Part shown: one piece after another, positions 1-64,000 of the stretch | How positions within the stretch are numbered: position 1 is the first letter of the stretch | Layout of the letters: each line of letters begins with the position of its first letter | From: Candidatus Altimarinota bacterium | GTDB lineage: Bacteria; Patescibacteriota; Gracilibacteria; JBDHUY01 | Assembly: GCA_039809385.1 (NCBI GenBank) | Contig: JBDHUY010000009.1 | Location: forward strand, 1 to 64,000 | Direction: 5' to 3' | Length of the DNA: 64,000 nucleotides | Program-made: the position numbers and the translations under genes | Notes under the pieces: generated by a model | What the model saw: the letters and a program-made list of their open reading frames with translations, nothing else | The model's database searches: none | What the model was told of the DNA's origin: nothing

Positions 1-137
1 TTGTTTCAAAGAGCGAAGAAATGATTCATATATCTATCAAACTCTGGCTAGCTCTTACCACCCAAGAGATATTCAAAGCATATCAATCAAAATTCCTATC
101 TATCCTTATGTGAACACTCTCTAATATTTTTTTCAGC

Positions 138-1220
138 ATGGTACCGGCATGGGCCCTCGTTCCCATGATTATTTTGGCCACGATGGCCACGATCATCGCT
201 TCCCAGGCTTTGATATCGGGAGTATTTTCGCTCACATCGCAAGCTATTGCTCTGGGAGTCTTTCCTCGCCTGCGAATAAAATATACCCACCAAGACCATG
301 TCGGTCAGATATATCTGAGCTTTATCAACTGGTCGCTCTATATCGGCTGTGTTCTTTTGGTAATCGCATTCGGATCCAGCACCCGGCTCGCCTCGGCTTA
401 CGGACTGGCAGTCGCAGCAGATATGCTGGTCACTTCAAGCGCGATGTTCGCGGTCTCACAGCTAATCTGGAAATGGCCGTTACTCAAGTCGTTATTGCTG
501 TTCGGGTTCTTCGGTTTGATCGATATCTCTTTTTTAACCGCCAATTCTCTTAAATTCCTCGAAGGAGGTTATGTGCCACTATCGATCGGAATCGTACTTT
601 TCATGATTATGTACACTTGGCGCTGGGGACGTAAAGCGACATTTAAAGCATACAGCGATAAGACCACCATGTCTCTTGGCGAACTTATCAGAAAAAGAAA
701 AGAACTACCGTTTCTGCTAGACCGGACAATGTTGTTTTTGGTCCCTAAAACTCTCTCCTCTTTGGATAACAATACCCCGGCGCTTGTCGAATATTTTTTG
801 AACCGCTATGGTACATTTCCCAAGAATATGTTGTTTGTCAGCGTTTTTACGCTAAAGATTCCCCATATTCATAAGGAAAAAGATCGTTATAAAATAACAA
901 TATTTCAGAACGAAAAAGGTTTCGGCAGCGTAGCAAGCGTTAGCATCAATTTCGGTTTCATGGAAGATCCGAATGTGGAAGAAGTACTGGAAAATCTGGT
1001 CCGTCACGATGAAATAGCGTTACCCGACGATCCTCAGCACTGGAGTATTCTTGCCTCTCAAGAGCGTTTGCTACAAAAGAAAACCAGAAATATCTGGAAG
1101 ATATTCAGGTACCGTCTTTTTCAATTATTGCGACACAATTCCTCGCCATTCTACTATTATTACGGCATGGGACAGAATATGAATATCAATGTGGACATTG
1201 TACCGGTAAAGATCAATTAA
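138..1220 (+). CDS. kup: KUP/HAK/KT potassium transporter, C-terminal ~360 aa only (5'-truncated; possible pseudogene)
   Basis: Kup motifs ATIIASQALISG, GQIY, LASAYGLAV, KFLEGG and FGFME. Homology extends upstream only to NIFFS (~123), with an in-frame TGA at 111-113. Confidence 0.85.
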   Translation: MVPAWALVPMIILATMATIIASQALISGVFSLTSQAIALGVFPRLRIKYTHQDHVGQIYLSFINWSLYIGCVLLVIAFGSSTRLASAYGLAVAADMLVTSSAMFAVSQLIWKWPLLKSLLLFGFFGLIDISFLTANSLKFLEGGYVPLSIGIVLFMIMYTWRWGRKATFKAYSDKTTMSLGELIRKRKELPFLLDRTMLFLVPKTLSSLDNNTPALVEYFLNRYGTFPKNMLFVSVFTLKIPHIHKEKDRYKITIFQNEKGFGSVASVSINFGFMEDPNVEEVLENLVRHDEIALPDDPQHWSILASQERLLQKKTRNIWKIFRYRLFQLLRHNSSPFYYYYGMGQNMNINVDIVPVKIN

Positions 1221-1362
1221 AGATTTCCCCGCACCGGGAATCATGCAAGAGCGGATAGAATAATGGAAGATACGATGAAAAAAAGAACTGTTTTTAAAAC
1301 TTCAGGGCGATTGTACTGTCGTGAAATACGCTCTTAACGACTCGATCCTTCCTTGGGAGACT

Positions 1363-1821
1363 CTAGAGCCCAAACTGACTCAAATGATGATTGAAATGCT
1401 TATACATCAAATAGCCCCATTGCTTTCGCGATAATGCCCCAAACGACGGATGTATGGAAAAAGAAAATGAGCTGTCGCTTTGAACAAACCGGTTAAGTGC
1501 ATCTAGAAGAGATTTCATACCTTCCTCAAACGCTAGCGGAGGGGTAGTCAGTTTTTTGGCATCGAACTCGGGAGCAGTAGGCGGACTTTTCGGCCAGGGA
1601 AAGACATAAATTAGTAAATTTTTCCCTAACCAGGAAGACAAAAATGACTTGGCAGATTTAGCAGGATATTCCCCCAGGGCATTTAAGAGCAGATCACGCA
1701 GGTGCCTTAGTGTTTCCTCAGGGGTCATACTCCCCCATTTTTGCTTTGCATCGGGTGTAAATCGAGATAGCCGAACCAGGATACTTTGACGGGCCTGTTC
1801 ATCGAATACAGTTTTTTTCAT
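1363..1821 (-). CDS. DinB-like / DUF1569 family protein
   Basis: WGSM...L.HL at the N-terminus and HPSFGALS...W...YKHFNHHL.QFG at the C-terminus. Confidence 0.8.
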   Translation of the reverse strand: MKKTVFDEQARQSILVRLSRFTPDAKQKWGSMTPEETLRHLRDLLLNALGEYPAKSAKSFLSSWLGKNLLIYVFPWPKSPPTAPEFDAKKLTTPPLAFEEGMKSLLDALNRFVQSDSSFSFSIHPSFGALSRKQWGYLMYKHFNHHLSQFGL

Positions 1822-2111
1822 AGGATAAAGAAGAAAATAAGAACCTTTGATTTAGCACCACCGCCATTCTATACTACCTTCATACTAACGCATAGTAATC
1901 TTGGATGTTTTCGCTTCACTCAGCAGAAGCTTTTGACTTTTTAGACTTTTAGACTCCTTTAGCCCTGCTGTAGCCAGTAAGCTGCGAACTTGTCAGCTGC
2001 ACCCTAACCTGTAGGAGAAACACCTGATCCCGCTGTACGCTGTTAACTGCCAGCTGTAAGCCTGTCTCCTCTCCCAACTCCGCTCTCCCGACTTCCCCTA
2101 ACTCTCTCCTC

Positions 2112-3395
2112 ATGCCCGCCGCTCCTTCCGGACTCTACCTCATTGACGGAAATTCCCTGATGTACCGCGCCTTTTTCGCCGTACCGCCGTTTAAAACCAG
2201 CAAAGGACTTCCCACTAATGCGATTTTCGGATTTATCAAAATGATCTTCAAATTGCTCAAGAATCAAAACCCCGATTACCTCGGAGTCGTCTTTGATCCG
2301 CCGGGGCCGACCTTCAGAAGCGATTTATTTGAACAATACAAAGCGCATCGTCCCAAAGTTCCGGACGATCTGAGCATCCAGAGAAGTTACCTGCGTCAGG
2401 TCGTAGAAGCCATGCGATTACCCGTGCTGGAACAACCCGGTTTCGAAGCAGACGACGTAATCGGCAGCATGGTAGAAAAATACAAAACACACTGCGGGGT
2501 GATCATTGTCTCGGGAGACAAAGACCTCATGCAGTTCGTCGAAAACGGCAAAGTCTGGCTCTACGACAGCATGAAAGAGGTTTTTTACCAACGGGAAGAA
2601 GTAAAGGCCAAAATGGGGGTCTACCCCGAACAGATCATCGACCTGCTTTCTTTAATGGGCGACACGTCAGACAATATTCCGGGGGTAAAGGGCGTGGGAC
2701 CAAAAACAGCTGAAAAACTGCTGGACGAGTACGGATCTTTACGGGGTGTATATGAACATCTGGATCAGATTACCGGGTCAGTCCAAGCAAAATTAAAGAG
2801 TGAAGAAGAACTGGCTTTTTTGAGCTATAAACTGGCCACTATCAAGACTGATCTGACAATCGACAAACATATCGATGATCTCAAGATTCAGGGATTTGAT
2901 ATTCCTGCCCTGATAGAGCTGTTCACCGAACTGGAATTCTCCTCGCTGAAAAAAGAACTGGAAGGATTCGGTACGTTCGAAGCCAGCCTGTACGAAAAAC
3001 CGAAAAAAATTTATGAAAAGCGGTATACTACGATCATCGATCAAGACGGATTGGAAAAAGTTTTACAGGAAGCGCGTGAGCAGAAGATGCTGGCCATCGA
3101 TACCGAAACCACTTCAACCGACGCGCTGAACGCCGATTTAGTAGGCGTGTCGCTGTCATGTCATCAGAATATCGGGTACTACATACCGATCGCACATGCC
3201 GAATACGATGCCAATCTGGATAAAGCGTATGTTCTGGAAAAGTTGTTCGAGCTGATCGACGACGATCAGATTCTGAAAGTCGGTCACAATATAAAATACG
3301 ATCTGACCGTTCTGGAACAGGAACGAAACCGGTTAAAAACCGGGGCAACGATTCCAAAGAAAAAAGGGATTACCGATCAGATGAATCTACTCTAA
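2112..3395 (+). CDS. polA: DNA polymerase I N-terminal part: 5'-3' exonuclease plus partial 3'-5' exonuclease, no polymerase domain
   Basis: LIDGNS, YKAHR, FEADDVIG, SGDKD and GDTSDNIPGVKGVGPKTA; ExoI AIDTET and ExoII GHNIKYD. Stops after 427 aa in QMNLL. Confidence 0.9.
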   Translation: MPAAPSGLYLIDGNSLMYRAFFAVPPFKTSKGLPTNAIFGFIKMIFKLLKNQNPDYLGVVFDPPGPTFRSDLFEQYKAHRPKVPDDLSIQRSYLRQVVEAMRLPVLEQPGFEADDVIGSMVEKYKTHCGVIIVSGDKDLMQFVENGKVWLYDSMKEVFYQREEVKAKMGVYPEQIIDLLSLMGDTSDNIPGVKGVGPKTAEKLLDEYGSLRGVYEHLDQITGSVQAKLKSEEELAFLSYKLATIKTDLTIDKHIDDLKIQGFDIPALIELFTELEFSSLKKELEGFGTFEASLYEKPKKIYEKRYTTIIDQDGLEKVLQEAREQKMLAIDTETTSTDALNADLVGVSLSCHQNIGYYIPIAHAEYDANLDKAYVLEKLFELIDDDQILKVGHNIKYDLTVLEQERNRLKTGATIPKKKGITDQMNLL

Positions 3396-3632
3396 TGCTA
3401 CGACAAATTAATTCTATAACCTACCGTAATGACGACAGAAATCCTAAATTTGAATATCCAAATCCCAAATAAATTCGAAATACCAATACGCAAACTGCAA
3501 ACATTGCTCTCAATTTAATGTTTCTGGTTTGGTATTTGTGATTTGTTTCGTCCGCCGCAGCGGATAGAGTTTCGGATTTAGGATTTAGCACTAATGTATG
3601 TGGACGAATTACATTGCACTGATACTAGTTGT

Positions 3633-4601
3633 ATGAAGTTTCTAGAAGAACTAAAAAAAACAATTCGGGCTCCGCAAGCGCGGATCGTTTTTGCCGAAAG
3701 CGACGACGAGCGTATTTTGGAAGCGGTTGTACAAATACGCCGCGAAGGTTTTGCTATACCCGTCTTGCTGGGAGAATCCGACAGAATTCACGCAAAAGCA
3801 AAAGAGCAAGAACTGGATCTGGGCAATATAGAAGTAACTCCGATATCAAACGCATCTCAGCAGGACGAGCTGGCCGCACTCCTGTATGAACGGCGCCGGC
3901 ATAAAGGCATGACACCGGAAAAAAGTCTGGAGCTTGTAAAGAATCCGCTCTATTTCGGAGGACTGTTGGTAGAATCCGGGAAAGTCGATGCCATGATCGC
4001 CGGCGCAAGCAATACGACAGCCGATATACTCAAAACAGCGCTTCACACAGTCGGTACAGGACAACAGGAAGGACGGGTTTCGAGCGTTTTTTTGCTGGAA
4101 AAAGAAGATACTCTGCTCTTTTTTGCCGACTGTGCCGTTAACATAGAGCCGAGTGCCGAAGAGCTTGCCCACATCACTCTATCTACTGCCGAAACAGTCG
4201 AGAAACTCGGTATTGAACCGAGAATCGCGCTGCTATCTTTTTCAACCCACGGTTCGGCAACCCATCCGCTTGTGACCAAGGTACAAACTGCGTTACAAAT
4301 CAGTAAAAGTAGTCGTCCGGATCTCATGATTGACGGAGAACTACAGTTCGATGCGGCCTTTATTCCCGAGATCCGAGCACGAAAGGCACCCGGCAGTTTA
4401 CTTACAGGAGCGGCCAACGTCTTTATTTTTCCAGACCTCAATAGTGCCAATATCGGTTATAAAATCGCCGAGCGTTTGGGCGGATTCACAACGGTCGGTC
4501 CCCTCCTGCAGGGCCTCAAGAAACCGATTCACGATCTTTCCCGCGGGTGTAAAACGGAGGATATCGTGAATATGGCCATTATTACGGCGCATCAGATATA
4601 G
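3633..4601 (+). CDS. pta: Phosphate acetyltransferase
   Basis: FADCAVN, ALLSFSTHGS, DGELQFDAA, FPDLNSANIGYK and DLSRG. Start moved to ATG 3633. Confidence 0.93.
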   Translation: MKFLEELKKTIRAPQARIVFAESDDERILEAVVQIRREGFAIPVLLGESDRIHAKAKEQELDLGNIEVTPISNASQQDELAALLYERRRHKGMTPEKSLELVKNPLYFGGLLVESGKVDAMIAGASNTTADILKTALHTVGTGQQEGRVSSVFLLEKEDTLLFFADCAVNIEPSAEELAHITLSTAETVEKLGIEPRIALLSFSTHGSATHPLVTKVQTALQISKSSRPDLMIDGELQFDAAFIPEIRARKAPGSLLTGAANVFIFPDLNSANIGYKIAERLGGFTTVGPLLQGLKKPIHDLSRGCKTEDIVNMAIITAHQI

Positions 4602-4943
4602 CGTGTGAGCTTGCTCCTCGTAATTCGGAAAGGATACGATGCAAATGTTGATTTAATACACGTATACTTAGATTCTCAGTAGTGCTCTTGGAATAAATGG
4701 TGATTGGTACAAGCACCTGCGCAAGCTGCACCACTAAAATAATCATCCGAAAACCGCCGCTTTTTCCCTTGTGAAGCGATTTGGTTGTCAGTCAGATTTT
4801 ATAAGGTTTTTACCGAGATGAATGCTCCTGGTAGGCTGAAACTTCTCGAGTGTTTTAATAATGCTTTCTTTTAGTTCCGGATACTTTTTGGACAGCTTTT
4901 TGAGAGTTTTTTTGAAATGTGGCAGTAATACAATTTGGTACAT
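4582..4943 (-). pseudogene. RelE/HigB-like toxin pseudogene (1-nt deletion plus nonsense codon)
   Basis: Manual translation gives MYQIVLLPHFKKTLKKLSKKYPE...HLGKNL, then a frameshift, then YKI*LTTKSLHKGKSGGFRMII...IYSKS..ENLS. Absent from the ORF track. Confidence 0.75.
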
Positions 4944-4960
4944 CTTTTTCCTTTCAAGTA

Positions 4961-5299
4961 CTACAAATTGTCCAGTTGTTCTCTTATAGAAGGCTGTCTT
5001 TTCCCGGTGAATTTACAGGTAGTTACTTCGCTTATATTGTCGACGAGATTACTAAATTTTATCCATTCCGGATTGGTCTTCAGCAATTTTTGAGCAATAT
5101 CCCAATCGGGATCTCCAGTCAATACCTCTTCAATGATTACTTCCTCGTGATCCAGTTCTGCTTTTTTGCTATCGTTTTGCAGCTCTTTCTCGACCACTTT
5201 TTTGACAAATGTGCTCATATTTTTCAACCGTCTTCGCTTTGTGGCCCTTTCCAATAAAAATGCCTGTTTTTCATTCAGTGAAATAGTGATTTGTACCAT
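4961..5299 (-). CDS. Putative antitoxin with an N-terminal ribbon-helix-helix-like domain
   Basis: QITISLNEKQ..LLE.....MSTFVKKVVEKEL fits the RHH pattern. Lies directly upstream of the toxin remnant. Confidence 0.55.
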   Translation of the reverse strand: MVQITISLNEKQAFLLERATKRRRLKNMSTFVKKVVEKELQNDSKKAELDHEEVIIEEVLTGDPDWDIAQKLLKTNPEWIKFSNLVDNISEVTTCKFTGKRQPSIREQLDNL

Positions 5300-5369
5300 A
5301 AAGTTTGTAGAAGAAATAGAGCCCGAGTATAGTATTAAATATGATTTTGATCAATAGCTTTGATTCCGT

Positions 5370-5687
5370 ATGCTCTGGAAAACTCCGCCCCGTATAAAGG
5401 TCTACGAAGCGCTCGGATGTATTGCCGACGAGCGGATTACATATGATGAAGATACGGCTCGGGTACGCTCCTCAAGCGGAAACAAAACCTACTACGTGGC
5501 ATTTAACGAAGAGAAACAGGCGATCATGTGTAACGATAACGGCTCGTACTGGCAGGGATACTTCGGCTACCCGGCCATTGCTTTTCTGATGATACGGGGA
5601 ATAATTCCCTATACATCTGCCTTTGCCGATAATTTAGCTGGTATCGCGTGGAAAGATATTATTTTCTTATCATTATTGCTCCGATGA
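5370..5687 (+). CDS. Conserved hypothetical protein, possibly C-terminally truncated
   Basis: KVYEALG, SSSGNK and NDNGSYWQGYFGYPAIAFLM. Its stop overlaps the next ATG (ATGA). Confidence 0.6.
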   Translation: MLWKTPPRIKVYEALGCIADERITYDEDTARVRSSSGNKTYYVAFNEEKQAIMCNDNGSYWQGYFGYPAIAFLMIRGIIPYTSAFADNLAGIAWKDIIFLSLLLR

Positions 5688-6202
5688 GATTTCAAATTTC
5701 TCCCTTGAGGAAAACTGTATTCCTCCTTTGTGTCCGCCTGATTTTGGCTGAATGCGCGACACTTCTGTTATTCTTTGGCACTAAGGGAATTTTGAGTTTT
5801 GGGACTATTGGATTAAATTTAGATTTCAATGAAAGCATAGCGATTATATTAGCCGAAAGTACTCTAAGCATCGCCCAGCTGATTGTGATTTTATTGATTG
5901 TACTCCAATGGTCACACGAGAGCTATCAACTGATCGGAAATGAGATTGTCTACCAGAAGGGAATATTCCGACGCAAAGAGCGCCGATACTCTTTGACAAA
6001 TGTTGAATCCATTGAGCTAGTACAACATATCAACGGAAGAATCTTTGGTTTTGGTACGTTAATTATCTACAGCCCGACACTCAAACAAGAGTTGATTATT
6101 CGGGATATACCAGCACCAGAAATGTTCACGGATCAAATCTTTGAAGTCCTCTCGCCGGAAACAAAATCAAAAGTATATGTCCAGCGAAGTAATAGGCGTT
6201 AA
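5684..6202 (+). CDS. Membrane protein with bacterial PH (bPH_2) domain
   Basis: Two TM helices, then Y......I....GIF...ERR..L..V.SI...Q...GRIFGFGTLII and IRDIP.PE. Confidence 0.75.
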   Translation: MRFQISPLRKTVFLLCVRLILAECATLLLFFGTKGILSFGTIGLNLDFNESIAIILAESTLSIAQLIVILLIVLQWSHESYQLIGNEIVYQKGIFRRKERRYSLTNVESIELVQHINGRIFGFGTLIIYSPTLKQELIIRDIPAPEMFTDQIFEVLSPETKSKVYVQRSNRR

Positions 6203-6370
6203 TACAGTTCCTAGTCACTCCAGCTTATTGTAAGTATATGGGCAATTATGCCAGAATAGCCCGGGATACGATGTACTATTGAGCTAGCTAAACTGAGGGA
6301 AAAAGACTCTTCCTCCCAGCGGGTACTAAAGCACCCCGATCTGTGGTATACTGATACGATACTTTTTTCC

Positions 6371-7528
6371 ATGCGCACCACCCTTGTCGTAAATCTCGGA
6401 TCATCTTCGGTCAAATACAAGCTTTTTAAAGGCAGAAACGAGCAGGCGGTTTCGTCTGGTGTGATCGACCGGATCAGTACAGCTCCGCAAGCACGTTTAG
6501 ACAATACGATCATGGAGCTTCCGATTCATAACCACGCTGAGGCCTTGGAATGGCTGAAAGCTTATTTTTTGAATAAAAGAATTATACAAAATGAACAAGA
6601 GGTAGACACAACCATTCATCGAGTTGTGCACGGAGGTGAATATTTCCAGGAACCCGTTCTGGTTGACAACAAGATTTTACAAAAGATCAGGAAACTTTTC
6701 CCGCTTTCGCCTTTGCATAATCCGATCAACTATGCCGGGATACGCACCGTCCAAAAATTGTTCCCCGAGAGCCGTCATGCGGCAGTATTCGATACCGCTT
6801 TTTACGACTCGATTCCAAAAAAAGCCTACCTCTACGGCATACCGTACAAGTACTATCAGCGCTATGGAATAAGGAAATACGGCTTTCACGGGATCAGTCA
6901 TCGCTATATGGGAACCGAAGTGGCCCGGATAATGAAGCAAAAACAGTTACGACATATTTCGTGCCATCTGGGAAACGGCTCATCGATTACAGCGATAAAG
7001 AACGGGAAAGCCATCGATACGACCATGGGGTTTACACCTTTGCAAGGGCTGATCATGGGTACCCGCTCGGGCAGTATCGATCCGGCGATCATCCCTTTTT
7101 TGGAAAAAAAAGAAAAACTGTCTGCTACCCGCATCAATACGATTTTGAACGAACAATCGGGTATATTGGGTTTTTCGGGCATCAGCAGCGACGTGCGAGA
7201 TATCTATACCTTCGTCAAACAGGGAGACGTCCGCGCAAAACTGACCCTGGATATCCTGTCCTATCAGATTACTCAGTTTATCGGACAAATGATCGGCATC
7301 TTGGGAGGTGTCGATGTCATTTCGTTTACGGGGGGCGTCGGACAAAACGCTTTTTATATCCGTTCTGCGGCGCTAAAACCTTTGAACCATATGGGAATAA
7401 TCTTGGACGAATCCAAGAACCGGGCAAATAAAAGCGTTATTTCTGCAAGCGGCTCCTCCACCCGGGTCATGGTATTGGCAACCGACGAAGAACTTGAAAT
7501 GTTTCGGGAATCTCGTGATCTGCTCTAA
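6371..7528 (+). CDS. ackA: Acetate kinase
   Basis: LVVNLGSSSVKY, HRVVHGG, PLHNP, FDTAF, YGFHG, HLGNGSS, TMGFTP and TDEEL. Confidence 0.97.
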   Translation: MRTTLVVNLGSSSVKYKLFKGRNEQAVSSGVIDRISTAPQARLDNTIMELPIHNHAEALEWLKAYFLNKRIIQNEQEVDTTIHRVVHGGEYFQEPVLVDNKILQKIRKLFPLSPLHNPINYAGIRTVQKLFPESRHAAVFDTAFYDSIPKKAYLYGIPYKYYQRYGIRKYGFHGISHRYMGTEVARIMKQKQLRHISCHLGNGSSITAIKNGKAIDTTMGFTPLQGLIMGTRSGSIDPAIIPFLEKKEKLSATRINTILNEQSGILGFSGISSDVRDIYTFVKQGDVRAKLTLDILSYQITQFIGQMIGILGGVDVISFTGGVGQNAFYIRSAALKPLNHMGIILDESKNRANKSVISASGSSTRVMVLATDEELEMFRESRDLL

Positions 7529-7562
7529 AAAAGCAAGAAGTCTCCATTTGAAGCAATTTCCC

Positions 7563-7590
7563 TTGAAAAGCAAAAGCGAGCTGCTATAGT
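7563..7590 (+). promoter_or_regulatory. Putative sigma70 promoter for tRNA-Asp
   Basis: TTGAAA ... TGcTATAGT (extended -10) about 23 nt upstream of the tRNA. Confidence 0.5.
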
Positions 7591-7612
7591 GGGAGAGCGT
7601 TAAAATTCCCAA

Positions 7613-7689
7613 GGGGTGGTAGTTCAGCTGGTTAGAACGCCGCACTGTCACTGCGGAGGTCGCGGGTTCGAGTCCCGTCCATCCCGCCA
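7613..7689 (+). tRNA. tRNA-Asp(GTC)
   Basis: Cloverleaf: acceptor GGGGTGG/CCATCCC, D arm GTTC/GAAC, anticodon arm CCGCA-CTGTCAC-TGCGG, T loop TTCGAGT, encoded CCA. Confidence 0.97.
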
Positions 7690-7836
7690 TTATCGGCCGA
7701 TTTGAATCTATACGAGCAAGATTCTAGTGTTTTTAATAGTGTCTGCAAAGAGACTCGAAGCCGACCCGAGCGCCGAACCGGTGAGGAAAAAAGCGAGGGC
7801 GGCCGGCTGCGGAGGAGCCGCAAGGCGGGGGAGCAG

Positions 7837-7856
7837 GAGTCCCGTCCATCCCGCCA
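7837..7856 (+). repeat. Exact 20-bp duplication of the tRNA-Asp 3' end (att-like)
   Basis: GAGTCCCGTCCATCCCGCCA at 7670-7689 and 7837-7856. Confidence 0.9.
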
Positions 7857-7983
7857 CGTCGTTCATGAATGACGTGGCACGCCATCCTTTCATTGCAATT
7901 TTTACAGGTTGCTTTTTTTCTCTATAATTTAAGCCTATACTAAGCCTGATCACGTTTAGTTATTTTTTAGAGTTATTCTTCTC

Positions 7984-8619
7984 ATGCATATCACCAAATT
8001 CGGACATTCGTGCCTATTCATCGAAGAGCAGGGCTGTCATATTCTGTTAGACCCGGGTGTGTATTCTGTACTCCCTGAAACGTTGCCGAGCATCGACGTA
8101 CTCCTGATTACGCACGAACATCAGGATCATCTGGATCTTACAAGCATTAAACGCATTGTTACCGAAAATCCTCAGATTCGGATATACAGTAATGAAACGG
8201 TCGTTGAAGTGCTGAAAAAAGAAACCATCGAGGCTCGCGCGCTCCAGCACGGGGAAACCGTTACGGAAAAAAATATACCTATCGAAGCATTCGGGCAACA
8301 ACATGCGCTGATTCACAGTTCGATCCCACTCATTCAAAACCGCGGCTTTCTGATTGCCGACCGGCTGTTTTACCCCGGAGACGCGCTTGTACTCCCGAAC
8401 CGTCCCATCGAGCTCTTGGCCTGGCCGAGCTTCGCGCCCTGGATGAGAATCCATGAGGCTTTGGACTATGCGGTGGCGGTAAAGCCGAAAACCTGTTTTC
8501 CGGTACATGACGGCATGTTGAAAAATCCCGCATTTCTGCATCCGCTGATTGGAAAAATCCTGTCCGAAAACGACATTGAGTTCAAACCGCTCGTTCCGGC
8601 AGAAAGAACCGAAATGTAA
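7984..8619 (+). CDS. MBL-fold metallo-hydrolase (UPF0173/UlaG-like)
   Basis: GHSC, LLDP, THEHQDH, GDA and PVH. Confidence 0.85.
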   Translation: MHITKFGHSCLFIEEQGCHILLDPGVYSVLPETLPSIDVLLITHEHQDHLDLTSIKRIVTENPQIRIYSNETVVEVLKKETIEARALQHGETVTEKNIPIEAFGQQHALIHSSIPLIQNRGFLIADRLFYPGDALVLPNRPIELLAWPSFAPWMRIHEALDYAVAVKPKTCFPVHDGMLKNPAFLHPLIGKILSENDIEFKPLVPAERTEM

Positions 8620-8648
8620 TCCGTTATGCGTTTTACCCCTTTTTAGTT

Positions 8649-9068
8649 ATGAGAATACGAGTTTTTAAAGAACAGAAGAAGATCCGGATCGCTAAGAGCG
8701 ATTCGACGGTCAAAGCAGGTTTTCCCTCACCCGCGGGAGACTTCAGTGAAGGCAGTATCGATCTAAACGAGCATCTGATCAAAAATTCTCCGGCGACATT
8801 TATCGTCCAGACCGAAGGAGATTCGATGATCAACGCCGGCATCCTGCCGGGAGACTACCTGATCGTCGACCGGTCGCTGCAGGCGGGAAATAACGACATT
8901 GTCATCGCCCTGATCGATAATGAATTTACCGTCAAACGCTACAAACACGATGAAACGGGAACCCTCTTAGTCCCGGAAAATGACAACTATGCGCCGCTTG
9001 ACCTCCACCAGGCCGGCCAGGTCGAAATCTGGGGTGTGGTGACGGGAGTGGTGCGGAAGATGAAATAG
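8649..9068 (+). CDS. umuD: UmuD (S24 autoprotease subunit of Pol V)
   Basis: AGFPSPA cleavage site, GDSM catalytic Ser and TVKR catalytic Lys. Confidence 0.92.
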   Translation: MRIRVFKEQKKIRIAKSDSTVKAGFPSPAGDFSEGSIDLNEHLIKNSPATFIVQTEGDSMINAGILPGDYLIVDRSLQAGNNDIVIALIDNEFTVKRYKHDETGTLLVPENDNYAPLDLHQAGQVEIWGVVTGVVRKMK

Positions 9069-9290
9069 GGGAACAAGTATTACGTATGAAGTATTAGGTA
9101 TAAAGTATGGGGAAAATGGATAGGTAGTTTATTTAATTCATCATTCGTAATTCATAAGCCTGTACCTCGTGCCTTGCTGTAAGCTGTCGACTGCCAGCTG
9201 TCAGCTCATTGCCCCCCCTTGTACCGTCACTCTGACTCTGAACGATAGCGAAGAGGAAGAGCCGTTCTCCCCACTCCCAACTCCCCTCTC

Positions 9291-10571
9291 ATGTCTTCCT
9301 CCCTGATCGCTTTGCTGGACTGTAATAATTTTTATGCTTCGTGTGAGCGCGTTTTTGATCCGGCTTTGCGAAACAAACCGGTAATCGTCTTATCCAACAA
9401 CGATGGCTGCGTGATCGCACGTTCTAATGAAGCCAAGAAGCTCGGTATCCCGATGGGAGCGCCGGTGTTTCAGTACCGGGATGTAATACATGCCCATAAA
9501 GTAATAATGCGCTCCAGCAATTTCACACTCTACGGAGACATGTCCAACCGGGTGATGAAAACAATCTACGTGTTTTGCGACAATATCGAGATCTATTCGA
9601 TCGACGAAGCTTTTATTTCGTTGGAAGGATACGATACAGCGACAGCGGTGGAGCGGATGAAAGCGCTCAAAAAAACGATCGAACAGTGGACCGGTATCCC
9701 GGTTTCGGTCGGGATAAGCCAGACCAAGACACTCGCCAAAATTGCCAGCCACAAAGCCAAAAAAGACCCCGATACCGGCGGGGTCTGTCTGTTAGACGCA
9801 GAGGATAAAGAAAAACTCAAAAGTCTGCTAGCCGAGCTTCCCGTAAAAGAGGTCTGGGGAATCGGCTATCGCACGACCCGTTTTCTGGAAAACCGTTATA
9901 TTCGAACGGCTCTCGATCTAGTTGAGAAACCGGACGAGTGGATTCGCAAAAATATGACTATCGCCGGACTCAAGACGGTCTGGGAACTGCGGGGAAAAGC
10001 CTGCTTGAGCTCGCATAACGAGGATACTCATAAATCGATCCTGTGTTCGCGCTCGTTCTCCAAGGCCATTATGAACAAAGCTGAACTTTTCAGTGCCTTG
10101 GCTCAATATCTGGCGCGGGCGTGCGAAAAACTCAGAGACCAGCATTCGGTGGCTCACACAGCGACTATTTTTATTGCCAGCAGTCGTTTTTTAGACGCGC
10201 AAGAAAGATACAGCAACAGCTATACCATCAGCCTCTCGGGAGGTTCGAATGCCCCGCCTGATTTTCTGCTCCCAATGCGGGAAGCCCTGGATCAGATCTA
10301 TAAAAGCGGTTACGGTTACAAGAGAGCCGGCGTGGTGCTGAGCGGCATGGTTCCTGAAAAAGGGCGCCAGATGAGCCTCGTCGACAATGCCGTGGCGCTC
10401 GAGAAAAAAAGAGAAGTTTTGGCCAGTTATGACCGTATAAATCGAAAATTCGGCCGCGGCACACTCCAGTTTGCCTCGCTACTGGGCAAAAACAAACTCA
10501 CCCACCGGGATCCGGAATATACTTCCCCTCGTTACACCACGAAGCTGGAAGAAGTGCTCAAGGTTCGATAG
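9291..10571 (+). CDS. umuC: UmuC Y-family translesion polymerase
   Basis: DCNNFYASCE, LSNNDGCVIARS, YSIDEAF, TKTLAK, QMSLV clamp motif and SPRYTT. Confidence 0.95.
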   Translation: MSSSLIALLDCNNFYASCERVFDPALRNKPVIVLSNNDGCVIARSNEAKKLGIPMGAPVFQYRDVIHAHKVIMRSSNFTLYGDMSNRVMKTIYVFCDNIEIYSIDEAFISLEGYDTATAVERMKALKKTIEQWTGIPVSVGISQTKTLAKIASHKAKKDPDTGGVCLLDAEDKEKLKSLLAELPVKEVWGIGYRTTRFLENRYIRTALDLVEKPDEWIRKNMTIAGLKTVWELRGKACLSSHNEDTHKSILCSRSFSKAIMNKAELFSALAQYLARACEKLRDQHSVAHTATIFIASSRFLDAQERYSNSYTISLSGGSNAPPDFLLPMREALDQIYKSGYGYKRAGVVLSGMVPEKGRQMSLVDNAVALEKKREVLASYDRINRKFGRGTLQFASLLGKNKLTHRDPEYTSPRYTTKLEEVLKVR

Positions 10572-10800
10572 ATTAAGGGAAAGAAGCACGAATCACGAAG
10601 AATGAATCATGGGCTTGCTTTCAAGGCTTATAGATCTTTGATGCTCTTACTTTTGATTCTGAACGAAAATCAATGACCAACCTGGAAAGTCCCCCCTTGG
10701 AGCCTATCGTTGGCCGATATTCTTAACTTTAAACTTCTCATTTCTCCCCGCCTCCATTCATATCATAATTTATCCTTTATAATTCATAATTCTTTACCCT

Positions 10801-11220
10801 ATGTCCTATTTTCTGGCCAAAACCGACCCCGAGACCTATTCTATCACCCAGCTGGAAAAAGAACGCGAAACCAATTGGGACGGAGTACATAATCCCCAGG
10901 CAGTCGCCGCGATCAAAGCATGGCAAGTCAACGACCTAGTGCTGGTCTATCATTCGGGAAAAGAGACCAAACTCATGGGAGTCATGGAAGTCACCGGACC
11001 GGCGGTTCCAGATCCCAGGGACAGCACGAAGCGCAGCTGGTATGCTCCGGTAAAGTTTGTACGAAAGTTTACCGAAAAGGAACAAATATCGCTCTCCGAC
11101 ATAAAGAACAGCGGATTGTTTCAGGATTTCGCGCTGGTACGACAAGGAAGACTCTCGACCATGGCCTGTCCGGAAAATTTCATTATGTGGCTACGGGCGC
11201 AGGGAGTAAATCTGCCATAA
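10801..11220 (+). CDS. EVE domain protein
   Basis: YFLAKTDPETYS, WDGVHN, YHSG and LVRQGRLS. Confidence 0.88.
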   Translation: MSYFLAKTDPETYSITQLEKERETNWDGVHNPQAVAAIKAWQVNDLVLVYHSGKETKLMGVMEVTGPAVPDPRDSTKRSWYAPVKFVRKFTEKEQISLSDIKNSGLFQDFALVRQGRLSTMACPENFIMWLRAQGVNLP

Positions 11221-11310
11221 AGATCGATTATCTCAAGACATGATGATTTTTAAAGAGATACGCTATTTCCATTTGCTATTTATTATCACGCCCGCGAGAT
11301 TTTCTCCGAC

Positions 11311-13050
11311 ATGAAAGATTTCTTACGATATTTGATTCGGTTCGGTGCGCCCCATAAAGTGCGCATTCTTGTCAGTCTGGCAATCCTGATACTCATAACC
11401 CTACTAACCCTGGTAGAGCCCTATCTTTACCAGGTTCTGGTCGATACGTTGATCCGGATATCGGTTCGGGGAAGCGATGAAATTCATCAGTTAATCCATA
11501 TTCTTGCCATATGGGGATTAATAACGATTATATCATCGGGATTATTTGCTTTGTACCGGTATTCAGTCGAGATGGTTTTTCTGGATGTGTATCGTGATTT
11601 TTTTCTTTACTCGTATCAAAGCATTATAGCACTTGACCTCAATAAGCATCTCGAGCAAAAAACCGGAGAAGCAATGAAAAAAATCCATGACGCCATAGAA
11701 AGCATGTTTTCTCTGCCTTTCAACTTGCTCATCAATCATATTCCCGCTTGGTTTCTGGGATTGGCGATCATTCTTACGTCATTTGTTGTTCATTGGCCCA
11801 TGGCGATAATAAGCATATCGCTGGTGCCGTTATACCTGGGAATCTTTCTGTTCGGAGTTTTCAAAACCAATCCTAAGCAGGAACAGGCGGTTGATCATTA
11901 TTATAAGGCTATCGGACGCGGCTCGGATGCGATTATGAATATTGCGGTAGTAAAAAGCTTTGCGCGGGAAGGTTTTGAACATGACCTCTTTCGGCAAAAA
12001 ATGGATTATGCTACCTCTTTTCAGCGTTCCATCAGTCGTTTTTGGGTACTGCTAAGCACGTCGGAATTCATGCTGCGCATTCTGACCCGTTTCATGATCT
12101 TCGCGGGAGGAATTTTCTTCGTACTACAAGGAGATATATCAATTGGTGTCGTAGTCATGTTTCTAGCTTTTTCAAGCTACATATATGGTCCCCTGCAGTC
12201 ACTCGGTCTAACGATACGCGATATTCAGCAACAACTGGTACGGTTTGGGAAGGGACGAGAATTGCTCGAAGCGATACCGCTCATCCGTGACATTCCTAAC
12301 CCTAAAATATTAAACGTCCGCACAGGAAAAATCTGTTTTGCGGATGTTTCATTTTCTTATCATTCACACAAACCGGTATTACGCAATGTTAGTTGCGTCT
12401 TTCCAGCCGGGAAAGTAACCGCATTGGTGGGTCATTCGGGAGCAGGAAAATCGACCATAATCTCACTGATGAACCGTTTTTATACCCCAAAGTCAGGCAT
12501 GATAACGATCGACGAGCAAAATATCGCAGAAGTATCCCAGGAATCGTTACGAGAAAGTATCGGTATGGTCATGCAAGACAATACGATGTTCAATGACACT
12601 ATTTTTAATAATATTCGCTACGGGAACCTTTCCAGTGCCAAAGAAGCAGTTATCGAAGCATCCCGTCAAGCAAATATCCATGACTTCATCATGTCACTCC
12701 CGGATCGGTATGAAACGATTGTCGGAGAGCGCGGGCTCAAACTCTCGGGCGGCGAGAAACAACGGGTAGCCATTGCACGAGCCATTTTGAAAGATCCGCC
12801 TATTTTAGTGCTGGATGAAGCGACCTCGGCACTCGACAGTAAGACCGAACGTAGTATTCAAGAGGCTCTCGAACATCTTATGAAAGATCGTACAACTATT
12901 ATGATTGCACACCGCCTCTCCACGATTCGCAAAGCCGATCAGATCATCGTACTCGATCAAGGCAAGATTGCCGAATGCGGCACACATCAGGAATTAATGG
13001 ACAAAAAGGGGATATACAAGAACTTGGTGGATTTACAAATAAGATTATGA
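11311..13050 (+). CDS. ABC exporter, fused TMD-NBD (MsbA/Atm1-like)
   Basis: TM domain, Walker A GHSGAGKS, LSGGEKQR, LDEATSALD and AHRLST. Confidence 0.92.
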   Translation: MKDFLRYLIRFGAPHKVRILVSLAILILITLLTLVEPYLYQVLVDTLIRISVRGSDEIHQLIHILAIWGLITIISSGLFALYRYSVEMVFLDVYRDFFLYSYQSIIALDLNKHLEQKTGEAMKKIHDAIESMFSLPFNLLINHIPAWFLGLAIILTSFVVHWPMAIISISLVPLYLGIFLFGVFKTNPKQEQAVDHYYKAIGRGSDAIMNIAVVKSFAREGFEHDLFRQKMDYATSFQRSISRFWVLLSTSEFMLRILTRFMIFAGGIFFVLQGDISIGVVVMFLAFSSYIYGPLQSLGLTIRDIQQQLVRFGKGRELLEAIPLIRDIPNPKILNVRTGKICFADVSFSYHSHKPVLRNVSCVFPAGKVTALVGHSGAGKSTIISLMNRFYTPKSGMITIDEQNIAEVSQESLRESIGMVMQDNTMFNDTIFNNIRYGNLSSAKEAVIEASRQANIHDFIMSLPDRYETIVGERGLKLSGGEKQRVAIARAILKDPPILVLDEATSALDSKTERSIQEALEHLMKDRTTIMIAHRLSTIRKADQIIVLDQGKIAECGTHQELMDKKGIYKNLVDLQIRL

Positions 13051-13157
13051 AATAGGAAACGGTCGTAATGCAGAAATCAGTACCCCGTACCACAAAGGGA
13101 AGTAGTTGAGACAGTTATGGGCGCAAAACGGGGAGATAGAGAAGGGAAGGACGCAAA

Positions 13158-14006
13158 CTATATCATTAATTGGTGCGAGTTACTCTTTTTCCAGAGACGG
13201 TTATTTTGATAGTCGAGAAACACGACAGATAAATCATCTGATTCAGACAAATCGGAAGTCAAAATGAATTCATAATAGCCGACAGGACTCGTATTTGATT
13301 TAAGAGAAGCATTCATAGCTGTTTTATAAACTTCCATTCCTTCATGAAATAAGTCTCCTGCCATATTGTTGATAACATTCGGATGATGGTCTCTTATCTG
13401 CATACCTCTATTTATATGTAAAAGGCTGGGACTTCGGACAGATCCTCGCACAACTTGTTGATGGTTACCTGGTGCCATTTCGATCAAGAATTTGCCAGTT
13501 TTCTCATTATCATCATAGATAAACATATTGCCGCTATAATCATTATTAAACATCTCAACAACAACGATATCGTAAGCGTTATACTGTCTTGCGGACATCT
13601 GACTTGCAACTCTATTGGCTATTGTATATGGCTCATCGATTGGAAGATCGAGCAATGAGGGAGGACGAATTACCCGGTGTTGTTTCGGGACAAATGTAAT
13701 ACAAACTTTTTTATGCTTCACACGACCGAGATATTTTTGAGGTTTTTCTATAAAATTGCTTAAAGTTGTTTGTACCGCCATGGGAGCAGGAAGTCCTCTA
13801 GAATCCAGACGCATATAACGATCAGGGGTGCAAGCAACTATTTCACGTAAATCTTCTCCAATTGTTTGTAGAATCCCGTTTCTACATTTGATCGTAAAGT
13901 TTAGCCAGTTATTCATACTGGCATCAACTTTATTTGTAGCTTTCGGAACCTCGCTTGATACGCTTTGAATTTCTTGTTTCTCGATTTTATTCATAAAATA
14001 ATCCAC
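13158..14006 (-). CDS. Hypothetical protein, possible divergent PPDK/PEP-synthase-type ATP-grasp domain
   Basis: 282-aa AT-rich ORF. VVVEM...SGNMF...IEMAPG....VVRG.V resembles PPDK_N. Confidence 0.5.
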   Translation of the reverse strand: MDYFMNKIEKQEIQSVSSEVPKATNKVDASMNNWLNFTIKCRNGILQTIGEDLREIVACTPDRYMRLDSRGLPAPMAVQTTLSNFIEKPQKYLGRVKHKKVCITFVPKQHRVIRPPSLLDLPIDEPYTIANRVASQMSARQYNAYDIVVVEMFNNDYSGNMFIYDDNEKTGKFLIEMAPGNHQQVVRGSVRSPSLLHINRGMQIRDHHPNVINNMAGDLFHEGMEVYKTAMNASLKSNTSPVGYYEFILTSDLSESDDLSVVFLDYQNNRLWKKSNSHQLMI

Positions 14007-14181
14007 AGGTGACAGCTATTATTGTCACTACAATAACACAAACCTAGCGTCAAACAAGTATACTTTTGATTTGTAATAAATTTTATTCTTTTGATCAAAA
14101 AAATAGAAACATTAAGCCCTTTTTACTTGAAAGAGAATATTTCCAACCGGAAAGCTTCGGTCTGTCATAGGCACATACAAA

Positions 14182-14215
14182 CAAAAACGCTTCGTTTTCT
14201 TAGGAAGCGTTTTTG
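14182..14215. terminator. Intrinsic terminator downstream of rplA
   Basis: Inverted repeat CAAAAACGCTTC / GAAGCGTTTTTG. Confidence 0.7.
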
Positions 14216-14246
14216 AAAACAGACTATGTATGGCCGGTCGGTGATA

Positions 14247-14939
14247 CTACACTTTATCCGTCACCACCTGAAGCGACGGCCCCATGGTAGTAGTGACAAA
14301 AATGCTCTTAAGATAGGTGCCTTTAATCGAAGCAGGTTTGGCATCCGTAACAGCACGCAAAAGTGCTTGAGCATTCTCCAGCAGTTTTTCTTTACCGAAC
14401 GAGACTTTGCCAAACGAGCTGTGGACGATTCCTTGTTTGTCGCTTTTAAATTCGATCTTGCCCTTTTTCATTTCTTCGACGGTTTTACCGACTTCGGTAG
14501 TAACAGTTCCGGCTTTAACATTCGGCATCAATCCTTTGGGACCCAAGATCTTGGCTACCTTGGCCAGAGCCTTCATCGTATCCGGAGTCGCCACGGCCAC
14601 ATCGAAACCGACAAAGCCCTTACTGACCTCTTCCATCAGATCTTCCAAGCCAGCTTTCATCGCTCCGGCAGCCAAGGCTTCTTTGACCTTCCCCTCGTCG
14701 ACAAATGCCACGACACGCACCTCTTTTCCGATACCGTGGGGTAGAGAAACCGTGGTACGAATCATCTGGTCGGACTGTTTGGGATCAATACCGAGATTAA
14801 CATGGACTTCGCACGAAGCATCAAACTTGGTAACGGATGTTGCCAAAAGAAGATCCAGTGCTTCGGACAGAGTATAACGTTTGGTTCGGTCGATTTGTTC
14901 GGCCGCTTTGCGGTATTTTTTACCGTGAAGGTACTTCAT
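14247..14939 (-). CDS. rplA: 50S ribosomal protein L1
   Basis: KFDAS.E...LGIDP, LPHG.GK, LGPKGLMPN and TTTMGP. Confidence 0.97.
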   Translation of the reverse strand: MKYLHGKKYRKAAEQIDRTKRYTLSEALDLLLATSVTKFDASCEVHVNLGIDPKQSDQMIRTTVSLPHGIGKEVRVVAFVDEGKVKEALAAGAMKAGLEDLMEEVSKGFVGFDVAVATPDTMKALAKVAKILGPKGLMPNVKAGTVTTEVGKTVEEMKKGKIEFKSDKQGIVHSSFGKVSFGKEKLLENAQALLRAVTDAKPASIKGTYLKSIFVTTTMGPSLQVVTDKV

Positions 14940-14956
14940 AAAAAAACAGGTTAGTG

Positions 14957-14986
14957 GTGGTAGCGTCCCGAGTAGAGGACTCCCAC
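14957..14986 (-). promoter_or_regulatory. Putative L1-binding autoregulatory leader
   Basis: Minus strand reads GUGG-GA-GUCCU-loop-GGGAC-GCUA-CCAC, the GGAG...GCUA internal-loop motif of L1 operators. Confidence 0.65.
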
Positions 14987-15150
14987 GAGATAAAAGTATT
15001 AAGTATCTAGTATTAAGTATTTGGTATGGGGGCCCCTGGCTTTTGACTTTTTAGGACTCCTTCAACTCATTAGTCATTCTGGACTGCTCGTTACTCACTG
15101 ACAACCTCCCCGTCTGCTTTATAGACTTTATAAACTTTATGGACTTTTGA

Positions 15151-15582
15151 CTATCCCATTTCCTCTTCTTTGCGTTTGCGGATAATGCCCCAATGATAGA
15201 GCCACAGAGGACCTCCGACCACCAGTCCGGCAATCCCGGAAGCCAGTTCGCGTTTTATATCGTTGTTTTGTTGTTTCTCCACACGTTCAAGTTCTCGTTT
15301 TTCACAATTCTCGCGTTCCTGGTCGGACATGACCGGAGATGAGATCCCCTTATCTAGCGGAGCAGGTCCAGGATTGCAGATATCGGGCGCATAGTAATAC
15401 GAAAGAGTATCGGCTTGGAAAATATAATGACGAAACACCAGATTAACGATATTGACCGACGACACTACTGTAATCACGATACCGACAAACGAGATCAGAT
15501 AGAGATAGATCAGTTGCAGCACGTGCTGTTTGGAGTAGGGCTTAAGCGGTACGGGTGAAGCAGGTTTTTTAAGCGGTGGCAT
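15151..15582 (-). CDS. Two-TM membrane protein (DUF5671-like)
   Basis: IYLYLISFVG ... IAGLVVGGPLWLYHW, with a Cys pair in the loop. Confidence 0.65.
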   Translation of the reverse strand: MPPLKKPASPVPLKPYSKQHVLQLIYLYLISFVGIVITVVSSVNIVNLVFRHYIFQADTLSYYYAPDICNPGPAPLDKGISSPVMSDQERENCEKRELERVEKQQNNDIKRELASGIAGLVVGGPLWLYHWGIIRKRKEEEMG

Positions 15583-15606
15583 AGGGACAACAAGAAAAAT
15601 AAACGA

Positions 15607-16029
15607 CTACCCCTCGATCTTTACGCCCATATTGCGGGCGGTACCGGCAATAATATGCTTGGCGGCATCGACGTCGAGCGCATTGAGATCGGGTAATTTG
15701 GTCTTGGCAATTTCGGTCAGCTGCGCGTCAGTCAAAGAGCCGACTTTGGCTTTATTAGGGGTACCGGAACCTTTTTCAATTCCCAAAGCTTTTTTGATCA
15801 AGTCGGCGGCGGGCGGCGTTTTTAGAATAAAGGTAAAGGTGCGGTCTTCAAAAATAGTGATTTCTGCGGGAATGACAGTATCCTTGCCTTTGGTCTGATC
15901 GTTAAATTTAGTACAAAATTCCTGAATATTGATACCGTGCGGTCCAAGAGCCGTACCTACGGGTGGCGCAGGTGTAGCTTTGCCGGCCTGAATCTGCAGT
16001 TTTACGACTGTCTTGATTTTTTTAGCCAT
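15607..16029 (-). CDS. rplK: 50S ribosomal protein L11
   Basis: [25 protein letters not shown] and IAGTARNMG. Confidence 0.97.
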
Positions 16030-16130
16030 TGCGGTGTGGAATAAGAGATTAAAAGCGAGAATTGTGATCATCTCCCCATGAGAAGCCCGAAAACGGCATG
16101 CGGGAGAATGTTGGTAAACACATTGTTACA

Positions 16131-16781
16131 CTAGTACATATTTTTCAGCTGTTCGAAAATAGACAAAAATGTAGGGTGGTTGGTCTTGGGATATTCGAAT
16201 CCGATAACAACAGTATTGAAACGTATAAGAAGGAAAGTCGTATCGGGGCGGTTGGTATTGTTAACATAGAGGGATTGGGAACCAAAGGTATTGCTCTCGT
16301 TCATGCTCCAGACCGGACTGTTAAGGATAGCGGACTGGATCGCATTTTTGAGATCGTCGTAGGAGTTTGACTGATCCGATTCGTAGAGGATACCGAGCGG
16401 GAAGTCGTCCTGCCGCAGATACCGTTTTACGAGAGGCCCTTTGAGCGTATCGACTTTGAGCGAGAATATCTCTTTCCCGACTTTGGCATCTTCGGCGATC
16501 GCATTGGACAGACCCGCATTTTGCAACACGGCGGAAGTGACAATCCCTACCGTATTGGGGGCGCTATTGACGTTTGTTGGGAGCTCTGTGGCATTCGTAT
16601 TGTCATTCCGGACGGTGGTAAGGGTTATATCCGGCTGATTTATATCACTGGGAACCGATTCGTCCGTTTGGTTGCCGTATAAAGCGGGGTTAAAACGGAC
16701 GTCCAGTAAAACGAGCACAACCGCGACGATGCCAAACAAAACCCAAACGGTATTTTTACGTTGCCGCTCTTCTCTGTCCAT
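16131..16781 (-). CDS. Hypothetical single-pass membrane protein
   Basis: N-terminal TM anchor followed by a Thr/Asn-rich linker. Start taken at MDREER. Confidence 0.7.
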   Translation of the reverse strand: MDREERQRKNTVWVLFGIVAVVLVLLDVRFNPALYGNQTDESVPSDINQPDITLTTVRNDNTNATELPTNVNSAPNTVGIVTSAVLQNAGLSNAIAEDAKVGKEIFSLKVDTLKGPLVKRYLRQDDFPLGILYESDQSNSYDDLKNAIQSAILNSPVWSMNESNTFGSQSLYVNNTNRPDTTFLLIRFNTVVIGFEYPKTNHPTFLSIFEQLKNMY

Positions 16782-16838
16782 ACACTCTGTTTGATAAAGA
16801 ACAAATCGGGAAAACGGTGGCAAAACAGGCTACTGTGA

Positions 16839-17420
16839 CTATTTCTTCTTCACTTGCGTAAAATCGAGCTCGATCGGCGTTTCGCGGCCGAACATCGAGA
16901 TCATGACGCGCAGTTTTCCCTTATCTTCGTCAATCTTGTCGATAAGCCCTTCGTAGTTACTGAACGGACCGTCGGTAATCACGACATTCTCACCGACGCT
17001 GAAATCGATCTTGAATTTCGGTTCTTGTTCGCCCATGCGGCGTTTGATGATTTTGAATTCTTCGGCCGAGACAGGTACCGGCACAGTACCGGATCCGACA
17101 AAACCGGTGACATTGGGTGTATTGCGGACAACGTACCAGGACTTATCCGTAACAGTCATCTCTACCAAGACATATCCCGGAAAGAGTTTCTTCTTTTCAG
17201 TGATCTTTTGACCTTTTTTAATAACGACCTGTGATTCTTTGGGAACAACGACATCGAAAATATAGTCCTGCATATTCATCGTTTCAATACGCTGTTGCAG
17301 GGCTTCGGCCACGGCATCTTCGTAGCCCGAATAAGTATGAATGGCATACCAGTTCCGTCCGGTATTTTTGGGTTGTTTACCCAGCATCAGCTTGGGAGCC
17401 GAATCTTCCGCGTTTACCAT
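16839..17420 (-). CDS. nusG: Transcription termination/antitermination factor NusG
   Basis: WYAIHTYSGYE, FPGYVLV, TPNVTGFVG and KOW motif with FGRETP. Confidence 0.97.
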   Translation of the reverse strand: MVNAEDSAPKLMLGKQPKNTGRNWYAIHTYSGYEDAVAEALQQRIETMNMQDYIFDVVVPKESQVVIKKGQKITEKKKLFPGYVLVEMTVTDKSWYVVRNTPNVTGFVGSGTVPVPVSAEEFKIIKRRMGEQEPKFKIDFSVGENVVITDGPFSNYEGLIDKIDEDKGKLRVMISMFGRETPIELDFTQVKKK

Positions 17421-17614
17421 TATTTTCCGCCTAGATAAAGGAGTAATTTATATCCGGATGCAAAGAGAGCGTCAAACAGGCCGGTAAACAGCCCCATGAC
17501 AGCGGTAAAGACAATAACGATGATCGTCAATTCGATAAGCTGTTTGCGGGTCGGCCACTTGACTTTGAGCAATTCTTCGAAACTGTGCCGGAAGTAGTTG
17601 GTGATTTTTTGCAT
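17420..17614 (-). CDS. secE: Preprotein translocase SecE
   Basis: EELLKVKWPTR plus one TM helix, upstream of nusG. Confidence 0.93.
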   Translation of the reverse strand: MQKITNYFRHSFEELLKVKWPTRKQLIELTIIVIVFTAVMGLFTGLFDALFASGYKLLLYLGGK

Positions 17615-17840
17615 GAAAACTAGTAAATTATGCCCTCTGATTATACGGGAACGCGCAAAAAGTTCAAGGGAAGTTTGAAGAAAGCGATCCTACAAGAACA
17701 AGCTGGACATATAGTACATAAAGTCTATAGGTCAAATGAACTTGATTTTTGATAAGAAAAGGATACATTGCTCTATTATTGAAAAAAACAAGATCTCGAT
17801 TTATAAACGCTTACTATAAATTTTAAAAAATCGTTTTTTT

Positions 17841-18809
17841 ATGGAAGATTATCGAGAAAGATTTCCCGGCTATCGAGACTTTGAAATCGATTCGGCATTC
17901 ACTCTGGTCAATGCTAGGGGTATCTATATTACAGAAAAGGAAGAAGCAATATTCGTTGAAATGCAAAAAAACGTAGATGAAATCGATGAGCAACAGCAGC
18001 CGCAAAAAATAGCAGGAGGGTTTTCCATGTCATTCGAAGATATCCCCTCCGGTTATTTTACAGAAGAGCACAATAAAAAAGAATTTTTCGACTATATCCG
18101 CGTACTGCTTAAAAGACATATACTAGCATATGTATCTGACGCAAATCTTCAGAATCCGGATAGAAAGTCTATTCGTGTGCCTACGGAATCACAATTTCAT
18201 TCTTATTGGCTAACATGCAGGGAACTTGTTAGTAAAGAATTAAAGAAGGCAGACCCGTCGATCATCCTCCTCTTTAGAATAGATGATTTCGTACTACATT
18301 GCGAAAACGAACGGACAGCGGCTGAAGCCATGGTCTTTAATACAAGCAAAGAAGGATACCTGATTTCAGATGATCCCTATTTCCAAATGAAGGCCTTGCC
18401 AATTCAAGAAATCCTTAATTCGGAGCCGATACGGTTAACGCCACAAGATGAAGAAGAATATGAGCGTATGGCTACAAATCTCGTCGCGTTAAAACATGAA
18501 GAGACGTACAAAGAAGAATATGTACAGTTATTGATTCGAAAATACCGAATAGAGCTTATCAAAGCAATATTGACCGTTGTCGACGATATTGAGAAAAACC
18601 CCCAGCAGTATGCCGAAGATTGGCCGGGACTGTTTCCCAATACGCAGCCGCCAAAAGAATATCATTTTCAAGAATTTTGGACCCAATTAGAAATAGAGCA
18701 AGACATCAAAAACAATGAAGAACCGGCAGAAGTATGCCTGGAAGATATTTTGCAATTGATTACGGACAGTATGATTGAAACCCGGGCTGCACTCAACTCT
18801 CTCTACTAG
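17841..18809 (+). CDS. Acidic hypothetical protein
   Basis: 322-aa ORF with a weak internal two-fold repeat (PTESQFHSYW / PKEYHFQEFW). Confidence 0.7.
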   Translation: MEDYRERFPGYRDFEIDSAFTLVNARGIYITEKEEAIFVEMQKNVDEIDEQQQPQKIAGGFSMSFEDIPSGYFTEEHNKKEFFDYIRVLLKRHILAYVSDANLQNPDRKSIRVPTESQFHSYWLTCRELVSKELKKADPSIILLFRIDDFVLHCENERTAAEAMVFNTSKEGYLISDDPYFQMKALPIQEILNSEPIRLTPQDEEEYERMATNLVALKHEETYKEEYVQLLIRKYRIELIKAILTVVDDIEKNPQQYAEDWPGLFPNTQPPKEYHFQEFWTQLEIEQDIKNNEEPAEVCLEDILQLITDSMIETRAALNSLY

Positions 18810-18813
18810 AACA

Positions 18814-19554
18814 TCAGGTAATAATCTCCGCAAACTCGTCGTGCACGATCAAGGTATGTTCAAACTGCGCCGCCAGAGAGCCGTCGCGGGTTTTGATCGT
18901 CCAATTATCGGCATCCGTATAGATATGCCGCTTGCCCATGGTATAAATCGGTTCGATTGCCACTACCATACCAGCAATTAATTCGGGGCCAGTACCGGCT
19001 TTGCCAAAATTGGGAATATACGGATCTTCGTGCAAAGCTCTTCCGATCCCGTGGCCGGTCAATTCCTCCACCACCGTATACCCGGCTGCTTCGAGTTTGT
19101 TTTGAATAAAAGCTCCGATATCACCGATCTTGACGCCCTCGTGTACCGTTTGAATCACTTCAAAAAGTGTATTCTTCCCTACATCCAGAAAGGTCCGAGT
19201 CTCATCCGGTACATTACCGACCGCCACAGTGACGGCGCTGTCGGTAATAAATCCGCGATACTGTACCCCAAAATCGATCCCGAGAATATCTCCATCCTTT
19301 AAAACATAGTTGCGGGGAATCGTATGCACCACTTCGTCATTGACGGAGAGACAAATATTGGCTGGGTAACCGTGAAAGCCTTTGAACGCGCAAGTCGCCT
19401 CATGGCGGCTCGCCAACTGGACCGAAAGTCGGTCGAGCTCAAGTAGGTTACATCCGGGCTGGGCCTGTTTAGCCAATTCTTTCAAGCAGTAACGCAGGAT
19501 TTTGCCCGACTCGCGCATGAGCTGAAGCTCCTGATCGTTTTTAATGCTGATCAT
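18814..19554 (-). CDS. map: Methionine aminopeptidase type I
   Basis: SVNDEVVH, DSAVT, GHGIG..LHEDP, AIEP and AAQFEHT. Confidence 0.96.
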   Translation of the reverse strand: MISIKNDQELQLMRESGKILRYCLKELAKQAQPGCNLLELDRLSVQLASRHEATCAFKGFHGYPANICLSVNDEVVHTIPRNYVLKDGDILGIDFGVQYRGFITDSAVTVAVGNVPDETRTFLDVGKNTLFEVIQTVHEGVKIGDIGAFIQNKLEAAGYTVVEELTGHGIGRALHEDPYIPNFGKAGTGPELIAGMVVAIEPIYTMGKRHIYTDADNWTIKTRDGSLAAQFEHTLIVHDEFAEIIT

Positions 19555-19659
19555 AGAGAGACATATGCCAAAAAAAGTATCTTTTTTAGTGTAAAACTCT
19601 TGATAATGGTTTACAAGAGAAGAAGATAAGAAAATCGTAAACTTTTCAAGAAAGCCGGT

Positions 19660-20310
19660 TTACTCGAACACGTGAAAATTGATTAATTGCTGTTCCAAAT
19701 CGGTAGCAATATCCGAAATCGAACGCTCACCATTAATGGCAATCAACTTGTCGTCCCGGATAAAATTCTCCATGATCGGCAAGGTCTCTTCTTTATAAAT
19801 TTCAAGACGTTTATTCACAACTTCGGTATTCTGATCGTCTTTGCGAACTACCAGCGGCCCGTGGCAGACCTCGCAGACGTCAGTATTGTGAAAGTAAGAA
19901 TAATTTCGCTTACAGTTGAGACAAACTTTGCGACTGGTGAGACGATGAATAGCCTCGTCTTCACTGACTTGAATGACGACCGCCCGGTAGTCGCGCCCCT
20001 GATTTTTTAGATGCTCGATCAGTCGTTTGTACTGACGTCTGGTACGGGGAATACCGTCGTAGAGGATCGGCTGGTCCGGACGAATGGAAGACATGAATTT
20101 GTCGAGTAACTCGAACACGATATCGTCGGGGACCAGAAAACCCCGATCGATCAGATATTTGATAACATTTGCCTCTTCCAGATCACCCCGGGCCAGCTCG
20201 CGTAAAATGCTTCCCGATCCGAAACGCTTATAGCCATATTTATCGATCAGCATTTCACCCTGTGTGCCTTTACCGGCCCCCTGGATACCAAAGAGAATGA
20301 GGTCTTTCAT
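19660..20310 (-). CDS. adk: Adenylate kinase with Zn-binding lid
   Basis: GAGKGTQ, LVPD, DGIPR, CxxC...CxxC and RKDD. Confidence 0.95.
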   Translation of the reverse strand: MKDLILFGIQGAGKGTQGEMLIDKYGYKRFGSGSILRELARGDLEEANVIKYLIDRGFLVPDDIVFELLDKFMSSIRPDQPILYDGIPRTRRQYKRLIEHLKNQGRDYRAVVIQVSEDEAIHRLTSRKVCLNCKRNYSYFHNTDVCEVCHGPLVVRKDDQNTEVVNKRLEIYKEETLPIMENFIRDDKLIAINGERSISDIATDLEQQLINFHVFE

Positions 20311-20510
20311 AAAGGTAATTATAAAAATTTTAAATTAATGCTATTTTCACTTCAGAGTAATACAATAGATATTAATGCCCTGATGATTTGGGATGTCCAA
20401 TAAGATAATATGATAATCCCAAAGCTCAAACTCCAAAGTTCTTTCTACAACTATGGAGATTTAGAATCGGTAATAAAATAAGAAAGAAATATCTTTTGGG
20501 AATCTGACAT

Positions 20511-20540
20511 AAAAAAAGACTCGACAATCGGGTCCTTTTT
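20511..20540 (-). terminator. Possible terminator after secY
   Basis: Imperfect hairpin GACCCGA/TCGAGTC followed by T7 on the minus strand. Confidence 0.4.
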
Positions 20541-20583
20541 ATAAAGAACAATTGAAAGACCAGTACCATATCTTTTTTATAGA

Positions 20584-21888
20584 CTAATAGAACTTATCAT
20601 AATCATGCATCACCAACTCGGCATTGATCTTACGAATAACCTCAAGTACAACCCCGACCACGATGATCAAACCGGCCCCGCTCATCAGCAAAGGAACGGA
20701 TCCCGTACCCAACTCGTTGACCAGCCCTTGAAAAAGGTAAGGGAAAATAGCTACGAACGCTATGAAAGCTCCCCCAAACAAATTCAATCGGTTGGAAACA
20801 GTACCAAGATACTCCGCAGTCTGTTTACCGGGACGGATGCCGGGAATAAATCCGCCACGTTTTTGAATATTTTCAGCGATCGTTTCCGTATTAAATGAAA
20901 TACTGACGTACAGATAGGTAAACAGAAAACAGAAAAGCGCATACAAAACAACATAGTACCACGTCGGATTCTGTGGATTGAAATGGAGAAGAATAAAGCT
21001 TGCGCTATCCCTTACCCAGCCGATATTGGAATTTTGGAACAGATTTGCCAGAATGCTGGGAAACGTAATCAGAGAAACAGCGAAAATAATCGGAATCATA
21101 CCCGCCTGATTGACCCGGATCGGGATATTAGATTGTTCAGCGGCAGAAACACGTCCTCTACCGGCATAGGTAATCGGGATCGTACGATTACCCTCGGTAA
21201 ACCAGATAATAAATACGGTGAGAAGAACCGTAATGCCAATCAAAATAAACGCAGAAATCAATTTATTACTGTCTACATTGGTAAGCGAAACAGTTTGAAA
21301 AATAACTTGGGGAAGACTTGAAACAATACCGCTGAAGATCAGAATGGAAATTCCGTTGACAATTCCGCTTTCGGTTAGCACTTCACCCAACCACATCAGG
21401 AAAAGACTACCGGCCGTTACCGAGATCATCACAGTCAACAGCGTTCCCGGGTCGTTTACGTTGACGATCTGCTGCCCGCCACCCAATTGATTCAGCAGCA
21501 GAATCATACCATAACTCTGCAAAAAGGCCAGTGGTACGGTAAGCCAGCGCGTATATTTCTGAATCTGTTTCTGCCCCTGTTCCCCTTCTTTGCTCAGAGA
21601 CTCCAAGCGCGGAACAATCACAGTCAACAGCTGTATGATGATCGAAGCATTGATATACGGCGACAATCCCATGAGCACAATCGAAAAATTCTGCACGCTG
21701 CCGCCCAGAAGCGCGTTAAAAAAACCAAGGGTACTGTTTCTCTGAAATATGCCCCGCAAAATATCCGACTCCACATTGGGAACCGTTACGTGCGAAACCA
21801 GACGGTAAATAACAATCCCCAGAAGCGTAAACAGAATTTTCTTTCGTAAATCCGGAGAATTCCAGATCTGTTTTAGATATTTAAACAT
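20584..21888 (-). CDS. secY: Preprotein translocase SecY
   Basis: SPYINASII, NGISILIF, AGMIPIIFA and FIPGIRPG. Confidence 0.97.
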   Translation of the reverse strand: MFKYLKQIWNSPDLRKKILFTLLGIVIYRLVSHVTVPNVESDILRGIFQRNSTLGFFNALLGGSVQNFSIVLMGLSPYINASIIIQLLTVIVPRLESLSKEGEQGQKQIQKYTRWLTVPLAFLQSYGMILLLNQLGGGQQIVNVNDPGTLLTVMISVTAGSLFLMWLGEVLTESGIVNGISILIFSGIVSSLPQVIFQTVSLTNVDSNKLISAFILIGITVLLTVFIIWFTEGNRTIPITYAGRGRVSAAEQSNIPIRVNQAGMIPIIFAVSLITFPSILANLFQNSNIGWVRDSASFILLHFNPQNPTWYYVVLYALFCFLFTYLYVSISFNTETIAENIQKRGGFIPGIRPGKQTAEYLGTVSNRLNLFGGAFIAFVAIFPYLFQGLVNELGTGSVPLLMSGAGLIIVVGVVLEVIRKINAELVMHDYDKFY

Positions 21889-21962
21889 AAAGAATCGATT
21901 GAATAGGAATACCCGCGGTTGAAAGAATAAAGGGTATTGGAATGATGAACAAAGAAGTCATT

Positions 21963-22448
21963 TTATTTTTTAGCTTTCTTCGATTCTTTTTGACTGTCTG
22001 CCGCTGCCTGTAATTCTTTAACGGTTCCGCCGGCAGCTTCAATTTTGGTTTTGGCGGAAGCGGAACAAGGAACTTCCACGCTAAGTTTTTTGGTAAGTTC
22101 GCCTTCTCCCAGAATTTTGACACTATCGGATTTTTTGATCAATTTGTGAGACAAAAGAAGCTCGTGAGAAACAACCGTTCCGTTCTCCAGAACATTGAGA
22201 TCGGCGACATTGAGAACAGCCACATCGACAGATACAGGCCTTCTGAATCCTTTCTTTTTGGGAATTCGCTGCAAAAACGAAGTCTGTCCGCCTTCAAACC
22301 ACGGACTCACTTTACGTCCTGTTCGAGCCAACTGTCCTTTGGTACCGCGTCCGGCGGTAGTACCGCGTCCGGAACTATTACCACGACCTAAACGCCGGGA
22401 AGATTTATACGCCCGATTATTTCTTTTAAGTGTATGTTGCTGTAACAT
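21963..22448 (-). CDS. rplO: 50S ribosomal protein L15
   Basis: GRGNSSGRGTTAGRGTKGQ and FEGGQ. Confidence 0.96.
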   Translation of the reverse strand: MLQQHTLKRNNRAYKSSRRLGRGNSSGRGTTAGRGTKGQLARTGRKVSPWFEGGQTSFLQRIPKKKGFRRPVSVDVAVLNVADLNVLENGTVVSHELLLSHKLIKKSDSVKILGEGELTKKLSVEVPCSASAKTKIEAAGGTVKELQAAADSQKESKKAKK

Positions 22449-22516
22449 AAGTAAGTGAATTGAAGCAGGTTCCCTGGAAAAAAAGAGACACTAGGAACTT
22501 GAGAGATAAGAGTGAA

Positions 22517-23068
22517 CTATGCTTTGGCGGCATGGGAAGTTTGACTGTCGTCAGACTTGCTCTGTGCGGCAGATGCGGATTCCGTCGGGATTTGTTTAGA
22601 CTCGTTCTTTTTGCTGACTTTGCGTTCCTTCAAGCTTTGTAAAGCCATCAACGTAGCCTGAGCATTGAGGAGTTTATTAGAGGAACCAAACATTTTACTC
22701 AGGATGTTCTTATAACCGGCTAGCGCCAAAACCTTACGAATAACGCTTCCGGCAATTATCCCGGTACCCTCTCCAGCCGGAGAAAGCCAGATACGCGAAC
22801 TCTTGAACTTGATCTTGATATCGTGAGGAATAGTGTCTTGAAACAATGGCACGGTCACCATATGTTTCTTGGCTTGCCGGGAAGCTTTTTGAACCGCGAC
22901 GTTTACTTCGTTGGCTTTGCCGGTGCCCAAACCGATCTTGCCTTTTTTATCACCGACTATTACGACGGCTCGAAATCTGAGACGGCGTCCTCCTGATACC
23001 ACACGGGTAACCCTGTCGATGCTGAGTACTTCATCTTCAAATTGTTTTTCTTGAACTTGTTTCGCCAT
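22517..23068 (-). CDS. rpsE: 30S ribosomal protein S5
   Basis: [11 protein letters not shown] and GTGIIAG. Confidence 0.96.
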
Positions 23069-23102
23069 AAATTATTGAGTGATAATAAAGTGCATATGAG
23101 AT

Positions 23103-23441
23103 TTAAAGCTTCAATCCAGCTTCGCGAGCTCCCTCGCACAGGGCTTTGACGCGACCATGGTATTTATAGCCTGCTCGATCGAAAACGCAGATCGAGATAC
23201 CTGCTTCAATAGCTTTTTTGCCAAGCTCTTTTCCGACGGACATCGCCCGCTCGGTCTTGGTACCTTTGGAGTTACCGACCACATCAGAAGCCGAGACGAG
23301 AGTTTTTCTGGTGGTATCGTCTACAACCTGGCCATAGATATGATTAAGACTGCGAAATACGACTAGGCGTAAGGTAGCAGGGTTAAAGCGTTTTTTAATA
23401 CGCAAGTGACGTCGCGAACGTTTGATCGATTTGGTTTCCAT
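23103..23441 (-). CDS. rplR: 50S ribosomal protein L18
   Basis: RLVVFRS and FDRAGYKYHGRV. Confidence 0.96.
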   Translation of the reverse strand: METKSIKRSRRHLRIKKRFNPATLRLVVFRSLNHIYGQVVDDTTRKTLVSASDVVGNSKGTKTERAMSVGKELGKKAIEAGISICVFDRAGYKYHGRVKALCEGAREAGLKL

Positions 23442-23477
23442 AAACGTGAGACAATAGTAACGAAACAGATAGTATGA

Positions 23478-24026
23478 TTATTTCGAGGCTGTTTTTCCGG
23501 CTTTGCGACGGATACGTTCGCCGGTATAAATAATTCCTTTTCCTTTATACGGTTCCGGCTTCTTGATAGCTCGTATGTTGGCAGCAACTTGACCTACCAG
23601 CTGTTTGTCTACACCCTGGATAAGTACCATATTCTTATTGTCTTTATCAATAGCCAGGGTGATACCTTCGGGCGGGTCAAATTCAACAGGATGAGAAAAA
23701 CCGACATTCAAAATGAGTTTTTTACCTTGCACATTGACTTTATAGCCGACTCCCTGAACTTCCAGACTCCTAACAAATCCGGATTTAACTCCGGTAACGG
23801 CGTTGTCAACAAGCGTACGGGTCAGCCCGTGCAAAGCTCTATGATTTTGTGATTCGCTGGGACGCTCGACTAGAATCTCTTTATTATTTTCGACCTTGAT
23901 CATCATATCAGGATGAATGATCAAACTAACGGATCCTTTGGGTCCCTTAAAGGAAAGCAGAGTTCCATTTACTTGCAGCGTTACTCCATCCGGCAATTGA
24001 ATTGGTTTCTTTCCAATACGCGACAC
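23478..24026 (-). CDS. rplF: 50S ribosomal protein L6
   Basis: SRIGKKP and PEPYKGKG; GTG start. Confidence 0.96.
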   Translation of the reverse strand: MSRIGKKPIQLPDGVTLQVNGTLLSFKGPKGSVSLIIHPDMMIKVENNKEILVERPSESQNHRALHGLTRTLVDNAVTGVKSGFVRSLEVQGVGYKVNVQGKKLILNVGFSHPVEFDPPEGITLAIDKDNKNMVLIQGVDKQLVGQVAANIRAIKKPEPYKGKGIIYTGERIRRKAGKTASK

Positions 24027-24051
24027 GGTGGTTAGGCGTTAAAAAAATAAA

Positions 24052-24432
24052 CTAAAATACTTCGCATAACAATTCCCCTCCGACATTCATTTTTTTCGCT
24101 TCTTTATTGGTCATTACTCCACGGGAGGTAGACATAACTGCTATTCCCAGTCCGCTCTTGACAACCGGAATGTGTTGAGAGGATAAATAGACGCGTCTTC
24201 CGGGCTTACTTTTTCTACGAATGTTGAGAAGTCGATGAGGATGAAGTTCCACTTTGATCACTTTTTTTGCATCTTCTTCCGCAACCTCAAAATCAACGAT
24301 GAAACCAGTTTTCTTCAAATTTTCCGCAATGGCTTCTTTCATGAACGAATGTTGCGCTTCAATCAGATGAATATTGCGGGCCGAGGCATTACGCAGACGT
24401 GTTAGAAAATCCGCGATAGGGTCAGTCATCAT
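24052..24432 (-). CDS. rpsH: 30S ribosomal protein S8
   Basis: DPIADFLTRLRN, SKPGRRVY and GGEL. Confidence 0.96.
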   Translation of the reverse strand: MMTDPIADFLTRLRNASARNIHLIEAQHSFMKEAIAENLKKTGFIVDFEVAEEDAKKVIKVELHPHRLLNIRRKSKPGRRVYLSSQHIPVVKSGLGIAVMSTSRGVMTNKEAKKMNVGGELLCEVF

Positions 24433-24631
24433 AAGAAATGCAAAATGAAAAGTGTAAAGTTCAAAATCTAAAGATTATTCAGAAGTTATTATGCGGGATA
24501 TTTGACTATAAACGGTGGAGACTTATACAATTTTTCAACTTCTTTAACGTTTTCGGCGTTCCGGGCAAGTGTACAATGAAGGAATACGCTATAATTTAAC
24601 AATTTCCATTTTACACTTTGCATTATTTCCC

Positions 24632-24856
24632 TTACCAGCTGGATTTTTTGACCCCCATGATCAATCCTTCGTTAGCACGCTCCCGAAAACAAATACGACA
24701 CATTTGAAACTTACGCATATAGCCTCCTACGCGACCACATAATTTACAGCGATTATAGACTCGGGTCGGAAATGCTGGCTTCTTTCCTATCTTCAAAGCA
24801 TGTTCGACACTTTTACGCTTCCGTTCGGCGCTGTTAATCTTGGATAATTTGGCCAT
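24632..24856 (-). CDS. rpsN: 30S ribosomal protein S14, zinc-binding type
   Basis: RCKLCGR...CRICFRE...KSSW. Confidence 0.94.
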
Positions 24857-24985
24857 CTGATTACAAAATTATTAATTACAAATGATTAATTACAGATTAT
24901 TGATGATTTAAGTATGAATCACAATTACCGAATTTACGTTTTCTTCCAGTAATAATTAAATACTTAACAATTGATAATTTACTTC

Positions 24986-25516
24986 CTAGTCTTTTTTAAA
25001 AGGGAATCCGTATTCGGTAAGCAGGGTTCGACACTGGTCTTTATCCGCAGCCGTTGTTACTACTGTTATTTCGAGTCCGTGAATCTTGTTCATATTGTCG
25101 GGATTTACCTCAGGAAAAACGATAATTTCTCGTAAACCTACGGTATAGCTGCCTTTTCCGTCGAATGCTTTGACCGAGAGACCTCGAAAATCTCGAATAC
25201 GCGGGAATATGACTTTGACCAGCTTGTCGAGAAAATCCTCCATACGCCTTCCGCGCAGAGTCACTTTCACTCCTACCGGCATACCAATCCGAAGCTTGAA
25301 ATTTGAAATAGCTTTTTTGGCTTTTGTCACAACCGGTTTTTGTCCGGTAATGGCAGTTATATTATCGACAATCTCGTCGTAGTCTTTCGAAGTTTTGAGA
25401 AATGTTCCCATACCTACATTTACAACGATTTTGGTAACCCGGGGCGAGGCCCACAGATTTTTAATGCCAAGCTTTTCCTGAGCCGATTGAATACGAGAAA
25501 GAGATGATGTGGACAT
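24986..25516 (-). CDS. rplE: 50S ribosomal protein L5
   Basis: ITGQKP, GVKVTLR and PRIRDFRG. Start at ATG 25516. Confidence 0.95.
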   Translation of the reverse strand: MSTSSLSRIQSAQEKLGIKNLWASPRVTKIVVNVGMGTFLKTSKDYDEIVDNITAITGQKPVVTKAKKAISNFKLRIGMPVGVKVTLRGRRMEDFLDKLVKVIFPRIRDFRGLSVKAFDGKGSYTVGLREIIVFPEVNPDNMNKIHGLEITVVTTAADKDQCRTLLTEYGFPFKKD

Positions 25517-25542
25517 AACGTTGATAAAACAAAGTTGAAATC

Positions 25543-25869
25543 TTATGAAACTTCGAGAGCACGATCGAGGAGACCATCGCATTTTTTACATATACGCTGT
25601 TTCTTCCCGTCGGTAGCGAGCCGGTAATGCACTCGTGTAACTTTATCGCAGTGAGGACAAATAACCATGGCATTGGAGACGCTGAAAGGTGCTTCGAACT
25701 TTATGATCTCTCCGGCCTGGGCCTGCCGTTTGCGAACATGCTTCGTTACAACATTGACTTTCTCGACAACTATATGGTTGTCAGCTGGTTCGACGCGCAA
25801 CACTTTTCCTTTTTTGCCTTTATGTTTTCCGGCAATAATCATGACGGAATCGTTCTTCTTGATCTTCAT
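25543..25869 (-). CDS. rplX: 50S ribosomal protein L24
   Basis: KIKKND.V.IIAGKHKGK.G and EAP..VSN. Confidence 0.96.
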   Translation of the reverse strand: MKIKKNDSVMIIAGKHKGKKGKVLRVEPADNHIVVEKVNVVTKHVRKRQAQAGEIIKFEAPFSVSNAMVICPHCDKVTRVHYRLATDGKKQRICKKCDGLLDRALEVS

Positions 25870-25986
25870 GGGAATAGGGGTATCTGATAGTAAGCCCGAA
25901 GGGGCCCCCGTTGGGGTATATAGTATCGAGTAGTAGTAAAATAGAATTTAGGACTCGATTGACAATAAGGACTATGTACTTTCGAC

Positions 25987-26355
25987 TTATAAAACTTCCG
26001 GAGCTAAACTGATGATTTTTTGAAAACCTTTTTTACGTAGTTCTCTAGGAATGGGCCCGAATATACGACTTCCTTTGGGTTGCTGATCTTTATCGACGAT
26101 TACAACTGCATTGTCATCAAAACGTATATAGCTGTTGTCGTCGCGCCGATACTCTTTCTTCACACGTACGATAACTGCTTTTTCAACGGCTTTTTTCTTT
26201 ACCATACCGCGTGGCAGTGCCTCCTTGACAGCTACGACAATAATATCGCCTACTTTGGCATACCGTCTGCGACTACCTCCCAGAACTTTGATACACATGA
26301 CTTCCTTGGCACCGGTATTGTCGGCCACGACTAAGCGGGTTTGTTGTTGAATCAT
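25987..26355 (-). CDS. rplN: 50S ribosomal protein L14
   Basis: [13 protein letters not shown] and SLAPEVL. Confidence 0.97.
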
Positions 26356-26389
26356 AAAAGACAAAGAGTGAATATCAAAAGCAATCGAG

Positions 26390-26638
26390 TTATGCCTGGG
26401 GTGAAGAATAAAGCACCATCCACCGTTTTAAGCGGCTTAACGGTCTGGTTTCCTGAATCGTAACGGTATCACCTACTTTATATTGTTCTTTTTCGTCGTG
26501 AGCATAATAACGCTTGGTAACACTAAAGCGCTTTTTATACTTGGGATGAAGTTTATACCGACGTACTTCCACAATACGCGTTTTTTGCATTTTATCCGAG
26601 ACGACAACACCTTCCAACGTTCGTTTTTGCACCATCAT
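26390..26638 (-). CDS. rpsQ: 30S ribosomal protein S17
   Basis: [17 protein letters not shown] and ETRPLS. Confidence 0.96.
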
Positions 26639-26657
26639 AGAAATGGGTAAAAATTAA

Positions 26658-26990
26658 TTATTCTTCGTTCTTTTTGACACGTTTTTTAGCAATCGGCTTA
26701 GCATCCTTCGAGCTTTCATTGCTCGCTTTCTTGGAAATCGTTTCGTTTTCTTTTGTGTCAGATACAGCTTCAGTCGACTCAAAAACCGGCACATTATTGG
26801 CCGAGGCTCCTATTTCCTTTATGGCCGTCAGAATACGAGCTATATCTTTCTTCTTATCCCGAATTTTATGCGTTTCTTTCAGCTGGCGCGAATGATTGTT
26901 GATATTCAAATCATACAGTTCGCGGCGGGCCTTTGACAGTTCGTGCACAAGTTCCTCGGGTTTGGCAACGATCAGATCTTTAAACTTCAT
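26658..26990 (-). CDS. rpmC: 50S ribosomal protein L29 with charged C-terminal extension
   Basis: QLKETHKIRDKKKDIARILT; lies between rplP and rpsQ. Confidence 0.9.
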   Translation of the reverse strand: MKFKDLIVAKPEELVHELSKARRELYDLNINNHSRQLKETHKIRDKKKDIARILTAIKEIGASANNVPVFESTEAVSDTKENETISKKASNESSKDAKPIAKKRVKKNEE

Positions 26991-27007
26991 GTGAAAAATC
27001 AGATAAA

Positions 27008-27415
27008 TTATATATTTGTCACGTAACGTGTTTTGACAGGGAGTTTGTAGGCGGCAAGCAGCAGGGCTTCTTTTGCCTGGTCTTCGGGCAGACCATCCAT
27101 TTCGAACAGGACTCGTCCCGGTTTTACACCGAACGTATAATACTGTACGGCCCCTTTTCCGGTACCCATACGGACTTCTTCGGCATTTTTCGTCCAGGGT
27201 TTGTCAGGAAAAATTCTGATCCAGATCTTACCACCTTTTTTAGTATAACGGGTCAATGTCTTACGGGCAGCCTCTATCTGACGGGAATTGAGATACCCTC
27301 TCGTAACGGCTTTGAGCGCAAATGTCCCGAAACTGACGGAAGCTCCTCGGGTCGCTACGCCTTTGAGACGGCCGCGTTGCGTTTTACGATACTTGGTTTT
27401 TTTTGGAAACAACAT
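27008..27415 (-). CDS. rplP: 50S ribosomal protein L16
   Basis: [14 protein letters not shown] and RMGTGKG. Confidence 0.97.
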
Positions 27416-27520
27416 AGGAAGCGTCGAAATCTATAAAGATGTGAGAGACAGAAGTCGTAATGGAACCTGGGAACTTGCGTAGGTCACGCCTGCCCAGCTT
27501 AGGGAAAAACTCGGTTTTGG

Positions 27521-28183
27521 TCAAGAGAAAATCTGCGACTGCTTCTTAGTATTACGTACGAAATGCTCACCTTTGTAAATCCATGTCTTAATTCCGATCG
27601 AACCGTACATAGTAGCAGCAGTATATTTTGCAAAATCTATATCCGAGCGAAGAGTATGTAAAGGAATTTTTCCGTCAAGAAAAAATTCGGAACGGGCTAT
27701 TTCAACTCCATTCAAACGTCCGCCGACGTAGACCTTTACTCCCTTAGCTCCACTTTCCATGACTTTTTCGGTAACGGATTTAACGGCTCTACGAAATGCG
27801 ATACGTCTTGATATCTGCTGTCCGATAAGTTCGGAAACAATATAGGCATCCAAATAGGGTTTTTTTATCTCGCGAATATTGATATCTATTTTTTCTTTAA
27901 ACTCATTTTCCAGTTTTTGCTTCAAATCCTGAATCGCGGTTCCGCTTTTCCCGATAATCATTCCAGGCTTGGAGGTGTACACGTTGGCAACGATTCTGTT
28001 CGACATACGCTCAATCTCGACGCGTGATACTCCGGAATTACGTAAGGCATTCTGAATTTTTTTGCGCAGTTCAAGATCTTTTAACAAAAACCTGCCATAC
28101 TCTTTTTTAGGAGAATACCAGTTGGATTCCCAATTGCGTGTAATCCCAACGCGAATGATTTTCGGATTGACTTTCTGACCCAC
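27521..28183 (-). CDS. rpsC: 30S ribosomal protein S3
   Basis: GQKVNP, PGMIIGK, GRLNG and PLHTLR; GTG start at 28183. Confidence 0.96.
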   Translation of the reverse strand: MGQKVNPKIIRVGITRNWESNWYSPKKEYGRFLLKDLELRKKIQNALRNSGVSRVEIERMSNRIVANVYTSKPGMIIGKSGTAIQDLKQKLENEFKEKIDINIREIKKPYLDAYIVSELIGQQISRRIAFRRAVKSVTEKVMESGAKGVKVYVGGRLNGVEIARSEFFLDGKIPLHTLRSDIDFAKYTAATMYGSIGIKTWIYKGEHFVRNTKKQSQIFS

Positions 28184-28289
28184 GAGAAAAGGTATTAGAA
28201 GGTAAAACAATGATACAGAGAAACAAATGGAAACTTATAGAACTCTATGAAATTTGTCAGATACTACTAGATTTGATACTCACTTCAGA

Positions 28290-28616
28290 TTACTTGCTCT
28301 CGACAATAACGGTAATATGACTGGTTCGTTTTAATATAGGATGAGCCCTGCCTTTTGAAACCGGATTAAAGCGTTTATACACCGGACCTCCGGTTACTAC
28401 AATTTCTTTAATGACAAGTTTAGCCGGATCCTGATTAAAATTTTTCTCGGCATTACTGGCAGCGGAACGAACCGTTTTATACAGCAACGCTGCTGCTTTT
28501 TTTGGAGTAAATTTCAACTGATCCAAAGCAGTTTTGACGCTTTTATTACGCACCAGATCGGCAACCAGATTCATTTTTAAGGGAGAGATTCTTGCCCTTC
28601 TCAAGATAGCTTTCAT
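28290..28616 (-). CDS. rplV: 50S ribosomal protein L22
   Basis: RISPLK, SAASNA and KRTSHIT. Confidence 0.96.
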   Translation of the reverse strand: MKAILRRARISPLKMNLVADLVRNKSVKTALDQLKFTPKKAAALLYKTVRSAASNAEKNFNQDPAKLVIKEIVVTGGPVYKRFNPVSKGRAHPILKRTSHITVIVESK

Positions 28617-28666
28617 ACGCGAGTAAAATTAGAGATTCAAGTGATATTTAACAAAATTTCGGGTAT

Positions 28667-28966
28667 CTAGGAATCTGAGACTTTATCGGTTCCGGTCATT
28701 CTGGCAAGCTTACCTCCATGACCTTTGAACCGTCTGGTAAAAGAAAATTCTCCAAGTTTGTGTCCCACCATATTTTCAGTAATAAATACCGGCACATGCT
28801 GTTTCCCGTTATAGACAGCAATCGTATGTCCCACAAAGTCCGGAGCAATAACACTATCCCTGGCCCACGTTTTAATGATCTTCTTATCGCCGTTTTTATT
28901 AAGAAGTTCTATCTTTTGGAGCAACTTCGCGTCTACGTAAGGACCTTTTTTTAAACTTCTGGACAT
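28667..28966 (-). CDS. rpsS: 30S ribosomal protein S19
   Basis: SRSLKKGP and MVGHKLGEF. Confidence 0.97.
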
Positions 28967-29026
28967 ATAAAGTTAAAAGTGAAAAATCAAAGATTTGAAA
29001 ACAAATATCGATTATTGTTATGCCAA

Positions 29027-29854
29027 CTATTTTCTCCTCTTGACGATAAACTTGCTGGTACGTTTGTTATTTCGTGTTTTCGCTCCCAGAGCAGGTTTAC
29101 CCCAAGGAGTTTTTGGATGCTTCAATCCGACACCATTATGCCCTTCGCCTCCTCCATGCGGGTGCTCTACCGGGTTCATCGATTTTCCCAAAACCTGAGG
29201 ACGTTTTCCGCGTAAACGATTGCGACCGGCTTTTCCAACCCGTACATTTTTTATATCTTCATTACTGACTTTACCAATCGACGCATAGCACTCTTTGCGC
29301 ACTTTCCTGGTTTCACCGGACGGAAGCAATATCTGTGCGTAATCTCCGTCAAAGCCGACAAGCTTTGCCGAAGTACCGGCTGATCGTACGATTTGACCTC
29401 CTCGACCGATTAACAATTCGATATTATAAATATCAAAACCGACTGGAATATGCTGGAGCTGCATTCTGTTACCGACTTTGACTCTGGTCTTCTCGGCAGT
29501 CTTGATCGAATCTCCAACTTTTAGTCCTTCGGGAGCCAATATATATCGTTTTTCACCATCGGCATACGACACCAAGGCGATAAAAGCGGTACGATTGGGA
29601 TCATATTCTATGGACTTGACCACTGCTTCTATATTGTTCTTGTCATGCTGCTTAAAATCTATAACCCTGTACATGTGTTTAAAACCGCCACCCAAATGAC
29701 GTATCGTAATACGACCGTTATTGTTGCGTCCCGATTTATTTTTCATGCGTTTCAGCAGATTTTTTTCGGGGTGCTTGACCGTTACTTCTTCGTAGGTCAG
29801 AACCGACATGTTGCGATGCCCGTTGGAAGTAGGGCGATATTGTTTGATCGGCAT
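29027..29854 (-). CDS. rplB: 50S ribosomal protein L2
   Basis: GRNNNGRIT, IEYDPNR and MNPVEHPHGGGEG. Confidence 0.98.
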   Translation of the reverse strand: MPIKQYRPTSNGHRNMSVLTYEEVTVKHPEKNLLKRMKNKSGRNNNGRITIRHLGGGFKHMYRVIDFKQHDKNNIEAVVKSIEYDPNRTAFIALVSYADGEKRYILAPEGLKVGDSIKTAEKTRVKVGNRMQLQHIPVGFDIYNIELLIGRGGQIVRSAGTSAKLVGFDGDYAQILLPSGETRKVRKECYASIGKVSNEDIKNVRVGKAGRNRLRGKRPQVLGKSMNPVEHPHGGGEGHNGVGLKHPKTPWGKPALGAKTRNNKRTSKFIVKRRK

Positions 29855-29856
29855 AA

Positions 29857-30159
29857 CTATTTCTTATCTTTGGATTTAGTAAAAGTAAGCTCCTTTTCGC
29901 CTTTTTTCAAAGTAATAATAGCTTTCTTAAGGCGAACGCGTTTTTGAACACTTTTCCCCCGAGCTACGATACGAACTTTGGGAGGATTGAGAATAATACG
30001 AATACTTGCGACCTTTCGATCGTATAAGGCTTCAACTGCCTGCTTAACATCAATCTTTGTTGCAGACGGATTGACCTGTACCAGATATTTTTTCTGAGCA
30101 TTTAGATTCGTACCTTTTTCGGTAACCAGCGAGGCTTTGATAACTTGCGTAAGATCCAT
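29857..30159 (-). CDS. rplW: 50S ribosomal protein L23
   Basis: VTEK, ATKIDVKQAVE and KKAIITL. Confidence 0.94.
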   Translation of the reverse strand: MDLTQVIKASLVTEKGTNLNAQKKYLVQVNPSATKIDVKQAVEALYDRKVASIRIILNPPKVRIVARGKSVQKRVRLKKAIITLKKGEKELTFTKSKDKK

Positions 30160-30170
30160 ATAAAATCTGC

Positions 30171-30806
30171 TTATTTAGAGGTTTGAGAAGAAAAAACGGT
30201 AGGAAGTTTTTCAAGTGCGTCTTTCATAAAGACCAGCGATTTATATTGCAAGAGATCCCGTACATTCAAATAATTTACCAGAATTGTTTTTACTTGCGGC
30301 AAATTATTGGAAGACTTCTGAACGATCGGATGCTTATCTGCCAGTACTACCAAGACGCTTTTTTCTAAAGGCAATTTTTTCAAGAAAATCGAAAAATCCT
30401 TAGTGGAAACAGCTCCTTCATAAGCACTCAAACCAAGGATAGCCTTATCGTTAGCTTTCGCTGAAAGAGCGGAAAAAAGTGCATGACGGCGTTCACCTTT
30501 GGACATGTTTTTTTGAAAATTTCGCTCGTTACGAGGACCAAACACTACTCCGGCTTTTTTATGCAGCGGCGAACGAATCGCACCTGAACGAGCTCTTCCC
30601 GTGCCCTTTTGACGAAAGAGTTTACGAGTACTTCCGGCACGCTCATCTCTCTTGAGTGTGTGAGCTATCGGTTGTCTTGCATTTGATAATTGCATGTTTA
30701 ACGCCCTGTACATCAAATCATGATTGATCTTTGCTTCAAAAATATCCTTGGGTAAAGACATTTTCTCGGCTTCTGTTCCGTTCTGGGAGTAAATAACTAT
30801 TTCCAT
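30171..30806 (-). CDS. rplD: 50S ribosomal protein L4
   Basis: QKGTGRARSG and FGP. Start at ATG 30806. Confidence 0.96.
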   Translation of the reverse strand: MEIVIYSQNGTEAEKMSLPKDIFEAKINHDLMYRALNMQLSNARQPIAHTLKRDERAGSTRKLFRQKGTGRARSGAIRSPLHKKAGVVFGPRNERNFQKNMSKGERRHALFSALSAKANDKAILGLSAYEGAVSTKDFSIFLKKLPLEKSVLVVLADKHPIVQKSSNNLPQVKTILVNYLNVRDLLQYKSLVFMKDALEKLPTVFSSQTSK

Positions 30807-30843
30807 AAAGAGAAAAACGAATCGACAAATAGGAAGAAGAAAA

Positions 30844-31419
30844 CTAAAAGCGAACCTCGACCAATACGGACTTTGCACCCGGAACAGTACCTTTAACGCT
30901 CAAAATACGTTTTGTTGAATCATAGGCGATCACGGGTCGTTTTTTGAGAGTGATTCGATCCATCCCCAAATGACCGGGAAGCTTTTTGCCTTTCATAACC
31001 TTACCCGGGCGGGCACGTTGACCGATAGAACCAGGTTCGCGATGAAAATGAGATCCATGCGAGGCTGGACCTCCATGAAATCCGTGCCGGCGCATTACTC
31101 CTTGATAACCCTTTCCTTTCGAGACAGAAGAAATCTCGACTTCTTTTATCTCTTCCAATCCGGACAGAGATAAACTTGAACCTTTTTCAGCCGGTATATC
31201 GGTCACAAAACCTTTGAGCGTATGAAATTTTTTATTGCTGGTCGGTTTTTTATACGGATTAGCAGCCAATACAATCCGGGAAATTCCGTCATGTGAGTCG
31301 GGGCGAATATCTACCACCTGATTGTCAAGGATTTGAAGCTGTGTCACCGGGACCAATAATCCTTCGGAGTTCACCAGACGAGTCATCCCCATTTTGGAAG
31401 CCAATACGCCACCCTTCAT
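30844..31419 (-). CDS. rplC: 50S ribosomal protein L3
   Basis: KMGMT, SKGKGYQG, SHGS..HR.PGSIG and KGTVPG. Confidence 0.96.
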   Translation of the reverse strand: MKGGVLASKMGMTRLVNSEGLLVPVTQLQILDNQVVDIRPDSHDGISRIVLAANPYKKPTSNKKFHTLKGFVTDIPAEKGSSLSLSGLEEIKEVEISSVSKGKGYQGVMRRHGFHGGPASHGSHFHREPGSIGQRARPGKVMKGKKLPGHLGMDRITLKKRPVIAYDSTKRILSVKGTVPGAKSVLVEVRF

Positions 31420-31451
31420 AACAAGAAAAATAAACAGACGATATAAATGTC

Positions 31452-31799
31452 TTAAATCATTTTTATCTCAATATCGATCCCCGACGGGAGACTCAGATTA
31501 GTCAATGAATCAATTGTTTTCGAATTACTGTTCGATATATCGATAAGCCGACGGTGCGTGCGCATTTCAAACTGATCGCGAGCATCTTTTTTAACAAAAG
31601 TAGAGCGATTCACTGTCATTTTTTCAATACGTGTTGGCAGTGGAATCGGCCCGTGCACCACCGCTCCCGTATTGGCAGCTGAATCGATAATCACCTTAAC
31701 TGCTTGATCGATAATACGATAATCGAACGATCGTATTTTGATACGAATGCGCGGCGCTTGTGCAGTACTTCCTTCTGATTTTTTAGCGGCGGTTGCCAT
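31452..31799 (-). CDS. rpsJ: 30S ribosomal protein S10
   Basis: IRIKIRSFD, GPIPLPT and FEMRTH.RLIDI. Confidence 0.97.
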   Translation of the reverse strand: MATAAKKSEGSTAQAPRIRIKIRSFDYRIIDQAVKVIIDSAANTGAVVHGPIPLPTRIEKMTVNRSTFVKKDARDQFEMRTHRRLIDISNSNSKTIDSLTNLSLPSGIDIEIKMI

Positions 31800-31916
31800 G
31801 AGAAATATATGCGAGATAAAAGAAACCGGAAATTAAAGAGACACTTTTTAGATACGAAAATTCCCCTTCTTAACAGGGCGGAAACCGTATTAATGAAGGG
31901 GAAAGTTCAACGGAGT

Positions 31917-33104
31917 TTATTCGAGAATTTTGGTAACGACTCCGGCGCCTACGGTATGTCCGCCTTCGCGGATAGCAAATCGTACGCCTTCGGTCAGAGC
32001 TATCGGACTACCGAGTTCTACCACCATTTTAATATTATCTCCCGGCATCACCATTTCTACTCCGGAAGGAAGTTCAATCCCTCCGGTTACGTCCGTAGTA
32101 CGGATATAAAACTGAGGCTTGTATCCTTTAAAGAATGGCGTATGACGTCCGCCTTCTTCCTTTGTGAGAACGTACACTTCGGCTTCGAATTTTTTATGGG
32201 GAGTAATACTGCCCGGTTTGGCGATCACCATACCGCGCTCCACGTCGTCTTTTTCAATACCGCGCAGCAGCAATCCGACGTTATCACCGGCCTGCCCCTG
32301 GTCCAGCAGTTTCCGGAACATTTCGACTCCGGTTACAACTGTCTTGCGAGTATCGCGGATACCAATCAATTCGACTTCTTCATTGACTTTTACTACTCCC
32401 TGCTCAACGCGTCCGGTTACGACCGTACCGCGTCCTTTGATCGAGAACACGTCTTCGACCGGCATCAGGAAGGGTTTGTCAAGATCGCGGACCGGATCGG
32501 GTATATAGCTGTCCAATTGATCCAAAAGCTCTTGAATACATTTGGTAGCACCTTCATCGGCCGGAGCTTCCAAGGCCTTAAGAGCCGATCCTTTGATAAT
32601 CGGGACCTGGTCTCCGGGAAATTTGTATTTGGAAAGCAGATCACGGACTTCAACTTCTACCAGCTGCAGCAATTCGGGATCATCAACCATGTCTACCTTA
32701 TTCAAGAATACCACGATATTCGGAACGTTTACCTGACGAGCCAGCAAAATATGCTCACGGGTCTGAGGCATCGGGCCGTCTGCGGCGGATACGACCAGAA
32801 TCGCACCGTCCATCTGAGCGGCACCGGTAATCATATTCTTGATATAGTCGGCGTGTCCCGGACAGTCTACGTGTGCGTAGTGACGAGTAGCTGTTTCATA
32901 TTCCTGGTGCGATGTGTTAATGGTAATACCACGGCTTCTTTCTTCGGGAGCACTGTCGATTTCACCATAAGCGCGGGCCTGGGCCAATCCTTTGGAAGCA
33001 AGATAGGTACAAATAGCGGCGGTCAACGTTGTCTTTCCATGGTCTACGTGACCGATCGTACCGACATTGACGTGCGTTTTGTTGCGGACAAATGTGCCTG
33101 CCAT
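31917..33104 (-). CDS. tuf: Elongation factor Tu
   Basis: [25 protein letters not shown] and EGGHTVGAG. Start at ATG 33104. Confidence 0.99.
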
Positions 33105-33557
33105 AGAAGTAATTTGGGTAACAAAATAAGAAAGCCAATAATTTACATAGGCGGAAGATACGTTATCAAAAGGCAAAAACGAATGCAAGATTTTTTTAAA
33201 TTTAGCGGTTAGTACATAGCGGCTAGCAGACAGTCTGTTGTTATTATCGTCATGGCGCAGCAGAAGATAGCCAAATTATGGCATTGTAGCAACTTTCCAG
33301 GCTGACCGCTCATCGCTCGTCGCTAGCCGCTCATCGCAACCTGCCTTTTTCACCAGATTTTATCTTTTCCTCATTATTGTACGAATAGGATAGAACTCGA
33401 TAGTGTATCTTTCCTTTCGAAATGGATACGACCAAAAAGCTAAAAAAAGTCGAGACGTGATGATTTTATGTCGTTTGAAAAATTAAAGAAAATTTTATAT
33501 CTATACTCTATAGATCATATATACTATTGGTATTTTACATTTAAAACAAATATACCA

Positions 33558-34496
33558 ATGTCATCAACCATGCGGTACCTTGCGGGAATTTTGTTTTTCA
33601 GCGTATTGCTGGGAATACCGGCTGCTTCATCGGAAAACAACTGCCGCTCCTACCCGATTGATTGTTGGGGTTCTATAAACGGGATTTCCTGCGGACAGGT
33701 GGGAGTATCCGAATATTGCGGGTACGAGCAATTCACGGCCTGCCCGGCAAAGTATCCCGCGTGCTATTACACCGGACCAGACCCCCAATGTCTGGAGAAT
33801 TGTGAGAAAGACCATATTCCGCCCCACATCATAGCGATCCCTCCAGCTCTCAATGTTACGATTCCCAATTTCATACATGTGATACTTACTCTCCGGGATG
33901 AGAATATGCGGGTTGCTCGGGGGCGATATATGATTGACGGCCTCGCAGATACCAGGAAGGGGTTGTATTTCGAAGAAAGTACGGTGATTACGATTGTCGC
34001 ACCCGGGCATCATTTCATATCGGTATGGGCGACAGATGATGCCGGGAATACTCAAACAGCGGTTTTTGGCCCCTACCGGATAAACACCGAAACGGACGGA
34101 AACAGCAATCAGAATATCAGCCCGCAGATAGTTGAATGCCCTTATTCCATGGATGCTCCCGAAACCATCAGATCGGGTACGGTACTTGCATGGCTGAGAC
34201 TCTGCGGCCCCTCTTTTGAAAAATTATTAGAAGAGAAAGAAGTGGCGACGGGACCGATCTTACTTACCGACTCTTTTGATAGAATCGTGTCTAGCGCAAA
34301 GCTGCCGAGCCAACATAGCTGGACACCGACCGAACCGAGCGGCAATATTCAAACGAAACTCCGCGAGATGCTCCAGAAAAAGGTTTGTGCACTTGCTGAC
34401 AAAGAATTTCCCATAGACTTATTGCTCACAACCTATCATCTGGAGGGCTTTCCATTTTTTATCATGTCAGATTGCCCGATGATATATAAAGAATAG
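33558..34496 (+). CDS. Secreted Cys-rich protein A: signal peptide, Cys-rich head, Ig-like (D..GN) domain, 4-Cys helical domain
   Basis: Signal peptide MRYLAGILFFSVLLGIPAAS; two domains clearly paralogous to the downstream ORFs. Confidence 0.8.
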   Translation: MSSTMRYLAGILFFSVLLGIPAASSENNCRSYPIDCWGSINGISCGQVGVSEYCGYEQFTACPAKYPACYYTGPDPQCLENCEKDHIPPHIIAIPPALNVTIPNFIHVILTLRDENMRVARGRYMIDGLADTRKGLYFEESTVITIVAPGHHFISVWATDDAGNTQTAVFGPYRINTETDGNSNQNISPQIVECPYSMDAPETIRSGTVLAWLRLCGPSFEKLLEEKEVATGPILLTDSFDRIVSSAKLPSQHSWTPTEPSGNIQTKLREMLQKKVCALADKEFPIDLLLTTYHLEGFPFFIMSDCPMIYKE

Positions 34497-34581
34497 ACCC
34501 GCTATTTCAAAACACCGTTATAGTACTCTTTACTTTTATAGTTGAAGCAACATTCTTTCTATTTGTTCCATAGAAAAATTA

Positions 34582-34590
34582 TGTTATAAT
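34582..34590 (+). promoter_or_regulatory. Extended -10 promoter element
   Basis: TGTTATAAT 35 nt before ATG 34626. Confidence 0.5.
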
Positions 34591-34625
34591 AAAAATGCAT
34601 TCTGAAAAAATAAACAAAAAATACC

Positions 34626-36866
34626 ATGGACTTATCATCTTGCCAGTTGAAAAAATACGATTTTCAACTATTGCCCCTCATCTTAGGTATAATCGTGGCA
34701 GCCAGTTTTTTCCTTATGGGAAGTCCCGTACACGCGGCCGTACGTGGAGGATATTGCGGCGACGGAGTATGTGATTCGACAACTGAAAGCAGTAGTACGT
34801 GTTCAGCAGATTGCGGCGCCAGCACGACAATCACTTATGGTGCTTATTATTGCGATACAACGACTTACCAGTGTTCTACAAAAAAATGTATAAGCGGAAC
34901 AACCGGCTGTTATAGTGATGCGACTACTTGCGCCAATAATTGCAAAGCTCCCGCAACGTACGGTTATACCTGTAATACCTCTACCTATCAATGTTCCTCT
35001 TGCGTCATCGGTACTGCAGGTTGTAACTACTCCGATCTAACATCCTGTCAATCAGGCTGTCAAGCTCCTACCAGATATGGCTATGCCTGTAATACCTCTA
35101 CTTATCAATGTTCTTCCTGCGTCATCGGTACTGCAGGTTGTAACTACTCCGATCTAACATCCTGTCAATCCGGATGCCAGGCTCCTACGAAGTACGGCTA
35201 TACCTGTAACACCTCTACGTATCAATGTTCTTCCTGCGTCATCGGTACTGCTGGCTGCTCCTTCTCTGACCTCACTTCGTGTCAATCAGGCTGCCAAAAT
35301 ACAAATACAATCCAATTATCGAGTATCAGTCCCAGTAGTGGACTCGCCGGTACGATCGTTGGGATTACCAGTGGAAACAGTGGCTTTACCAGTACGGGCA
35401 ATATCGTATATCTCAGAAATACTTCAACCGGAAACACCACAAGCATCACGAATACTACGGCGCTCAGTTCGTTAAAAACAGGAGATGCGGCAGCCTTGGC
35501 ATTCTTATCAGGTCCGTTCGCGATAGCACAAACCGAAGCGGCGGGAGGGTATAATATATTGAGATTTACAATTCCTTCCGGATTACCGAACGGTTTATAC
35601 GACCTTACCGTAAAGAACGGAGCGGGAGAAGACAGCATAGATCCCCCGCTGCAATTTAGTATTTCCAATGACTCGACACCTCCCGACATAACGGCAGCTC
35701 CGAGCAGCGCCAACTCCAATAGCCCGATAAGCGTACTGCTTCAGGCGAGCGATACAGGCGGGTCAGGTCTTTTGGAAGCACGCTATATGCTCGACGCGGC
35801 AGCAGGAGACGGAGTAGGTTTTACATTTACTGCCAGCACGACCGTAACCATCAACCGCACGACATCCCAGCCGAGCGAGACACATTACATTTCTGTATGG
35901 GCGCGTGACAATGCCGGAAATACTTTCAGCCATACGTTTCAGCCATTCACGATCACCACCACGAACAGCAATACCAATGCATCCAACAGCAATCAAAACA
36001 ACAGTATTTCTGGTATTGATATAGGGAGTTGTATTTATACGCTTGATCAAGCTAAAGTTCAAAGTGGTACGCTTTTCAATTGGCTGAGGGATTGCGGACC
36101 GGCATATAAACAGTTGTTAGCCAACCGTAACGTGCCGATACAAGTCGATTTGACCGCACCGTTCGATACGATAGTTTCTGCTGTATCTATCCCACAATTA
36201 TACGGCTGGGTGCCAACTTATAGCGGCGGAAATATTCAAAACACCATCGGCGAAGAACTACAACGTTCGGTATGTACGCTAACCGCCCAAGGCGTCCCCT
36301 TTTCTACGCTGGTGACCAGTTATCATCTGAATGATTTGCCGTTTCCACTTAGTAACAGCTGTAGCGGAAGTGGCGGCGGGAACGGTAACGCAAACGGCAC
36401 CGGCGGCGGGACAAGCTTGGACCAGATCCGTCCATGGGTGAATGTCAATGTTACTCAGGTGATCAATCGACCAAGATCAACAATCGTCCGATTAACGGCC
36501 AAAGACAATGTCGGCGGGAGCGGAATCCAGGACGCGGCGTATGAGATCAATACTCCTGTTTCATCTTCCACTGCGTCGAATAAACACTTTACCGATACGA
36601 TCAACGCGGCAATTCCCGATGGTGGAACGCTTCACTGGTATGCCAAAGACAAGGCCGGGAACGAAGCACGGGGAACGTTTACTCCCAATAGTAGCGGTTC
36701 AACCGAACCACCCATTGTTATAACGGATCCCGGGGGTACAACCCGTCAGTGCGAAACAAATACGATCTGTATTCCCCATCCCCTTTGTTCAGTAGATACG
36801 GGGGGAGTTCCTTGCCCGCCTCCCATGTGTAACACAACTACCGTGTGTGTTCCGGTACAGAACTGA
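34626..36866 (+). CDS. Secreted Cys-rich modular surface protein B (746 aa)
   Basis: Signal peptide ending VHA; CGDGVC module; Cys repeats; IPT/TIG-like domain; two Ig-like D.AGN domains; C-terminal six-Cys module. Confidence 0.88.
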   Translation: MDLSSCQLKKYDFQLLPLILGIIVAASFFLMGSPVHAAVRGGYCGDGVCDSTTESSSTCSADCGASTTITYGAYYCDTTTYQCSTKKCISGTTGCYSDATTCANNCKAPATYGYTCNTSTYQCSSCVIGTAGCNYSDLTSCQSGCQAPTRYGYACNTSTYQCSSCVIGTAGCNYSDLTSCQSGCQAPTKYGYTCNTSTYQCSSCVIGTAGCSFSDLTSCQSGCQNTNTIQLSSISPSSGLAGTIVGITSGNSGFTSTGNIVYLRNTSTGNTTSITNTTALSSLKTGDAAALAFLSGPFAIAQTEAAGGYNILRFTIPSGLPNGLYDLTVKNGAGEDSIDPPLQFSISNDSTPPDITAAPSSANSNSPISVLLQASDTGGSGLLEARYMLDAAAGDGVGFTFTASTTVTINRTTSQPSETHYISVWARDNAGNTFSHTFQPFTITTTNSNTNASNSNQNNSISGIDIGSCIYTLDQAKVQSGTLFNWLRDCGPAYKQLLANRNVPIQVDLTAPFDTIVSAVSIPQLYGWVPTYSGGNIQNTIGEELQRSVCTLTAQGVPFSTLVTSYHLNDLPFPLSNSCSGSGGGNGNANGTGGGTSLDQIRPWVNVNVTQVINRPRSTIVRLTAKDNVGGSGIQDAAYEINTPVSSSTASNKHFTDTINAAIPDGGTLHWYAKDKAGNEARGTFTPNSSGSTEPPIVITDPGGTTRQCETNTICIPHPLCSVDTGGVPCPPPMCNTTTVCVPVQN
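34959..35298 (+). repeat. Three tandem 117-bp (39-aa) intragenic repeats
   Basis: Units start at 34959, 35076 and 35193 and encode YGYxCNTSTYQCSSCVIGTAGCxxSDLTSCQSGCQ. Confidence 0.95.
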
Positions 36867-36924
36867 TGTACATAATAAACCCGATTCATAGCTATTTTTC
36901 TTTAACCATCAACTCTGCTCATCC

Positions 36925-39900
36925 ATGTCTACCAAATACAAAATCGCCATATTGTTAGGATACGTCTGGGCTATGAGTATCATACCAAATGCTTTGGGGT
37001 TCACAGGAATGATCAATCCAGACTACAATCCGACTACTCCTGGTATAAATACCGAAATAGGAAGTATTAATACTACCGCAGGTGGAACAAAATTTGGATT
37101 CCAAGGAAACAGCTATAATGCAAACTATGTAGGTGAATGCAGTAGTATGACGTGTCCTTGTGATCCAGACGAAGTCACTGCACAAACCTGCGAACACCAA
37201 GATAGTGTCCTCGAATGCAACGGCGGCGGCGGTACAGTCCGGATCAATGATGGTAATCACGGGACATCGGTTATCTGCGATTCAGGGGTACACAGTTTAG
37301 GGATGATCAATTCGAGTTTTTGCGGAGACGGAATATGTATCGATGGTGAGGCTTGCTTGCTGGATTGCGGTGAGAGCGGGGGTAACAGTGGGGAAACATT
37401 TTGCCCATACTACGCGTCTTCTTTGAAGGATTGCGGTGAGAGCGGGGGTAACAGTACATCATCTACCTTTTTAAGTATAACCTCCATCACACCTGACTCC
37501 GCCAGTAGTGGAAGCAGTATACTCATCAACGGAACTGGATTTAGCGCTGCAGGGAATATCGTTTCTTTTAGCAATCGTACCACCCGGGGATCGACCACAC
37601 AGCTGCAAACGCAGGCCAGCAAAAGACCTCCTCGAGCCAACGACTACAACATCCTTAGTCTGACCGTACCCGCCAATCTGAGCGGGCTGTATGATGTATC
37701 GGTAAGAAATAGCACCGGAGAGGTAAGCAATACGTTAGTCTTTTTGGTACCCTCTTCCGGAACTCAAACAACAAATACAGACACTGCCAATAGCAATATA
37801 TCCCCACCACCAGGTACCAATTTCGCTATTACTGATCTCACCCCTTCTCAAGCCAACGCGAGTTCCAATATTCTCGTTACCGGAAACAGATTTACCGGAA
37901 GCGATAACACGTTCTTTCTCAGAAACCTCCAAACCGGCCAGACCTTTACCATCCGCAATGCCAGCGGATCAAATCCGATCACGTCATGGCTCGACGCCCC
38001 AGAGGAAACAAACAGATTATTTTCCTGGCTAATTCCTCAGGCCGAAGCGGTTGAATTTATCCCTGGGGGTGCGAGTAGTGGTGGGATCAGCGCGAATACC
38101 GGCGGAGGCGGCAGTATCGGAATTGGGCCGGGAGGGAACGATATTATTATCATCTGTGGAGGACCGGGAGGAACGTATGAAACAACCGGATCGCTCGAGG
38201 AAAATCCTTGTGGCGGGGGAGAACAAATCATCGATATTATCGACCGTCCGTTCGTTGAAGGGTATTGTGGTGATGGAATGTGTACCCCTCTGCTAGGGGA
38301 AAGTACCCAGACATGCCCAGTTGATTGCGGCGGCGGGACCTGCATTGACACAAACTGGAGCCCCAGCGCGGGCAATGTATGCAGCGGCGTATCCTTTCTT
38401 CAGACCAGTAACTGTTCGAACACGAGAACAGAAATAGGAACCAAGACGTGTGCCGGCAGCTGTACCGTTTCTGCATGGAGCCCGGATGCATCCACCATCT
38501 GCAGCGGTCAAAGCTTTGTGCAATGCGCTACTACCCAAGGTCCTTTTGCTCATGTTTGGTGTCAAAGTCAAAGCTTTGTGCAAAGCAGCAATTGCGGTAC
38601 TACCAGAACCGTGAATGGAACAAAAAACTGCAGCTCGAATACAACGCTTTATAGCAATGCTGCATTTGTCATACCTTCCACAGCACAACCCGGTACCTAT
38701 GAAGTGACAGCACAAAACGGCTTGGGACAAGTAAGCAACCCCCTTCAATTTACCATTCCTGGCAGCGCAACTCCGCCACCAAGCATCTGTACGAAAACCG
38801 GAGGCAATGTCTACGGTATCGCCTACGGTCAGGATGCTGGTCCTCTGTATTTCCAGCCTTCCGATGCGGCAAACGCGCATCCAGCACTGTGTATCGATTT
38901 TGGAGTAACGATTAACCCGGACAACTCAGTCAGCGGCACCAGTCTTAGTCCGTTTTACGGTACAATTGACTGGCATAACTCCCAGGTCACAAGCGGAAGT
39001 ACCTACTCCGTTTTCACCGGCAGTGTAGCACTAAGCAATTATTCGCTTAATCTGGGAAATACGACATCTCCGGATACGGATTGCGTTCCTGCCAATCTGA
39101 GTTTCCCGCCTAAAAAGGAAATTATCTGCATAGACGGAACCGGAAAGTTTTCGGGATGGATCAAGCACCCGACTACGTTCGGGTACATCAATTTCGACAA
39201 CGTAACGACCACCTGGAGACCGGCGGGTGGAGCAATCGCAGCTGGATCGTGCGATTTTGATCCGAACGATCAAACTAATAAACGCAACGGCGTGTACGTA
39301 TCCTGGCTGTTACAATGCGGTCATGCTTTTGGTACCTATCTCACCGGCAAAGGGATTTATGACAATACGACACTGGCCCTGTTGAATTTATCGTCTCCAA
39401 CTGAGATTAGTACCGAAAATTCCAAGATTGTCACAGAAAGTAGTAAACTTTCAGAAAATACCGTATCGACCCGAGGTGCAGGGATTGCCGGAATCGGCAA
39501 TGTAATCCGGTCTCTGACGCTGGGAGCAACGGCGCTGCCTTCGACGACACGGCAAAGTACCGCCACGTTTGCTACAGAGGGAACGATTGTACGACTGATG
39601 CGGGAAAAAATCGAAAGCTACCTTTGCCGAGCCGAAAACTCCGAGACAGCCAGACAACAGATACTGACCGATTTTCATATCTCCGGGAACCCGTTTTTCA
39701 TTCAAAATTCAAAGTGTCTGGGGGGAGCGGGATCGCAGGATTTGGAAGCCCCAGCGGTCAATATAACTCCCGTGGATATCGGCAGTTCTCAGATTACCCT
39801 GAAGCTCCATGCTGTAGACAATGTGGCGATCTCAGACGCTGCGTTTGATATCAACACAACCGCGTCTCAAAGCACGCCCTCTTCCAAGCATTTTAATCCG

Positions 39901-40203
39901 AACAAAAATGGAGTGATACTGGCACCGGGAGATGCGCTCTATTGGTGGGCACAAGATACTGCGGGGAATATTGGGGCCGGAGTAGCCGTGGCCCCTGGAG
40001 GAAGCGGAGGAAACAGCAATAGAAATATCAACGGAACTTTTCCGATTGGTGAAGTGGGAAACGAGTTACCACCTGAGAGACCTGGTTATGAACGCTGTTT
40101 ACCGACCAGAACATGCTACGAAATAGTATGCCGGGATATAGCATTCTGCCCTGACGGACCTCCACCACCTCAATGTGATATAACTTACACGTGTTCTCAG
40201 TAA
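36925..40203 (+). CDS. Secreted Cys-rich modular surface protein C (1092 aa)
   Basis: Signal peptide; two CGDG modules; two IPT/TIG-like domains; AYGQD beta domain; 4-Cys helical domain; Ig-like domain; C-terminal six-Cys module. Confidence 0.88.
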   Translation: MSTKYKIAILLGYVWAMSIIPNALGFTGMINPDYNPTTPGINTEIGSINTTAGGTKFGFQGNSYNANYVGECSSMTCPCDPDEVTAQTCEHQDSVLECNGGGGTVRINDGNHGTSVICDSGVHSLGMINSSFCGDGICIDGEACLLDCGESGGNSGETFCPYYASSLKDCGESGGNSTSSTFLSITSITPDSASSGSSILINGTGFSAAGNIVSFSNRTTRGSTTQLQTQASKRPPRANDYNILSLTVPANLSGLYDVSVRNSTGEVSNTLVFLVPSSGTQTTNTDTANSNISPPPGTNFAITDLTPSQANASSNILVTGNRFTGSDNTFFLRNLQTGQTFTIRNASGSNPITSWLDAPEETNRLFSWLIPQAEAVEFIPGGASSGGISANTGGGGSIGIGPGGNDIIIICGGPGGTYETTGSLEENPCGGGEQIIDIIDRPFVEGYCGDGMCTPLLGESTQTCPVDCGGGTCIDTNWSPSAGNVCSGVSFLQTSNCSNTRTEIGTKTCAGSCTVSAWSPDASTICSGQSFVQCATTQGPFAHVWCQSQSFVQSSNCGTTRTVNGTKNCSSNTTLYSNAAFVIPSTAQPGTYEVTAQNGLGQVSNPLQFTIPGSATPPPSICTKTGGNVYGIAYGQDAGPLYFQPSDAANAHPALCIDFGVTINPDNSVSGTSLSPFYGTIDWHNSQVTSGSTYSVFTGSVALSNYSLNLGNTTSPDTDCVPANLSFPPKKEIICIDGTGKFSGWIKHPTTFGYINFDNVTTTWRPAGGAIAAGSCDFDPNDQTNKRNGVYVSWLLQCGHAFGTYLTGKGIYDNTTLALLNLSSPTEISTENSKIVTESSKLSENTVSTRGAGIAGIGNVIRSLTLGATALPSTTRQSTATFATEGTIVRLMREKIESYLCRAENSETARQQILTDFHISGNPFFIQNSKCLGGAGSQDLEAPAVNITPVDIGSSQITLKLHAVDNVAISDAAFDINTTASQSTPSSKHFNPNKNGVILAPGDALYWWAQDTAGNIGAGVAVAPGGSGGNSNRNINGTFPIGEVGNELPPERPGYERCLPTRTCYEIVCRDIAFCPDGPPPPQCDITYTCSQ
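37362..37455 (+). repeat. Exact 28-bp direct repeat flanking a 38-bp unique insert
   Basis: GGATTGCGGTGAGAGCGGGGGTAACAGT at 37362-37389 and 37428-37455. Confidence 0.92.
38507..38583 (+). repeat. Exact 17-bp direct repeat flanking a 43-bp unique insert
   Basis: GTCAAAGCTTTGTGCAA at 38507-38523 and 38567-38583. Confidence 0.92.
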
Positions 40204-40259
40204 AAATGCTGACAAATCCCGTCTCCGCTGACAATTTATCAAATGACACCCAAAATATA

Positions 40260-40287
40260 TTGACATATCTTATCACGGGGTTATAAT
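40260..40287 (+). promoter_or_regulatory. Consensus sigma70 promoter
   Basis: TTGACA-N16-TATAAT upstream of the 98-aa gene. Confidence 0.8.
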
Positions 40288-40380
40288 TCTAGAAAGAGGA
40301 GGTTGATAAAAATTAAAAGAATTGTAAAAAAATAAAATAGAAATAAAAAAAGATACTATATTTTTTTATTTCTATTTTTT

Positions 40381-40677
40381 ATGAAATCAGCTTTACGGCC
40401 TCTGGCAATCGTTCTGACTCTTGGACTCGTTCTAACATTTTCCCATCAAACAGCAGTCGATGCTTCGGGATCATATAATCCAAAAGATTACGGAGAAACG
40501 ACTTCCTTTGTAGTAGAAAGATCTGAAAAATCTGCCAGACAATCTTTCCCCATCTGCCGTCATTACCGGCAGTGCTTTCCAGTAATCTGCGATGCCCGCA
40601 CTGACCCGCATTATTGCGATAATGTGCCAAAGCAAGAATGTTTCTGGACTACCGTATGTCCGGATGAGAATTTATAA
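40381..40677 (+). CDS. Small secreted protein D: signal peptide plus stand-alone six-Cys module
   Basis: Signal peptide ending VDA; C-x5-C-x4-C-x8-C-x7-C-x5-C; has its own promoter and terminator. Confidence 0.85.
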   Translation: MKSALRPLAIVLTLGLVLTFSHQTAVDASGSYNPKDYGETTSFVVERSEKSARQSFPICRHYRQCFPVICDARTDPHYCDNVPKQECFWTTVCPDENL

Positions 40678-40703
40678 ATTTTGAAGTGAACTAAAAAAAT
40701 CTC

Positions 40704-40737
40704 AAAAAAGAGTGTGGCGGCCCCACACTCTTTTTTT
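40704..40737. terminator. Bidirectional intrinsic terminator
   Basis: AAAAAAGAGTGTGG-cggccc-CCACACTCTTTTTTT between convergent genes. Confidence 0.88.
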
Positions 40738-40898
40738 ATCTATTAGATTCTCCTTCAAGGATGGAGCAGGGGTGTGTTTTTCGATCCGAATAGTGTGAAA
40801 AGTAACTCTTTGTGAATAATAGCAGTTACTAGAGTAGAGCCCTGGAGAAAGTTTTCTTCAACATCCGTATCCATTGGATTGGAACTTATTTTTTCCTT

Positions 40899-42295
40899 TT
40901 ACGGTGCAGTCAGGACAACCTCTATCGGAAATGGCTTTCCTACATACCCCAATGGTGCAACTTCTACTCTGGCAAAAACCGTAACTTTGCGTTTTTCTCC
41001 CGAAGGAATCCCTTCCATTTTATATTCGTGCTGCACGGGCTCAGCTTTTTGATTTTCGAGGGGAACACGTACCTCCGGGGAGCCATCACCAAAGTCATAA
41101 ACGACTTCCTCCAGAGCAGAAGATGCCGCATCTCCACGGTTCTGGTTCTGGGGAGCCATAATACTCACGAAATAACCATTGACAGCGAGTTTGTTTTTTC
41201 AACGTAGGTAATATAAGCCCCCAGTAAATCTACTCGTACAGGTTTGAACAGCTTTTTATGAGCCCCGACGCCATCTTGTATGTCATATTCAATCTCATAG
41301 GGCCCATCTCCGGGAAAAGTTACTACCAACACATCACCATTTCGAGTATTATCACGAGACTGATATAACTCTCGTACAAGTTTAATATTTCCCTCCTGAT
41401 CTTTTTCTTCAACGACCCTCCATATTTTAAAATTGGGAAATGTATATGCCGGAACATCTGTATCTTGATCCTGCTTTCCGGGCGTCCTCCCGCTGGCGTC
41501 GAATTGAAATAACCACGTATAGGCATTTTGTGGAATCGCTTTAACCCGGTCGATCAGATCAAAACTGAGGGGGACATTGATTGTCTCCTCACGTTTGCCA
41601 TCAGTACTAATAGAAATCTCAACACTTGTATAGCCGTTTTCTTTTAGCTGATTTACCAACTCTGGACTCAGATTTTGGGTAATCCTTCCTGTACCGGCGG
41701 GTAGGTTGCTAATATCATCCCGGATGATGAGCGGTTCTTTAAGTGGCGGAATACTTTTGAATTGATATTTCAAGACGACTTTTGGTTTTTGTTTTCCTTT
41801 GATGTCTGGCCGGACAACGTCAACATCAAGTCGATTGAATGGCAGGCTCGAATCGAGTAAAATAGGCTCGGCATGTAATGACCACGTTTCGCTTTGTTTT
41901 TCTCGTTGCTCCTTGCTCGGCGGTGACAGGATAACGGAAACATCATTTCCGGGCGTAGAAACTTCGGCGCCAGGCGTTTGTCCGGAAGGTGCGGCGGGTG
42001 AGGATACCGGAAGAGATTGAATCTTTGACTGACCGTCTTCAACTATATCCGTACCCGACCGGACGGCCGCCGGTTCTGGTTTCGGGTGGGGCGACTGAGC
42101 GTGCGCCGTAAAGCGATCATGTAAACCGACAAATGGAGCAGCGAGAGTAACAACAAGAGGACCAGCGATCTTGGCAAAGCCTTGACGGATTTTTTGGAAC
42201 GGGAAGATTGCGGAATTCTGCTCTACCTGTGTATCTGGACTTTCGGCTATCGTTTCCGGCTTGTGAGAAGAACCTTTTGGCAAAGAGTTTCTCAT
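40899..42295 (-). pseudogene. Secreted PKD/Ig-like protein split by a frameshift (ORFs 41165-42295 and 40899-41168)
   Basis: One extra A in the A6 run at 41194-41199 fuses the ORFs. The downstream part has PKD-like YDFGDGS; there is an internal signal peptide ending AHA. Confidence 0.6.
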
Positions 42296-42513
42296 AGGGA
42301 GAGAAGAAAAAAACTAGTCGTTACGCGTACAAATTTAAATTAATTCAAAGCGGAAATAAGTAGCACTATATATACGTTGTCGTTTTTCATTTCTTTTGAT
42401 CGAAAGAAAGTCTCCCATATTCAGAAATTAATCATACATATAACTATTTCTTCTATGGTAGCATAAAAGGCACGCTTCTTCCAGAAAACCAGGGGACACC
42501 CAGTTTATGGAAC

Positions 42514-43584
42514 TCAGGCAGCCTGGTCGACTCTGACCATATCCGGAGAGACCATCTCAGCCGATTCGCGAGTCGCGATAGGAATAATCCGTTCCCGGAT
42601 TTCTTCCTCAGTCAGCGTTTCCAGACTTTCTCCAGGACGAAGACACAGCACGGGACATTCAGCTGTAAATATCGAATATACATGTTGTGCCCCCTTTCCT
42701 GTGGCATAATCGAAATCTTCTTTGGATGGCTGAAAACGTAATTCCACCCAAGAAGGAACATCAATCTCTCCTGCAGGTCTGACAAATTCCGGGCGAGGAT
42801 TGACCGGGTTAGTACCGGAAGCAAGACTTAGTTTAGTTTTTACCGGAGGGAGAGATACGATACCTCCTTCTCCAGAGTCGGAAAGATTGAAAGGTCGCAG
42901 AAGTATGGCGCTACACAAATACCCTACCGGCAGTGGTTCTGGAATGACGATAGAAATAGCATCACGGGAACAAGTCTTCAGCAAAGTTTCCACTGTCTCA
43001 CGTCCATCGATATCCGATTGCATCAGAAAGTCAGGCACAAATTTACCGGATGTATGCTCCTGAGTATATCGATTTCCCTCAGCTAGCAAAGACAATACAG
43101 ACTTCAATTGTTCATACTCGGGCATGGGCAGTCGGGTAGGAATTTTTCTTATAACTTCGGGAGTAAGTCTTTTTTCTGTCGCAATACGAGACAAGGTCTC
43201 CGGAAATTTTGCCAAAAGTGTACGACGTTCTATTTCTTCAACGGAAAGTTCAGCAGGGATTCTTTCTTTCGCCTCAACTTGATCAGCAAAAGATAGACCA
43301 CTTGCAGCAACTCCTACCGCTCCTACTGCTAATTTTTTTAAAGCATGTCGTCTACTTGGAGTAAATTCTGAGATAGAAGGTTTTAAGGAAGCAAGCGTCA
43401 AACGGACATGAGCTTGATAAAATCTCGAGAACCGACCTCTAAAAGAGCCAATATGTCCCTTTATAACGTCAGCCTTTTCTCTGAGAGCAGTACTACCTTT
43501 ATTAAAAACGGCAGTACCTTGATCGACCATCTTTCTCCCTTTAGCCTGAAAATCAGCATGGAACTCTTTGAGGGTCTGGCTCAT
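42514..43584 (-). CDS. Hypothetical exported protein with an internal twin-arginine-like signal
   Basis: SRRHALKKLAVGAVGVAASGLSFADQVEA at about residues 77-105. Confidence 0.7.
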   Translation of the reverse strand: MSQTLKEFHADFQAKGRKMVDQGTAVFNKGSTALREKADVIKGHIGSFRGRFSRFYQAHVRLTLASLKPSISEFTPSRRHALKKLAVGAVGVAASGLSFADQVEAKERIPAELSVEEIERRTLLAKFPETLSRIATEKRLTPEVIRKIPTRLPMPEYEQLKSVLSLLAEGNRYTQEHTSGKFVPDFLMQSDIDGRETVETLLKTCSRDAISIVIPEPLPVGYLCSAILLRPFNLSDSGEGGIVSLPPVKTKLSLASGTNPVNPRPEFVRPAGEIDVPSWVELRFQPSKEDFDYATGKGAQHVYSIFTAECPVLCLRPGESLETLTEEEIRERIIPIATRESAEMVSPDMVRVDQAA

Positions 43585-43952
43585 AAAATAAAGGATTACA
43601 AATTAAAAATATGCCTCCTCCTTCCTGTAATAACCGTAAAGCTGATCTCACAATAACAGCCACTTGTCAATTTGTCCAGTTTTCGGGATAAATTTTTCAT
43701 AAGAAATGTTACTCGTCTCGAATAAAAATGTAAAACATGTTACACATCTTGTGTTGTTTTTTTCCCACGCCGAAGAGCAAAATATGCTGCACCATAAAAA
43801 TAAAATAACCCCAAATTCACTTGAATCAAAATACCTGCCAATTTTATTTGACAATCTATATTTTTCCTTCCCCGCCACTTTCGACTGGCAAACGCAGGTA
43901 TATTCGTTTAAGCTGCGAATATATATCGCTTTATTCGTCACTGACATTCACT

Positions 43953-44765
43953 GTGAACAAGCCAGCCGTCCAGATACGCAATTTAAGCTTCGGATTCAGC
44001 CAGCAGCTGCTGTTTCACCATCTCGATCTCGAGATCGCAGAGGGCGAATTCGCCGGGATAGTCGGCCCTAGCGGATCGGGCAAAACTACTTTGCTCAAAA
44101 CCATGCTCGGCCTCGTCCGTGCGCCAAGAGATACCGTATTTATCCTGGGACAAGATATTCGCAAACAACTCCCCAACGGCCTCGCCTACGTCCCCCAGCG
44201 GGAAAGTATCGACTGGTTCTTTCCCGTCACTGTCGAACAAGTCGTCGCCATGGGTATCCGGGACCGGTCCAGTCACTGGCCGTGGATCTCCCTGGAAGAA
44301 CGAAAGGAAATACGGAAAGTACTGAATCAACTTGAGATAGACTCCCTGGCTAAACGTCACATCCGCGAACTTTCCGGCGGACAACAACAGCGAGTCTTTT
44401 TGGCGCGGGCACTGATACACAAACCTCGCATTCTCATCCTGGACGAACCGACCAACGGGATCGACGTCAAAACCCGCCACATGTTGCTCCATGTATTATT
44501 GGATCTGCACAAAAAAGGCATGACTATCATTCTCACCACCCACGACCTGAATGCCGTAGCCGCCCATTTACCCCAAGTCATCTGCTTTAACGGCGGGATA
44601 ATCGCCAAAGGCGCTCCTCGAGACATATTTACCGAAACCAATCTGAGTAAAACCTATGATGCCCCGCTCGAAGTCATCCGGCACACCGGCGTCATGGGAG
44701 CGGGATTGATCGTGACCGAGAAAATGCCGCATCGGCACGAGGGGGAGGGGAAGTATAAGGTATAA
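43953..44765 (+). CDS. Metal (Zn/Mn) ABC transporter ATP-binding protein, ZnuC/MntA-like
   Basis: GPSGSGKT, YVPQ...DW.FPVTV, LSGGQQQR and LDEP. GTG start inferred. Confidence 0.92.
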   Translation: MNKPAVQIRNLSFGFSQQLLFHHLDLEIAEGEFAGIVGPSGSGKTTLLKTMLGLVRAPRDTVFILGQDIRKQLPNGLAYVPQRESIDWFFPVTVEQVVAMGIRDRSSHWPWISLEERKEIRKVLNQLEIDSLAKRHIRELSGGQQQRVFLARALIHKPRILILDEPTNGIDVKTRHMLLHVLLDLHKKGMTIILTTHDLNAVAAHLPQVICFNGGIIAKGAPRDIFTETNLSKTYDAPLEVIRHTGVMGAGLIVTEKMPHRHEGEGKYKV

Positions 44766-44980
44766 AGTAGTAAGTATAATGTATGAACAGCTTGAATCTA
44801 CTGCTAATTCTACGCTCAGTGCAGGTCTTATCAGGGGAAAAAAGAAACATAGCCTGGTCTGTTAATTTTGCACTTTGCATTTTGAACTTTTAATTTTGCA
44901 GCCCCATGGGTCTGCTGCGATAAATGTCCGCTGCCTCTCAATTTATAATTCATCATTCATAATTAATAATTTCCCTTCCC

Positions 44981-45817
44981 ATGTCTCTTCTCGATCCCTT
45001 TCAATACCAGTTCTTCGTTAATGGCTTTATTGCGGCCGCCATTATCGGAGCGCTGACCGGACTGATCGGCGTCTTCGTGATTCTGCGTAAAATGAGCTAT
45101 ATCGGCCACGGACTGTCGCATTCGGTATTTGGCGGAGCGGTGCTAACCTATATTCTGGGCTGGAATTTCTACCTGGGGGCAGGTATCTGGGGATTTCTGT
45201 CCGCCCTGCTTATTTTTGCAATTGGCAGGAGCAAAAAAATTGGCGCCGACGCCGCGATCGGTATCGTTACAACTGCGAGCTTCGCTCTAGGAGTAGCGAT
45301 TATCAGCCGTGTACGAAATTTTACGCGCAATTTCGAAGCGGCGCTGTTCGGAAATATTTTGGGAACAACGGAGAGCGATGTGATCATCATCCTGGCGATC
45401 GCGCTCGTGGTAGGCATGATCATTTTCTTTTTCTACCGGCCTTTGTTGTTTACCAGTTTCGATCCTGAGACTGCGCATGTCTTTGGTGTACGCGAGCAAC
45501 GCTATGAAATCCTGTTCGCCCTCATCTTGGCAATCACCATTATCGCCTCAATCCAGATTCTGGGAGTAACGCTCATCGCCGCCACCCTGGTTATTCCAGC
45601 CAGCATTGCCCGTATCAGCACCGACAGTTTTGGCAAAATGCTGGTCATTTCAACGATCATCGGGAGTATCTGCGGCATAACCGGTATGTATCTGAGCTAC
45701 TATCTAGATATTGCTTCCGGGGCTGCCATTGTCCTGACCGCTACCGTCTTCTTTGCCCTGGCAAGTTATCTCTTTTCCGGCAACCAGAAACCAACCGTCA
45801 ACGAACACATCCACTAA
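44981..45817 (+). CDS. Metal ABC transporter permease, ZnuB/MntB-like
   Basis: GVFVILRKMSYIGHGLSH, LFGNIL and SFDPE.A. Confidence 0.92.
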   Translation: MSLLDPFQYQFFVNGFIAAAIIGALTGLIGVFVILRKMSYIGHGLSHSVFGGAVLTYILGWNFYLGAGIWGFLSALLIFAIGRSKKIGADAAIGIVTTASFALGVAIISRVRNFTRNFEAALFGNILGTTESDVIIILAIALVVGMIIFFFYRPLLFTSFDPETAHVFGVREQRYEILFALILAITIIASIQILGVTLIAATLVIPASIARISTDSFGKMLVISTIIGSICGITGMYLSYYLDIASGAAIVLTATVFFALASYLFSGNQKPTVNEHIH

Positions 45818-45859
45818 GTCATTCTAAGCGAAGCGAAGAGCCCCGCAGCGAAGAATCCC
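45818..45859 (+). repeat. REP/MITE-like palindromic element end (GTCATTCT..GCGAAGCGAAGA..CC family)
   Basis: Related copies at 49119-49146 (inverted), 9226-9263 and 62837-62882. Confidence 0.6.
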
Positions 45860-45871
45860 GAAGACACGAGT

Positions 45872-46438
45872 CTACCGGCTTGTTGCTATCCCCTGCAACT
45901 CCTGTTTCAACTCCCGATAATTGGGAAACACCTCCCGGAGCAAGTCCCAGAATTTTTTGCTGTGGTTCATTTCTCTCAGATGACATACTTCGTGAGCCAC
46001 CACATAATCTCGTAAACTGGGTGGCAGGAAAGCGACCCGGTAGTTGAAACTGAGATTTTTGGCCGTGGAACAGCTCCCCCAACGGGAACTTTGATTACGA
46101 ATAGACAGTTTTTTGAAGGAGGTATTGTAAAGATGCGCGAAAAAAGCGGCCCGGGAGAGTAAAACAGCGCGGGCTTCTTCTTTTTTTTCGAGATACTCTT
46201 CCCGGCTTTGGCGAGAAGTGCTCGAGAGACGCGGCGGGAAGCGGGTCACCATATCCTTGACCCACTCGCGCTTGGAACGCAAAAAACGATTCAGGAGAAA
46301 CAGCGGATAATGCTTCGGCGCAGTGAGGGACAATCCGCTGCGGGCATTATACGATAACGTGACGCTTCTGACCCCCCTGCGCCGTACCAACCGGTATGGC
46401 AGGGGTTGGGAGAAAGATCCCAGGGAAAGAGTATGCAT
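45872..46438 (-). CDS. YgjP/DUF45-family zinc metallohydrolase
   Basis: SRWGSCS, DYVVAHEVCHL and NHS..FW. Confidence 0.9.
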   Translation of the reverse strand: MHTLSLGSFSQPLPYRLVRRRGVRSVTLSYNARSGLSLTAPKHYPLFLLNRFLRSKREWVKDMVTRFPPRLSSTSRQSREEYLEKKEEARAVLLSRAAFFAHLYNTSFKKLSIRNQSSRWGSCSTAKNLSFNYRVAFLPPSLRDYVVAHEVCHLREMNHSKKFWDLLREVFPNYRELKQELQGIATSR

Positions 46439-46604
46439 AGATTGCGAGGAATAAGCCCGATGGCAAAACCAAAATAACCGCTAAAGATTACGGGAAGAAA
46501 AGGATTCTCAGCAAGAAGAAGGATTATAAAACAATGAGGAATATTTCACGATAAGTTTTTTCTTCACCTCTTACAGCTCTATACGCTTTTTCGCAAAGAA
46601 ATAT

Positions 46605-47066
46605 TTAACGCATTGTTCGTTCATAACGGCCGATCAGCTCGGCGTACCCCAGTACATGACCCTTCAATGCTTCCTCAATCTCTTTTTTAGAAGATCCGTG
46701 ATGCAAAGGGAGCGTCGTATCGAGAGCATACAATTTAAAAAAATAGCGGTGCTCCCGGTCGGGAGGACAAGGACCCTGGTATTCGTTCTTCCCCAAAGTA
46801 TTGCTCCCGATAATAGCCTTTGAAACGCCTTTTCCTTCTTCTATGACCATTATATCAGGCGGAATATTAAAGACAACCCAGTGATCCCACATACCGTCGG
46901 CCCGCAAGTGTTTAGGTACATCGGGGTCATCCACCAGGAGCACCAGACTGTGCGCATTATCCGGAACGTCTTCAAACAAAAGCGGAGGATTAATATTATC
47001 GCCGTCGCAGGTGTAGCGTAGCGGAATCAGGCCATTATGGCGAAATGCCGGGCTGGTCAGTTGCAT
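46605..47066 (-). CDS. YbhB/YbcL family (PEBP / Raf kinase inhibitor-like) protein
   Basis: YTCDG, DPD, HWVVFNIP, GPCPP and HRYFFKLYALD. Confidence 0.93.
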   Translation of the reverse strand: MQLTSPAFRHNGLIPLRYTCDGDNINPPLLFEDVPDNAHSLVLLVDDPDVPKHLRADGMWDHWVVFNIPPDIMVIEEGKGVSKAIIGSNTLGKNEYQGPCPPDREHRYFFKLYALDTTLPLHHGSSKKEIEEALKGHVLGYAELIGRYERTMR

Positions 47067-47571
47067 ACATTTCTAGAAGAAAAGCTGATACGAAGAGTAT
47101 AGACTAACCGATCCCAAAAGCGAAGAAAACCAAACAAAATAATCCAAAAATACAAAACATACCCTGAGGAAGAATAACGAATGGATACCAAGCCGAGTTT
47201 AATAAAGAAACTCAAATCAACCCGCCGGGCGAACAAAACTCACATGGTAGAATTAACACGTGGTAGACTCTCTTCCTGTGTCTCATATGCCCAGGAAATA
47301 TGCAGAGCCCCTTCAGGCGACTTTTTGAAGCAAATATTGTGTCTCTTTTCTTATTTTCGTGACCCGAGCATCCCCGGACTCCGGACGAGCCGGCGTGACA
47401 ACCCCGGCGATTCTAGCGCCCTTGTCTTTCAGTCATGCTGGATTATCCAGCATCCGGGAACACATCAAACGTATAAAACTCACGTTGTGACGAGGTCTCA
47501 TAGTTAAACAGGCCGGGATTCCCCTGACGGCAGCATGTTTTGACTTTTGACTATTACGTTTTGAGATTTCT

Positions 47572-48966
47572 CTAATATATTTCCAGCAATTTCATGAGCA
47601 ATCGAATGGGTGCTCCTGCCGATCCCTTGGACAACTGGTCGTGCTCGGCGACAACCATACGCGGAGCAATATCCAGATGAACCCATGGAAATTTCTTCGC
47701 AAACTGGTGCAAAAATACAGCCGCCGCAACGGACGACCCCATGAAACGTGAAGTCAGACTGATCTGCATAAAGTCAGCAAAGCGCCCCTTGATATCTTCT
47801 TCATACTCTTCCCAAAGGGGCAAAGGCCAGACATAATCGCCACTCTGTTCTCCCAAATCCCGGAATAGTTTTTCGAGTTTCTCGTCCGGGGTAAACAAGG
47901 CGCTCGCTTTATTCCCGAACATGAGCATCGCTGCTCCGGTAAGCGTGGCGACGTCAACTACTAATCGAGGGTTATACCGTTCCGCATAGGTCAAACCGTC
48001 GGCCAGGATCACACGGCCTTCGGCGTCGGTATTGTAAATCTCGACAGTTTTGCCCGACATCATCTTGATAATATCTCCGGGACGATAACTCGATCCTGAT
48101 GGCATATTTTCGACCAGCGGAATCAATCCCACGACATTTTTTTTGAGACGGATCTTCGAAGCGGCCAGCAGCGTATGAGCAACGGCAGCCCCCCCGGACA
48201 TATCCATGTGCATTCCCATCAAACCGTCAAAAGGCTTGAGATTCAAACCGCCCGAATCGAAAGTAACCCCTTTTCCTACCAGCACAATCGGTTTCTCCTT
48301 TTTGGTTCCTCCGAAATATTCCAGGATCAAGAACCGGGGCTCCTGAACCGACCCGCGCCCAACAGCCAGAACTCCGTTCATGCCGAGTTTTTGCATTTCC
48401 TTAACCCCAAGCACCTTGGCTTTTACGGAAGTTTTACGGGCGGCAGCGATAATCTGTTTCACAAATTCTTCCGGGTATAGCTCGTTTCCGGGCATATTGC
48501 AAAGAGCACGCGAGGCATTGATTTCGGTACCGATGATCTGTCCCTGCTCAAAACCTTTTTTGATATGGGACGTAGGAACTTCGGTCACGATCACGATTTC
48601 TTCGACACTTTTCCACCCCTCTTTGGGTGGGGTTTTATATTTGGTAAAAGCAAAATTGACCATTTCGAAGTTGATTCCCATCATTTCGGCCAATTCTCGA
48701 TCATCAATCTCCAAATGTGAAAACGAAAAATCGGAGAAATTGAGCGCAATACGCTGGAATTTATGTGACTTGGCCAGCGTAACAACCTTACGCAAGAAAG
48801 GAACCAGTTTACGCCTGGTCATTTTTTTGGGATCTTCCAGCCCCAGCCGGATCTCTTTCTGACCACTGGGAAGCAGCAGAACCTCAGTATCTTTGCTCTT
48901 GATTACGGTAACGAGCGCAATCTCTTTATTGGTAGGTTTTTGGGTGGAGAAGGTGATTTTTATCAT
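47572..48966 (-). CDS. pepA: Leucyl aminopeptidase (M17)
   Basis: VGKGVTFDSGG, DMSG, NTDAEGR, ATLTGA and HLDIA. Start at ATG 48966. Confidence 0.95.
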   Translation of the reverse strand: MIKITFSTQKPTNKEIALVTVIKSKDTEVLLLPSGQKEIRLGLEDPKKMTRRKLVPFLRKVVTLAKSHKFQRIALNFSDFSFSHLEIDDRELAEMMGINFEMVNFAFTKYKTPPKEGWKSVEEIVIVTEVPTSHIKKGFEQGQIIGTEINASRALCNMPGNELYPEEFVKQIIAAARKTSVKAKVLGVKEMQKLGMNGVLAVGRGSVQEPRFLILEYFGGTKKEKPIVLVGKGVTFDSGGLNLKPFDGLMGMHMDMSGGAAVAHTLLAASKIRLKKNVVGLIPLVENMPSGSSYRPGDIIKMMSGKTVEIYNTDAEGRVILADGLTYAERYNPRLVVDVATLTGAAMLMFGNKASALFTPDEKLEKLFRDLGEQSGDYVWPLPLWEEYEEDIKGRFADFMQISLTSRFMGSSVAAAVFLHQFAKKFPWVHLDIAPRMVVAEHDQLSKGSAGAPIRLLMKLLEIY

Positions 48967-49118
48967 AGCTGATTGTTTAAACAACGGACATAAAGAAAGA
49001 AAAACTTTGTCTCTACTATACGAATGAAAATCCCAAGTTCCAAATCCAAATTTCAAATAATACGATCCAGGGGAAATGAGAGTTTTATCCTGAGATTTTG
49101 ATTGTTTCAAGAGTGTCA

Positions 49119-49146
49119 GGGATTCTTCGCTTAGGCTCAGAATGAC
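49119..49146 (-). repeat. REP/MITE-like element end, inverted relative to 45818-45859
   Basis: GGGATTCTTCGCTTAGGCTCAGAATGAC. Confidence 0.6.
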
Positions 49147-49242
49147 TGCAGGGTACACCATAACAATAAATCCGCCAATCCTCCCGGCCCATATCGGGGA
49201 TCTTAACGTTCTGGGAGGAGCTGATTACGTACCGCGAGCATT

Positions 49243-50985
49243 TCAAAACTTCTGCGCTTGCCACATGTCATAGAAGACACCCCGCCGCGCCAACAGCTCC
49301 TCGAACGAGCCCTGTTCGGCGATACGTCCCTGTTCCAGGACGATAATTCGATCCATCTGCTGCAGGGTACTGAGGCGGTGCGCGATCACGATCGCGGTGA
49401 TATCGCGAAAGACTTCGTGCAAGGCGTTCTGGATGCGTTGTTCGGACAGAGAGTCCAGGTGCGACGTAGCCTCGTCCAGAAAAAGAATGTCGGGATCGCG
49501 AAAAACGGCGCGCGCTATGCCAACCCTCTGGCGTTCGCCGCCCGAGAGTTTGACGCCCTTCTCTCCGACCAAGGTATCGAGACCGTCTTTGAGCTTGTGC
49601 GAAAAATCGGCGACGCGGGCGATCGAAGCCGCATGTTTTATGTTATCTTCCTGATACTGCGTGATTTGTGGAGAAAACGCAATATTCGTCTTGAGCGAAA
49701 GGTTAAAAAGCTCAATTTCCTGCGGGACATAGGCGATACGAGCCACATACGAGGCACGGTCGATCTCGCGTAAAGAAAGATGATCGAAGCGGACTTCTCC
49801 CTCATAACTATCGTACATTTTGAGTAAAATTTTGAACAAGGTCGATTTGCCGGCTCCCGAAACACCAACAATTCCGATTTTTTCACCCCGGGAAAGCGAA
49901 AAGGTGAGACCGCGAAGAACATCTTTTTCACTGTAGGAAAATGCAAGATCTTGAACATGCAGCGTCTGCCAAGTAGCGGGAAAGGTAATGTTCCCGGATA
50001 CTTCCAGATTCGGTTCCTGGGTAAATATTTCCTGCAGCCGTTCAATGGCCAGTTTGGAAATGAAGAAATCGTTATAGATTTGGGAAAATTCGTAGGCGCT
50101 TTCTTCCACTTTGCTAAAATAAAATAAAACCAGCGCCACCATTCCGACCGCAAAATATCCCTGCCAGACCTGCCAGATAGTAAATCCCAGAATCAGCGAT
50201 AAGAATATTCCCTTATAGACGCTTAAAATTGCGTCCCGAAAACGCCCGTAGACAACGCGTCTGGTGATCGCATCCAGCAAAAGAGTCACTTTGTTTTCGA
50301 GAAAAACGGTTACCGATTGCATCAGACGCATCGCTTTGAGGGTAAACAGCGTATTGAGCGATTCGAAGATGACTCCCTGTACCTCTTCTTCCCGCTCGTT
50401 CATTACCCGGGTGAGTATTCCCACTTTTCTGGTCAGAGCTAACGACACACCGTAAAACGAGACAAAGAAAAAGAGCAGCATGATGCCAAGGAACCAATTC
50501 GCCGTAAACAGAACAGCCATGACTAGCACGGTACTAATCACCGAATCGAGCAGCAAATCGACATAGAGTCGTATCAAAGTTTCAAGATTGGCGCCGCCGC
50601 GATCAATTTTTTTCAATTTATTGCCACTATTTTCTTGTTCGTGCCAGGCCCAATCGAGCAAAAACAGATGTTGCAGCGCCGACACTTGCGTCCGGAAATT
50701 AACCTGAGCGGCGATATTGTACAAAAGAGATTTCCCGATATTGCGTACGATATAATGATACAAATTGGCCAGTGTGATACCGGTAAGGAGCCAGAGTATC
50801 GCCGAATGGGAAGCGTCTATCATATCGGCCCCCAGAAGCGTAATGATCTGTCCGATCATGATCGGGATAGTCAATTTGACCACATCGCTGCTGCCTCTGA
50901 TGAGCGTTCCCAGAATGAACCTGGTACGGTAAGGACGCAGATAGTACCACATATCTTTGATCAAGTGCCAATTCGTATAGTGCAT
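49243..50985 (-). CDS. ABC exporter, fused TMD-NBD
   Basis: TM domain, GVSGAGKS, LSGGERQR, LDEATSHLD and AHRLST. Start inferred at ATG 50985. Confidence 0.92.
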   Translation of the reverse strand: MHYTNWHLIKDMWYYLRPYRTRFILGTLIRGSSDVVKLTIPIMIGQIITLLGADMIDASHSAILWLLTGITLANLYHYIVRNIGKSLLYNIAAQVNFRTQVSALQHLFLLDWAWHEQENSGNKLKKIDRGGANLETLIRLYVDLLLDSVISTVLVMAVLFTANWFLGIMLLFFFVSFYGVSLALTRKVGILTRVMNEREEEVQGVIFESLNTLFTLKAMRLMQSVTVFLENKVTLLLDAITRRVVYGRFRDAILSVYKGIFLSLILGFTIWQVWQGYFAVGMVALVLFYFSKVEESAYEFSQIYNDFFISKLAIERLQEIFTQEPNLEVSGNITFPATWQTLHVQDLAFSYSEKDVLRGLTFSLSRGEKIGIVGVSGAGKSTLFKILLKMYDSYEGEVRFDHLSLREIDRASYVARIAYVPQEIELFNLSLKTNIAFSPQITQYQEDNIKHAASIARVADFSHKLKDGLDTLVGEKGVKLSGGERQRVGIARAVFRDPDILFLDEATSHLDSLSEQRIQNALHEVFRDITAIVIAHRLSTLQQMDRIIVLEQGRIAEQGSFEELLARRGVFYDMWQAQKF

Positions 50986-51317
50986 AAAAGGAATAAGTAA
51001 AAAAGAGCCGCCCGGTGGCAAGAAGCGTACCGGACAAATATAAACGGCAAAGAATGAGGTGTTATAGTTGTAAACGTATCCGTTAGCGATTTGTTTCAAC
51101 AAATGCAAAAAAACAACCGAACGAGGACGGACGATCTTTTCTTTTGAAATCAACCGGGATCATGACATTGTGGCAAGGAAATGCGTACACCAGCAATCAT
51201 GGTTGCGCCGCAGAGCTCGTCCGGTTAAAACTCAACCGCTAATTTTTGAACGTCCAGTAAGGGAATGTTGATACGAAGCCGGTTTCGATTTTTTCGAGAA
51301 CAGACTCTGAGTTTCTG

Positions 51318-52301
51318 TCACGCTTCCATGCGTTGTTTTAAAAAGATCAATACGTCGCCGTTTTTGAGCATAAGCGGTGTGTCGTCAAAATGAATTTCGT
51401 AACGATTGTGGTCGAACCGGTACCACGAAATCAGACGCGCTCCTTCTTTTTTTTGGATCTGTTCGACCGTATGCGGTTTTACAACATACGGGTGTTCTCC
51501 GGTCAAGACAATCTCTTCGACCCGCATCGTGGCATGGTTCTGATACAACATTTTGTCCAGGAAACGCACGACTTCGGGCCGTACGACCAGACTAGCCAGT
51601 CGCATTCCTCCCAGGCGATAGGGGTTGACGATTTCGTCGACACCGGCACGGATCAGGTTTTTGCGCGACGATTCTTCTTTGAGCCGAGCAACAATGGTCA
51701 AATGCGGGTTGAGTTCGCGGGCATTCATGACCAGAAAGACGTTTTCGTGATCACTGCTTAAACAGGCGATAAGAGCTTTGGCCCGCTCCACATGGACTTT
51801 TTTGAGTGTTTTCTCGTCCGTGGCGTCGCCGACGATACTAAGCAAGGCGAGACCGTTCGAGCAAGTACGAAGGCGTTCTTCGTTTCTATCGATCAGTACA
51901 AACGGCTGTTTGATGGCGCTCAGTTCGTTAAGAATTCCGATAGAGGTATCGCTGGCTCCGCATACGATCACATGGTCTTTCAGATCTTCGATTCGTTGTT
52001 GCATGGCACGTGAGTTGAGAAAAGAGGTAAATTGACCCTTGAGAAAGAATGACGTAATGCTGCTCACGGTGTAGGTAATAGTTCCGATACCGAAAGCGAT
52101 CAGAAAAATAGTAAAAATACGTCCGGATTGGGATAGCGGATGGACTTCGCCATAACCGATAGTCGTGAGCGTGATCGTGGTCATGAACAATGCGTCCAGA
52201 AAATGCCAGTGTTCGATCAGCATATAGCCGGATACGCCGACAGCCACGACCAGCAACAGCAGTAAGACATCAAACAAAACCGTATTTCGAAAACGCAGCA
52301 T
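51318..52301 (-). CDS. Two-TM potassium channel with RCK (TrkA-N/C) domain
   Basis: Selectivity filter TTIGYG, HVIVCG and GDAT. Confidence 0.92.
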   Translation of the reverse strand: MLRFRNTVLFDVLLLLLVVAVGVSGYMLIEHWHFLDALFMTTITLTTIGYGEVHPLSQSGRIFTIFLIAFGIGTITYTVSSITSFFLKGQFTSFLNSRAMQQRIEDLKDHVIVCGASDTSIGILNELSAIKQPFVLIDRNEERLRTCSNGLALLSIVGDATDEKTLKKVHVERAKALIACLSSDHENVFLVMNARELNPHLTIVARLKEESSRKNLIRAGVDEIVNPYRLGGMRLASLVVRPEVVRFLDKMLYQNHATMRVEEIVLTGEHPYVVKPHTVEQIQKKEGARLISWYRFDHNRYEIHFDDTPLMLKNGDVLIFLKQRMEA

Positions 52302-52449
52302 AGGTAATTTTTAGCCTGGTCAGTGTAGCAAGACTGCTCATTACATGCAAAAGAAAGAGCAAACCAGCTTAATTTGATATATTTATATTTTTATTTTATA
52401 ATATATAGATGATCAGTAAAATCGTTTTATTACCATATTAGTTGATTGC

Positions 52450-52812
52450 ATGTTGTTTGAATCAGAAGGAAGAGTTTCTAGGGAGGAGATAAACTTACAA
52501 AGCACTGTTAGACAATACCATTCTCTAAATAAAGGCAGTTTAGAGAAAGAAATTCAGTCTTTATCGGCAGATTTAAGAAGTTTCAAGAGTTCTTATCCTG
52601 CCATTGTTCCTGTCTTGGAAAGAGAAGATATCATTACTGAAACTGTCCACTTCGTCAAAATACTAAGAGCCGACCTGCCGATTGACACCGTTACTATCGA
52701 AAGATCCCATATGGATCCGGATAATCTACCAGTCTATGCTGTAACAGAGGTACGATTCATACAAAAGGCACCGACACTTAAAAAAAACAGCTGGGCAACT
52801 ACAGAAAGGTGA
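52450..52812 (+). CDS. Hypothetical protein
   Basis: 120-aa ORF co-oriented with downstream genes; no motif recognised. Confidence 0.45.
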   Translation: MLFESEGRVSREEINLQSTVRQYHSLNKGSLEKEIQSLSADLRSFKSSYPAIVPVLEREDIITETVHFVKILRADLPIDTVTIERSHMDPDNLPVYAVTEVRFIQKAPTLKKNSWATTER

Positions 52813-52816
52813 ATCT

Positions 52817-53143
52817 TTGAGTCCCGCTTTCAAGGAATTCATAAAAAAGAAGCTTGAGGAAATCCTTAATCGTAACTTTCAGAAAAAGATAGCTGGAGAT
52901 CCACTAAACATGGAAAGACAAAATGTAGGCGGACTACTGGTACCTGCTCGGCAAGCACAACGACAAGGGCCAAACATGTTTTCAAAACAAGAACTTATCG
53001 ATACGTTAGAAGGAATCACGGAACGACTAAGCCCGGATCAGGATGAACAAAGAATACTCAGCTTATTTAGAGAAAAGGAAATAGGACTGGCTTGTGCCCA
53101 GTTTGCCCTTCATTTACGAAATACCAGTAACACCAACTCATGA
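52817..53143 (+). CDS. Hypothetical protein
   Basis: 108-aa ORF whose stop overlaps the next start (ATGA). Confidence 0.5.
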   Translation: MSPAFKEFIKKKLEEILNRNFQKKIAGDPLNMERQNVGGLLVPARQAQRQGPNMFSKQELIDTLEGITERLSPDQDEQRILSLFREKEIGLACAQFALHLRNTSNTNS

Positions 53144-54126
53144 GCGATCAAACGATGTTAACAGATATCGCCACAAAGATACAAACCGCCAAACGGATCG
53201 CGATTTTATCCCATCGCAATCCCGACGGCGATACGATCGGCAGTAATGTCGGACTGCGACTGGGATTGGAAAGTATTGGAAAAGAAGTCATTTCCGTGTG
53301 CCATGATACTATTTCCGAAAAATTTTCCCTTCTCCCCTCGGTACGCCTGTTTCGACGCAACCTCGCGTCCCACGACATCGATCTTGTCATTACCGTAGAC
53401 ATCGCCGCCAAAAGCCTGATCGGTTCGAACGAAGAACAACAGCAGATCCTCGATTTCCCCCACATCATCAATATCGACCACCACCCGGACAACGAGCAGT
53501 TCGGACATCTCAATCTCGTGGATCCGCACGCCGCAGCGGCCGCCATCCTGATATACCTCCTGCTCGATTTTATGAAGATCCCGATACGGCGCGATATAGC
53601 GACAGCCCTGCTGGTGGGGCTCTACTGGGATACCGGTAGTTTCATGCACGGCAACACTTCTCAGGAAGCCTACGCCGTAGCCGCAAAATTAGTCTCTTGT
53701 GGAGGAAACATCAATCTGATCAGCCAATACCTTTTCCGCAACTTCCCGGTAAACAAACTAAAATTATGGGGCGAAGTCTTGAACCGGGTCAAAGTCAACG
53801 AACAACAGGTTGTTTCTTCAGTTGTCACAAGTGAGGATTTCGACAAAACCGGCACTTCTTCGGAAGACCTAAACGGCCTGGTAGAGTACCTCAATATGAT
53901 CCCCAACAGTCGTTACGCCATGCTGCTCACCGAAGACGAACAAGGACACCAGGTCAAAGGATCGTTACGTACACTCAACGACAATGTGGATGTCTCCAGT
54001 ATCGCCCATCAATTCGGCGGCGGCGGACACTCCAAAGCATCAGGGTTTCGCATCAGCGGCAAACTCGAAGAAGAAGTCACATGGAAAGTCGTCGGAGAGA
54101 GTAACAAAGATATTATAAAAATATAG
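53140..54126 (+). CDS. nrnA: DHH/DHHA1 phosphoesterase (NanoRNase/pAp phosphatase)
   Basis: HRNPDGD, IDHH, DTGSF, GSLR and GGGGH..ASG. Confidence 0.9.
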   Translation: MSDQTMLTDIATKIQTAKRIAILSHRNPDGDTIGSNVGLRLGLESIGKEVISVCHDTISEKFSLLPSVRLFRRNLASHDIDLVITVDIAAKSLIGSNEEQQQILDFPHIINIDHHPDNEQFGHLNLVDPHAAAAAILIYLLLDFMKIPIRRDIATALLVGLYWDTGSFMHGNTSQEAYAVAAKLVSCGGNINLISQYLFRNFPVNKLKLWGEVLNRVKVNEQQVVSSVVTSEDFDKTGTSSEDLNGLVEYLNMIPNSRYAMLLTEDEQGHQVKGSLRTLNDNVDVSSIAHQFGGGGHSKASGFRISGKLEEEVTWKVVGESNKDIIKI

Positions 54127-54227
54127 CATTCCGCAACCGACGATCTGTATCGGAGGAAGCAGTCAATCTACTTGGAACTTCTGCTAACAGAGGGAGTTTT
54201 TTGGAGTTATGTCAAACTCAGAGAATA

Positions 54228-54255
54228 TTGCAGCCGGACAAAAATATGCTATAAT
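54228..54255 (+). promoter_or_regulatory. Putative sigma70 promoter
   Basis: TTGCAG-N16-TATAAT with TG extension. A hairpin AACTTCGTCC/GGACGAAGTT lies in the 5' UTR (~54326-54349). Confidence 0.6.
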
Positions 54256-54382
54256 ACAAACAAGCAAAATTAAAACACAAAAATGTACGTGAGAACTACA
54301 GGAAAAATATCCTCGAACATTCGAAAACTTCGTCCCTTCGGACGAAGTTCTTTTTCATTATACCTCTTTGTTTCTCTCTGCT

Positions 54383-57300
54383 ATGACTATTAGATTGCCG
54401 GTCAGGAAAAGGTGGAAGATTTCCCTGCTTTGCATCATGGCGGCCAGCTTGTTTTTCTTGGTGCAAAATGCTCACAATATGCCAGCAGAAGCTCTCATAT
54501 CGACATCCGTTGAAGTTGGAGGCACCCCGGTAGGAATCATTCCAGTAGACATCGGTACGGTACCTGACTCCGGCGCATCTTGCGATCCGGCTCCAGAGGG
54601 AGCGGCTTGTGGGACAAGTTATTGCCGGGGTAGCATCATGTGCGCCGTTATATGCGACATTCCAGACATTCCATTAGGCAATTTTAACCCGGAACTTCCG
54701 GAATTACCGGATCCGACGAGCAACGCTTACCGTTGCAACGCTGCTATCCAACTCTGTGAAATTTGTACGGCAGGAGAAACTGGCTGTACGACGCTTGACA
54801 ATTGTCTGTCAAGTTGTCAGGCCGCGCCGACGGAAAACATACCCCCATTCTTCACGACAAATCCGGTCAGCGGACAAATTGGCAGCAGCAATCCTAGAGT
54901 CACGATCATGATCGAAGACCCGAGTCCGAGCAGCTTGATCGCACTCGCAACCTGGAGACTTCAGAAAAAAATATCCGGCGCATGGAACAATACTCTCACC
55001 TTCGGCTCGATTACCGACGCAATCAACAATACTAGGGGAAGTGCCGTTGTTGTACTGCCGGGAGTCGGCGAATACCGGTTTCAGCTTGTCGGAAAAGACC
55101 AGGCGAATAACACGACATCGACATTTTCGAATGCTTTTCAGGTCGTCGACAATCCGGTCGATACGACACCGCCGACGGTGACGGCCAACCCGACCTCACA
55201 GACAGCCGCCGGCACCATATTTGTGGCATTGACGCCGGAAGATACGGGAGGATCCGGCTTGTCTCAAGCACGTTATGTAATGGACGGTAGCGTATCGTTG
55301 GGAAGCGGCATACAATTTCAATCTACCACCAATATCAGTATTGCCAGCGCAGGATCACATACCATAAATTGGATTGCGCAGGATAATGCCGGAAATATCG
55401 CCTCAGGACAATTCGGCCCATACACAGTTACCGCAAGCACCGGCAGCGATTGTACGCTCAATGCCAGTATCGTCGGACCGGCCGAGGGTGTGGTATCGCA
55501 AAATCTGGCGTTTGCCGCTTCGGTATCAAGCACAGGGACAGGTTGCTCCGGATCTATCCAGCACACCTGGGATTTCGGAGACGGGAGTACTATTCCAGCG
55601 GGGAACAACCCCGGAGTCAGTCATGTATATACGAGCGGAGGCAACAAAACCCTGGTTTTGAGAGTTACGCAAGGAACAAGTGCGACAACAGCGACCAAAC
55701 TAGTCAAGATAAACGCGACCTCGTTAAACGGAGTTTGCGGTACGGCGGTAAATCAATATTTTTCCACGGAACCGACACAAAACCTGTGTGAAGCGGGAAA
55801 CAGTACGAAGCCGACGGCTTTGGGAAACGGAGCGTGGAGTTGGTCGTGTCAGGGACTCAATGGAGGACAAACCGCCACCTGTCAGTCACAAACTACTGGC
55901 AGCGGTGACGTGACGGCTCCCTCCGTAACCTTTACCCCGAACGGAGGCAGCTGGAGCAAAAACAGCCAAACGGTAACTGTCAATGTGACCGATACGCAAA
56001 GCAATATTCAAGCCGCTACCTGGCAAGTACAGCAATTCAACGGGACTAGCTGGCGTACCGTGGTACAACAAGGAAGTATGACTACCGGAAACCAGAATAC
56101 GTCGCAAAACATAACACTGAACGGTATAGGACAGTACCGGATCTATGTATATGTTCAGGATAGCAGTAATAACGAAAATTTTGTCTATTCGCTGACCTAC
56201 GATCTGAATACCGGCGCGCAAAACGGCTCATGCGGCAGCGCGGCCAGAACCTATCTGGATACCGAGACCAAATACACGGGAAGTTTTTGCTTAGTCGGAA
56301 CGGCAAACCCGGCTACGCCTGCTTTTCCGGCGAACGGAGCGACGACCGGCTGGACGTGTCAAGGCGTATTAGGAGGAAATAATACCCAATGCAGCGCCAG
56401 CAGAGACTCAGCGACGAATACGATCTGGCAGGGAAATCTGCATAACTCTGCTTACGGACAAGACATGGGCTGGCTGCTGGTCGGAAATCCCGCCGGGACA
56501 GCTTATGAAGGGATGTACAACGGGTTGAGAATCGAACAAAATCCTCTGCTGAGCGGAGGAAGTCAGTACCGCATTACCGGGAACGCATATAGTCCCTACT
56601 TCGGCATATTTGTTCTGGATGCTGCTACCGTCAACGTGATCAGTCCGCAATGGGCCGTCATCCAAGGCAGCGGACGCTTTCCTTCAGCGGGAATCAATCT
56701 GGTTACGGCCAGTGGCAATATTACGCCGGCATTATGCGAGGGCTATAAAAATTTCGGTCTTTGGCCGGCAAATCCCGGTCAACCGTTTGCTATCTGTATT
56801 GATCTGAGTACAGTCGGGACTAATACTCCGCTAAAGATGAACGGATATGCTTGGAGCGACACGTACGGATGGTTGAAAGTGGCTGACGACGGAGGAACGA
56901 TTCAAAATCCGCCGGTTTACGACAATCCGGTAGCGGGCAGCTCCTATCAAATGACAACAACCTGGAATCCCAATCTGAACATCAACGGGAACGCCAATCA
57001 AAATGGAAATAACAATATTAACCAGAATACGAACAGTCCGGTTACGGGAAAAAATCCGCTGGTCACTATCAACGCGACGCCGGACTATGTAATTGATGCC
57101 AGTAATCGCTGGGACACTTCGGCTCAGGCGATTGTCAGCTGTAAACCGGGAAGCGGAACCAGTTGTGATACTGCCTCGTATAAAATAGCGGTATTCCCCA
57201 GCAATCCCGGCAGCTGTCCGCAGGATTACGCATTATATACTATTGATTCCCCAATGCTTGTTGGCGACAATCTATGGGTATGCGGCGCAGCTCACACCAT

Positions 57301-60004
57301 CGAACAGGATAAGAGCGGGAACTTCTACTACGGATATTCGACCGATCCGGTGCAATTTCGGGTCGATACGATCGCACCCGACTGCAGCAGTGAATTCCCG
57401 CCGTCGGGGCAGTATTACAGTCAAATCATCCTTGAAAACGGCAATTGTAGCGATAGCGGATCGGGAATCGAAGAGACCGGTATCCAGTTCGGCTATGGAG
57501 AAAGTTTCGAGACTCCTTTTACTGATGCAAAATCTTTTCCGAAAGAGATCTGTAGAGAAGGCGATAGTACCAATTGTTATACGATACTCTCGGATCAGAT
57601 CGCGCTCCCAAGTGACGATTTCGAAGGAGACAAATATCAAAATTCGTTCGCGGTTAAGGCACGAGACCGGGTAGGTAACGAAACGTTCGTACCGTTACGG
57701 TATAATTTTACGCTCATCGCTCCGTTGATCCGGTATTACGAACTAAAAGGATCATTACTACGACTGTACGGAACGAATTTCGGACGTAGCGGTATGGCGC
57801 GCTTTTATGACGGAACGAAACAAGAACTGGAAAATATGAGAATGCGCTATAGCAGCAGCGACGGGAAAAAGGTCGAAATTCAGACTACTCGGGATAGCCG
57901 TGTGCGATATATCAGGATTCAACGCAATACTGATGACCGTCCCCAGGAGACCGAAATAAGTCTCTATTTTCCCTTTAGCTTCGTGCATAACGCCGATCAA
58001 AGTTTAACACTGCTGCCGAGTGCGGTAACCGCGTTGCCAGGAGATACCGTTACACTCATCGCTTCGATGGGACCCGAAACCGCGCAGCACATTTTTGACT
58101 GGCAAATTCCCTATATCGATCCGCAAGATCAGAACAAAGGTAAAATCAGCGATTCTCCTTTGCCAGAACTGAAACCTGGCAATAATGTTTTTACCTTACA
58201 ATTAAAAGATAGCATCCCGAGCGGCCAATACCCCGTCGTCGTCAAAGATATCCTCGGCGGGTCGACGGCACAGATAGACGCAGGTCACCTCTACAGCGTT
58301 ATATTTTCCGACACATCCAATAACAAAAGACTGGCTCTGCTGCAGAACCGTGATATAGATTCTGGAGATTATGGGACCGGAGACATTGGAACTTCTGGCA
58401 GTACTTCGATGAGCACCAATACTTACATGAAAACAACCAGCAGCAACGGAACGGAAAGCCTTAAAACCACCAGCGAACTTCTCAATGAAGGATATAGTCC
58501 GATACTGGGTACGGACGGAAACACCCTCTATTACAACCGCAATACCGGCGATGTGGTCAGAACTGAAACCACGAATATCAGTACGGATGGAAAAACGACC
58601 ATTCAACCTAGCTGCGGCAGTAGTAACAATCAGACGTTCGAGACCGCCCCGACACAGAATTTATGTCTGTCCGGAGCCCCGACAACGGTTACGCTGAACG
58701 GTACGACCTGGGGATGGAGTTGTATCGGGACCAACGAGAGCAAAGTCTCCTGCAGTGCGGCCAAAACCGCAACGACACAAATCACAACCGGACTGAATAC
58801 AAATGGAAACCAATCCCAATCCAATCAAAATGCGGGTACCAAAGAGTCTCAGAGAAATACCAACACGAACGGGACAAAAGAAACATGTACGGATATTACC
58901 GGATTACTGGCATCCTATTGTACGACAAATCCGACAGATACGGCTTGCTACACGACGGATATCAATACGATTTGTGCTTCGTTCATAGGCCAAACCGGAA
59001 CACCTCTTAGTTCTTATTGTTATGCCTATTTCAACAATCCGTCGAGTATCTGCCCGCTTACTTCGCCGATACGATCGGGAAATAACGGAGAGACCGGAGG
59101 TATCCAAAACATCAACACCAACGGCAGCCTCAACCTAAATCAAAACAGCGGTACCGGCACAAGCGGAAACGCCAACAACAATAGTTCTCCGCAGAATCAG
59201 AATACCAACAGCCCGGGAACAACCATCCCCCAGTCGACCGCAACAGCGGTAATCACGGTAATCAATCCCGACAGTACCGATACTTCCAAGTATATGAGCT
59301 GCTGGGGGCTACCGTGTAACGCGGTGATCGTTACCAGCGCCGCCAACGAAATCGTGCAGGATGGTGTGAACTGCGGAGACGCCACGAAACAGCGTACGAG
59401 AGCATTGAGCGAAAGCGGTATAACTGGCGATCAGCAAGCAGGCGAACCTAACCAGATCTGTCTGTCCGATCTGTATCTGGGCACTGAAAAAGAACTTGCC
59501 CAGATCAGCGCGACGTTTGACGGTAGTCCGGATCTGCAGTTTGTCTTGGAACTGAAAGGCGATCAGGGGCAGGTAGTTACCTATGCAGTGCCAGCCGAAG
59601 GGAGTCATCACACTTTTGGAGAAAAGGTTAACTTCACCGGTTTTAAGATAGAACCTACCATTACGATCACCCGGGGAACCCTGTCGCGCGTACTGATCTC
59701 GCTGGACAACCGTACCGACGAATCCGTAACGTTAACGATCAACGATACGCTTGCTTCCAGCCAGACAAATCAGTGTAGTTACATATCGACCGGATATTGT
59801 TACCAGATGTGTTATACGACAGTAGAAGCCAACGGCAACGTAACCGCCCATGTGCGCGGAGATTGCCCGGCAACCGCGGCCGACACCGGACCGATCAGCA
59901 TCGCCGACAACACCATCTGTCGTCCCGACGATACTTCGGCCGCTAACACGCTCAACTGCCAAAAGATCGAACGTTACTGTACCAATTTGTGTCGGGAACA
60001 CTAA
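54383..60004 (+). CDS. Giant secreted Cys-rich multidomain surface protein E (~1870 aa)
   Basis: Signal/TM segment; several Ig-like domains; PKD (WDFGDG); three NGxCG...W.C.G repeats; AYGQD/GYAWS domain; Asn-rich linkers; Cys-rich C-terminus. Confidence 0.9.
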   Translation: MTIRLPVRKRWKISLLCIMAASLFFLVQNAHNMPAEALISTSVEVGGTPVGIIPVDIGTVPDSGASCDPAPEGAACGTSYCRGSIMCAVICDIPDIPLGNFNPELPELPDPTSNAYRCNAAIQLCEICTAGETGCTTLDNCLSSCQAAPTENIPPFFTTNPVSGQIGSSNPRVTIMIEDPSPSSLIALATWRLQKKISGAWNNTLTFGSITDAINNTRGSAVVVLPGVGEYRFQLVGKDQANNTTSTFSNAFQVVDNPVDTTPPTVTANPTSQTAAGTIFVALTPEDTGGSGLSQARYVMDGSVSLGSGIQFQSTTNISIASAGSHTINWIAQDNAGNIASGQFGPYTVTASTGSDCTLNASIVGPAEGVVSQNLAFAASVSSTGTGCSGSIQHTWDFGDGSTIPAGNNPGVSHVYTSGGNKTLVLRVTQGTSATTATKLVKINATSLNGVCGTAVNQYFSTEPTQNLCEAGNSTKPTALGNGAWSWSCQGLNGGQTATCQSQTTGSGDVTAPSVTFTPNGGSWSKNSQTVTVNVTDTQSNIQAATWQVQQFNGTSWRTVVQQGSMTTGNQNTSQNITLNGIGQYRIYVYVQDSSNNENFVYSLTYDLNTGAQNGSCGSAARTYLDTETKYTGSFCLVGTANPATPAFPANGATTGWTCQGVLGGNNTQCSASRDSATNTIWQGNLHNSAYGQDMGWLLVGNPAGTAYEGMYNGLRIEQNPLLSGGSQYRITGNAYSPYFGIFVLDAATVNVISPQWAVIQGSGRFPSAGINLVTASGNITPALCEGYKNFGLWPANPGQPFAICIDLSTVGTNTPLKMNGYAWSDTYGWLKVADDGGTIQNPPVYDNPVAGSSYQMTTTWNPNLNINGNANQNGNNNINQNTNSPVTGKNPLVTINATPDYVIDASNRWDTSAQAIVSCKPGSGTSCDTASYKIAVFPSNPGSCPQDYALYTIDSPMLVGDNLWVCGAAHTIEQDKSGNFYYGYSTDPVQFRVDTIAPDCSSEFPPSGQYYSQIILENGNCSDSGSGIEETGIQFGYGESFETPFTDAKSFPKEICREGDSTNCYTILSDQIALPSDDFEGDKYQNSFAVKARDRVGNETFVPLRYNFTLIAPLIRYYELKGSLLRLYGTNFGRSGMARFYDGTKQELENMRMRYSSSDGKKVEIQTTRDSRVRYIRIQRNTDDRPQETEISLYFPFSFVHNADQSLTLLPSAVTALPGDTVTLIASMGPETAQHIFDWQIPYIDPQDQNKGKISDSPLPELKPGNNVFTLQLKDSIPSGQYPVVVKDILGGSTAQIDAGHLYSVIFSDTSNNKRLALLQNRDIDSGDYGTGDIGTSGSTSMSTNTYMKTTSSNGTESLKTTSELLNEGYSPILGTDGNTLYYNRNTGDVVRTETTNISTDGKTTIQPSCGSSNNQTFETAPTQNLCLSGAPTTVTLNGTTWGWSCIGTNESKVSCSAAKTATTQITTGLNTNGNQSQSNQNAGTKESQRNTNTNGTKETCTDITGLLASYCTTNPTDTACYTTDINTICASFIGQTGTPLSSYCYAYFNNPSSICPLTSPIRSGNNGETGGIQNINTNGSLNLNQNSGTGTSGNANNNSSPQNQNTNSPGTTIPQSTATAVITVINPDSTDTSKYMSCWGLPCNAVIVTSAANEIVQDGVNCGDATKQRTRALSESGITGDQQAGEPNQICLSDLYLGTEKELAQISATFDGSPDLQFVLELKGDQGQVVTYAVPAEGSHHTFGEKVNFTGFKIEPTITITRGTLSRVLISLDNRTDESVTLTINDTLASSQTNQCSYISTGYCYQMCYTTVEANGNVTAHVRGDCPATAADTGPISIADNTICRPDDTSAANTLNCQKIERYCTNLCREH

Positions 60005-60145
60005 AGGATGAAAAATTCAAAATTACCAATACCAGCCAGGAGAGACGGTTTTGAAACCGTCTCTCTTGAGGCCGGGCTGATTTGAGTTTCGCATCCAAAT
60101 AGCTTATAATAAAAAAGAAGGATATTATTTAAAAAACAAAGAAAT

Positions 60146-60829
60146 ATGAAAACAAAAATCGGATTATGGAGTCTGGTCTTAGGAATGACGCTGCTGTCGG
60201 CATGCGGATTTTCGGGTGGAACACCCAACGGAAGCACGAATGGAACAAAACCTGCTCCGGACACCAGCACGACCGGCATGGACATCACTGCCGAAGCTTT
60301 GGCAAAAGGAGACGAAAGTCTGTGTAGCAAAATCGCTTCGGGAGCGGAAAAAGAGAGCTGCGTCAACCAAGTATTCTCTACTCAAGCCATAAAAAATAAA
60401 GATCCGAAAACGTGCGACAAGATAGCCAAGGACGACGAGCGATCAGCCTGTACCAAAAACGTGGCGGTCGGGAGCGGCATTGTCTCGGGAAACGATCAAG
60501 GCTGTAATATACTGACAGACGAAAAGAGCAAAGCTGACTGCAAGGATACCGTTAATATCAATCTGGCCTATAGCCAGCTCAAAACCGGGCAGTGCGACGC
60601 AGTCTCCAATCCGCAGAATCGGGAAGCGTGTAAAAATCAAGTACTGATCCTGGAAGCCAAGCAGGGCGGCGATTTTTCGCTATGTGATAACGTGACAAAT
60701 ATAAATCTGCGGGGTAATTGCCGGGATAATATCTACTATGATCAGGCACTGAGAAAACAAGACCAATCGCTGTGCGAAAAAATAGAAAACACTCCGTTTC
60801 TCAAAGAAAATTGCTTAAAAAACCTGTAA
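60146..60829 (+). CDS. Lipoprotein with six C-x11/12-C repeats
   Basis: Lipobox LSAC; repeats such as LCSKIASGAEKESC and TCDKIAKDDERSAC. Confidence 0.85.
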   Translation: MKTKIGLWSLVLGMTLLSACGFSGGTPNGSTNGTKPAPDTSTTGMDITAEALAKGDESLCSKIASGAEKESCVNQVFSTQAIKNKDPKTCDKIAKDDERSACTKNVAVGSGIVSGNDQGCNILTDEKSKADCKDTVNINLAYSQLKTGQCDAVSNPQNREACKNQVLILEAKQGGDFSLCDNVTNINLRGNCRDNIYYDQALRKQDQSLCEKIENTPFLKENCLKNL

Positions 60830-60868
60830 TGAGTTTTCCCGTCGGCGTCTCATCTGTAGTTTTTCATT

Positions 60869-62842
60869 ATGCATACGGACCGATCACCTACTTTACAAAA
60901 ACATCGCGGCAGCATATTTATTTATGTATTGTTTGCCGTGTCACTGTTTATGCTGACATTTACGTCGATTATCTATTTTTCCAAGCAGAATCTGGCGTAT
61001 GTGGACAAAGCTATCACGACCCGCGACCTGATCGCCCAAGCAAAATCGAATATTGCCGAGATAGTAACCCAGTTCCAGGCCGGAGCACGCAACCAGGCGA
61101 TTAACAACGTGAGAAAAACCAGCTATGAAGCCTACGAGGAGACCAGAAACGGTTACGTATACCAGGGCAAAAGCGACGTTATATCGATCAACTGGCACGA
61201 CTACGACACAGACCTGCGTATGCCCGGCGGCGTGGGAATCGAAAAAGCGGCCGGGAGTAAGGGGACTCTTTACGCGACCTTGCGGAAAATAGTGCTGGAT
61301 AATAACGCTACGGTCTTATCCGAAACGTTGGTCATTCCCGACGGAACACAGCTGCGAGAAGAAGACTATTGTCTTTTTAAGCCCCGCGACGAAAGCGACC
61401 GGATTGCATTCTACACCGAAATAATTCTGTTTTCGGACAGTCCGGAAGGCTCACGATATACGCTGAGCGCGCTGGCTTACAATAAAAACAAAACCCAGGA
61501 CTGCTTGCCGGTGAATCCGGATGAGGCAACTACGCCCAACCCAGCCCGTTTCGCCATGCAAAAACTGTCGGTCGCAACCGAGACCTCTACTGATTTCAAC
61601 CCGATTGCGACCAGTTCGACGCTTGCCGTCCAAGCCGATGTAGACCTCACATACCCGACATATAATATCGCGTCCAAATTCGATTTCGAAGATGCGCGCA
61701 GCACGTTTGACGGGACAGTATCTTCGTCTCTGAATGAACCGGGCGTATCGACCGGGTATTTCGATTTTCTCGACGTGGAAGGCAACGACTGGCAATCGCG
61801 CGGTTCGTACAGTTATACTCTTCCTGGGTTTAATCCGGGCACACAGGAATTCGGAATATTCCCCAACAGCAACTATACCCTGAACCGGGACATACGCGGA
61901 GAATTCGATATGCGCGTAACTATGCGCGAGAGTCCGGCTGCGACACAAAGTACATCTTCCGACGGAACCGTCTACAACGGAAGCAGCAATATAAGCGGAG
62001 AAAACGGGATTTTCGTTCAGAACGGTTCTATCAGTTACAAAGCAGGTGTGAAGAACGTACAGGTATGTCATACCGTAACCGATCCAGTCACTAAGGTTTC
62101 CCGTTGTGAATGCGACGAAAATACCAATATCTATTTATTCTATGACACCTTGAGCGGTCCGCCGACGCAGGTAAAGAGAGATACCGGTTCGGCCTGTACC
62201 AACATGCCGACGCTGGCAAGCGTGGGGGGTTCGGCCAAACAGTTCAAAGCACTGGCAGAATTTCCCAGCGGGGTGGAAGCCAAAGAAGCGAATATCGGAC
62301 AAGCCCGGAATAAATTCATGCTAAATCTGCGACGGGAAGACGGCAACAAACTGCGGGCTTATTTTTGCTCGGCCGGAACGCTCTGCGACACCACCGGCAA
62401 CGGTTGGATCCTTATTTCCGATATTTCGGATTTTACACTCTCTCCCGATACGCCGGTTCAGGTCGGTCTCTATAATGATTCTCCCGATGGTGGGGCCAAA
62501 GTATACAGTTATGTCCGGATAAATCAGATTCAGGATGAAAATGACGGCGATGCGATAGCAAAGTATGCTAAAACCTTAGAATTCGGCCGGGATGTATCGA
62601 TCAAAAAGGTAGTAGTATATGGGTATATCCCCGACGACGGTCTGTTCGGCTTAAGTCTAAACAATATTTGTTTCGGCGAGCAACCTGAAGGGAAACCGTG
62701 CCAAAATAGCAGTCTGGTCGTTACTCCCGAAAACCTGGTTACCGATCATCTCGATATTGCGATTAACTTGAAATCGACCAAAGGTGAGTTATCGGCGATT
62801 CCGTTTATTCGGAGTATTCAGGTCTTCTACGAACCCTTCTGA
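60869..62842 (+). CDS. PilX/GspK-like N-terminal protein with a large beta-rich C-terminal region
   Basis: KHRG|SIFIYVLFAVSLFML prepilin-like start without Glu5, followed by an A...A.S.I helix. Confidence 0.6.
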   Translation: MHTDRSPTLQKHRGSIFIYVLFAVSLFMLTFTSIIYFSKQNLAYVDKAITTRDLIAQAKSNIAEIVTQFQAGARNQAINNVRKTSYEAYEETRNGYVYQGKSDVISINWHDYDTDLRMPGGVGIEKAAGSKGTLYATLRKIVLDNNATVLSETLVIPDGTQLREEDYCLFKPRDESDRIAFYTEIILFSDSPEGSRYTLSALAYNKNKTQDCLPVNPDEATTPNPARFAMQKLSVATETSTDFNPIATSSTLAVQADVDLTYPTYNIASKFDFEDARSTFDGTVSSSLNEPGVSTGYFDFLDVEGNDWQSRGSYSYTLPGFNPGTQEFGIFPNSNYTLNRDIRGEFDMRVTMRESPAATQSTSSDGTVYNGSSNISGENGIFVQNGSISYKAGVKNVQVCHTVTDPVTKVSRCECDENTNIYLFYDTLSGPPTQVKRDTGSACTNMPTLASVGGSAKQFKALAEFPSGVEAKEANIGQARNKFMLNLRREDGNKLRAYFCSAGTLCDTTGNGWILISDISDFTLSPDTPVQVGLYNDSPDGGAKVYSYVRINQIQDENDGDAIAKYAKTLEFGRDVSIKKVVVYGYIPDDGLFGLSLNNICFGEQPEGKPCQNSSLVVTPENLVTDHLDIAINLKSTKGELSAIPFIRSIQVFYEPF

Positions 62843-63331
62843 ACGTAGTGAAGAATCTGTCTCAAGCGTAGTGAAGAATCTGATCTACTACTAGTTCCAA
62901 GACGAAGGAAGTCAAGTGAAGAGCAACGCTGTTTTTTTTCAGTACGCTTTTATTTCTGACGATTTTCGCTCAATGGGGTTCAGGTCAGGAGAATCAGAAA
63001 AATAGGGGGCGGGATAGAGTAAAGTATGCTGGCCCGAGGATAACGGCTCTTCAATATTTCTTCTTTTGTGAAATGTGGCATTATCCATTACCCAATGCTA
63101 CCGGGAGAAAACGGTGGGAGCAAATCTTCGGTCATCCCGGCGGAAAAAACATCGCTGTCAATATTACAGCCAAAAACATATGCTACCAGAAGTTCTTTCC
63201 CATCAAGAACTCCGATAATATTTTCTTCCCCTGGCGTGCCAATCATGCTCTCCGTAACAACGATAACCTCGTTCGACGTTTTGTCCGAGCAAGAAGAGGG
63301 GAACAACAGGCTCTATAGTAAGGCTATCACA

Positions 63332-64000
63332 TCAATACCGCAACGATTCAGCAGGATCCAGACGAGAAGCGTAGTATGCCGGATAGAGCGTGGCAAGGAC
63401 ACCGAGAACAACCGAGAAAAGCAGCGAAAACAGGACCACAAACCAAGAGGGAACGATTACGTGCTGTTCTATGCCGGCAAAAAAAGGCAGATTAATCAGC
63501 AGTAATTTATCAATAAGCACAACGACAAACCAACCAACAATAATACCCACAATCCCAGCGAAAAACGAAACCAGCGCGGCCTTGGCACAGACCAAGATAC
63601 GAATAAAACTCTTGGTGGCGCCAACACTGCGCAGGATACCGATCAGGCCGGTCTGTTCGGTCACGTCGCTAAAGAAAGTATTAAGGATGCTGACAGCGCT
63701 GCTCAGTAAAATAACCAGGCTGATAATTCCAAGAATCAACGACAACGCTTTGAGATTATCCCCAATTCCGGCAATCCGTTTCTGCAACGAATCGGCTTGA
63801 AAACCCATCTCTTCTATTTTTTTTGAAACGGCTTCCACATCTTCGGGAGAGTTGGTAACCACTTGTAAGGCAGTGATCTTTCCCCGGCCTTTGTTAAATT
63901 CGGTACCCACCCGCTGGACAGTTTCGAGGGGGACAGAAACACCGAACAGAGGCACTTTATTCGATAGACCAACAATCTTGGCCTGTACTTCTTTGGTCGT
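63332..64000 (-). CDS. MacB/FtsX-family ABC permease, partial (runs off the window edge)
   Basis: IGILRSVGA, LATLYPAYYASRLDPAESLRY. Confidence 0.88.
   Translation of the reverse strand, partial: TTKEVQAKIVGLSNKVPLFGVSVPLETVQRVGTEFNKGRGKITALQVVTNSPEDVEAVSKKIEEMGFQADSLQKRIAGIGDNLKALSLILGIISLVILLSSAVSILNTFFSDVTEQTGLIGILRSVGATKSFIRILVCAKAALVSFFAGIVGIIVGWFVVVLIDKLLLINLPFFAGIEQHVIVPSWFVVLFSLLFSVVLGVLATLYPAYYASRLDPAESLRY

Follow-up and report, generated by a model that had tools for sequence, protein, structure and literature searches.

Split DNA polymerase I in a Candidatus Altimarinota bacterium: a flap endonuclease-bearing half that ends in a conserved, putative beta-clamp-binding motif

In this Candidatus Altimarinota bacterium, polA is split, not broken, and the cut lies inside the proofreading domain, between ExoII and the following helix. 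One piece, PolA-N, is encoded in the window (the whole stretch of 64,000 nucleotides that was analysed) and ends in the pentapeptide QMNLL. The other, PolA-C, is encoded on a different contig. We consider it probable that the two genes together specify a DNA polymerase I in which the FEN-bearing subunit would be tethered to the beta-clamp and the two halves would re-associate.

Two complementary pieces of DNA polymerase I

The polA-N gene spans 2112..3395 on the forward strand. It was listed as an open reading frame of 427 aa, with an ATG start and a TAA stop at 3393-3395. Judged by its Pfam domains and by homologues of 420-464 aa that end alike, its product is the N-terminal part of a DNA polymerase I whose gene is split. 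The FEN (5'-nuclease) domain (2133..2900, forward strand) consists of a resolvase-like N domain at residues 8-169 (5_3_exonuc_N, PF02739, E 4.5e-56) and an H3TH/SAM fold at residues 170-263 (5_3_exonuc, PF01367, E 1.6e-34). PolA-N therefore has the N-terminal FEN-like 5'-nuclease domain of DNA polymerase I (PolA1), and the AF2 model had pLDDT values mostly >90 across it.

The first half of the 3'-5' exonuclease domain follows at residues 305-404 (3024..3323, forward strand). It matched DNA_pol_A_exo1 (PF01612, E 9.3e-16) at profile positions 1-94 of 173 only, and it carries ExoI (DTET, residues 330-333, nt 3099-3110) and ExoII (HNIKYD, residues 392-397, nt 3285-3302). A preliminary description of this DNA had read the 5'-nuclease and ExoI/ExoII as intact, in agreement with the domain matches and the motif positions. 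Klenow chain residues 6-106 aligned with PolA-N 304-402, and Klenow homology ended at residue 402. The remaining 25 residues (403-427; 3318..3392, forward strand) form a basic tail without a Klenow counterpart, with six basic and two acidic residues, and PolA-N terminates in the sequence ...GHNIKYDLTVLEQERNRLKTGATIPKKKGITDQMNLL. The same description had noted a stop of homology followed by a basic tail of ~24 aa ending in QMNLL, which was right apart from the exact length. The last 14 residues of the tail (414-427) are predicted to be disordered (AF2 pLDDT <50).

Pfam found no PF00476 in the 427-aa PolA-N, so that no family-A polymerase domain is present in the same polypeptide. Nor was a continuation of polA found 3' of the PolA-N stop in the window, as had been stated before; a palindromic repeat occupies 3396-3593 and is followed by a 335-aa ORF starting at 3594.

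The preliminary description had called this Pol I polymerase-less and had suggested a search of the genome for a separate DNA_pol_A (PF00476) gene. The profile search found one of 493 aa at C4:34642-36123, outside the contig of the window. The polymerase has not been lost here, and the idea that Okazaki fragments are matured in the absence of a Pol I polymerase is not supported for this organism, in which PolA-C is encoded. PF00476 covers PolA-C residues 117-490 (E 4.7e-162), and the protein also matched PF01612 at profile positions 101-172 of 173, the missing exonuclease half, with ExoIII (YSAEDA) at residue 63. Because the PF00476 gene starts with this missing half, PolA-N was identified as one half of a split polA.

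Alignment established that the two halves are exactly complementary. PolA-C residues 6-492 aligned to Klenow chain 117-605 (E 5e-145), and the PolA-C frame opens with an ATG of its own precisely where PolA-N breaks off. Klenow chain residues 107-116, about 10 residues, are replaced by the 25-aa tail in the split form. Only 25 aa of the N piece and 5 aa of the C piece lie outside Pol I homology. The full set of exonuclease motifs was present only across the two polypeptides, with ExoI and ExoII on PolA-N and ExoIII on PolA-C. PolA-C has no free clamp motif; its sole match to Qxx[LMI][FL] is QVVLF at residue 152, inside the PF00476 match.

Canonical Pol I (E. coli Pol I/Klenow; PolA1 in the available text of PMC12926913) has the same modules in the same order, namely FEN, DEDDy exonuclease and family-A polymerase, and all five exonuclease residues are kept here. 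Unlike canonical Pol I, the present form is encoded by two genes on different contigs, and its N piece has a clamp-type ending.

Exonuclease halves and solo nucleases in related genomes

The same fission point was found in seven of the 41 genomes of the class that were surveyed (G000, G001, G005, G004, G036, G034 and G022). Both halves were conserved. The half exonuclease domain was kept, at similar length, in 7/7 genomes with a C piece, compared with 0/31 without one. G000, G005, G034 and G022 retain ExoI/II on the N piece as well as ExoIII on the C piece; G001, G004 and G036 have lost the motifs on both pieces. Motif concordance between the halves was 7/7, in related genomes that amount to only about four independent lineages. 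The five DEDDy residues were all kept across the two polypeptides in four genomes and lost together in three.

PF00476 had no match in 32 of the 41 genomes, 30 of them at least 90% complete. A FEN gene was found in 31 of these 32, and no FEN match in G024, which is 85% complete. The FENs of the PF00476-negative genomes have ~315 aa and end in QxSLF. In the 31 genomes the FEN match never extended past query residue 304, and hence no half exonuclease domain is left in them. A stand-alone FEN, with neither an exonuclease part nor a partner gene, is thus represented by the ~315-aa relatives and not by PolA-N. Okazaki fragments may be matured without a Pol I polymerase domain in these relatives. 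The clamp-tethered FEN without a Pol I polymerase that the preliminary description proposed may hold for relatives; for this organism it is not supported.

A narrower reading is that PolA-N acts alone as a clamp-tethered FEN, its half exonuclease being inert, and that PolA-C is an independent gap-filling polymerase, with no heterodimer formed. Since solo FENs in the 31 genomes without a polymerase partner equally carry the motif, the hook could serve the nuclease by itself. The decay of the exonuclease motifs in G001, G004 and G036 fits this reading, as does the placement of the halves, on separate contigs in this genome and at a distance of 80-240 kb in G034 and G022, which makes co-transcription improbable. 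Retention of the half-domain only alongside a C piece speaks against it, as does the joint keeping or loss of the DEDDy residues. In addition, the ~110-aa DnaQ-like half at the N-terminus of PolA-C would be unlikely to be stable on its own. We regard the narrower reading as possible, though rather unlikely, and favour a two-subunit Pol I with re-associating halves.

The terminal motif and the sliding clamp

QMNLL (residues 423-427; 3378..3392, forward strand) was considered a candidate beta-clamp-binding motif from its conservation and from a co-fold. It fits Qxx[LMI][FL], with L as the final residue where F is canonical. The conserved terminal motif that the preliminary description had suggested seeking in homologues of ~400-430 aa was present: in an alignment of 11 homologues, conservation of Q423 reached at least 90%, whereas the preceding ~20 columns were unconserved. 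The 10 closest database homologues, with 39-62% identity, had similar endings (QMKLI, QMGLFS, KMDLFSSP, QMKMF, QMDLFTT, QMGLFE, QMKMC, QMPLF, QPSLL and QLKLI).

Among the polymerase-unfused FEN proteins of the class, 28 of 38 had Qxx[LMI][FL] no more than three residues from the C-terminus, a count that takes in L032 and L039, added from fallback lines. The match was precisely C-terminal in 26 of the 28. The background was taken from 1300 open frames of at least 200 aa in this genome, of which 11 had such a match within three residues of the end and three had it exactly at the end. As only 11 of the 1300 carry such an ending, QMNLL is, by these counts, more than chance. Solo-sized frames outside the class or at its edge fitted the motif in 7/13 cases and solo-sized database representatives in 17/29, while PolA fragments (346-480 aa, n = 15) never did. 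The consensus in FENs was Q, two variable positions (S preferred in the third), L/M and F/L. Some relatives had poorer endings (QMKMC in G005, VLPLIF in G007, NSALF in G033), and the unfused FEN of G012 had no recognisable terminal motif. The 10 motif-bearing solo FEN representatives carried a single taxon name, Candidatus Peribacteraceae, and a single functional name, DNA polymerase-1.

QMNLL has three features of a clamp client: it matches the consensus, it sits at the extreme C-terminus in a flexible segment (pLDDT <50) and it is conserved within a variable tail. These features support the view that the conserved ending of PolA-N belongs to the beta-clamp-binding type of motif.

A UmuC-like Y-family polymerase is encoded at 9291..10571 (forward strand; ORF with IMS, IMS_C and DUF4113). 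It contains an internal QMSLV at residues 360-364 (nt 10368-10382), as the preliminary description had noted, and is mentioned for context only. QMSLV presumably lies where Y-family polymerases carry their clamp motif. It shows a QMxL[LV] flavour in a clamp-binding protein family.

The tail was also modelled with DnaN, as had been proposed; the DnaN of this organism is encoded at C5:11215-12318. Two copies of DnaN were co-folded with PolA-N residues 388-427, alongside three controls. The ipSAE values were 0.41, 0.42 and 0.38, and the best of the three controls scored 0.00; swapping DnaN for an unrelated protein lowered the score to 0.00. At least 72% of contacts agreed between the runs, and partner pLDDT was at least 42. 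In the calibration, the mark was reached by 58/80 solved complexes and 2/110 mismatched pairs, and the passing scores of 0.60 or lower came from seven of the 80 solved complexes and from both passing mismatches. The score was above the controls (0.41 vs 0.00) and in the range of both passing mismatches. The pass may reflect memorised structures, since many clamp-peptide complexes have been solved. The co-fold hints that the PolA-N tail may bind DnaN.

The terminal Qxx[LM][FL] might instead dock a partner other than DnaN, such as SSB, ligase or RNase H, or be a degradation tag. Short hydrophobic C-terminal peptides are used by several systems, and the co-fold gave no more than a hint of DnaN. 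However, the FEN consensus corresponds to the published clamp-binding consensus QxxLF (PMC12926913, available text), the UmuC-like protein of the same genome carries QMSLV, and the co-fold score vanished with an unrelated protein in place of DnaN. We consider a different partner or a degradation tag quite improbable.

In the two-subunit Pol I that we favour, PolA-N would supply the flap endonuclease, the first proofreading half and a flexible tail, whose final QMNLL would insert into the hydrophobic pocket of DnaN, the beta sliding clamp. PolA-C, from the other contig, would supply the second proofreading half and the polymerase. The clamp that stays behind at the 3' end of each Okazaki fragment would retain the nuclease, much as PCNA retains FEN1 through its PIP box. 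We infer both the binding of the tail to DnaN and the re-association of the half-domains, through which the hook of PolA-N would also bring the polymerase. Most relatives would have lost the polymerase and the half-domain, the clamp-hooked FEN alone remaining.

It is somewhat favoured, with less confidence, that in this lineage of Peregrinibacteria-like CPR bacteria, and probably phylum-wide, lagging-strand maturation is built around a clamp-tethered FEN, as an independent counterpart of FEN1-PCNA, with Pol I dismantled around the hook. Pol I would have been cut into two subunits where the hook emerges (this genome) and then reduced to the hooked nuclease (most relatives). Gap filling in the Pol I-less relatives would be taken over by another polymerase.

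The first reports of clamp motifs in A-family polymerases date from 2026 and concern actinobacterial PolA2 and Pol I of Mycobacteriales (PMC12926913; bioRxiv 10.64898/2026.09.19.751633; available text of both). PolA2/APEX carries the consensus QxxLF (PMC12926913). For a QLSLL-type motif (QLSLLDD) of M. tuberculosis Pol I, the Kd for the cognate clamp is 272 nM; according to the available text of the same study, the Pol I motif is present only in Mycobacteriales and none was detected in E. coli Pol I (bioRxiv 10.64898/2026.09.19.751633). As far as these texts go, a Qxx L L/F peptide is likewise tied to the 3'-5' exonuclease region of a family-A polymerase in Mtb Pol I and in PolA2/APEX. The ...SLL ending of the Mtb motif resembles QMNLL/QASLL, and the terminal L of QMNLL is that of the validated Mtb QLSLL. 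The Mtb and PolA2/APEX motifs are internal to one polypeptide, whereas the free C-terminus here was created by gene fission. PolA-C 7-490 aligned with chain 6vde_A 422-905, which we take to be mycobacterial Pol I. A parallel between the loop that holds the Mtb motif (457-463, as numbered in the available text) and the fission loop was rejected, as the motif seems to lie ~35-40 residues further on in another loop, an offset that assumes close numbering of Mtb Pol I and 6vde_A.

Solo bacterial FENs are described as replacing the Pol I nuclease and as occurring where Pol I is missing (PMC12926913, PMC13220808). FenA/YpcP of B. subtilis, Xni/ExoIX of E. coli, mycobacterial FenA and 'solo Exo5-3' are, as in the available text of these papers, FENs unfused to a polymerase, as is PolA-N, but PolA-N differs from them in retaining half an exonuclease domain and a partner gene. 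In the available text of both papers, solo FENs are not said to carry a clamp motif. Neither such a motif on bacterial solo FENs nor a polA divided within its exonuclease part was found described in the literature covered, subscription journals lying outside its scope.

Eukaryotic and archaeal FEN1, whose PIP box binds PCNA (PMC1636371, available text), follows a principle that PolA-N would share, that of a FEN held on the clamp by a C-terminal peptide on a flexible tail. By this comparison, the likeness is an analogy of independent origin and not family membership. The clamp is a DnaN dimer here and a PCNA trimer there, and the peptide is Qxx[LM][FL] here and a PIP box there. The PIP box consensus differs from Qxx[LM][FL].

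If the flap nuclease is held on DnaN by its C-terminal peptide in the whole class, the FEN1-PCNA principle arose twice. This would also account for the targeting of primer removal where the Pol I polymerase was not found (32/41 genomes). The split polA may also be viewed as a fragment complementation of the Klenow proofreading domain, set up by nature. Such genes are named 'DNA polymerase I, partial' or 'hypothetical protein', which calls for caution in annotation.

The break point and its surroundings

The polA pieces lie at distant loci in the present genome, G001, G034 and G022. G034 and G022 are each assembled as a single contig, on which 80 kb and 240 kb, respectively, separate the halves. 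Fission (or re-fusion) would have occurred more than once, because the FEN tree requires at least two changes of the split state; the tree may fit repeated fission as well as a single fission plus re-fusion. It left out six of 40 rows, two by the FEN motif filter (L032, L039) and four by the start-motif filter (L013, L028, L034, L035).

Rejoining of the pieces into a full-length Pol I, by read-through, a split intein or trans-splicing, would mean that the motif is never exposed. In its favour, the two polA ORFs of G004 and G036 share a frame, and nothing but TAA and 1 or 5 further codons precedes the second ATG. The distant loci here and in G001, G034 and G022 argue against rejoining, and TAA ends 7/7 split N pieces. 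Pfam found no Hint/intein domain in either piece, with their 25 and 5 aa outside Pol I homology, and Rfam had no match in window positions 3300-3700 or at the PolA-C locus, so nothing at the break suggests an intron or known RNA. Rejoining is thus highly improbable, and two separate subunits remain the preferred reading.

A recent breakage or an assembly error (rearrangement or chimeric contig), with QMNLL there by chance, is contradicted by the present results and scarcely credible: the assembly is a 26-contig draft, a dispersed palindromic repeat of the type at which assemblies and genomes break lies right after the stop, and the split state has changed repeatedly on the FEN tree, but metagenome contigs from an independent study bridge the PolA-N stop with 0 differences (X4 over 3264-3900, X6 over 3134-3556), the same split occurs in two single-contig genomes, PolA-C starts exactly at the break, and arbitrary PolA fragments lack the motif. 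The ten homologues at 39-62% identity are of the same length class and have similar endings, and homologues at 46-62% identity break off at the corresponding position with an ending of this kind, which bears out the earlier view that the gene is not broken.

The repeat directly 3' of the PolA-N stop is an imperfect palindrome (3435..3590, no strand assigned; inverted repeats I1-I8). Further copies are present in the genome at C13:20891-20986, C11:59781-59876 and C1:65071-65169. In G005, a related repeat fills the spacer between both polA pieces, with 71% identity between the repeat here and that spacer. Read by eye, the 335-aa ORF beyond the repeat appears to be phosphate acetyltransferase-like.

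The two polA genes

The open reading frame at 2112-3395 on the forward strand of the window (ATG start, 427 codons, TAA stop) encodes the protein PolA-N. Pfam placed the 5'-nuclease N domain at residues 8-169 (E 4.5e-56) and the H3TH/SAM fold of the 5'-nuclease at residues 170-263 (E 1.6e-34). Residues 305-404 matched the Pol I 3'-5' exonuclease domain (E 9.3e-16), covering only profile positions 1-94 of 173. ExoI (DTET, residues 330-333) and ExoII (HNIKYD, residues 392-397) were intact. Among solved structures, PolA-N aligned to Klenow chain 6-106, ending at PolA-N residue 402, after which comes a 25-residue tail, QERNRLKTGATIPKKKGITDQMNLL. In the AlphaFold2 model (alignment of 11 homologues) the mean pLDDT was 85, and the half-domain (residues 301-410) reached 84-93 per ten-residue block. 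The last 14 residues are predicted to be disordered, because their pLDDT was below 50.

Downstream of the stop codon, no further polA was found in the window. A palindromic repeat is followed by a 335-aa ORF on the same strand (3594-4601), phosphate acetyltransferase-like by eye. An acetate kinase-like ORF (by eye) also lies 3' of polA-N on that strand (6371-7528). On the nuclease domain, ExoI and ExoII, the end of homology, the tail and the missing continuation, the preliminary description was accurate.

It had also called the protein polymerase-less and proposed a genome search for a separate PF00476 gene. This search, run on all 26 contigs of the assembly (1.87 Mb, 95% complete), revealed one family-A polymerase, on contig C4 (34642-36123), so that the epithet does not hold for the genome. 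The encoded 493-aa protein, PolA-C, starts with MSYPYFDTMIAEYLLD. It carries the second part of the exonuclease domain (PF01612 positions 101-172 of 173, residues 4-82), ExoIII (YSAEDA, residue 63) and PF00476 (residues 117-490), and it aligned to Klenow chain 117-605 (E 5e-145). As PolA-N corresponds to chain 6-106, the two are complementary halves of one polA; judged by these alignments, the break falls in the loop that follows the ExoII helix. Only 25 residues of PolA-N and 5 of PolA-C fall outside Pol I homology. Pfam found no intein domain in either piece, and Rfam gave no match beside either. The ~410 bp immediately preceding the polA-C start codon (C4 locus L001:740-1152) contained no ORF of at least 80 aa and had no Rfam match at E 0.1; by eye, they look G+C-rich, with many short inverted repeats.

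An assembly error or a recent accident was ruled out as the cause of the split. Two contigs from a different study, X4 (spanning window 3264-3900) and X6 (3134-3556), bridge the tail, stop codon and repeat with 0 differences. The ten closest database homologues (346-464 aa, eight of them 420-428 aa; 39-62% identity; one labelled Candidatus Peregrinibacteria by its source) share a common stop site. We then compared 41 genomes of the class, G000 (the genome of the window) and 40 relatives, and seven shared the fission point: G000 and G001 (one family), G005, G004 and G036, and G034 and G022. The claim that this is not a broken gene was thereby upheld. The pieces lie ~190 bp apart in G005. In G004 and G036 both ORFs are in one frame, with TAA and one or five codons before the next ATG (L007:2700-2720 and L008:2680-2712, respectively), which suggests translational coupling. 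In G034 and G022, single-contig, apparently TGA-recoded genomes, the distances are 80 kb and 240 kb. In G015 and G006, polA ran uninterrupted through frames of 944 and 897 aa. In six relatives (G012, G020, G022, G029, G030, G034), the FEN (5'-nuclease), DnaN (beta sliding clamp) and polymerase matches contain TGA in frame, consistent with TGA recoding there; genes in the window itself have no internal stops under table 11.

The C-terminal motif and the sliding clamp

PolA-N ends in QMNLL, beginning at Q423. The preliminary description had likened this ending to clamp-binding motifs, pointing to a similar one in UmuC; the UmuC-like Y-family polymerase at 9291-10571 indeed carries QMSLV at residues 360-364. 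It also suggested aligning homologues for a terminal Qxx[L/F][L/F]. In the alignment of the closest homologues, Q423 was at least 90% conserved, and the 20 preceding columns were not conserved. The ten closest homologues end in QMKLI, QMGLFS, KMDLFSSP, QMKMF, QMDLFTT, QMGLFE, QMKMC, QMPLF, QPSLL and QLKLI. The ending is conserved and, by its sequence, of clamp-binding type.

C-termini were read for the FEN proteins of 40 of the 41 class genomes; G024 (85% complete) had no FEN match. Two were full-length Pol I and 38 were unfused. Qxx[LMI][FL] with no more than three residues after it, hereafter the hook, occurred in 28/38 unfused proteins (including L032, QMSMF, and L039, QLQLF), exactly terminal in 26/38, and in 20 of the 24 families contributing such proteins; these are plain counts, because related genomes are not independent. 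The others end in QMKMC (G005), QMTLEL (G034), QMNLAL (G022), QMTLVF (G008), QLSFF (G032), AQTLF (G018), NSALF (G033), PETLF (G019), VLPLIF (G007) and FLISSD (G012), the last with no recognisable motif. For comparison, the pattern was found in 11 of the 1300 G000 frames that are open for at least 200 aa, three times exactly terminally. Database representatives included 15 fragments of Pol I between 346 and 480 aa in length, and none of these fit it. One of the 11 is a frame at a contig start (C5:21-1256, locus L075:21-1256) matching DDE_Tnp_1 (PF01609, E 1.4e-13) and ending in HQLALFSS; Tn3-family transposition is reported to act through the beta clamp (PMC11417375).

Broader samples agreed with this. 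A solo-FEN search of 1.84 billion representatives gave 29 proteins of 280-345 aa among the best 149 matches, and 17 of them had the motif. In an even selection of the phylum (61 genomes), most had full-length polA; among 13 solo-sized FEN frames examined, seven had the motif and five near-variants. In full-length polA of other classes (L079, L091, L088, L084), QGSLF, QESLF, QRNLF or QGELF occurred at frame positions 294-340, approximately the linker between the FEN and exonuclease domains, where solo FENs end. Found in 4 of the 25 full-length Pol I frames examined in the phylum sample, these could, unless they arose by chance, be an internal clamp motif.

Two copies of the G000 DnaN (alignment of 27 relatives) were co-folded with PolA-N residues 388-427 (alignment of 11). 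Scores were 0.41, 0.42 and 0.38, and the best of three controls scored 0.00; the runs shared at least 72% of contacts, and the partner pLDDT was at least 42. Of 80 solved complexes in the calibration, 58 passed the mark, as did 2 of 110 mismatched pairs; just 7 of the 80, and both of those mismatches, passed with scores of 0.60 or less. Because solved structures include many clamp-peptide complexes, the pass may reflect likeness; the co-fold is compatible with binding, but no proof of it. Outside support for an SLL-type ending as a clamp binder comes from M. tuberculosis Pol I, whose QLSLLDD is reported to bind the clamp with a Kd of 272 nM, binding being abolished by leucine-to-alanine changes (bioRxiv 10.64898/2026.09.19.751633). 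Of the proposed clamp tethering, the conserved ending stood, and the co-fold lent weak support to the binding.

A split polA and its solo relatives

Each polypeptide bears one exonuclease half-domain, the two complementing each other to within ~10 residues. The PolA-N half-domain was present in 7/7 genomes keeping the C piece, versus 0/31 with a FEN but no PF00476 match. ExoI/II on the N piece and ExoIII on the C piece were jointly kept in G000, G005, G034 and G022, and jointly lost in G001, G004 and G036, so that the state differs even within one family (G000 versus G001). The catalytic residues thus seem to behave as one site. Complementarity, co-occurrence and joint residue fate favour the halves working together. 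PolA-C has no free clamp motif, its sole Qxx[LMI][FL] match (QVVLF, residue 152) lying inside PF00476. Given this, our preferred model is a two-subunit Pol I of PolA-N and PolA-C that the fission-point hook would tether as a whole. The alternative, PolA-N acting by itself, has a fair probability.

PF00476 was found in 9 of 41 class genomes (6 of the 36 at least 90% complete), and a C-piece search returned the same nine. A FEN of ~300-390 codons (stop-to-stop frames) was present in 31 of the 32 genomes without a PF00476 match, and these FEN matches never extended beyond residue 304 of PolA-N. As first proposed, such relatives may therefore remove primers with no Pol I polymerase; this does not hold for G000, where the C piece is present. 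The initial observation is confirmed and its interpretation was half right: the gene is maintained and has a conserved clamp-type hook, yet its product is no polymerase-less enzyme but probably one of the two subunits of a split Pol I.

A hooked FEN finds its nearest functional analogue in FEN1, which binds PCNA through its PIP box; the likeness is one of analogy, not membership. In the numbering of chain 6vde_A, which we take to be mycobacterial Pol I, the mycobacterial motif would lie ~35-40 residues past the fission point, assuming that both numberings are close, and hence in the same domain, another loop. The Pol I clamp motif is described as present only in Mycobacteriales (bioRxiv 10.64898/2026.09.19.751633). 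According to a 2026 polymerase survey, a stand-alone FEN is present in nearly all bacterial species without Pol I, and actinobacterial PolA2 has a QxxLF motif in a vestigial exonuclease loop, the first clamp motif of which its authors are aware in A-family polymerases of bacteria (PMC12926913). The portions of that survey consulted describe neither split polA nor solo FENs with a clamp motif, and the clamp columns seen in its supplement concern other polymerase families. A review covering replication in E. coli and B. subtilis treats FenA as a stand-alone flap endonuclease, with no clamp motif mentioned for it in the part consulted (PMC13220808). Our literature search found nothing closer than these. 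The split proofreading domain, the fission-point hook and the class-wide hooked FENs, mostly without a Pol I polymerase found, form a coherent picture, undescribed as far as our searches reach. The kinds involved (Pol I, clamp clients, split genes) are all known; clamp binding and subunit re-association are putative.

Origin of the split

We built a maximum-likelihood tree of the FEN domain from 34 sequences out of the 40 that bear a FEN; the FEN motif filter had removed L032 and L039, and the start-motif filter L013, L028, L034 and L035. All split and full-length forms and two solo forms fell on one side (support 100/99), and the remaining 23 solo FENs on the other. The two full-length genes were nested among the split ones. 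The starred branches force at least two changes of split state, so that fission either recurred at this loop or happened once and was followed by re-fusion. The full-length Pol I of G015 (L005) has a ~20-residue insertion exactly at the fission loop after ExoII (...DRCFPKDSLFDASNISSLHWGG...). It includes PKDSLFD, in which DSLF resembles a clamp motif without the Q; as a lead only, this would fit an internal clamp motif predating fission or left by re-fusion.

The repeat after the polA-N stop (window 3435-3590) is an imperfect, intergenic, dispersed palindrome of ~100-150 bp with no Rfam match; further G000 copies lie at C13:20891-20986, C11:59781-59876 and C1:65071-65169. It could be mobile or REP-like, and may have brought about the polA fission. 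An element at L003:2773-2990, which makes up the spacer between the polA pieces of G005, from another family with proteins only ~50% identical to those of G000, was 71% identical to the window repeat.

Follow-up and report, generated by a model that had tools for sequence, protein, structure and literature searches.

Two in-frame insertions in a cysteine-rich surface-protein gene of a Gracilibacteria bacterium: possible off-target integration by the resident CRISPR integrase

A single gene encoding a Cys-rich surface protein, here called gene C, carries two insertions, each of which duplicates its target around an unrelated piece of about 30 nt, with one of the two target copies shortened. Slippage is the usual explanation for short insertions in bacterial genes. 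One of the present two can be traced to its origin base by base, as its donor, its empty site and its junctions are known. As the best explanation, to which we assign a probability of roughly 45%, we propose that the resident Cas1-Cas2 integrase (with Cas4) may have mis-inserted spacer-sized DNA twice into this gene, that slippage during gap filling then shortened one copy of each target, and that the resulting units persisted in the protein as Cys-paired loops.

Results

Gene C and the structure of the insertions

Both repeat-insert-repeat units lie within one ORF of the window, that is, of the whole 64,000-nt stretch of DNA that was analysed. The features are listed below.

36925..40203, plus strand: gene C, Cys-rich secreted or surface protein, 1092 aa (ORF listing)
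37362..37397, plus strand: full target copy of event 1, 36 nt; insertion point after 37397
37398..37427, plus strand: captured piece of event 1, 30 nt; matches contig C7, antisense
37428..37451, plus strand: shortened second target copy of event 1, 24 nt (repeat comparison, empty allele)
38338..38640, plus strand: two tandem Cys-rich modules of ~37 aa each, C..W.P....C.G....Q.SNC...R...GTK.C
38507..38535, plus strand: first target copy of event 2, 17 exact nt and 12 nt more (11/12 identical)
38536..38566, plus strand: unrelated piece of event 2, 31 nt; no donor match
38567..38604, plus strand: full target copy of event 2, 38 nt (shuffle test, gapped alignment)

The product of gene C is a Cys-rich, fast-changing surface protein. 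A profile search assigned it to no Pfam family, comparison with the genomes of relatives gave weak, partial matches in 2 of 40, and of 7,999 candidate proteins of comparable length that were scored, only gene C itself matched. Modules are shared between gene C and P0002-P0006. Together with two Cys-rich paralogues, gene C forms a cluster at 33468-40203.

In event 1, an exact 28-nt repeat stands at 37362-37389 and 37428-37455 (period 66, with 38 nt in between), and in event 2, an exact 17-nt repeat stands at 38507-38523 and 38567-38583 (period 60, 43 nt in between). Both units keep the reading frame and add two Cys each. In all these respects we reproduced the first-pass annotation of this DNA. 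The real genome contains 125 direct repeats of at least 17 nt with periods of 20-150, mostly in tandem arrays, while three Markov-1 simulated genomes of equal size contain 0, 0, and 0, and hence the repeats are not due to chance. The junctions of event 1 were found with 0 differences in contigs of two other public runs, X2 and X5, and those of event 2 in contigs of X2, X5, and X10, so the units are not assembly artefacts. At least twelve runs hold the gene, and contigs of four of them were compared. Both are genuine insertions.

Event 1 duplicates 36 nt of its target, one copy being shortened by 12 nt, around an unrelated piece of 30 nt; the corresponding figures for event 2 are 38, 9 and 31 nt. 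The insertions, now 54 and 60 nt, would thus have originally measured 66 and 69 nt. This geometry was derived post hoc, with the data already in view. The original sizes and the losses are each divisible by three, which speaks for the integrase.

Old tandem duplications with decayed middles would be the simplest source of such units, and two observations point that way: in event 1, 6 of the 10 nt preceding the second copy agree with the flank of the first copy, and the Cys-to-Cys spacing of insert 2 is that of the last loop of the module. Against this, the repeats are exact, whereas the in-register identity of the inserts to their flanks is 0.45 and 0.18 in event 1 and 0.33 and 0.30 in event 2, and anchored tests are not significant save for 12 nt belonging to the target duplication of event 2. 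The low identity and the shuffle tests bear out the earlier view of the inserts as true insertions, and for event 1 a decayed duplication is refuted outright by the donor and the empty allele described below. Overall, we regard this explanation as the least probable of all considered.

Event 1 is polymorphic and has a donor in the same genome

Event 1 is an insertion polymorphism between strains, empty in X9 and filled in X2 and X5. In a contig of run X9, which comes from a different study, position 37397 is joined directly to 37452, and the contig otherwise shows 3 differences over 415 nt (~0.7% strain divergence). The inserted stretch is therefore 54 nt (37398-37451) and not the 38 nt between the exact repeats, as had been assumed. 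The four bases CAGT (37452-37455) are already present in the empty allele, and the exact 28-nt repeat consists of 24 copied nt and these 4 nt. Empty alleles, which the first-pass annotation had suggested looking for, were thus found for event 1; for event 2, a search of metagenome contigs with a 30-nt flank pattern gave 0 matches, and in run X9 the site is covered by no contig.

The source of insert 1 is C7:21140-21165, in the same genome and outside the window (blastn-short, 25/26, E 2.5e-6). A gapped alignment of the insert to C7 yields 28 matches, one mismatch and one gap (score 48, runner-up 31), and over its 30 nt the captured piece differs from the resident donor by one substitution and one extra base. 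The donor is the antisense of an intergenic spacer and the start codon of a gene with a Peptidase_S51 domain, whose N-terminus is conserved in all 8 relatives compared; it is a gene start from the same genome or a close relative. Hence, the earlier statement that the inserts have no source holds within the window, but insert 1 matches C7 elsewhere in the genome; likewise, of the suggested capture of short foreign DNA, the arrival of DNA from elsewhere with duplication of the site stands for event 1, while the word "foreign" does not. In a whole-genome self-BLAST, about ten single-copy ectopic matches reach at least 43.7 bits, among them that between C7 and C9; the others look mostly like palindromic elements or paralogue motifs, as judged by eye. 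Taken alone in this all-against-all setting, the C7-C9 match would be borderline; it carries weight because the query was directed and because its boundary coincides with that of the indel, the 54-nt indel beginning at 37398, exactly where the C7 match starts. This coincidence, together with the polymorphism, argues for the integrase. On the other hand, the differences between the piece and its donor exceed the ~0.7% strain divergence, which argues against it.

At both junctions of the captured piece, microhomology is 0 nt, which is easier to reconcile with a joined fragment than with primed copying. CAGT is common only to the junction of the shortened copy: the 12 nt missing from this copy end in the same four nucleotides as the adjoining flank, and the shortened copy is the one that this flank would prime. 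This is what is expected for primer realignment, and it speaks for the integrase reading.

The junctions also bear on two rivals. Under the main one, template switching in replication or break repair (copy choice of the MMBIR or FoSTeS kind), the whole structure would arise in a single event: the nascent strand would leave gene C, copy ~30 ectopic nt and return 36-38 nt behind the point of departure, and one more short jump would yield the missing 12 or 9 nt. We consider this explanation possible, if somewhat doubtful. In its favour, the ectopic template of event 1 has been identified, the junctions are complex (CAGT is shared in event 1, and GTCAAA is repeated in event 2), the shortened copies require no second event, and both the two differences in the piece of event 1 and the single substitution that the 12-nt copy of event 2 carries fit error-prone synthesis. 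Moreover, templated insertions of such sizes are described well for eukaryotes in the sources cited (PMC8421209, PMC11724301). However, the captured piece of event 1 is free of microhomology at its two junctions, and its donor is located on a different contig; both points tell against template switching.

Under the other rival, a stray fragment was ligated into a staggered double-strand break by end joining, possibly by another nuclease or ligase, and the fill-in of long overhangs produced the duplication. The blunt, microhomology-free junctions of event 1 are in line with this. Yet neither Ku (PF02735) nor an ATP-dependent ligase (PF01068) was found in the 95% complete genome, and we know of no nuclease that leaves overhangs of 36-38 nt, so end joining appears unlikely, even though eukaryotes are known to incorporate stray DNA at breaks, according to the source cited (PMC2567098).

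Event 2 has the same build

Event 2 lies in the second of the two tandem Cys-rich modules. Twenty residues are absent from all five aligned homologues (alignment A1), and BLASTP of gene C against P0002-P0004 leaves a 20-aa gap at the insert. Contrary to what had been supposed, insert 2 is not wholly foreign, since its first 12 nt are a copy (11/12 identical) of the sequence located 9 nt past the second repeat (anchored shuffle test, P = 1.4e-4, 200,000 shuffles); the first target copy thus lacks 9 nt that are found in the second. The final 6 nt of the unrelated piece, GTCAAA, are the same as the first 6 nt of the copy that follows.

While BLAST of insert 1 led to a donor in the genome, the same search for event 2, phages included, did not. 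No significant match was found in the own genome, and none in viral contigs, genome contigs, metagenome contigs, phages, or plasmids; these collection scans covered exact matches only and would miss a donor with a single difference. Among 300 genomes of the class, with up to three mismatches allowed, the sole match was the window itself. The idea that each insert was copied antisense from a gene start was dropped, as it could be verified for event 1 only, the matches of event 2 being 14-17 nt long.

The resident CRISPR system and the dimensions of the events

Judging by its gene content, the genome appears to have an intact type V-A CRISPR adaptation module, comprised of Cas4, Cas1, Cas2, and Cas12a. 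Cas1 (PF01867, 183.9 bits) is encoded at C24:577-1539, the adjacent Cas2-like ORF (C24:~300-575) was named by eye from its translation, and Cas4 and Cas12a domains were detected in the genome; the presence of these proteins supports the integrase reading. Of the cas1-like, reverse transcriptase and recombinase genes that the first-pass annotation had proposed to look for, Cas1 is thus present, while there is no RVT_1 match in the genome and no recombinase beside gene C.

The units had been likened in size to a CRISPR repeat-spacer unit, and the likeness is closer than it seemed then. The native repeat is 36/37 nt and the spacer 27/28 nt (one complete spacer); the duplication spans of 36 and 38 nt lie close to the repeat length, though one copy in each event is shortened, and this closeness speaks for the integrase, although the inequality of the two spans speaks against it. 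The captured pieces of 30 and 31 nt are near the native spacer, and that of event 1 occupies 29 nt in donor coordinates, comprised of three PAM bases and 26 nt. Arrays associated with related Cas12a have periods of 60-70 nt; 6 of 208 periods are at least 66 nt and 1 of 208 is at least 69 nt. The ~30-nt pieces and the 60-70-nt range also favour integration; still, both pieces exceed typical spacers, and the small share of periods that reach 66 or 69 nt speaks against it.

In the donor of event 1, the 26 matching nt are immediately preceded on their 5' side by TTTC, where a Cas12a PAM would be expected (chance P = 0.126). On the minus strand, the duplication of event 1 begins with GTTT, like the native repeat, and the captured piece has the orientation of a spacer in a normal array, with its PAM end towards the upstream copy; all three features support the integrase. 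The duplication of event 2 begins with GTCAAA after GCG, while at the native junction GTTTAA follows GCT; this likeness of the targets to a leader-repeat junction is weak, was judged post hoc and concerns only two events, which counts against integration. So does the PAM-like TTTG at one end of the piece of event 2, as its orientation is opposite to that implied by the start of the duplication. Template switching, for its part, predicts none of the 36- and 38-nt spans, the ~30-nt pieces, the TTTC at the donor and the losses divisible by three.

Genome-wide searches

In the 1.87-Mb genome, neither exact-repeat scans nor a scan with a 36-nt window and periods of 50-84 revealed a third event of the same build. 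These scans, and the inspection of 14 candidates, turned up nothing but coding repeats of a tandem or low-complexity kind, repeats of tRNA fragments and the CRISPR array. One further locus, C16:8873 (18-nt repeats with 30 nt between them), was rejected, as it looks like a decayed 48-nt duplication. The occurrence of two events in gene C and none elsewhere weighs against the integrase, and the failure of the scans to find a third weighs against template switching too. Each insert is single-copy in the genome, unlike what a transposable element or MITE with target-site duplication would show.

The first-pass annotation had suggested a diversification route comparable to diversity-generating retroelements. 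A dedicated, recurrent system aimed at Cys-rich secreted genes could be suspected from the two events in one Cys-rich gene, with two Cys added each time, and from the position of this gene in the three-paralogue cluster. However, there are just two events genome-wide, one of which is merely polymorphic between strains, and the scans showed no enrichment in the neighbouring Cys-rich paralogues, where no event was found. No RVT_1 match was found in the 95% complete genome, the ORF list contains no recombinase beside gene C, and no second copy of the insertion region that could serve as a template repeat exists in the genome. The donor of event 1 is the start of an ordinary housekeeping gene, and one of the Cys of event 1 derives from the duplicated target itself. 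That no reverse transcriptase, Ku, ATP-dependent ligase, or third event was found argues against such a system, which we hold to be very improbable. The pairing of the Cys looks like a selection filter (n = 2) rather than a property of the mechanism.

Discussion

Off-target integration would proceed as follows. The integrase would attach a fragment by both of its 3' ends, one to each target strand, at points about one repeat length apart, a distance set by its ruler, and the filling of both single-stranded gaps would duplicate the sequence between the joins. Slippage at gap filling, or soon after, would then cost one of the copies 12 or 9 nt. Such products would survive where the frame is kept, no stop codon is introduced and an even number of Cys is added, the added pairs probably forming disulfide-closed loops. 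The integrase as the agent and slippage as the cause of the shortening are suggested by the dimensions and junctions given above. One objection is that neither event is a clean repeat-spacer-repeat unit, so that an extra loss of 12 or 9 nt is needed.

Off-target integration by Cas1-Cas2 has been reported in E. coli (Nivala et al. 2018; Nivala, Shipman and Church); as far as these accounts go, it is known from E. coli overproducing Cas1-Cas2, the evidence from two other species being circumstantial only. In type V-A systems, as described for Francisella novicida, prespacers of 27-29 nt are preferred, integration follows a ruler mechanism, the first bases of the repeat are recognised, and the TTTN PAM is Cas4-dependent (PMC13034035). 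Both the E. coli report and these type V-A features lend support to the integrase. Like the neo-CRISPR loci of E. coli, the events in gene C involve a spacer-sized fragment outside an array and a target duplication of roughly repeat length, self DNA is a possible source, and the genome carries cas1 and cas2. Unlike the neo-CRISPR loci so described, which come from over-expression and a type I-E system, they are natural, associated with type V-A, and located inside a protein-coding gene, in frame and translated; besides, one copy of the duplication is shortened, and the pieces exceed native spacers by 2-4 nt. Compared with canonical type V-A adaptation, the 36-nt repeat, the ruler-defined second site, the TTTN PAM adjoining the donor and prespacers near 27-29 nt are shared (PMC13034035), but the targets in gene C are no leader-repeat junctions, with only the first bases (GT, GTTT) matching the repeat, and event 1 retains three PAM bases.

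Insertions by MMBIR or by TMEJ (of the polymerase-theta type) similarly combine a short ectopic template with a local duplication and complex junctions; in the descriptions cited, they are mainly eukaryotic, and microhomology is expected at the switch points, whereas the piece of event 1 has none (PMC8421209, PMC11724301). With diversity-generating retroelements, the events share a local change in the sequence of a surface protein; however, no reverse transcriptase was found here, there is no pair of template and variable repeats, and the change is an insertion and not an adenine-directed substitution.

If the integrase reading is true, gene C provides a natural example of off-target CRISPR integration, accidents of integration can persist as coding sequence of surface proteins, and CRISPR integrases are a natural source of new protein-coding sequence in addition to immune memory. 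If template switching is responsible instead, the gene holds a rare, well-documented case of ectopic templated insertion in a bacterium. The idea can be tested across genomes by comparing the length of duplications with that of the resident CRISPR repeat.

The gene neighbouring gene C contains a tandem repeat of 117 nt in 2.9 copies (34959-35297). Such slipped-strand duplication also creates in-frame direct repeats in a Cys-rich surface-protein gene, but there the whole unit is repeated, whereas in gene C the sequence enclosed by the repeats bears no relation to its flanks.

Cysteine-rich genes and direct repeats

The source genome (1.87 Mb in 26 contigs, marker-gene completeness of 95%) contains, on contig C9, whose positions 1-64000 make up the window, three adjacent Cys-rich ORFs, at 33468-34496, 34626-36866, and 36925-40203. 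The third, gene C, carries two insertions, event 1 (ca. 37362-37455) and event 2 (ca. 38507-38604); a Pfam scan assigned no family to its product.

36925-40203, + strand: gene C, ORF of 1092 aa

The exact repeats that a first-pass annotation had described in gene C are both present: 28 nt at 37362-37389 and 37428-37455 (period 66), and 17 nt at 38507-38523 and 38567-38583 (period 60). Each insertion adds two Cys, as was also claimed there; a Cys-rich protein outside the cell probably tolerates Cys in even numbers. Direct repeats of at least 17 nt at periods of 20-150 number 125 in the real genome, nearly all of them within tandem arrays, and zero in each of three simulated genomes with matched dinucleotide make-up.

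The paralogue at 34626-36866 has a tandem array at 34959-35297 (117 nt, 2.9 copies, 86% identity), whose units are Cys-rich modules of 39 aa. This shows that plain slippage duplication is also at work in the cluster.

Event 1: empty allele, donor, and geometry

We compared gene C with contigs of four public sequencing runs, X2, X5, X9, and X10. The event 1 site is covered in three of them, two with the insertion and one without it; no X10 contig crosses it. The X2 contig (36900-37811), whose study is also that of the probable source, and the X5 contig from a different study (37201-37447) both contain the insertion and have no differences from gene C. The 415-nt X9 contig, from a third study, matches 37291-37397 and then 37452-37759, lacking 54 nt; the joint has no intervening letters and no ambiguity, and there are three other differences along the contig. 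Repeat collapse in assembly would not explain this joint, as the 28-nt copies are shorter than a 31-letter word and the contig skips 54 nt rather than the 66-nt period. Hence the empty allele exists, and event 1 is a real insertion.

Initially, no source had been seen in the window for the 38-nt insert of event 1. Its source does lie elsewhere, on contig C7: in a BLAST search of the genome, the sole significant match joined insert positions 9-34 to C7:21165-21140 on the minus strand (25/26 identical, E = 2.5e-6). If one gap is allowed, 30 nt are matched with a score of 48, the second-best genome position scoring 31. Read antisense, the donor covers the 22 nt that separate clpP from a peptidase S51 gene and the initial 11 nt of the latter. 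The S51 N-terminus is conserved in all eight relatives fetched, which makes the S51 gene start the original and gene C the recipient. The donor match starts at 37398, which is also the first base absent from the X9 contig, so that two independent observations give one boundary. In an all-against-all self-comparison of the genome the match between C7 and the contig of gene C would be only borderline; what gives it weight is the directed query, together with the boundary that it has in common with the indel.

Relative to the empty allele, event 1 added 54 nt: a captured piece of 30 nt (37398-37427) and a 24-nt copy (37428-37451) of 37362-37385, a stretch starting 36 nt before the insertion point. 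Thus, of the 28-nt repeat initially described, 24 nt were copied, while the final CAGT was already in the empty allele. We re-read event 1 as a 36-nt target duplication (37362-37397) flanking the captured piece, with the second copy lacking its last 12 nt. One of the two added Cys comes from the duplicated target.

Positions 37460-37465, 8 nt downstream of the empty-allele insertion point, are the reverse complement of GTAGAT, the 6-nt end motif of Cas12a repeats, which may well be chance. Upstream of clpP, a 104-nt unit occurs in ca. 2.6 copies (67 nt exact; about 2200-2520 within C7:18000-24000), at a distance of some 0.9 kb from the event 1 donor.

Event 2 and the order of events

Event 2 is present, with no differences, in contigs of X2, X5, and X10; no X9 contig crosses the site. 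Six shorter proteins of other organisms gave matches to this region of gene C, and five (P0002-P0006) were aligned, the sixth, P0007, being left out (E = 6e-4, 11% coverage). Each of the aligned proteins contains the tandem modules, in which C, W, P, C, G, Q, SNC, R, GTK, and C are invariant, and none of them has the 20 residues of event 2. Judging from these sequences, event 2 is a real insertion as well.

The first 12 nt of its insert repeat, with 11/12 identities, the sequence starting 9 nt past the second repeat. In an anchored shuffle test this gave P = 1.4e-4 (200,000 shuffles), one of four such tests, the other three being not significant; a gapped alignment supports the same reading. 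The duplication would therefore span 38 nt (38567-38604), with the first copy lacking 9 nt. The remaining unrelated piece is 31 nt long (38536-38566), and its last 6 nt equal the first 6 nt of the following copy. The inferred original sizes (66 nt for event 1, 69 nt for event 2) and the losses (12 and 9 nt) are all multiples of three. Decayed tandem duplication as the origin of the insertions is ruled out for event 1 and disagrees with the pattern of identities in event 2, and we regard it as the least probable explanation.

The X9 and X10 contigs have nine differences in common at 37738-37968. These include five consecutive base changes at 37898-37902, seen in two studies, and single changes at 37780, 37878, 37956, and 37965; together they form a replaced block in the gene C of a strain variant. 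X10 carries event 2, and X9 lacks event 1. If both represent one lineage, event 2 would be the older one, and event 1 would have followed the strain split. The flanks differ by ca. 0.7%.

Possible mechanisms

The genome encodes a CRISPR-Cas system of type V-A.

C24:1-12238: CRISPR-Cas locus, two repeats at the contig end
C24:4767-8138, minus strand: ORF of 1123 aa, no Pfam family

Contig C24 begins with the end of an array, two exact 37-nt repeats separated by 27 nt, or 36 + 28 nt should GTAGAT be the end of the repeat, as it is in relatives. After the array come a Cas2-like ORF (identified by eye from the translation), Cas1, Cas4, a PIF1-like helicase that also has a WYL domain, an NYN-domain protein, the 1123-aa ORF, and Cas12a. 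Of 20 loci fetched from further genomes that share this repeat end, 18 hold at least two repeats. Their 208 periods below 90 nt (one of 195 nt was dropped) have a median of 63 nt, six being at least 66 and one at least 69.

The mechanism that seems most likely for both insertions, with a probability of about 0.45, is that the Cas1-Cas2 integrase of the type V-A locus integrated the pieces off target. The duplications span 36 and 38 nt, near the repeat length, the captured pieces are spacer-like in size, and adaptation genes are present. In event 1, the captured piece has blunt junctions, TTTC directly precedes the 26 donor bases of the match, on the expected side (chance 0.126), and the duplication's GTTT start agrees with the way in which the PAM end is oriented. 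According to PMC13034035, a type V-A system uses a ruler mechanism, prefers prespacers of 27-29 nt, needs the first repeat bases, and has a Cas4-dependent TTTN PAM. Papers citing Nivala et al. (2018) describe off-target integrations elsewhere in the genome of E. coli over-producing Cas1-Cas2. The shortened copy of event 1 is the one that flank-primed gap filling would make, and the 12 missing nt and the flank have their last 4 nt in common; primer realignment during gap filling would cause exactly such a loss.

Against the integrase, each event requires an additional loss, the pieces exceed typical spacers by 2-4 nt, and the spans are unequal (36 vs. 38 nt). Moreover, relative to the resident donor the event 1 piece carries one substitution and one additional base, event 2 gives conflicting signals of orientation, and the geometry was derived post hoc from the data. 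Template switching in replication or repair, a somewhat less likely yet serious candidate for both insertions, accounts for these copying errors, as well as for the ectopic template and complex junctions, and makes the shortened copies in one step; however, it predicts neither the sizes, nor the PAM, nor the blunt junctions. End-joining capture of a DNA fragment is unlikely, as the usual enzymes were not found. Searches of the genome yielded no Ku, no ATP-dependent ligase, and no RVT_1, the domain of reverse transcriptases, for which the first-pass annotation had proposed to look; at 95% completeness this does not prove absence. The diversification route proposed there was not supported: in scans of the genome, the neighboring paralogues included, no event turned up besides these two, making a dedicated system very improbable.

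In word searches limited to open-access papers and preprints, neither a natural case of an off-target spacer insertion kept in frame inside a gene nor a bacterial ectopic templated insertion documented with both donor and empty site came up.

Other repeats in the genome

One further candidate for capture, at C16:8873-8938 in a minus-strand ORF (18-nt exact repeat, 30 nt between, period 48, in frame), was rejected: its flank is 12/20 identical in register, as counted on printed sequences, which gives it the look of a tandem duplication that has decayed. Partial tRNA gene copies adjoin complete ones at C11:24380-24530, C1:37557, and C20:25467, with exact repeats of 17-25 nt; such copies are often traces of integrating elements. 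Simple repeats based on AGTCAAA-like heptamers occur internally (C11:17355 and C4:127552) and at contig ends (C10:72933, C14:1, C19:28262, and C22:1), where they probably caused the assembly breaks.
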